Counted from the stretch's first letter, positions 1-20,000 are shown. The stretch is 20,000 nt of DNA from an uncultured virus (IMG/VR IMGVR_UViG_3300021256_000092) (IMGVR_UViG_3300021256_000092), one strand, 5' to 3'. Program-made: numbers and translations. Notes: a model not told the origin generated them from the sequence alone.

Positions 1-1
1 T

Positions 2-64
2 GAGACTCCTGTAGAGCAAGTCCGTAAAGAAGTAACTGGTCAAAATGGTGGCGGAGATATATAA
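2..64 (+). CDS. 3' end of upstream gene, probably portal protein (partial)
   Basis: Open frame ETPVEQVRKEVTGQNGGGDI* ending TAA 62-64; lies directly upstream of scaffold and capsid. Identity inferred from synteny only. Confidence 0.5.
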   Translation, partial: ETPVEQVRKEVTGQNGGGDI

Positions 65-75
65 TCATAAAAGTT

Positions 76-113
76 CACAGGAAGCCCTAACTACTAGATT
101 TTGGGATTTTTGT
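76..113 (+). terminator. Weak imperfect hairpin, possible terminator
   Basis: cacaggaagccc ... gggatttttgtg pairs with G-U wobbles and mismatches, right after the stop at 64. Confidence 0.3.
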
Positions 114-152
114 GTGTTAGTATAAATTTAAAGTCAAATGGAGGAAAAATTA

Positions 153-971
153 ATGAAGTATTCTAATCGTGGCATTTTCGTAGGAATGAGTAGTGAATTT
201 GCAAAGGCAATGTTTGGCAAGATGATGCTCAATGCTAGAGCAGAGGAAAATCCTAATCCCAATTCTAATCCCGACCCCAACAATCCAAATGGTGGCAATC
301 CGACACCCGCACCCACAATCAATTATGAAGACCTTATTTCTAAAGCGCGGGCAGAAGAAAAAGCGAAACAGTACAAAGAGATTGAGAGGTTAAAGACTCA
401 GATTCAGACCCTTACTGAACAGCATAACAAGGATTTGCTTGTTGTAGCTGAACTGAATGAGAAGAGTAAGGCGCTTGAGACTAAACTTACAGAAGCGGGC
501 AAGGGAGATACCGAACAGGTTAAGACTCTTAAGAGTGAGATTGAGAACCTTAAGACACAGGTTTCAACTCTTACTGCTGAAAACGAGGAACTTAAGAAGA
601 ACACCGTTGAAGAGTCCGAGGTAGAAGCTAGAGTAAGAGCACAGTTAGAGGCAGAGTACACAGTAAAGAACCACAAGGTTGAAATCCTTGCACAGCATAA
701 GGATGATTTGCTTGTCCCCGAGCTTGTTATGGGTGATACAGTTGAAGCACTTGATGCATCACTTGAACAGGCTCTTAAGAGAAGTGAAGAAATCCGTGCT
801 AAGATTGGCGGTACTAAGGAGAAGAAGACAACGACCCCTACAACACGTACTGCAAAGAGTCCGAGTGCAGGTGGTGATTCTATAGGAAACTATTCTGCTG
901 AGTATATCGCTTCTTTAGACCCACGTTCTGAGGAATATAAAGAGTTCCGCAAGAAATTGGGTTTAAGATAA
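153..971 (+). CDS. Capsid scaffolding protein
   Basis: GGAGG at 140-144 favours ATG 153 over ATG 138. N/P-rich linker, long E/K coiled coil, basic C-terminal helix (YKEFRKKLGLR); immediately precedes the capsid gene. Confidence 0.85.
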   Translation: MKYSNRGIFVGMSSEFAKAMFGKMMLNARAEENPNPNSNPDPNNPNGGNPTPAPTINYEDLISKARAEEKAKQYKEIERLKTQIQTLTEQHNKDLLVVAELNEKSKALETKLTEAGKGDTEQVKTLKSEIENLKTQVSTLTAENEELKKNTVEESEVEARVRAQLEAEYTVKNHKVEILAQHKDDLLVPELVMGDTVEALDASLEQALKRSEEIRAKIGGTKEKKTTTPTTRTAKSPSAGGDSIGNYSAEYIASLDPRSEEYKEFRKKLGLR

Positions 972-1035
972 ATAAGAAGAACTGCAACCAAAACCATTAA
1001 ATAAAAAGCTACAATTTCCTAGGAGGTTAGTGTAA

Positions 1036-2088
1036 ATGAAAAAGTACACACTTTTGGCATTAATTCGTGCTTTAGCACTTAATGCTTCTTTAGCAATTAA
1101 TGCTTATGCTGATGTTACAACTGCGGTCTCAACTGAGAATCAGGGTGTTCCACTTTCAGCGGCAATTCGTGCAGTATATTCAAATGAAATCGAGTTCAAG
1201 GCTCTTCCACTCATGCGTTTCGCTCAGTTCGCTACTGAGAAAACAGAGTTAGGAACACAGCCGGGTCTTTCCATCTCAATGCTGTCATATGACAACCTTA
1301 AGCTTGGTGGCAAGCTTGTTGAGAATGTGCCTATGCAGTCACAGGCTCTTGCAGGTTCTCTCAAGCAGATTACCGTTACTGAGCATGGTAACGCAGTATC
1401 AAATTCTGAACTTCTCATTGAGTCTTCTTTCGATGATGTTATGGCTACAACCACAACTCTTCTTGGCAGAGACTACGCTATGGTTCTTGATACAGAGCTT
1501 CGTGATACAGCTCTTTCGGGAACAAATGTAATCTACGCAAGAAAAGCGAACGGAACAGTAGTTACAAGCAGAGCAGGTCTTATCGACGAGTGTACCTTTA
1601 AGGTATCTACTGTTAAGGATGCTCTTGAGATTCTTTCAACAAACAATGCTCCAAAGCGTGAGGGCTATTGGATTTGCTTTGTTCACCCACATCAGAGCAG
1701 AGGTCTCAGAGATGATTCTACTTGGATAAATGCCTCAAACTACGGCGCTCCCGAACAGCTTTTCAATGGTGAGATTGGAAGAATTGATGATACTCGTTTC
1801 ATTGAGACTTCTATCATGTCAAACGGCGCAGCTTCCGCAACAAATCCGGCTTATGATGAGACTCTTGTTCACGGCTATGAAGATGCAGACCACAATGTAA
1901 ACGCAGTTGATGTTTACAAGGCTTGTATCTTTGGTGACAGATACTACGGTATCGCTTGGGCGCTTCCTGTAGAGCTGAGAGATAATGGCATACAGGACTA
2001 CGGACGTACACGTTCCCTTGCTTGGTACGCTATCTATGGTACAGGCATTCTGAACAATGATTACGGTGTAGTTATCGAGACAGCCTAA
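1036..2088 (+). CDS. Major capsid protein (N4 gp56-like, HK97 fold)
   Basis: AGGAGG 1021-1026; 350 aa; motifs CFVHPHQSRGL, LFNGEIGRIDDTRFIET, DYGRTRSLAWY typical of N4-gp56-family capsids; follows scaffold. Confidence 0.9.
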   Translation: MKKYTLLALIRALALNASLAINAYADVTTAVSTENQGVPLSAAIRAVYSNEIEFKALPLMRFAQFATEKTELGTQPGLSISMLSYDNLKLGGKLVENVPMQSQALAGSLKQITVTEHGNAVSNSELLIESSFDDVMATTTTLLGRDYAMVLDTELRDTALSGTNVIYARKANGTVVTSRAGLIDECTFKVSTVKDALEILSTNNAPKREGYWICFVHPHQSRGLRDDSTWINASNYGAPEQLFNGEIGRIDDTRFIETSIMSNGAASATNPAYDETLVHGYEDADHNVNAVDVYKACIFGDRYYGIAWALPVELRDNGIQDYGRTRSLAWYAIYGTGILNNDYGVVIETA

Positions 2089-2110
2089 GTCTTAGAAAGC
2101 GAGGGTGCTT

Positions 2111-2488
2111 ATGTCTAAGAAATATAACTATATCAAACAGGCTATTTTCTATGCTAACGAAAAGCCCGATATGCTTGCAAAGCTCCTTGAGGGAGTTGTT
2201 TCCGATGTAGTTGCAAAGACAGAACTTTTCGGGGCAGATTCAATCGAGATTCCCACAGGTGAAACACCTAATACTTCAACCTACACAGCAAAGACTTTCA
2301 GCCAGTTCGGTGATGAGATGACTACTCCGCCTACAATTACTCTGAAAGCAGAAGTAACAGGTGTTACTTTAAGTGAGGGTGTTGTAAGCGTTGCTAGTAC
2401 AGCGACAGCTGAGTCCTTTACTCTTGTAGCAACAAGCGGTTCTGTTACATCAGAAAAGGTAGTAGCATTGAAAGTTGCTAATGCGTAA
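2111..2488 (+). CDS. Putative capsid decoration protein with Ig-like beta domain
   Basis: GAGGG at 2101-2105 favours ATG 2111; T/V/S-rich beta-strand pattern (GVTLSEGVVSV...FTLVATSG); between capsid gene and a terminator. Confidence 0.55.
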   Translation: MSKKYNYIKQAIFYANEKPDMLAKLLEGVVSDVVAKTELFGADSIEIPTGETPNTSTYTAKTFSQFGDEMTTPPTITLKAEVTGVTLSEGVVSVASTATAESFTLVATSGSVTSEKVVALKVANA

Positions 2489-2500
2489 ATGTAAATTTTA

Positions 2501-2540
2501 GGGGAGAGGGAGACTATAATCTTCCCTCTCCTTATTTTTT
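2501..2540 (+). terminator. Rho-independent terminator
   Basis: ggagaggga ... tccctctcc 9-bp stem followed by ttatttttt. Confidence 0.85.
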
Positions 2541-2555
2541 AGGAGGAATTTTATC

Positions 2556-2900
2556 ATGGCATTTAAGAAGAATAAGAAAACTGAGGAAGCTGTTGAGACT
2601 AACAACATCGAGATTAATGATGCAGTAGAGAATGCAGAAGAGACACCACAGGAGAGCGCAGAAGAGACTCCAAACGTGGAGAATGTAGATGCCAAGCCTG
2701 TTGTTGAGGTAAATCTTTCAGCGCCGAAAGAAGATGAGAGGACAGAAGTAAAAGAAAAGACCACCCGCATTAAGATGAAAGTAGACCACAAGTGCTTTAT
2801 CGGCGGTCAGTGGTATTATCTCGATAAGGGAGAGATTTACAATGTGCCTTTCAATGTTAAAGCTATTCTTTGCAGAGCGGGAGTTTTAGACCCACTTTGA
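2556..2900 (+). CDS. Small head-associated hypothetical protein
   Basis: AGGAGG 2541-2546; acidic N-terminus with repeated AEETP, compact C-terminal domain (HKCFIGGQWYYLDKG). Confidence 0.7.
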   Translation: MAFKKNKKTEEAVETNNIEINDAVENAEETPQESAEETPNVENVDAKPVVEVNLSAPKEDERTEVKEKTTRIKMKVDHKCFIGGQWYYLDKGEIYNVPFNVKAILCRAGVLDPL

Positions 2901-2921
2901 TTTTAATGCGGAGGTAAGTCG

Positions 2922-3752
2922 ATGATTTTTACGCAACAGGAGTTGATACAAGCATTAAGACTTGCAGTTAATGTTGATAATCAAGAACAGGGAGTAGATG
3001 GAAGACTTAATATGACAGATGATGAGTTGATGCTCTTCATTAAATTAGGTCTTTCAGAAGTGTACCCATCTTGTGAGACCCTTGATGATTTATCTATTGG
3101 TGCAGATTACCCTATTATCCTTGTATCTAAAAAGGAACTCTATCTCAAACTCGCTGTTACTTATGCTCCTTGGTATAATATTGCCGCTGAGGGTGGAAAT
3201 ACCCTTTCCCGCTCACAGAGATTTGAGCATTTTATGAAGCTTGCAGAGAATGCGCAAGATGAGTATGAGAATTGGCAGAAGACAGACGGAGATATAGACC
3301 CCGAGACAGGAATTTCGGGAGTGAGAACTTATGATGTAAGACTCAATAAGAATCACTATACTGAGAGAAACTACATTTTGGCTAAAGCTCCTGTAGTGAG
3401 AATAAAGATTGCAGAGGTTACAAATGACAGTGTTTCTTTCTCTTGGAGTTCTGCGGGAAATGACCATTTCGGAAAATACCTCGTTTATCTTAGTGAAAGT
3501 CCTGTAGTAGATATGTACCTTGACGGTTCAAAAGCAGAGAATAAGATAGCCGAGGGTGCTACACTTGTTCTGTCTACAATGGACTTCCACAATAACTACA
3601 AGAGAGTTTCGGGATTGAAAGCTGATACTACTTATTATCTCGCTGTTTTCTCAATAGAGCGCAATCAGAGATTCGGCTATAAAGAAAAAGAATTCAGAAC
3701 TGCCGAAGAGTTTGTGGCAGAAGAAACCTCAGTTGATAGTATCGGGGGTTAA
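2922..3752 (+). CDS. Putative head-tail adaptor with C-terminal fibronectin type III-like domain
   Basis: Helical N-terminal part in the adaptor position; C-terminal VTNDSVSFSW...YLVY...VSGLKADTTYYLAV matches the FN3 pattern. Confidence 0.6.
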   Translation: MIFTQQELIQALRLAVNVDNQEQGVDGRLNMTDDELMLFIKLGLSEVYPSCETLDDLSIGADYPIILVSKKELYLKLAVTYAPWYNIAAEGGNTLSRSQRFEHFMKLAENAQDEYENWQKTDGDIDPETGISGVRTYDVRLNKNHYTERNYILAKAPVVRIKIAEVTNDSVSFSWSSAGNDHFGKYLVYLSESPVVDMYLDGSKAENKIAEGATLVLSTMDFHNNYKRVSGLKADTTYYLAVFSIERNQRFGYKEKEFRTAEEFVAEETSVDSIGG

Positions 3753-3754
3753 AG

Positions 3755-4285
3755 ATGGATAAAGATATTAGAGACGCTTTCCTTGATGGTACACAAGAAG
3801 TCTTTTCTATCCTGTTCACAGATGGATTGAATGATGGAATAAATCTCTACCTTATGGACTTAGAACACACAATTCCGAGTCCATACGGAGAGACTAAAGT
3901 TAAGTACTATCATAAGCCTGTAAGACTTGTATCAAAAATGCGGTCTTCAATGACAGAAAGAACCGTAGCAATAGCAGACTTGGATATACATGAAGAGCCA
4001 AATTTTGTTGTTACGGCGAAAGATTGTATTCTGAAAAATATCCCGCATGAGACAGAGGAAGATTTTGAATACCTCAGAAAGTCATACATAGAGTATAAGG
4101 GGTCTTTCTATAAAGTAGATAATGTGAGACTCAGAGGATATGTTGAAGATACATTTCTATTCATAGTTTTTGTCTGTGAAATAGATTTAGACGTTCATTC
4201 CTTAATGGTGTGTGAAGAACCACAAGAAGAGACAGCAGAAGTTTCTGTAGAAGAGAGTACTCAAGATGAGCCACAAGAGGAATAA
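3755..4285 (+). CDS. Putative head closure / neck protein
   Basis: Position between adaptor and neck gene; YIEYKGSFYKVDNV beta motif; acidic tail. Confidence 0.5.
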   Translation: MDKDIRDAFLDGTQEVFSILFTDGLNDGINLYLMDLEHTIPSPYGETKVKYYHKPVRLVSKMRSSMTERTVAIADLDIHEEPNFVVTAKDCILKNIPHETEEDFEYLRKSYIEYKGSFYKVDNVRLRGYVEDTFLFIVFVCEIDLDVHSLMVCEEPQEETAEVSVEESTQDEPQEE

Positions 4286-4287
4286 TC

Positions 4288-4764
4288 ATGGGCTTTAAAT
4301 TAGAAATGCGCGGGGATTGGAACAGAGCAGGTATCTTTATGAAGAACCTTGCAGTAAAACTATTCCCCGCTTATGAAGCAAAATTTTATGAAGATGGAAA
4401 TATGATACTTGAGAAGATACGTGGTCACATATCTTCTCAAGATTTGGATTGGGCTGAATTATCACCACATACAATAGAATTAAAAGGTGGTGATGATACT
4501 ATCTACGTTGAGACAGGGAAGCTCAGAGATGGGCTTGAAGTAAGAAGAGTAAAGTCTGTAGCTAGAGGAGTAAGCATCTTTGTAGGAGCATCACCATGGA
4601 AGAAGCATGACGGAGTCCCCTTTGACAGTCTTATGATTTGGCTAGAGTATGGTACTGATAGAATGCCCGCAAGACCTTTGATAAGACCCACGTATGAAGA
4701 GGTTAAAGATTTAATCACTAAAGAGTGGGAAGCTGAGTTGAAAGATATAATACATAAGTGTTAA
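4288..4764 (+). CDS. HK97 gp10-like / virion morphogenesis neck protein
   Basis: Motifs ETGKLR and EYGTDRMPARP characteristic of this family. Confidence 0.75.
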   Translation: MGFKLEMRGDWNRAGIFMKNLAVKLFPAYEAKFYEDGNMILEKIRGHISSQDLDWAELSPHTIELKGGDDTIYVETGKLRDGLEVRRVKSVARGVSIFVGASPWKKHDGVPFDSLMIWLEYGTDRMPARPLIRPTYEEVKDLITKEWEAELKDIIHKC

Positions 4765-4776
4765 GGAGTAAGTACT

Positions 4777-5370
4777 ATGTCTTCAAATGTTTGGTATCAA
4801 GAAGTTGATATGGGGCTTGTGAATGAAATCCGTTCAAGTGTGAAATACATAAATGAGAGCGGAGAAGAAGTTGCAATCAAGCCTAAAGCTGTTTGGGTGA
4901 GAGACCCCGAAGAAGAATTTAAGGAAGAGAATTATCCGTGTGTGACAGTATCTTCTTTGTATGATAGATTTGACCCAAAGAGATGGAGTATAAATCCGTC
5001 TTTCATAGGAATTGATAAGCCTAACAATCAGATTATCCTACAAGACCCATCAGTTCCTTATAATCTGTTTTATCAGATTGATTTTTGGGCGCGATATAAA
5101 GAAGACATTAACTGTATGACAAGAACATGGTTACAGAATCATAATAGAGCATTCAATCTTACAGTTACAGATGATGGCGGTGAAGTAAGAAGTTGTAATG
5201 CAATCAAGAATGAGGATATGAAGACAAGTAACCTAGTTAAAGTAGGTAAGAGACTCTTCCACTCCTTTATTTCTTACTCGATATGGGTAGAATTAGACCC
5301 GAATATAAATTATAATAAACCTATGGTTGCAGTAGTAAGTATTGATGCTCAAGAACAGGAGGGAACTTAA
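4777..5370 (+). CDS. Putative tail terminator / completion protein
   Basis: YPCVTV...PYNLFYQIDFWA pattern; position just upstream of the sheath. Confidence 0.6.
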   Translation: MSSNVWYQEVDMGLVNEIRSSVKYINESGEEVAIKPKAVWVRDPEEEFKEENYPCVTVSSLYDRFDPKRWSINPSFIGIDKPNNQIILQDPSVPYNLFYQIDFWARYKEDINCMTRTWLQNHNRAFNLTVTDDGGEVRSCNAIKNEDMKTSNLVKVGKRLFHSFISYSIWVELDPNINYNKPMVAVVSIDAQEQEGT

Positions 5371-5595
5371 ATGTCTTTTGTTCTAAAGAATGTGAGTGTG
5401 AACAGACCTATTTGTTATACACTCAATGATGGTAAGACCACTTTAAGGCTCGACCCAAAAGAGTCTACCACAATCGAGGATAATCAGTTAGATGATTACC
5501 TTAAGAATTTATCTAAGGCAAAATTTTTAATCATCACACACAAGGATGATAAGAAGGATGCTAAAAAGAGTAACTCTTCTTCCAAGAAGAATTAA
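5371..5595 (+). CDS. Small hypothetical protein preceding sheath
   Basis: 74 aa; GGAGG upstream; abuts previous stop; lysine-rich C-terminus. Confidence 0.65.
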   Translation: MSFVLKNVSVNRPICYTLNDGKTTLRLDPKESTTIEDNQLDDYLKNLSKAKFLIITHKDDKKDAKKSNSSSKKN

Positions 5596-5606
5596 GGAGG
5601 AATAAT

Positions 5607-7043
5607 ATGGATTTGAATAGACCTGATGTGTACTTACAGGACGTTAAAACAGGCGCTTCACCTATTCAGTCTGCTTCCACCACTATTGGTATTCTCATTG
5701 GCGCCGCTAGAAGTGGTGTTGTCGGTGAGCCTGTACTCTGTGGTTCATGGACTGAGTTCATAGCGAACTTTGCTAATGGTCTTGAGACACCTTTCATGTC
5801 AAATAGTGACCTTCCTTATGCAGTTTATGACTTCTTTGCAAATGGCGGACAGCAGGTATATGTTGTTCGTGTAGCAAGTGATTCTGCGACAAAAGCATCT
5901 GTAACAGGTGCTACAAATACAGACCTTACGATAACTGCGAAGTATAAGGGAGTGTCCTCGACAGTAGTTAAAATCAAGAAGAATGAGGATTGGACGGATG
6001 CTAACAAGCTGTTTGATGTAACTATTTCTGCATCTTCCGCAGAAGACGGAACTGTTACAATCAAGGAAGTTACTCCTAGTACAATCGTTAATGCTATCAA
6101 CTCCAACACTTTTGCAAAAGAATGGGTGGTAGCTTCGGGTAATGTAACAACCCTTGCAGAAGAGACAATGACACTCATTGGTGGTGTTGACAATGTTGCG
6201 GGATATACAGATTCCGTTTATATTGGCGGGCTTTCTGCTTGTGATACAATAGATGATGCTTCATTTATTGCAATCCCCGGACAGACTTCTGTGGCTGTAC
6301 ATGATGCGATTATGACTTATGCAGACAATCATAAGTTATTCCCTATTCTTGACCCGCCAGTTAATTCAGAAGTTAAGGCTGTTAAGACCTACAGAAAGAG
6401 CATCAGCGCTTTCACGGGTGCTTTACCCTATCCTTGGATTTATATGTATGACCCACTCACTGAGACAAACAAGCTGATACCGCCATCAGGCTTCTACATG
6501 GGTGTATCTGCAAGAATCATCGGTGAGAGAGGTGTAGGAAAAGCACCTGCGGGAACAGAAGCAGTTGTACGTGGAGCAGTTGCACTTGAAAGAGTCCTTA
6601 CAGATTCCGACATTTCACAGCTTAACCCTGTGGGCGTTGTCTGCATCGTACCAAAAACAGGCGCGGGAATTGTAGTTTGGGGAGCAAGAAGTCTGAGTTC
6701 AGATGCACAGATGAAATACGTAAGTGATGGGCACATCAATTACAATATCAAGAAGTCTCTGTACCGTGGAACACAGTTCGCAGTATTTGAGTCAAATGAC
6801 GAAGCTCTTTGGAGCAGAGTAAGGGCTACCTGTACAGACTTCCTTGAGACCTTGAGAATCAACAAGGTTCTGAAAGGTAGTACTCCCGCAGAAGCATATT
6901 ATGTTGTATGTGACAGCACAAACAATACACAGACTTCAATCGACAACGGCATTCTCTATGTTGATATTGGTTATGCTCCTCAGAAGCCCGCAGAATTTAT
7001 CGTCTTTAGGTTAGCACATAACATGGCTAACGCATCAGCATAA
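5607..7043 (+). CDS. Contractile tail sheath protein
   Basis: RPDVYLQ, DFFANGG-x-YVVRV, IPPSG, VVWGARSL, VFESNDEALW, GYAPQKPAEFIVFR sheath motifs. Confidence 0.95.
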   Translation: MDLNRPDVYLQDVKTGASPIQSASTTIGILIGAARSGVVGEPVLCGSWTEFIANFANGLETPFMSNSDLPYAVYDFFANGGQQVYVVRVASDSATKASVTGATNTDLTITAKYKGVSSTVVKIKKNEDWTDANKLFDVTISASSAEDGTVTIKEVTPSTIVNAINSNTFAKEWVVASGNVTTLAEETMTLIGGVDNVAGYTDSVYIGGLSACDTIDDASFIAIPGQTSVAVHDAIMTYADNHKLFPILDPPVNSEVKAVKTYRKSISAFTGALPYPWIYMYDPLTETNKLIPPSGFYMGVSARIIGERGVGKAPAGTEAVVRGAVALERVLTDSDISQLNPVGVVCIVPKTGAGIVVWGARSLSSDAQMKYVSDGHINYNIKKSLYRGTQFAVFESNDEALWSRVRATCTDFLETLRINKVLKGSTPAEAYYVVCDSTNNTQTSIDNGILYVDIGYAPQKPAEFIVFRLAHNMANASA

Positions 7044-7055
7044 GGAGGTAGAGAA

Positions 7056-7532
7056 ATGAATAAGCTTTATAATTTCATCAAGAATATTTCCATAAATGCT
7101 GAGGCAGTTCGTTCCTTTGAAGCTGACCCATTACAGGCATTCAGATTCAGAGTTTCAATCCCCGGCATTCCATCACAGGTGGGATTTCAGAAAGTCGGCG
7201 GTCTGAGCAGAGAGATGGAAGTCGCAACTTACATCGAGAATATGTTCGACCATGAACACAAATTGCCGGGAAGAGAAAAGGTAGGAGATGTAACCTTTGA
7301 GAGAGGTATGTATGCTGATTCTTACTTACAGAGTCAGTATGAGAGCATCTTTACAAACAGGGCGAAAAGAACTACAGTCGTGGTTCAGATTGTAGACCGC
7401 TTTGGAAACATCCGTAAAGAGTTCAGATGTGCAGAAGCTTGGTTCAGCAAGTATGAATGCGGAGACCTCGATGCATCTTCAAATGATGTTATCATCGAAA
7501 CTCTTACAATGGTTTTTGAGTATTTCCTGTAA
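7056..7532 (+). CDS. Tail tube protein, T4 gp19-like
   Basis: AAGGAGG upstream; DPLQAFRFRV, GFQKVGGL, KLPGR, VTFERG, LDASSNDVIIETLT motifs. Confidence 0.92.
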   Translation: MNKLYNFIKNISINAEAVRSFEADPLQAFRFRVSIPGIPSQVGFQKVGGLSREMEVATYIENMFDHEHKLPGREKVGDVTFERGMYADSYLQSQYESIFTNRAKRTTVVVQIVDRFGNIRKEFRCAEAWFSKYECGDLDASSNDVIIETLTMVFEYFL

Positions 7533-7556
7533 AATACTTTCAAAACTGCATAGACT

Positions 7557-7590
7557 AAGAAATCCCCTCGCTTGTGCGTGGGGATTTTTT
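7557..7590 (+). terminator. Rho-independent terminator
   Basis: aaatcccc-t-cgc / ttgt loop / gcg-t-ggggattt with a T run; follows the tube gene. Confidence 0.85.
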
Positions 7591-7639
7591 GATATATACT
7601 TTTTACATAACAGAATAACGCATTAAACGGAGGTTTATT

Positions 7640-8491
7640 ATGGCATTAAAGAAAACAGATGATGTTCGCAAGAGTACTGAGGAAGTTATCGACGAGATTG
7701 AGAATGAAGAGTACCGAAAAGATTTGGGTTCTGTAGTTGTTGATGAAAATGGTATTGTGAGAGATGAGGAACTCCTCTGTCCCGAAGAGTATGAGGGTCA
7801 GCTTATCAATACTTTCTCTTACCGTGAAATGAACGGTAAAGATGAAGAAGCCATTAACAAAGCAGAAGTAAAAGTTAATGGCGGAAAGCTTGTCAATGTT
7901 CTACTTGAGAGAACAGTAGTAGCACTTGGCTCAATCACGAAGAAAGAACTCGGGCAGAGAAAGTGGGGAGAACTTATCCGTAGCCTTACAGGTGGTAATC
8001 TTGACTACATGATGACCCGAGTAAGAAAGATTTCAAAAGGCGCTACAGTAAAGTTTACTCACAAATGCCCTAATTGTGGTACACTAATAACAACAGAAGT
8101 GGATATAGATGAGTTTGAGATTACTCCATTCTTAGGAGAAAAGAATATTCCTTTTGAACTTCCATACAAGGGGTATAAAGATACAAAGGGAATATATCAC
8201 AAGACAGGAACACTCAGACTCGCTAATGGTTTTGACCGTGAAGTTATCTATCCACTTATGAAGAAGAATAATGTTTCTGCGGAAACAGTTCTTATGACAA
8301 GGCTCATGTCCTTTGATGATGGCACTCCTGTTATTCAGAATAATGTGAGTGAGATGTCTTTGAGGGATAGAGATTATATTGTTGATTTGATAAAGGAGAA
8401 TGTATTCGGCATTAAGCCCGTTCTTGATGTTGAATGCCCTAACTGCGGAGAAACTTTAAGTGGAGAAGTAGGACAGTCTGATTTTTTCTAA
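7640..8491 (+). CDS. Tail assembly chaperone (lambda gpG position) with two CPNC motifs
   Basis: Between tube and tape measure; two CPNCG motifs; ends on slippery T TTT TTC. Confidence 0.8.
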   Translation: MALKKTDDVRKSTEEVIDEIENEEYRKDLGSVVVDENGIVRDEELLCPEEYEGQLINTFSYREMNGKDEEAINKAEVKVNGGKLVNVLLERTVVALGSITKKELGQRKWGELIRSLTGGNLDYMMTRVRKISKGATVKFTHKCPNCGTLITTEVDIDEFEITPFLGEKNIPFELPYKGYKDTKGIYHKTGTLRLANGFDREVIYPLMKKNNVSAETVLMTRLMSFDDGTPVIQNNVSEMSLRDRDYIVDLIKENVFGIKPVLDVECPNCGETLSGEVGQSDFF

Positions 8492-8703
8492 CAAAGTTTC
8501 TGAGTTTTTTGCATGATGATATTATTCAGAACACGGACTTAATGATGACTATTGATGAGATTCATATTCTCGCATACTTTTATCATTGGGGCGCAACAGA
8601 ATGTTGGGAGATGCCATTAAGTAAAAGAGGGGTGTTCGTAGATAAAATCAAAGCGCAATTAAAAGCAGAAAGAAAGGCTATGAGACAGAAACCTAAATCA
8701 TAA
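8482..8703 (+). CDS. -1 frame extension of tail chaperone (gpGT-like; DUF6760/GpE-like segment)
   Basis: -1 frame open from 8482 to TAA 8703; ORF-track start is a TTG with no SD; EIHILAYFYHWG...EMPLSKR motif. Confidence 0.75.
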   Translation, partial: FFLTKFLSFLHDDIIQNTDLMMTIDEIHILAYFYHWGATECWEMPLSKRGVFVDKIKAQLKAERKAMRQKPKS

Positions 8704-8726
8704 TCAGCATATCATCGGAGGTATCT

Positions 8727-11700
8727 ATGGATTTTGGTTTAGGACTAATTTTATCATTCACAGACAATGCTACTGCGGGAATTGAGAGAGCTAGTAATTC
8801 TATTACTCAATTATCACAGATAGCACAAAGAAGTGCAGATTCATTAGGAAGTTTAGGTCAATCAGCTTCTTTAGATATTCTTGCACGAATGTCAGATAGA
8901 GTCGGGAACGCATTCACTACAATGGGTGCTAAGGTCCTCGGCTCTATTTCTGGTATTATAAATAGTGTTAATTCTGTTGGTAGTGAAGTATTTTTTGCGC
9001 AAAATGCTTTTACTACACTCTTTGGAAGTTCTGAAAAAGCGTCCGAAGAAATGAAGAAAATCAAAGATTATGCGGCTGAAAGCGCAATTAACTATAGAGA
9101 CTTACTTTCTATGGTAAGACTACTTAAAACTAGAGGTATTGATGCCTTTCAACAGATAGCGACAAAAACCTATGAAGCATCACAAGGAGCAGAAGGGTAT
9201 AGTCAAACTCTTATGGCTTATGCCTCAGATTTAGCTTCTTTTAATCCTCAGATGAAGAATGTCTACGGAGAGGGTGTTCAAGCCGCAATGGGAGCTATTA
9301 GTGAGTATGTAGCAGAAGGTAATAAGAGACTTTTGAAGACAGGAACGTCTCTTGATATTACTCAAATTTTAGGAGAAAACATTGGAGCTACTATTGAAGA
9401 AAGAAGTAAACAAGTTGCTAATCTTCTTGAACAAATGAATATGGTAGGACAAACTGAGTTGATGAAAGGTACTCCTACACAGATAATTTCTAGTATGGAA
9501 GATAAATTATTCACCTTTCTTTCTAAAGTCGCTCAAGAAAGTGGTGTATATGAAAAATATACAGGAATATTATCTCAAGTAGCCGAATTAGTAACTGATA
9601 TAACTGATGCCGATATGAACGCATTTGCTAAGAGCTTTGGGGAAGGAATTAATGCTGTCCTCAATCCTTTAGGAAAGTTAGTATCTACCCTTGTAAAAAC
9701 AACTAAGAATTTAATGGATATTCTGAAATTGCATCCTAAGTTAATGAAGTTTGTAACTATGGGTGGCACACTAACAGGAGTATTTCTTGTTGTTTCGGGT
9801 GTAATATTTAAAGCTGTTGGAGCTTTTTCCACTTTTGCCAATGCTATTTCTACATTTGCGGGAAGTTCTATAATGACAGCTTTTACAACAGGATTTTCTT
9901 CCCTCGTGAGTACTCTTGCACCTTTAGCACTGCTTTTTGGCTCTCTTGCAGTAGCATGGGGAACAGATTTTGCGGGAATAAGAACTGATGTAACAGGTTT
10001 TGTGGCCAATATAATAGAATCCTTTAATAATGCTAGGGATATAGTAAGTCTTGATGCTGACAGTATGATGCAGAGAATTAATCTGCTGAGAAATTCGGGA
10101 GATTTTTGGAGCAATATTACAATAGGATTCTCTGAATTACTTGTAGTAGGACAAGCCCTCAGTGAACTGTTTGCATCCGAAGATGGATTTACTCTTAGTG
10201 CAGAAACTTTTCAGAAGTTGGATGAACTCGGATTACTTCCTCTGATTGAAAGATTTCTTGACGTTAAAGCAAGATTCCTCGAATTTAAAGATGGATTTAT
10301 AAGAGGTTTTAATGAGATGAGTGAAACTGTAGGTGGATTCTTTGATTCACTTACAGAGAAAGCAGACGGAACTATCTTTGAGAGTTTATTAAGTTCTCTG
10401 AATGATTTTCTTACTAAGCTTAGTGGAGCAGACTTAGGAGCATGGAATGATTTTGGAGCTACAATAGGAAATGTTGCAGGAGCACTTCTTATGTTAGCAC
10501 CCGCGATTGCACTTATTAAGTCAATTTTCCCCGCCATTGTAACAGGAGTTAGATTAGCAATAGGAGCATTTAACCTTTTTGAAGGAGCTTTTGAGTTATT
10601 CTTAGATATACTATTTGGTTCTGAACGAGTAGAGAGAGTTGCTTATAGCATAGGACAACTTCTTGGAAATGCATTAAAAAATATAGGGCTTGTACTACAA
10701 AACTCACTTCAAGAGGTATGGCAATCAGTACTTGGGTTCTTTAGTGGTCTTTCAGCACCCGTTATTGCTGTGATTGCAGTAGTTCTTGCTAGTATCTTTG
10801 CTTATGCATTTACCTGTTGGGATGATTTCCGCGCACAAATTGACAGCTTAGTGGGTAATTTCACAGAGGGACTAAACGCTATAATTGAGAGTGTAGCGCC
10901 CGCTTTTCAGCAGATATGGGATGCCTTAAGTGGAGTGGGAGCACCAATAATAGAATCAGCAATAGGTCTGTGGAATACATTAAAAGAGAGCATAAGTGCC
11001 ATAATAGATACAATAGTGAATAGTACAGCCTTTCAGATGGTTGTCCTTTATCTTTCCGCAATAGGTGAAGTGATTATGGGTATAGCTGTTCCACAGCTTA
11101 ACACTCTTTGGAATATGTTTGTTTCCGCTTTCACTGCAATGATGGATATATCCGCGACCGTTGTTTCTTCAATAATCAATGTCATAGGCTCATTTGTCAC
11201 AACGATAATGGATATTGTTTCGGGAATTTTAAACATCATTACAGGTCTGATAACAGGTGATGGAGACCTCATATTACAAGGAATAACCACAATACTGAAC
11301 TCTATAGGAAGTTTTATCACCACATTTATTTCTTCGGGATTAAATATTGTAAATTCACTAATTAAAGGTGGAGTGAGTTTTATAGTCACAACATTTACTG
11401 GAATAGTAAGTAATATAACAGGAGCATTAAATACTATTCTCAGCACATTTAGCAGAGTATTGGGAACTATATACTCTACTGTTTCCGAAAAGTTCAATCT
11501 TGTAGGAACAACTATAGGTGGAATAATGGATACTGCCGTGTCTGCCGTACAGTCAGCTATCGAGAAGATAAAGTCTTTCTTCTCGGGTGAGTTCCCTATT
11601 CCTAAGATTAAACTCCCGCACTTTAAGATTTCGGGTAAGTTGAGTCTCGACCCGCCACAGATACCATCAATAAGTGTTGATTGGTATGCTCAAGGTGGTG

Positions 11701-12098
11701 TTTTCAATAGACCTAGAATCATTGGTGTAGGTGAGAATGGTGCCGAAGCAGTAATGCCATTAGAGAATAATCTCGGATGGATAGACACTCTTGCAAATGA
11801 AATAGGAAATAGAATGAGAGTAGTTCCGACAGCTAATAACTACTACTCAGAACAGCCCTTAGTAAGTGGAAGCACTTATAACAATTATTCTTCAACCACA
11901 ACAGCGCCCGCAAATAATATAGATAACAGCGTAGTATTTAATAGTGGCGCAATCGTAGTAAATGTTGCTAATGCAAGCATGGAGGAAGCTGAAAGATTTG
12001 CGCAGATAGTTATGGAGAAGATACAGAGAAAGACACAGGTAGACCGAGTAATGAACTACAAGAGTTTGAATGCGCCGGATAACGAGTTCATTTTCTAA
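8727..12098 (+). CDS. Tape measure protein
   Basis: 1123 aa; GGAGG upstream; helical, hydrophobic segments, W/F-spaced repeats; C-terminal YAQGG...VGENGAEAVMPL motif. Confidence 0.92.
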   Translation: MDFGLGLILSFTDNATAGIERASNSITQLSQIAQRSADSLGSLGQSASLDILARMSDRVGNAFTTMGAKVLGSISGIINSVNSVGSEVFFAQNAFTTLFGSSEKASEEMKKIKDYAAESAINYRDLLSMVRLLKTRGIDAFQQIATKTYEASQGAEGYSQTLMAYASDLASFNPQMKNVYGEGVQAAMGAISEYVAEGNKRLLKTGTSLDITQILGENIGATIEERSKQVANLLEQMNMVGQTELMKGTPTQIISSMEDKLFTFLSKVAQESGVYEKYTGILSQVAELVTDITDADMNAFAKSFGEGINAVLNPLGKLVSTLVKTTKNLMDILKLHPKLMKFVTMGGTLTGVFLVVSGVIFKAVGAFSTFANAISTFAGSSIMTAFTTGFSSLVSTLAPLALLFGSLAVAWGTDFAGIRTDVTGFVANIIESFNNARDIVSLDADSMMQRINLLRNSGDFWSNITIGFSELLVVGQALSELFASEDGFTLSAETFQKLDELGLLPLIERFLDVKARFLEFKDGFIRGFNEMSETVGGFFDSLTEKADGTIFESLLSSLNDFLTKLSGADLGAWNDFGATIGNVAGALLMLAPAIALIKSIFPAIVTGVRLAIGAFNLFEGAFELFLDILFGSERVERVAYSIGQLLGNALKNIGLVLQNSLQEVWQSVLGFFSGLSAPVIAVIAVVLASIFAYAFTCWDDFRAQIDSLVGNFTEGLNAIIESVAPAFQQIWDALSGVGAPIIESAIGLWNTLKESISAIIDTIVNSTAFQMVVLYLSAIGEVIMGIAVPQLNTLWNMFVSAFTAMMDISATVVSSIINVIGSFVTTIMDIVSGILNIITGLITGDGDLILQGITTILNSIGSFITTFISSGLNIVNSLIKGGVSFIVTTFTGIVSNITGALNTILSTFSRVLGTIYSTVSEKFNLVGTTIGGIMDTAVSAVQSAIEKIKSFFSGEFPIPKIKLPHFKISGKLSLDPPQIPSISVDWYAQGGVFNRPRIIGVGENGAEAVMPLENNLGWIDTLANEIGNRMRVVPTANNYYSEQPLVSGSTYNNYSSTTTAPANNIDNSVVFNSGAIVVNVANASMEEAERFAQIVMEKIQRKTQVDRVMNYKSLNAPDNEFIF

Positions 12099-12108
12099 GG
12101 AGTGAATT

Positions 12109-12528
12109 ATGTCAAAGAAAGCCTATATAATCAATAACTCATCGGGAAGTCGATTAAGATTTCAATACAATCCTACCAAGATACCATATTCAAGGAGTGT
12201 AAACTTCTCGGAGATAAAATCTCCGGGAATGAGTTACCCCTTAACTCAGTATGTAAATGGTGAAGCAAGAGAATTTACTTTTGAACTGTTTATGTATGAT
12301 GACCCATGCACGGGAAAGATAGACAGAGCGAGAAAATTTTTGGAGAGACTGATGCCACCCGAAAAGAACAGAAGCGGATTCAAGAAACCACCTACATTTA
12401 CTATTGCATATGGATATTTTGTAAAATCCTGTGTATTAAAGAAGCTTGAAGTGGACGATGACAGACTTGATTCATATGGAAGACCTGTTGTTACCACATT
12501 TAAGATAACAGCGAGACAAGTGGGGTGA
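12109..12528 (+). CDS. Tail tube initiator (contractile injection system tube-like protein)
   Basis: FQYNP, PG...QYVNG, KKPP motifs; directly follows the tape measure. Confidence 0.75.
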   Translation: MSKKAYIINNSSGSRLRFQYNPTKIPYSRSVNFSEIKSPGMSYPLTQYVNGEAREFTFELFMYDDPCTGKIDRARKFLERLMPPEKNRSGFKKPPTFTIAYGYFVKSCVLKKLEVDDDRLDSYGRPVVTTFKITARQVG

Positions 12529-12532
12529 TGGT

Positions 12533-12829
12533 ATGGTATATGAAAATTCAAGATATTTACATACTTCTATTGCTTCAAGAGACAGTAGTGGGGTTTACTT
12601 TTTCAGAGTTAGAGAAAGATTTAATTTCCCCGCGAGAAATATGACTTTTCATGAGTGGAAAGAGGGAGATTCCCTGTATACTTTAGCAGTGAAATACTAT
12701 GATATAGCATCATTGAGATGGGCTATATTAGATGCTAACCCACAGTACAGGACAGAGTTTGAAATAAAAGCGGGAGATAGTATTGCTATCCCTAGTTTAA
12801 CTGACGTATTAAATGTTGTAAGTGTTTAA
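12533..12829 (+). CDS. LysM-like / P2 gpX-like baseplate protein
   Basis: EGDSLYTLAVKYY...WAILDANP...GDSIAIP. Confidence 0.8.
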   Translation: MVYENSRYLHTSIASRDSSGVYFFRVRERFNFPARNMTFHEWKEGDSLYTLAVKYYDIASLRWAILDANPQYRTEFEIKAGDSIAIPSLTDVLNVVSV

Positions 12830-12838
12830 GGGTGAGTT

Positions 12839-13717
12839 ATGAGCAGGAATGGAGAAGTTTTAGCCATATCATTCAATATATGGATAAATGGGTTTCCTCT
12901 GACAGAGGACAGAAGAAAATGTATAAAAGACATTTCCATAAAAGAAACTGTGGATGGCGCTAATACAGCCACCATAAAAATTTCTGACCCGAAGTTTTTA
13001 TTCATTGAGGATAATGTCTTCTGCAAAGAAAATAAAATCAAGATTACATTAGGATGGTCAGGAGTAAGCTACAGAGAGACTTTTGAGGGTTACATATCTT
13101 TGATGGATATAGACTTCCCGAATGATGGTGTTCCTGTTCTTACTATTCATTGTATGGATAACACACATTTAATGAACCGTGAGAAGAAGAGTAGGACTTT
13201 TAATAATATGACTCATCCACAGGTGGTACAACAGATAGTACAAGAGTATGGATATGTCTGTGTACCCGAACCCGACCCGAGTTATAAATTTGAGCCGGAG
13301 GAAACAATTACACAATCAAATGAAACAGACATAGCCTTTATACAGAAACTTGCGGGGAGTGAAGTATATCCTTTTTCAGCACGTTTGTTGGGAAATCTGT
13401 TCTTCTATGTGAAGAAAGGACATTTAGCCCCTACACCCTCATTAACACTAAGTTACAACAGGTATCCCAATGAGATTATCTCTTTTAGCCCGAAAATAAA
13501 TCAAGAAACTATCAAACAGAAAGTTTCTAATTCTAAGGTTGATTCAGAGAAACAGCTTACTACAGGTGAGATAACAAATGCTAACACAACAGCTAGTAAG
13601 GTGGGAAGTAACACAGGAAATACAGGTGGCGGTGGAAATGGTACTCAATCTGCGGGTAGCAGTTCTAAGGCAACTAAGACTTATGACCCTAAAACAGGAA
13701 AGTGGAGTGATTCATAA
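12839..13717 (+). CDS. Baseplate hub (P2 gpD / late control D-like), N-terminal part
   Basis: ATIKISDP, IKITLGW, FEGYI, TQSNETDIAFIQKLA motifs; S/T/G-rich tail. Confidence 0.8.
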   Translation: MSRNGEVLAISFNIWINGFPLTEDRRKCIKDISIKETVDGANTATIKISDPKFLFIEDNVFCKENKIKITLGWSGVSYRETFEGYISLMDIDFPNDGVPVLTIHCMDNTHLMNREKKSRTFNNMTHPQVVQQIVQEYGYVCVPEPDPSYKFEPEETITQSNETDIAFIQKLAGSEVYPFSARLLGNLFFYVKKGHLAPTPSLTLSYNRYPNEIISFSPKINQETIKQKVSNSKVDSEKQLTTGEITNANTTASKVGSNTGNTGGGGNGTQSAGSSSKATKTYDPKTGKWSDS

Positions 13718-13785
13718 TGGCAGACAGAGGCGGTTCAAGTAGAAGCAGTTCAATGACATATAACCCTAAAACGGGTAAGTGGAGT
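13679..13785 (+). repeat. 30-bp imperfect direct repeat (13679-13708, 13756-13785) encoding TY[DN]PKTGKWS
   Basis: acttatgaccctaaaacaggaaagtggagt vs acatataaccctaaaacgggtaagtggagt, 26/30 identical. Confidence 0.9.
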
Positions 13786-14412
13786 TCTAATCCGAACACT
13801 TCTAGTTCAAATACTTCTAGTGGTTCTCCTGTCTCTAATACAGGGCAGAAAACAAGTGCTAATACTGCAACTCCACAAGCCACAACTGCAACGGATAATC
13901 TTGTAGCTTCTACTGATAAAGTAGATTCAGCACAAGGAAGTACTGAGAAAGAAAACAATGAGATTGAATATAATATCTTGTCGGGAACTCTAAACTTCAT
14001 AGCAAATAAAAAGACCATAAAAATCAAGGCGGGTGCTACAATAGAACTAAGAGGTCTCGGGAGCACTCTTTCGGGATTATACTATGTTCAAGATGTAACG
14101 AGAAATATAGGAAGTTCGGGATACTCCCATAGTGCTACTGTTATAAAGACAGACTTTGGAAATTCCCTTAAAGCACCTGCTGTTCAGCAAGCACAGCAAG
14201 AACCTACAGGACAAGCACCAACAGGACAAGCCCCTGTAGAGCAGAAAGTAGAGCAGAAGACCCATGTATTACAACAAGGAGAATGTCTTTGGAGTGTTGC
14301 TAAGAAAGTGTATGGAAATGGTGCTGACTATGTAAAAATTGCGCAAGCAAATGGAATAAGCCCATCTCAATATACAAGTTTACCTAATGGATTGAACCTA
14401 ATAATACCATAA
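13717..14412 (+). CDS. Baseplate hub C-terminal-like domain plus LysM domain
   Basis: IKAGATIELRGLG..LSGLYYVQDVTR..GY resembles the gpD C-terminal strands; C-terminal HVLQQGECLWSVAKKVYG...IAQAN...LIIP is LysM; TAATG coupling to previous gene. Confidence 0.75.
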   Translation: MADRGGSSRSSSMTYNPKTGKWSSNPNTSSSNTSSGSPVSNTGQKTSANTATPQATTATDNLVASTDKVDSAQGSTEKENNEIEYNILSGTLNFIANKKTIKIKAGATIELRGLGSTLSGLYYVQDVTRNIGSSGYSHSATVIKTDFGNSLKAPAVQQAQQEPTGQAPTGQAPVEQKVEQKTHVLQQGECLWSVAKKVYGNGADYVKIAQANGISPSQYTSLPNGLNLIIP

Positions 14413-14426
14413 AGGAGCATGAATCA

Positions 14427-14825
14427 ATGAATAAATATATTGGTCTGTATCGTGGAATTGTTTGTGATGTAAATGACCCCGAAAAGAGAGGGAGAGTGAA
14501 ATGTTTAATACCTGACGTTTTAGGGGCAAACGTAGCAAGTGCTTGGTGTGAGCCATGTGCTAATTTTGCATTTAATGGCGGTGGATTCATTTCTGTACCA
14601 ATGATGGGAGATACCATTTGGATTCAGTTTGAAAAAGGAGAACCCAATAAGCCTGTATGGATGGGAAATTGGTGGAGCAAGTATATGACCCCTTTAGGAG
14701 TAGGGTACAACTTAGGTTCTTCTGTATTTAGCTATGGTGGTTCAGTAATTACTTTTAGTGGCGGAACAATTAATGTTGTGGGAAACATAAAAGCTACAGG
14801 TTCAGTACATGGTTCTAATATTTAA
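14427..14825 (+). CDS. Baseplate central spike (gpV / gp5 OB-fold)
   Basis: YRGIVCDVNDPEKRGRVK...P.MGDTIWIQFEKGEPNKPVWMG motif. Confidence 0.88.
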   Translation: MNKYIGLYRGIVCDVNDPEKRGRVKCLIPDVLGANVASAWCEPCANFAFNGGGFISVPMMGDTIWIQFEKGEPNKPVWMGNWWSKYMTPLGVGYNLGSSVFSYGGSVITFSGGTINVVGNIKATGSVHGSNI

Positions 14826-14836
14826 AGGAGAACATT

Positions 14837-15265
14837 ATGACTAAAAGCGGTTATACAGGAATAAGCTTTCCTTTTAGAGTCGGAAGCAGAGGTGGTTGTG
14901 TAATGTCTACCACAAGTGAGACAGACCCCACACATATAATAGAGAGTATAAAACAGATTTTCGGAACAAATTATCTTGAAAGAGTAATGGAACCCGAAGT
15001 TTATTCGGAGCTAGATAACCTACTTTTTGAGCCAAATGATGAAACACTACAAGCTATCATTCAGAGAAATATCGAGGATGCAATAGAGAGACTCGAGGAA
15101 CGTGTAGAAATTGCTAGTGATGGAATGGTATTCAAGAGTGTTCAAAGAGATGATGGTATCTGCTATCTGTTTGTAGATATAACCTTTACAATTATTAAGT
15201 ACGAAACACAGTTCACACAAAGATTTAATCTCGGGGAGGTTTCCAACTATGAGGACAGCGACTAA
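14837..15265 (+). CDS. Baseplate wedge gp25 / GPW-like protein
   Basis: GISFPF, IIESIKQIFGT..ERVM.P, LLFEPND, IERLEERV. Confidence 0.88.
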   Translation: MTKSGYTGISFPFRVGSRGGCVMSTTSETDPTHIIESIKQIFGTNYLERVMEPEVYSELDNLLFEPNDETLQAIIQRNIEDAIERLEERVEIASDGMVFKSVQRDDGICYLFVDITFTIIKYETQFTQRFNLGEVSNYEDSD

Positions 15266-16715
15266 AGGAATAGATTACACAGATAGAGATTATGAGGCAT
15301 TTAGAGCACTTATGATTAATAAGTTACAGGAGAAAATGCCCGAATATACAGATACTTCTGAAACTGATGCAGGTATTGTAATACTTGAGTGTTTAGCAAA
15401 TGGACTCGATATTCTGAGTATGTACAATGATATTGTGGCTAATGATATGCTTCTTCCCACTACACAGGACAGAAGAATAGCCACCATACTTGCTAAACAG
15501 TTAGGTTATACCCCTAGAAATCAAACAGCTTCTATAGTTCCGCAGATTTTTGTCCTTAATTCTGCAAGGGATGTTGACACTGTTATACCAAAGGGAACAG
15601 TAGTACATACTAAAGAATCCTTGGACTCCGTTGCCGTTTATTTTGAGACTATGGAAGACCTTGTTATTCCCGCGGGAAATTTGGGGAATGAGAAAGACCT
15701 AAGTGATAATTACATCTATCAAGTACCATGTGCACAGGGAACTACCATAACAGAAGACCTTTTAGGCTCTTCCAATGGTGAGCCTTTTCAGTCTTTTGTT
15801 CTGTCATATAAGAATGCCATTCCCGAGTCAGTAGAAATAAGAGTAAATAACGGAAGTAACTATGAGACATGGAATCATGTAGATGATTTCATGGATAGTA
15901 CTTCTTCATCAAAGGACTTCATAGTTGTTACGGATGATTTCAATAACTGCTATGTAGAGTTTGGTTCGGGTTCAAGAGGAAAGATACCCGAAGTAATAGA
16001 TAGTGGAATCCTTGCCACATACAGAATTGGCGGAGGAGTAGTAGGAAACGTACAGCCTAATACCATAACAGAATATAGTGGTGGATTAGCCTTTATTGAC
16101 AGTACTTTTAATCTTGCAGTTACCAAACTAGGAAGAGAAAGAGATACAATAGCCGAAATAAAAGAGAATGCTCCTGCGGCGTTCAGGACACAGGATAGAT
16201 GTATTACTGAAAGAGACTATTCAGACTTATTAAGAATCAATTTCTATGATTTTCTGAGTTTGGAAGCTGTCGCAGATAGTGTGGTAAAGCTGAAAATAAA
16301 TATCTATTATCAAATGAGAAGCGGATATACATTCACACAGGATTTGAGTGACGCTATTGACGCATTCTTAGCGGCACGAATTATCCCCGGCACTTCTTAC
16401 TCTATTTCGGCATATACTCCACAGCCTGTAAATATTGAAGCTAATCTCATTGTGGATGATACCTATAATAGAGCCGAGATACGGGCTTATGTTGAAGATT
16501 ACATTACCAACACATTTTTCGGAGTGGGAGAATTTAAGTTCGGAACAAAATTCCGCAGAAGTGAGTTAGAGCATGAGATAAGAGACACATTTAGTGGGGT
16601 AGAATCTTTTAGAGTAGTAACGGCTGATTCAGAAGATATAGTAGCCCCTACAAACAAATACAACATTTTAACTCTAGGAACATTGACTTTGAATGTGACA
16701 GGAGGAATAGTTTAA
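15249..16715 (+). CDS. Baseplate J / gp6-like wedge protein
   Basis: IDYTDRDY, DAGIVILE, AKQLGYTP, LLGSSNGEPFQ, FGSG..GKIP, YRIGGGVVGNV, RCITERDY. Confidence 0.9.
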   Translation: MRTATKGIDYTDRDYEAFRALMINKLQEKMPEYTDTSETDAGIVILECLANGLDILSMYNDIVANDMLLPTTQDRRIATILAKQLGYTPRNQTASIVPQIFVLNSARDVDTVIPKGTVVHTKESLDSVAVYFETMEDLVIPAGNLGNEKDLSDNYIYQVPCAQGTTITEDLLGSSNGEPFQSFVLSYKNAIPESVEIRVNNGSNYETWNHVDDFMDSTSSSKDFIVVTDDFNNCYVEFGSGSRGKIPEVIDSGILATYRIGGGVVGNVQPNTITEYSGGLAFIDSTFNLAVTKLGRERDTIAEIKENAPAAFRTQDRCITERDYSDLLRINFYDFLSLEAVADSVVKLKINIYYQMRSGYTFTQDLSDAIDAFLAARIIPGTSYSISAYTPQPVNIEANLIVDDTYNRAEIRAYVEDYITNTFFGVGEFKFGTKFRRSELEHEIRDTFSGVESFRVVTADSEDIVAPTNKYNILTLGTLTLNVTGGIV

Positions 16716-17851
16716 TGTCTATCAGATTAAATTCAGATGATTTTAGGGAGAGATTATTTAACTCCCTCCCTAATCTCTACAAGAATATAGACAAGGATAA
16801 CAAAGATGCTCTGTATAGGTATCTTTGTGCTCTTGTTGATGGCGGTTTTTCTTATATCATTCAAGAGAATAATGGTCTTTTGGATTTGAATGACCCCGAC
16901 AATACTCTTTCTGAGGTTTTACCTATTCTGTATGAGCAGTATGGGTTTGAAATGTTCAATGGTATTCCCGAGTATTATTCTAGGAAACTTCTCCCGCATC
17001 TTTGTCAGTGCTACAAAAGAAAGGGCGCAGAAGCAGTAGTAGACTATCTTGTGTCATTTGTGGCAAATACGAGTGCTTATCTTGAAAAGACCCCGACTTT
17101 TGATGAAGACTACACCATGTTCTTAAAGATAATCATGGATGATATTGATAGGGCTAAAGTTCCGGATTTTGAACAAATGAGGAAAATAATTAAGGAATTT
17201 ATCCCATTCTTTATAGGAATATCTGTCATCTACACATACATCTATGTGGATGAATTTATTTTGAATATAAATGATTCAGACAGGATGGATATAAAAGAAG
17301 ATAAAAGTGAAAGTGGAGTACTTAATAATAAATATGCTTCAAGAATAAGTTATATCCCAATTATTTTTGACCCCGAAAGGGTTCCTAATACTCTTTTAAA
17401 TGACGACTTCATCCTAAATAAAACAATGGAATTACTCAATGAAGTTGATTGGTATTCTGACATATTCATTCCCATTCCTGTTAGCGATGGATGTGAAATT
17501 CTTATTAGAGATGAAAATATTGAAAACACATTAAGAATTGGAGCTAATACAGATTTAATAAGAAAAAGGATAGAAGAATCTAATAGTGATGTATTTTATT
17601 CAGATTTATTAGATAATACTAATATTGATGTGGAAGGTGAATCTCATATTAAATTAATATCTAAAAGTACTGATGATGGTATAGAAATAGATGGAAATGT
17701 AGATAAGTCTTACTCACTTATTCTTAATACATACAATTCAACCCTAAATGAGAGTAAGGTACTCATACCGAATTCAGATATAATAAGAATCAATGGTACT
17801 GTAGTTGAAGAGATATTTGACACTAGGTATGGATATATCAAATCTTCTTAG
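16715..17851 (+). CDS. Baseplate/tail protein I-like (P2 gpI-type N-terminus) with divergent C-terminus
   Basis: LFNSLPNLY...LYRYL...DPD...YKRKG motif; follows baseplate J by TAATG coupling. Confidence 0.75.
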   Translation: MSIRLNSDDFRERLFNSLPNLYKNIDKDNKDALYRYLCALVDGGFSYIIQENNGLLDLNDPDNTLSEVLPILYEQYGFEMFNGIPEYYSRKLLPHLCQCYKRKGAEAVVDYLVSFVANTSAYLEKTPTFDEDYTMFLKIIMDDIDRAKVPDFEQMRKIIKEFIPFFIGISVIYTYIYVDEFILNINDSDRMDIKEDKSESGVLNNKYASRISYIPIIFDPERVPNTLLNDDFILNKTMELLNEVDWYSDIFIPIPVSDGCEILIRDENIENTLRIGANTDLIRKRIEESNSDVFYSDLLDNTNIDVEGESHIKLISKSTDDGIEIDGNVDKSYSLILNTYNSTLNESKVLIPNSDIIRINGTVVEEIFDTRYGYIKSS

Positions 17852-17919
17852 ATTGTTTAATATAAATAAATGTAGTAATATAATTACAGGTTTCTCATAT
17901 TCTAACAGGAGGAAAAAGC

Positions 17920-18510
17920 ATGTTTAACGAGGGTGTTAAAGCAAAAAATTCTGAGGAGAGTAAGGTCTCACTTGCTCTTGCTAATCACGTAAATCTAAAT
18001 GTCAAAATGACGGGTCATATTACTGACCGCATTTTTGATAAGGAGGGAAATCTTATTGATGTTATCGAAGGTCATAACCTTGTAGTCAATAGGTTTCTCA
18101 ATCTTGTAAACTGTCTTCTTAAAGGAGAAGCAGGTTATTCCGGTATTTCTTACTGGGCTATTGGTTCGGGTGCAGACACTTGGGACACTGTTACTCCCGA
18201 CCCTACTTTAAATGAAACGAAACTCACCAATGAGATTGGAAGAGTTAGGATTCTCCCTAGTGAGATTAAGTTCTTGAATGACTCTTTTGAGGAGTCACAG
18301 TCCCCTACGCATATTCTACAGATAAAGCATCTTTTCGGAGTAAATGATTGCAATGGAAAATGGAGAGAATTTGCCATTTTTGGCGGTGATGCAACAATTA
18401 CACTAAATTCGGGTGTAATGATAAACAAGAGACATCATGGAGTCATTACAAAGACTACTGAAATGTCTATAGAAAGAACAATGAGGTTCAATCTCAGTCT
18501 CTCAAGCTAA
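17920..18510 (+). CDS. Putative tail collar / fibre-attachment protein
   Basis: AGGAGG upstream; HNLVVN, YWAIGSG, LTNEIGR, NGKWREFAIFGG motifs. Confidence 0.65.
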   Translation: MFNEGVKAKNSEESKVSLALANHVNLNVKMTGHITDRIFDKEGNLIDVIEGHNLVVNRFLNLVNCLLKGEAGYSGISYWAIGSGADTWDTVTPDPTLNETKLTNEIGRVRILPSEIKFLNDSFEESQSPTHILQIKHLFGVNDCNGKWREFAIFGGDATITLNSGVMINKRHHGVITKTTEMSIERTMRFNLSLSS

Positions 18511-18523
18511 GTGAGGTGTAGAT

Positions 18524-19219
18524 ATGGCTTTTGAAGTTTACACAAATTATAAGAAAAATGCGGGAGTAAAGAGTGTTGTATTCAGCAACAATAAACCTGT
18601 TCTTGAAGTAGAAATGAATGAAGTACAGGAGATTCAGAATAATCTCTTACAGACATTCATTAAAAACTATGTCGGAGATGGAATTTCTGATTTGAATAAA
18701 ATCAGTTATTCCTCGGGTGCATTAACTGTCGCAAACAATACTTACTTCACTATTGATGGTCATGTTATTCTCTGTACAGGACTTTCTATTAATAATCTTT
18801 CTGCGGGAGATAAAGTCTATCTCAGAGCATGGATTGATACTGTTGATTATGATGACACCCTTAAGCTAGAGGGAAATCAACAGAGCAATACAACAGTGGA
18901 AAATTATCTTTTAGATGAGAGAACAAGTGTGGAGACCTCAAGAAGAAAAGTATTGAAATACACTTTGGCTCGAGTAGTTAGCGGGTCTTCACCTACTCCC
19001 GACACAGGTTCATATCTTTTATTGGCAACAGTAAACAGCTCTTCATCCATTACCATTGAATGCCCTACATTCAGTAAGGAAGCTTTATTGAACAGAGTTA
19101 TCATGAATACCCAAATGATGAACTTCAATGATTATGTAGCACCACTTTTGGATGATGATAACTGTATGCTTTGTGATTCTGATAATAAGGCGCTGTTAGT
19201 AGATTGGAGTTACGAATAA
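18524..19219 (+). CDS. Putative proximal tail fibre / baseplate-binding protein (DUF4815-like N-terminus)
   Basis: VVFSNNKPVLEVEMNEVQEI motif; C-terminal LLDDDN.MLCDSDN..LLVDW. Confidence 0.6.
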   Translation: MAFEVYTNYKKNAGVKSVVFSNNKPVLEVEMNEVQEIQNNLLQTFIKNYVGDGISDLNKISYSSGALTVANNTYFTIDGHVILCTGLSINNLSAGDKVYLRAWIDTVDYDDTLKLEGNQQSNTTVENYLLDERTSVETSRRKVLKYTLARVVSGSSPTPDTGSYLLLATVNSSSSITIECPTFSKEALLNRVIMNTQMMNFNDYVAPLLDDDNCMLCDSDNKALLVDWSYE

Positions 19220-19237
19220 AATTAAAGGAGATAAAAT

Positions 19238-20000
19238 ATGTCAGCAGTAGATATTACATTAAATGGAGTTCAGACAAAGAAGTTCACAGACCTTACTGGA
19301 AACAGTAATATTTCTTTTGAGGATGGTATGATTTTATACAAAAATGGTCTAAAGTCTGCCACCCTCAGAGAAGTTTTTGATGCAGTTACAGCACACATGA
19401 AGAGACAGGTGGGTGTTGTAAAAGACATTACAGATGCTTGGTATAACGGCACACTGAAAGCCGAGGTAAGAAATGGTAATTTCAAGAATGTAGAACCTCT
19501 TAACTACATTATTGGTAGAAGTACAAACAGAAGATATATCGTTCTTGACCTTAACTATTTCATTGATTCGGGTTCTTCAAGACTTACAAATCCGCACCTC
19601 GTAATCATGAATGCTACCTCATTCGGAAATTACAAGATGAACGATACAAACACCACTGTGGGTGGTCTTAAAGCATCAAAGATGTACACAGAAACTATCC
19701 CTACATTACAGGAACAGTATTTTGAAGCAGATTTCGGGGATGATTTGATTGCATTCGATAATCTGATTACAAATGCTATATCTGACGGACATGCTAGTGG
19801 TTGGGAATGGAGAGGAAAGACAAGAAAGTGTGACCTACTTTCTGAAATCTCTGCAACAGGCTCACAGCATTGGGGTAATGGTTTTGATGCTTCTATTCAG
19901 AAAGAACAATTTGCGGCCTTTTCAATCGCAGGAATTTCTGCTATATTTGGTAGACAGGATGTTTGGTTTAGCGACATTGCTAGCGCTACGGCCTTCTCGC
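19238..20000 (+). CDS. Putative receptor-binding protein, possible C-type-lectin-fold DGR target (truncated by window)
   Basis: Absent from ORF track (no stop in window). AAGGAG SD, ATG 19238, open to end: MSAVDITLNG...HLVIM...MNDTNTTVGGLKASKM...LLSE...WFSDIASATAFS. Confidence 0.7.
   Translation, partial: MSAVDITLNGVQTKKFTDLTGNSNISFEDGMILYKNGLKSATLREVFDAVTAHMKRQVGVVKDITDAWYNGTLKAEVRNGNFKNVEPLNYIIGRSTNRRYIVLDLNYFIDSGSSRLTNPHLVIMNATSFGNYKMNDTNTTVGGLKASKMYTETIPTLQEQYFEADFGDDLIAFDNLITNAISDGHASGWEWRGKTRKCDLLSEISATGSQHWGNGFDASIQKEQFAAFSIAGISAIFGRQDVWFSDIASATAFS

Follow-up and report, generated by a model that had tools for sequence, protein, structure and literature searches.

Signal-peptide-like leaders on scaffold, capsid and tail tube proteins of a Firmicutes-associated myophage clade, and a candidate phage-encoded peptidase for their removal

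Leader-bearing genes of the window

The stretch of DNA considered here, referred to as the window, comprises 20,000 nucleotides of an uncultured virus (IMG/VR IMGVR_UViG_3300021256_000092). It carries ORFs for a scaffolding protein (153–971), a major capsid protein (MCP; 1036–2088) and a tail tube protein (7056–7532), each of which begins with an N-terminal leader. The features are as follows.

140..144, + strand: Shine-Dalgarno GGAGG of the scaffold gene, 8 nt ahead of the ATG at 153
153..242, + strand: scaffold leader, 30 aa, MKYSNRG...MMLNARA, ending L-N-A-R-A / EENP; same-site leaders in relatives
243..971, + strand: predicted mature scaffolding protein with an acidic/Pro-rich linker and a coiled coil, assigned by its position between portal and MCP
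1021..1026, + strand: Shine-Dalgarno AGGAGG of the MCP gene, 9 nt ahead of the ATG at 1036
1036..1110, + strand: MCP leader, 25 aa, ending I-N-A-Y-A / DVTT; conserved in homologues, with the phrog_1357 alignment starting only at residue 23
1111..2088, + strand: predicted mature MCP of the HK97-fold family, from matches to phrog_1357 / PF13252
7044..7049, + strand: Shine-Dalgarno AGGAGG of the tube gene, 6 nt ahead of the ATG at 7056
7056..7106, + strand: tail tube leader, 17 aa, ending I-N-A-E-A / VRSFEADP; conserved in homologues
7107..7532, + strand: predicted mature gp19-like tail tube protein (PF06841, E 6.8e-28, residues 28–157)

The family matches of both the MCP and the tube thus start past or near the end of the leader, while the scaffold matched no Pfam or PHROG family and its homologues were recovered by tblastn. 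An IMG/VR contig that is 100% identical to the start of the window (L001) shows the gene order ligase C-terminus, TerL, portal, scaffold and MCP. No protease gene lies in the portal–scaffold interval, which bears out a previous sequence-only reading in which none had been recognised between portal and capsid, and no peptidase family was matched when 13 window ORFs were compared with Pfam and PHROG.

That reading had also described the three leaders, their lengths and end motifs, and a strong Shine-Dalgarno sequence ahead of each gene, all of which we could reproduce. Mis-called start codons, or a chance resemblance between the N-termini, would be extremely improbable as an explanation. GGAGG or AGGAGG lies 6–9 nt upstream of all three ATGs and no in-frame start codon occurs at the predicted mature ends. 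An alternative scaffold ATG at 138 overlaps the Shine-Dalgarno sequence and is an unlikely start because relatives begin MRKNRG, which aligns to MKYSNRG. The motif is admittedly short, and plain A-x-A is frequent, with 42 instances among the window ORFs. However, [LI]-N-A-x-A occurs only three times in the 6,429 residues of 25 window ORFs, each time within the first 35 residues of scaffold, MCP or tube, and 5,000 within-protein shuffles yielded three such proteins in no case, two in 2 cases and one in 134. Chance is further countered by the conservation of the leaders, which extends to hundreds of homologues.

Conservation and character of the leader ends

Homologue leaders sit at the same place and their ends follow a common rule, small (A/V)-x-Ala, in which the residue at -2 is variable. 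For the MCP, [AV][FYH]A is found within the first 45 aa in 120/120 homologue cluster representatives and, for the tube, [AVIST]-x-A precedes [DEASV] within the first 25 aa in 120/120 homologues, the -2 residue being M, E, Q, H, I or T; in the window leaders it is R, Y and E. Among scaffolds, all 41 distinct sites carry Ala at -1, preceded at -3 by A (20), V (17), S (3) or T (1). Leader ends of relatives include K-A-F-A, N-V-H-A and N-A-M-A and, for scaffolds, LRAFA/DE, LKVFA/DE, MTVHA/EE and similar sequences. In a related 84-kb phage (G003), [KR]AFA occurs three times in 25,991 aa, exactly at its three leader ends. The large terminase of phages in the clade also carries a candidate site, of the form A-x-A/G or A-x-C/G.

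Given that the window leaders share the DNA sequence AATGCTnnnGC, an RNA signal had been put forward as an alternative to a protein motif. The shared sequence is indeed present in the window but it is not kept at codon level in relatives, where the Ala at -1 is encoded by GCA, GCT, GCC and GCG. With a variable residue at -2 and synonymous differences among the Ala codons, selection acts on the protein, and the RNA alternative is not supported.

Cleavage after the last Ala would yield a mature scaffold starting EENP, an MCP starting DVTT and a tube starting VRSF, as the sequence-only reading had predicted. This register is consistent with the leaderless homologues, which start where such a cut would leave the protein (MARTIANDP, or more generally M-A-R-T..DP, for the tube and MANTINTVV for the MCP), and with tubes that keep the ancestral Met behind the leader, as ..VHA/MARTS or ..IFA/MPRT (L063, L076-L083, L008). 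Among tubes, the leader has been gained and lost with the mature start unchanged. The three N-terminal extensions are best explained as true propeptides that characterise a clade of Firmicutes-associated myophages, with both cleavage and its position inferred from these comparisons.

There is some probability, albeit low, that the extensions stay on as permanent amphipathic tags that serve, for example, to associate with the membrane, bind chaperones or control polymerisation. The leaders are basic, weakly hydrophobic and partly amphipathic and, for staphylococcal phage 80alpha, PMC5744158 describes cleavage as dispensable and the scaffold leader itself as required. However, it is the final three residues, apart from a free -2, that are most conserved, a pattern typical of a protease site and not of a helix, the leader body varies freely between 6 and about 48 aa, and a permanent tag does not readily account for tube leaders that come and go without altering the mature start.

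A-x-A is the site of signal peptidase I, and the leaders possess both a basic n-region (median net charge +2 to +4, one or two K/R among the first eight residues) and a c-region whose -3 and -1 residues are small. A Sec-type signal peptide, however, also carries a hydrophobic h-region, with a threshold of about 7–15 uncharged residues, and this is lacking in most of the leaders. The share of leaders with a polar-free run of 10 aa or longer is 0% for scaffold, 12% for MCP and 2% for tube, and the longest such runs in the window leaders are 8, 7 and 3 aa, although a few MCP leaders do resemble real signal peptides (e.g. P0051, P0111, P0117). Of the two protease sources that had been suggested for the leaders, host signal peptidase I acting via export is not supported because the leaders mostly lack an h-region, whereas an enzyme encoded elsewhere on the phage genome has become the best candidate, in that relatives encode a signal peptidase homologue which co-occurs with the leaders (see below).

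Removal of the leaders by the host L27 protease Prp, as occurs with the capsid and scaffold proteins of 80alpha, is quite improbable, despite several points of resemblance. The portal has no adjoining phage prohead protease gene, and in many relatives the Ala is preceded by an aromatic residue (..KAF-A, ..VH-A), superficially like F/A. Long L27 forms (MLKINIQLFAHKKG, MLKMNLQFFAHKKG and MFKMDIQLFAKKKG) occur in three MAGs with related loci, and the 80alpha paper (PMC5744158) notes the Prp motif on a major tail protein of phi13. The L27 motif, given in PMC9405229 as MLxx(D/N)LQ(F/L)F'A(S/H)KK, was not found in the leaders, which do not follow this invariant host sequence. The window ends, MLNARA, INAYA and INAEA, depart from (D/N)LQ(F/L)F/A(S/H), and P1 would be occupied by R, Y or E in the window leaders and by M, E, Q, H, I or T in tubes. 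A true mimic is seen in a distant relative (G038), with scaffold MAKIWFDPQLFA/EG and MCP MMIIPYFDPQLFA/EI (FDPQLFA). Moreover, the Met kept after the last Ala (VHA/MARTS) fits a cut after Ala and not before it. The leader ends obey the signal peptidase I rule, with small residues at -1 and -3 and a free -2, and not that of Prp, as had been proposed from the window alone.

The Peptidase_S26 homologue of related phages

Relatives of the window phage encode a TM-anchored Peptidase_S26 homologue of 112–150 aa with an intact Ser/Lys dyad (112–148 aa at six-frame loci and 114–149 aa among the best 120 database homologues). In G003, where it scores 65.6 bits against PF10502 (cut-off 22.9), it is the sole peptidase among the 80 of 117 ORFs scanned with Pfam. 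A Prp gene was found in none of three related phage records. Of 22 MCP-related contigs 60 kb or longer, 15 encode an S26 protein above the curated PF10502 cut-off, and the same is true of gp032 of Bacillus phage BCD7, annotated 'putative signal peptidase I', in a phage that bears leaders on scaffold, MCP and tube. The gene lies far from the structural module of the relatives, adjoining SpoVS-like and queuosine genes.

The catalytic boxes comprise a Ser box B (S-M-x-P-T), a Lys box D (K-R) and box E (GDN..S.DSR). S30, K72 and GDN..S.DSR (G92–R102) are invariant in 13 phage sequences and, among the best 120 database homologues, the Ser box is present in 119/120 and the Lys box and box E in 120/120. 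An N-terminal membrane anchor, taken as an 18-residue segment with a mean hydropathy of at least 1.6, occurs in 118/118 homologues. The S26 profile matches solved structures of signal peptidase I (4nv4, E 1.9e-14, and also SpsB, LepB and SEC11), and an AF2 model (pLDDT 86) shows a TM helix (residues 2–20) and a beta core, with SpsB and SEC11 as the best fold matches, although all Foldseek hits fell short of E <= 0.001. Judged from sequence and model, the phage enzyme looks active.

Neither the window nor L001 contains an S26 gene, and neither L001 nor L132 reaches any further genes on the side that matters. An S26 gene is carried by G010, the closest large relative, whose MCP is 74% identical to that of the window; the window phage itself presumably has one as well. 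When IMG/VR records of 90% completeness or more are compared, S26 occurs in 9/9 that bear leaders and in 0/6 that are leaderless, although this co-occurrence is phylogenetically clustered, with the leaderless genomes being mostly outgroups, and any clade-specific gene would give the same correlation. Counted by MCP relationship, S26 occurs in 9/10 records at least 90% complete, the sole exception (G030) having a leaderless MCP and tube. S26 was found in 0/16 contigs of leaderless outgroup clades (0/5 of those at least 90% complete), and it is absent from the leaderless Streptomyces phage BRock. The one leaderless clade nested among the leader-bearers (L088, L095, L098, L099, L101) is represented only by fragments that are 22–36% complete.

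The orientation of the enzyme bears on its access to the leaders. Canonical S26 enzymes have an outward-facing catalytic domain and act on exported preproteins, whereas virion proteins are cytoplasmic. In 105/118 phage homologues the N-flank carries more positive charge than the 15-residue C-flank so that, by the charge rule, the canonical N-in/C-out topology is favoured. This would suit a division of labour, which on balance appears unlikely, in which a host enzyme other than Prp, either a type I signal peptidase or some other cytoplasmic or membrane protease, trims the leaders and the phage S26 has a different role, for example on secreted phage or host proteins. The A-x-A rule would suit any S26 enzyme, and the signal-peptide-like MCP leaders mentioned above also favour such a scheme. 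Nevertheless, export of capsid, scaffold, terminase and tube is, as generally understood, incompatible with cytoplasmic assembly, and the scarcity of long polar-free runs in the leaders also argues against a host signal peptidase. If S26 were unrelated to the leaders, its presence in leader-bearers and its absence from leaderless relatives would have no explanation, and a hydropathy scan of all 117 G003 ORFs, judged by eye, revealed no clear secreted substrate.

Removal of the leaders by the phage-encoded S26 peptidase, including that on the large terminase, has in our estimate an even chance of being correct. In favour of S26, the variable -2 residue (R, Y and E in the window) fits the signal peptidase I rule and not a Phe-specific pocket of Prp. 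The enzyme would be a membrane-anchored mini signal peptidase I homologue whose sites require a small residue at -3 and Ala at -1 and tolerate anything at -2, and it would also trim the A-x-A/G extension of the terminase. Both its identity as the processing enzyme and its access to cytoplasmic substrates, perhaps at the inner membrane face, are deduced. More tentatively, and with somewhat less than even probability, a Firmicutes myophage clade may have taken over a miniature signal peptidase I as a protease dedicated to virion maturation, which would trim signal-peptide-like, non-secretory leaders from scaffold, capsid, tail tube and large terminase. Phages of this group abound in metagenomes (3,032 MCP homologues at E <= 1e-10) and, with BCD7 as a cultured member, the question is directly testable.

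Comparison with known processing systems

N-terminal processing of phage capsids is known via prohead proteases and host Prp. The classical prohead proteases (HK97 gp4 of S78, T4 gp21 of S77, ClpP-like S14 and lambda C of S49) likewise strip N-terminal parts of capsid and scaffold during head maturation. However, their genes lie between portal and capsid, where no such gene was found here, they act inside the prohead, and the candidate substrates here also include the tail tube and terminase. To our knowledge no S26 signal peptidase homologue is known as a virion maturation enzyme, and a full-text literature search yielded no report of one. If confirmed, S26 would constitute a new protease family for phage assembly, processing would extend to the contractile-tail tube and terminase, and head, tail and packaging components would share a membrane-associated checkpoint. 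It would also imply that S26 is able to act on cytoplasmic substrates, and how a membrane-anchored signal peptidase reaches them would be a mechanistic puzzle. For structural work, the motif would put right the mature ends predicted for these proteins.

The 80alpha/Prp system is similar in that short N-terminal leaders occur on non-homologous virion proteins, no prohead protease gene is present, and the processing points to a single protease encoded outside the head module; for phi13, PMC5744158 suggests a tail protein as a further substrate. It differs in that the leaders here end in small-x-Ala, with -2 free, instead of (D/N)LQ(F/L)F/A, the candidate is a phage-encoded Ser/Lys S26 enzyme whereas Prp is a host Cys protease (C108), and the large terminase carries a site too.

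Type I signal peptidases (SipS, SpsB, LepB; MEROPS S26) share with the phage enzyme the PF10502 domain, the three catalytic boxes (B, D and E) and a TM helix at the N-terminus, and the candidate substrate ends obey the -3/-1 rule. The phage S26 is smaller, 112–150 aa compared with 173 aa for a host-type signal peptidase I in a MAG with a related locus, and its candidate substrates are cytoplasmic virion proteins with leaders that, unlike Sec signal peptides, mostly lack a hydrophobic core.

LexA, UmuD and lambda cI (S24, of the same clan) cut after Ala or Cys and before Gly, as would be the case at the A-x-A/G or A-x-C/G terminase sites here. They have the same fold and dyad, and LexA and UmuD are among the fold hits of the S26 model. 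They differ in being self-cleaving and in having no TM anchor, and the phage protein scores 65.6 bits for S26 against 22.9 bits for S24. These proteins nonetheless show that enzymes of this clan can operate in the cytoplasm.

Leaders of the scaffold, major capsid and tail tube proteins

The ORFs, read together with family profiles, show that the window holds the structural module of a phage with a contractile tail, with the following features:

1-62, end of the portal gene
153-971, scaffold
1036-2088, major capsid protein (MCP; phrog_1357, PF13252)
between MCP and sheath, small head and neck genes
5607-7043, sheath
7056-7532, gp19-like tail tube (PF06841, E 6.8e-28)
between tube and tape measure, a baseplate-hub-like protein
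8727-12098, tape measure
last in the window, baseplate and fibre genes

An ORF at 2922-3752 carries an fn3 domain (PF00041, E 1.8e-5) and another, at 7640-8491, combines a T4_baseplate match (PF12322) with two Cys-x-x-Cys zinc-ribbon-like motifs. The IMG/VR contig L001, which is 100% identical to the window start and extends 3.9 kb upstream, shows the order ligase C-terminus, TerL, portal, scaffold and, therefore, no protease gene lies between portal and scaffold. A metagenome contig (L132) overlaps the window with a gain of just about 117 bases, and a pattern scan of viral contigs for more of this genome gave no match.

The three leaders described in the sequence-only reading, basic N-terminal extensions of scaffold, MCP and tube that end in [LI]-N-A-x-A, were confirmed. 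GGAGG or AGGAGG stands 6-9 nt before every ATG, no in-frame start was found near the predicted mature ends of the three proteins, and the family profiles begin past the leaders, from residue 23 of the MCP and residue 28 of the tube. There are three instances of [LI]NA.A in the 6,429 residues of 25 ORFs, all within the first 35 residues of these proteins, and three such proteins arose in 0 of 5,000 within-protein shuffles.

Candidates for additional leaders were rejected. The small ORF following the MCP gene (2105/2111-2488; MSKKYNYIKQAIFYA↓NE, the arrow marking a predicted cut here and below) has F at -3 and an entire N-terminus that is highly conserved in homologues (MSKK..IK.AVFYA↓.E); this start resembles a leader but probably belongs to the mature protein. 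The tape-measure N-terminus at 8727-8780 (MDFGLGLILSFTDNATAG, ..TDNATA↓G), which contains NA.A, is instead a conserved tape-measure motif that reads NATSG, NASSG or RMSQG in relatives. A portal leader was never present when N-termini were compared across relatives.

Besides related loci, the comparison of leaders drew on protein searches for the MCP (3,032 homologues, E <= 1e-10) and the tube (336 homologues, E <= 1e-8), with inspection of the 120 best from either search. Relatives of every one of the three proteins carry a leader in the same place. The expectation that homologues would keep A-x-A at the leader end held for the position and for the Ala at -1, but the rule is the looser small-x-Ala rather than a strict A-x-A. 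Among the best 120 MCP representatives, all have [AV][FYH]A within the first 45 residues, against a background of 106 in 720 other 45-residue windows, and all of the best 120 tubes show [AVIST]-x-A followed by [DEASV] within the first 25 residues, with M, E, Q, H, I or T at -2. For the scaffold, where sites were anchored by a regular expression, -1 is Ala at 41/41 distinct sites, -3 is A (20), V (17), S (3) or T (1) and -2 is F, H, L, Y, R or K. Leader ends are also alike inside one phage, reading RAFA, KAFA and KAFA in the related 84-kb phage G003, TVHA, NVFA and NVHA in the cultured Bacillus phage BCD7, and TAHA, IVHA and TAHA at locus L010; in G003, [KR]AFA is confined to the three leader ends, with no other instance in 25,991 residues. 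Four codons (GCA, GCT, GCC and GCG) serve for the -1 Ala, which places the constraint on the protein, so that the shared DNA, earlier offered as a possible RNA signal, loses its standing as an alternative.

In BCD7 the leaders are carried by scaffold gp101, MCP gp100 and tube gp092, while its second tube-like protein, gp091, is leaderless. The tube leader is optional, since several loci (L060, L064, L067-L069 and L092) combine MCP and scaffold leaders with a leaderless tube.

A fourth substrate may be TerL, which in the main clade carries an N-terminal extension, with uncertain start codons, that ends in A-x-A↓G or A-x-C↓G directly before a conserved R[IV][SP]TTELV. TerL of the window phage, upstream of the window (L001:568-2331; extension start codon uncertain), reads ..KLAIRRAEA↓GGISTTDLV and that of G003 ..VEKAYA↓GRISTTELV, while TerL starts with M-I-T-T-A-E-L-V or similar in leaderless relatives and also in BCD7, L090 and L087.

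Predicted position of the cut and host Prp

Leaders are wholly absent from more distant relatives, whose proteins start at the predicted mature ends, with MANTINTVV or MPSVLNTAV for the MCP, MARTIANDP for the tube and MPEPIV for the scaffold. In several tubes the ancestral Met persists right behind the motif (MLKVHA↓MARTT, ..EEHQVHA↓MARTS, ..KSIFA↓MPRT). These leaderless starts and the retained Met fit a cut after the last Ala, as the sequence-only reading had predicted, and not one of the Prp type ahead of Ala.

Cleavage by Prp, the host L27 protease that removes the scaffold and capsid leaders of phage 80alpha, is retained as a minor rival. The published L27 motif is MLxx(D/N)LQ(F/L)F'A(S/H)KK (PMC9405229), and the cleavage point is the F/A junction (PMC5744158). 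The leaders lack (D/N)LQ, and the would-be P1 residues in the window are R, Y and E; the tube leader data, including the Met retained behind the last Ala, also speak against Prp. Moreover, MAGs with related loci have conventional L27 N-termini (such as ..IQLFA↓HKKG) that show no correspondence to the leaders, and no Prp gene was found in three related records, G003 among them. A true L27/Prp-like motif provides a contrast: it occurs on the scaffold (MAKIWFDPQLFA↓EG) and MCP (MMIIPYFDPQLFA↓EI) of G038, a distant relative with a 43.6-kb genome and terminal repeats (L174:378-2679). The earlier view of the motif as a signal-peptidase-type site, distinct from that of Prp, was thus right in kind.

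Other N-termini were seen in two further records. In record G043 (L187), the N-terminus is MKKQISTFNRILTTHSS.. in the MCP and MNLRNILTTHNN.. in the tube, with a third kind of motif, ILTTH, common to both; these may constitute another common-leader system, and no S26 (Peptidase_S26, type I signal peptidase) homologue was found in this record. The MCP-like protein of Bacteroides phage BS162P1, as annotated (L250:8941-9939), has strongly hydrophobic first 22 residues (MNTLLFIVVAFVLPFLSGLFFG), which may reflect a start called wrongly or a different type of leader.

A phage S26 homologue as putative leader peptidase

G003 (84,457 bp, 98% complete, MCP 65% identical) was used for a peptidase inventory covering 80 of its 117 ORFs, structural and short opposite-strand ORFs being excluded, and the sole peptidase was a 126-aa Peptidase_S26 protein with an N-terminal transmembrane segment and the SPase I boxes. 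The possibility that the protease is phage-encoded elsewhere has thereby gained a concrete candidate, albeit one seen in relatives. The same gene in BCD7, gp032, is annotated 'putative signal peptidase I' and has a SpoVS-like gene and queuosine genes as neighbours, a synteny seen again in G006:C10 and G007:C40; BCD7 alone was recovered by tblastn of the phage S26 against cultured phages.

At three S26 loci (L028:2482-3167, L244:1498-2132 and L245:1489-2143) the SpoVS-like gene (PF04232 in G003) follows S26, with QueC/QueD/QueE-like and GTP cyclohydrolase I genes adjoining, and the gene content points to a 7-deazaguanine pathway. G003 also encodes a reverse transcriptase (PF00078, L021:5529-6563) adjoining fibre genes, possibly part of a diversity-generating retroelement, and a Ro60/TROVE plus vWA homologue (L023:2563-4275).

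Thirteen phage S26 sequences of 122-140 aa share invariant G28, S30, M31, P33, T34, K72, R73, GDN, S98, D100, S101, R102 and G105. A database search gave 289 homologues (E <= 1e-5); the top 120 are 114-149 aa long, many on 75-88-kb contigs, and retain the Ser box (119/120), Lys box (120/120) and box E (120/120). The phage S26 profile matches solved signal peptidases (4nv4, E 1.9e-14; also SpsB, LepB and SEC11). The AF2 model (mean pLDDT 86.2) has a helix at 2-20 and a beta core, and Foldseek placed SpsB (TM 0.60) and SEC11 best, then LexA and UmuD, none at E <= 0.001. A predicted complex with tube residues 1-45 (score 0.02, mark 0.32) spoke neither for nor against. Among weaker S26 matches, one in G038 (L158) was rejected as an ordinary HTH-S24 CI-type repressor.

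Among the 22 contigs from 80 related loci that reach 60 kb or more, 15 have S26, as do 9/10 records at least 90% complete. All nine positive records bear leaders, and G030, the single negative, has a leaderless MCP and tube. S26 was absent from distant leaderless clades (0/16 contigs, 0/5 at least 90% complete), from the leaderless Streptomyces phage BRock and from BS162P1. Near-complete IMG/VR records thus comprise nine with leader and S26, six with neither and none with either alone, an association that carries the caveat of phylogeny, the leaderless genomes being mostly outgroups. In a quick tree, read for topology only and with leader states taken from N-termini by eye, a leaderless group (L088, L095, L098, L099 and L101) nests with leader-bearers of the BCD7 and L013 type; its S26 absence says little because it is known from fragments 22-36% complete.

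We put the chance that the phage S26 homologue is the leader peptidase at about even, with the remaining weight shared between tags that stay uncleaved and host enzymes, Prp or others. In full-text literature searches, no description of an S26 homologue acting in the maturation of phage virions came up.

Topology and likeness to signal peptides

Charge-based topology from 14 S26 sequences was ambiguous. With 118 homologues, the N-flank was tiny (median 2 residues) and more positive than the C-flank in 105. Under the charge rule this speaks for the canonical orientation, facing outward, but the rule does not settle the matter because a host-type SPase of one MAG has a likewise weakly charged N-tail. 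Export of the leader-bearing virion proteins is senseless for assembly. The leaders, with medians of 17-29 aa in length and +2 to +4 in net charge, are short and basic. Ten or more consecutive residues without a polar one were seen in 0% of the scaffold leaders, 12% of the MCP leaders and 2% of the tube leaders. They share with Sec signal peptides the c-region rule and a basic n-region, whereas the h-region is mostly missing.
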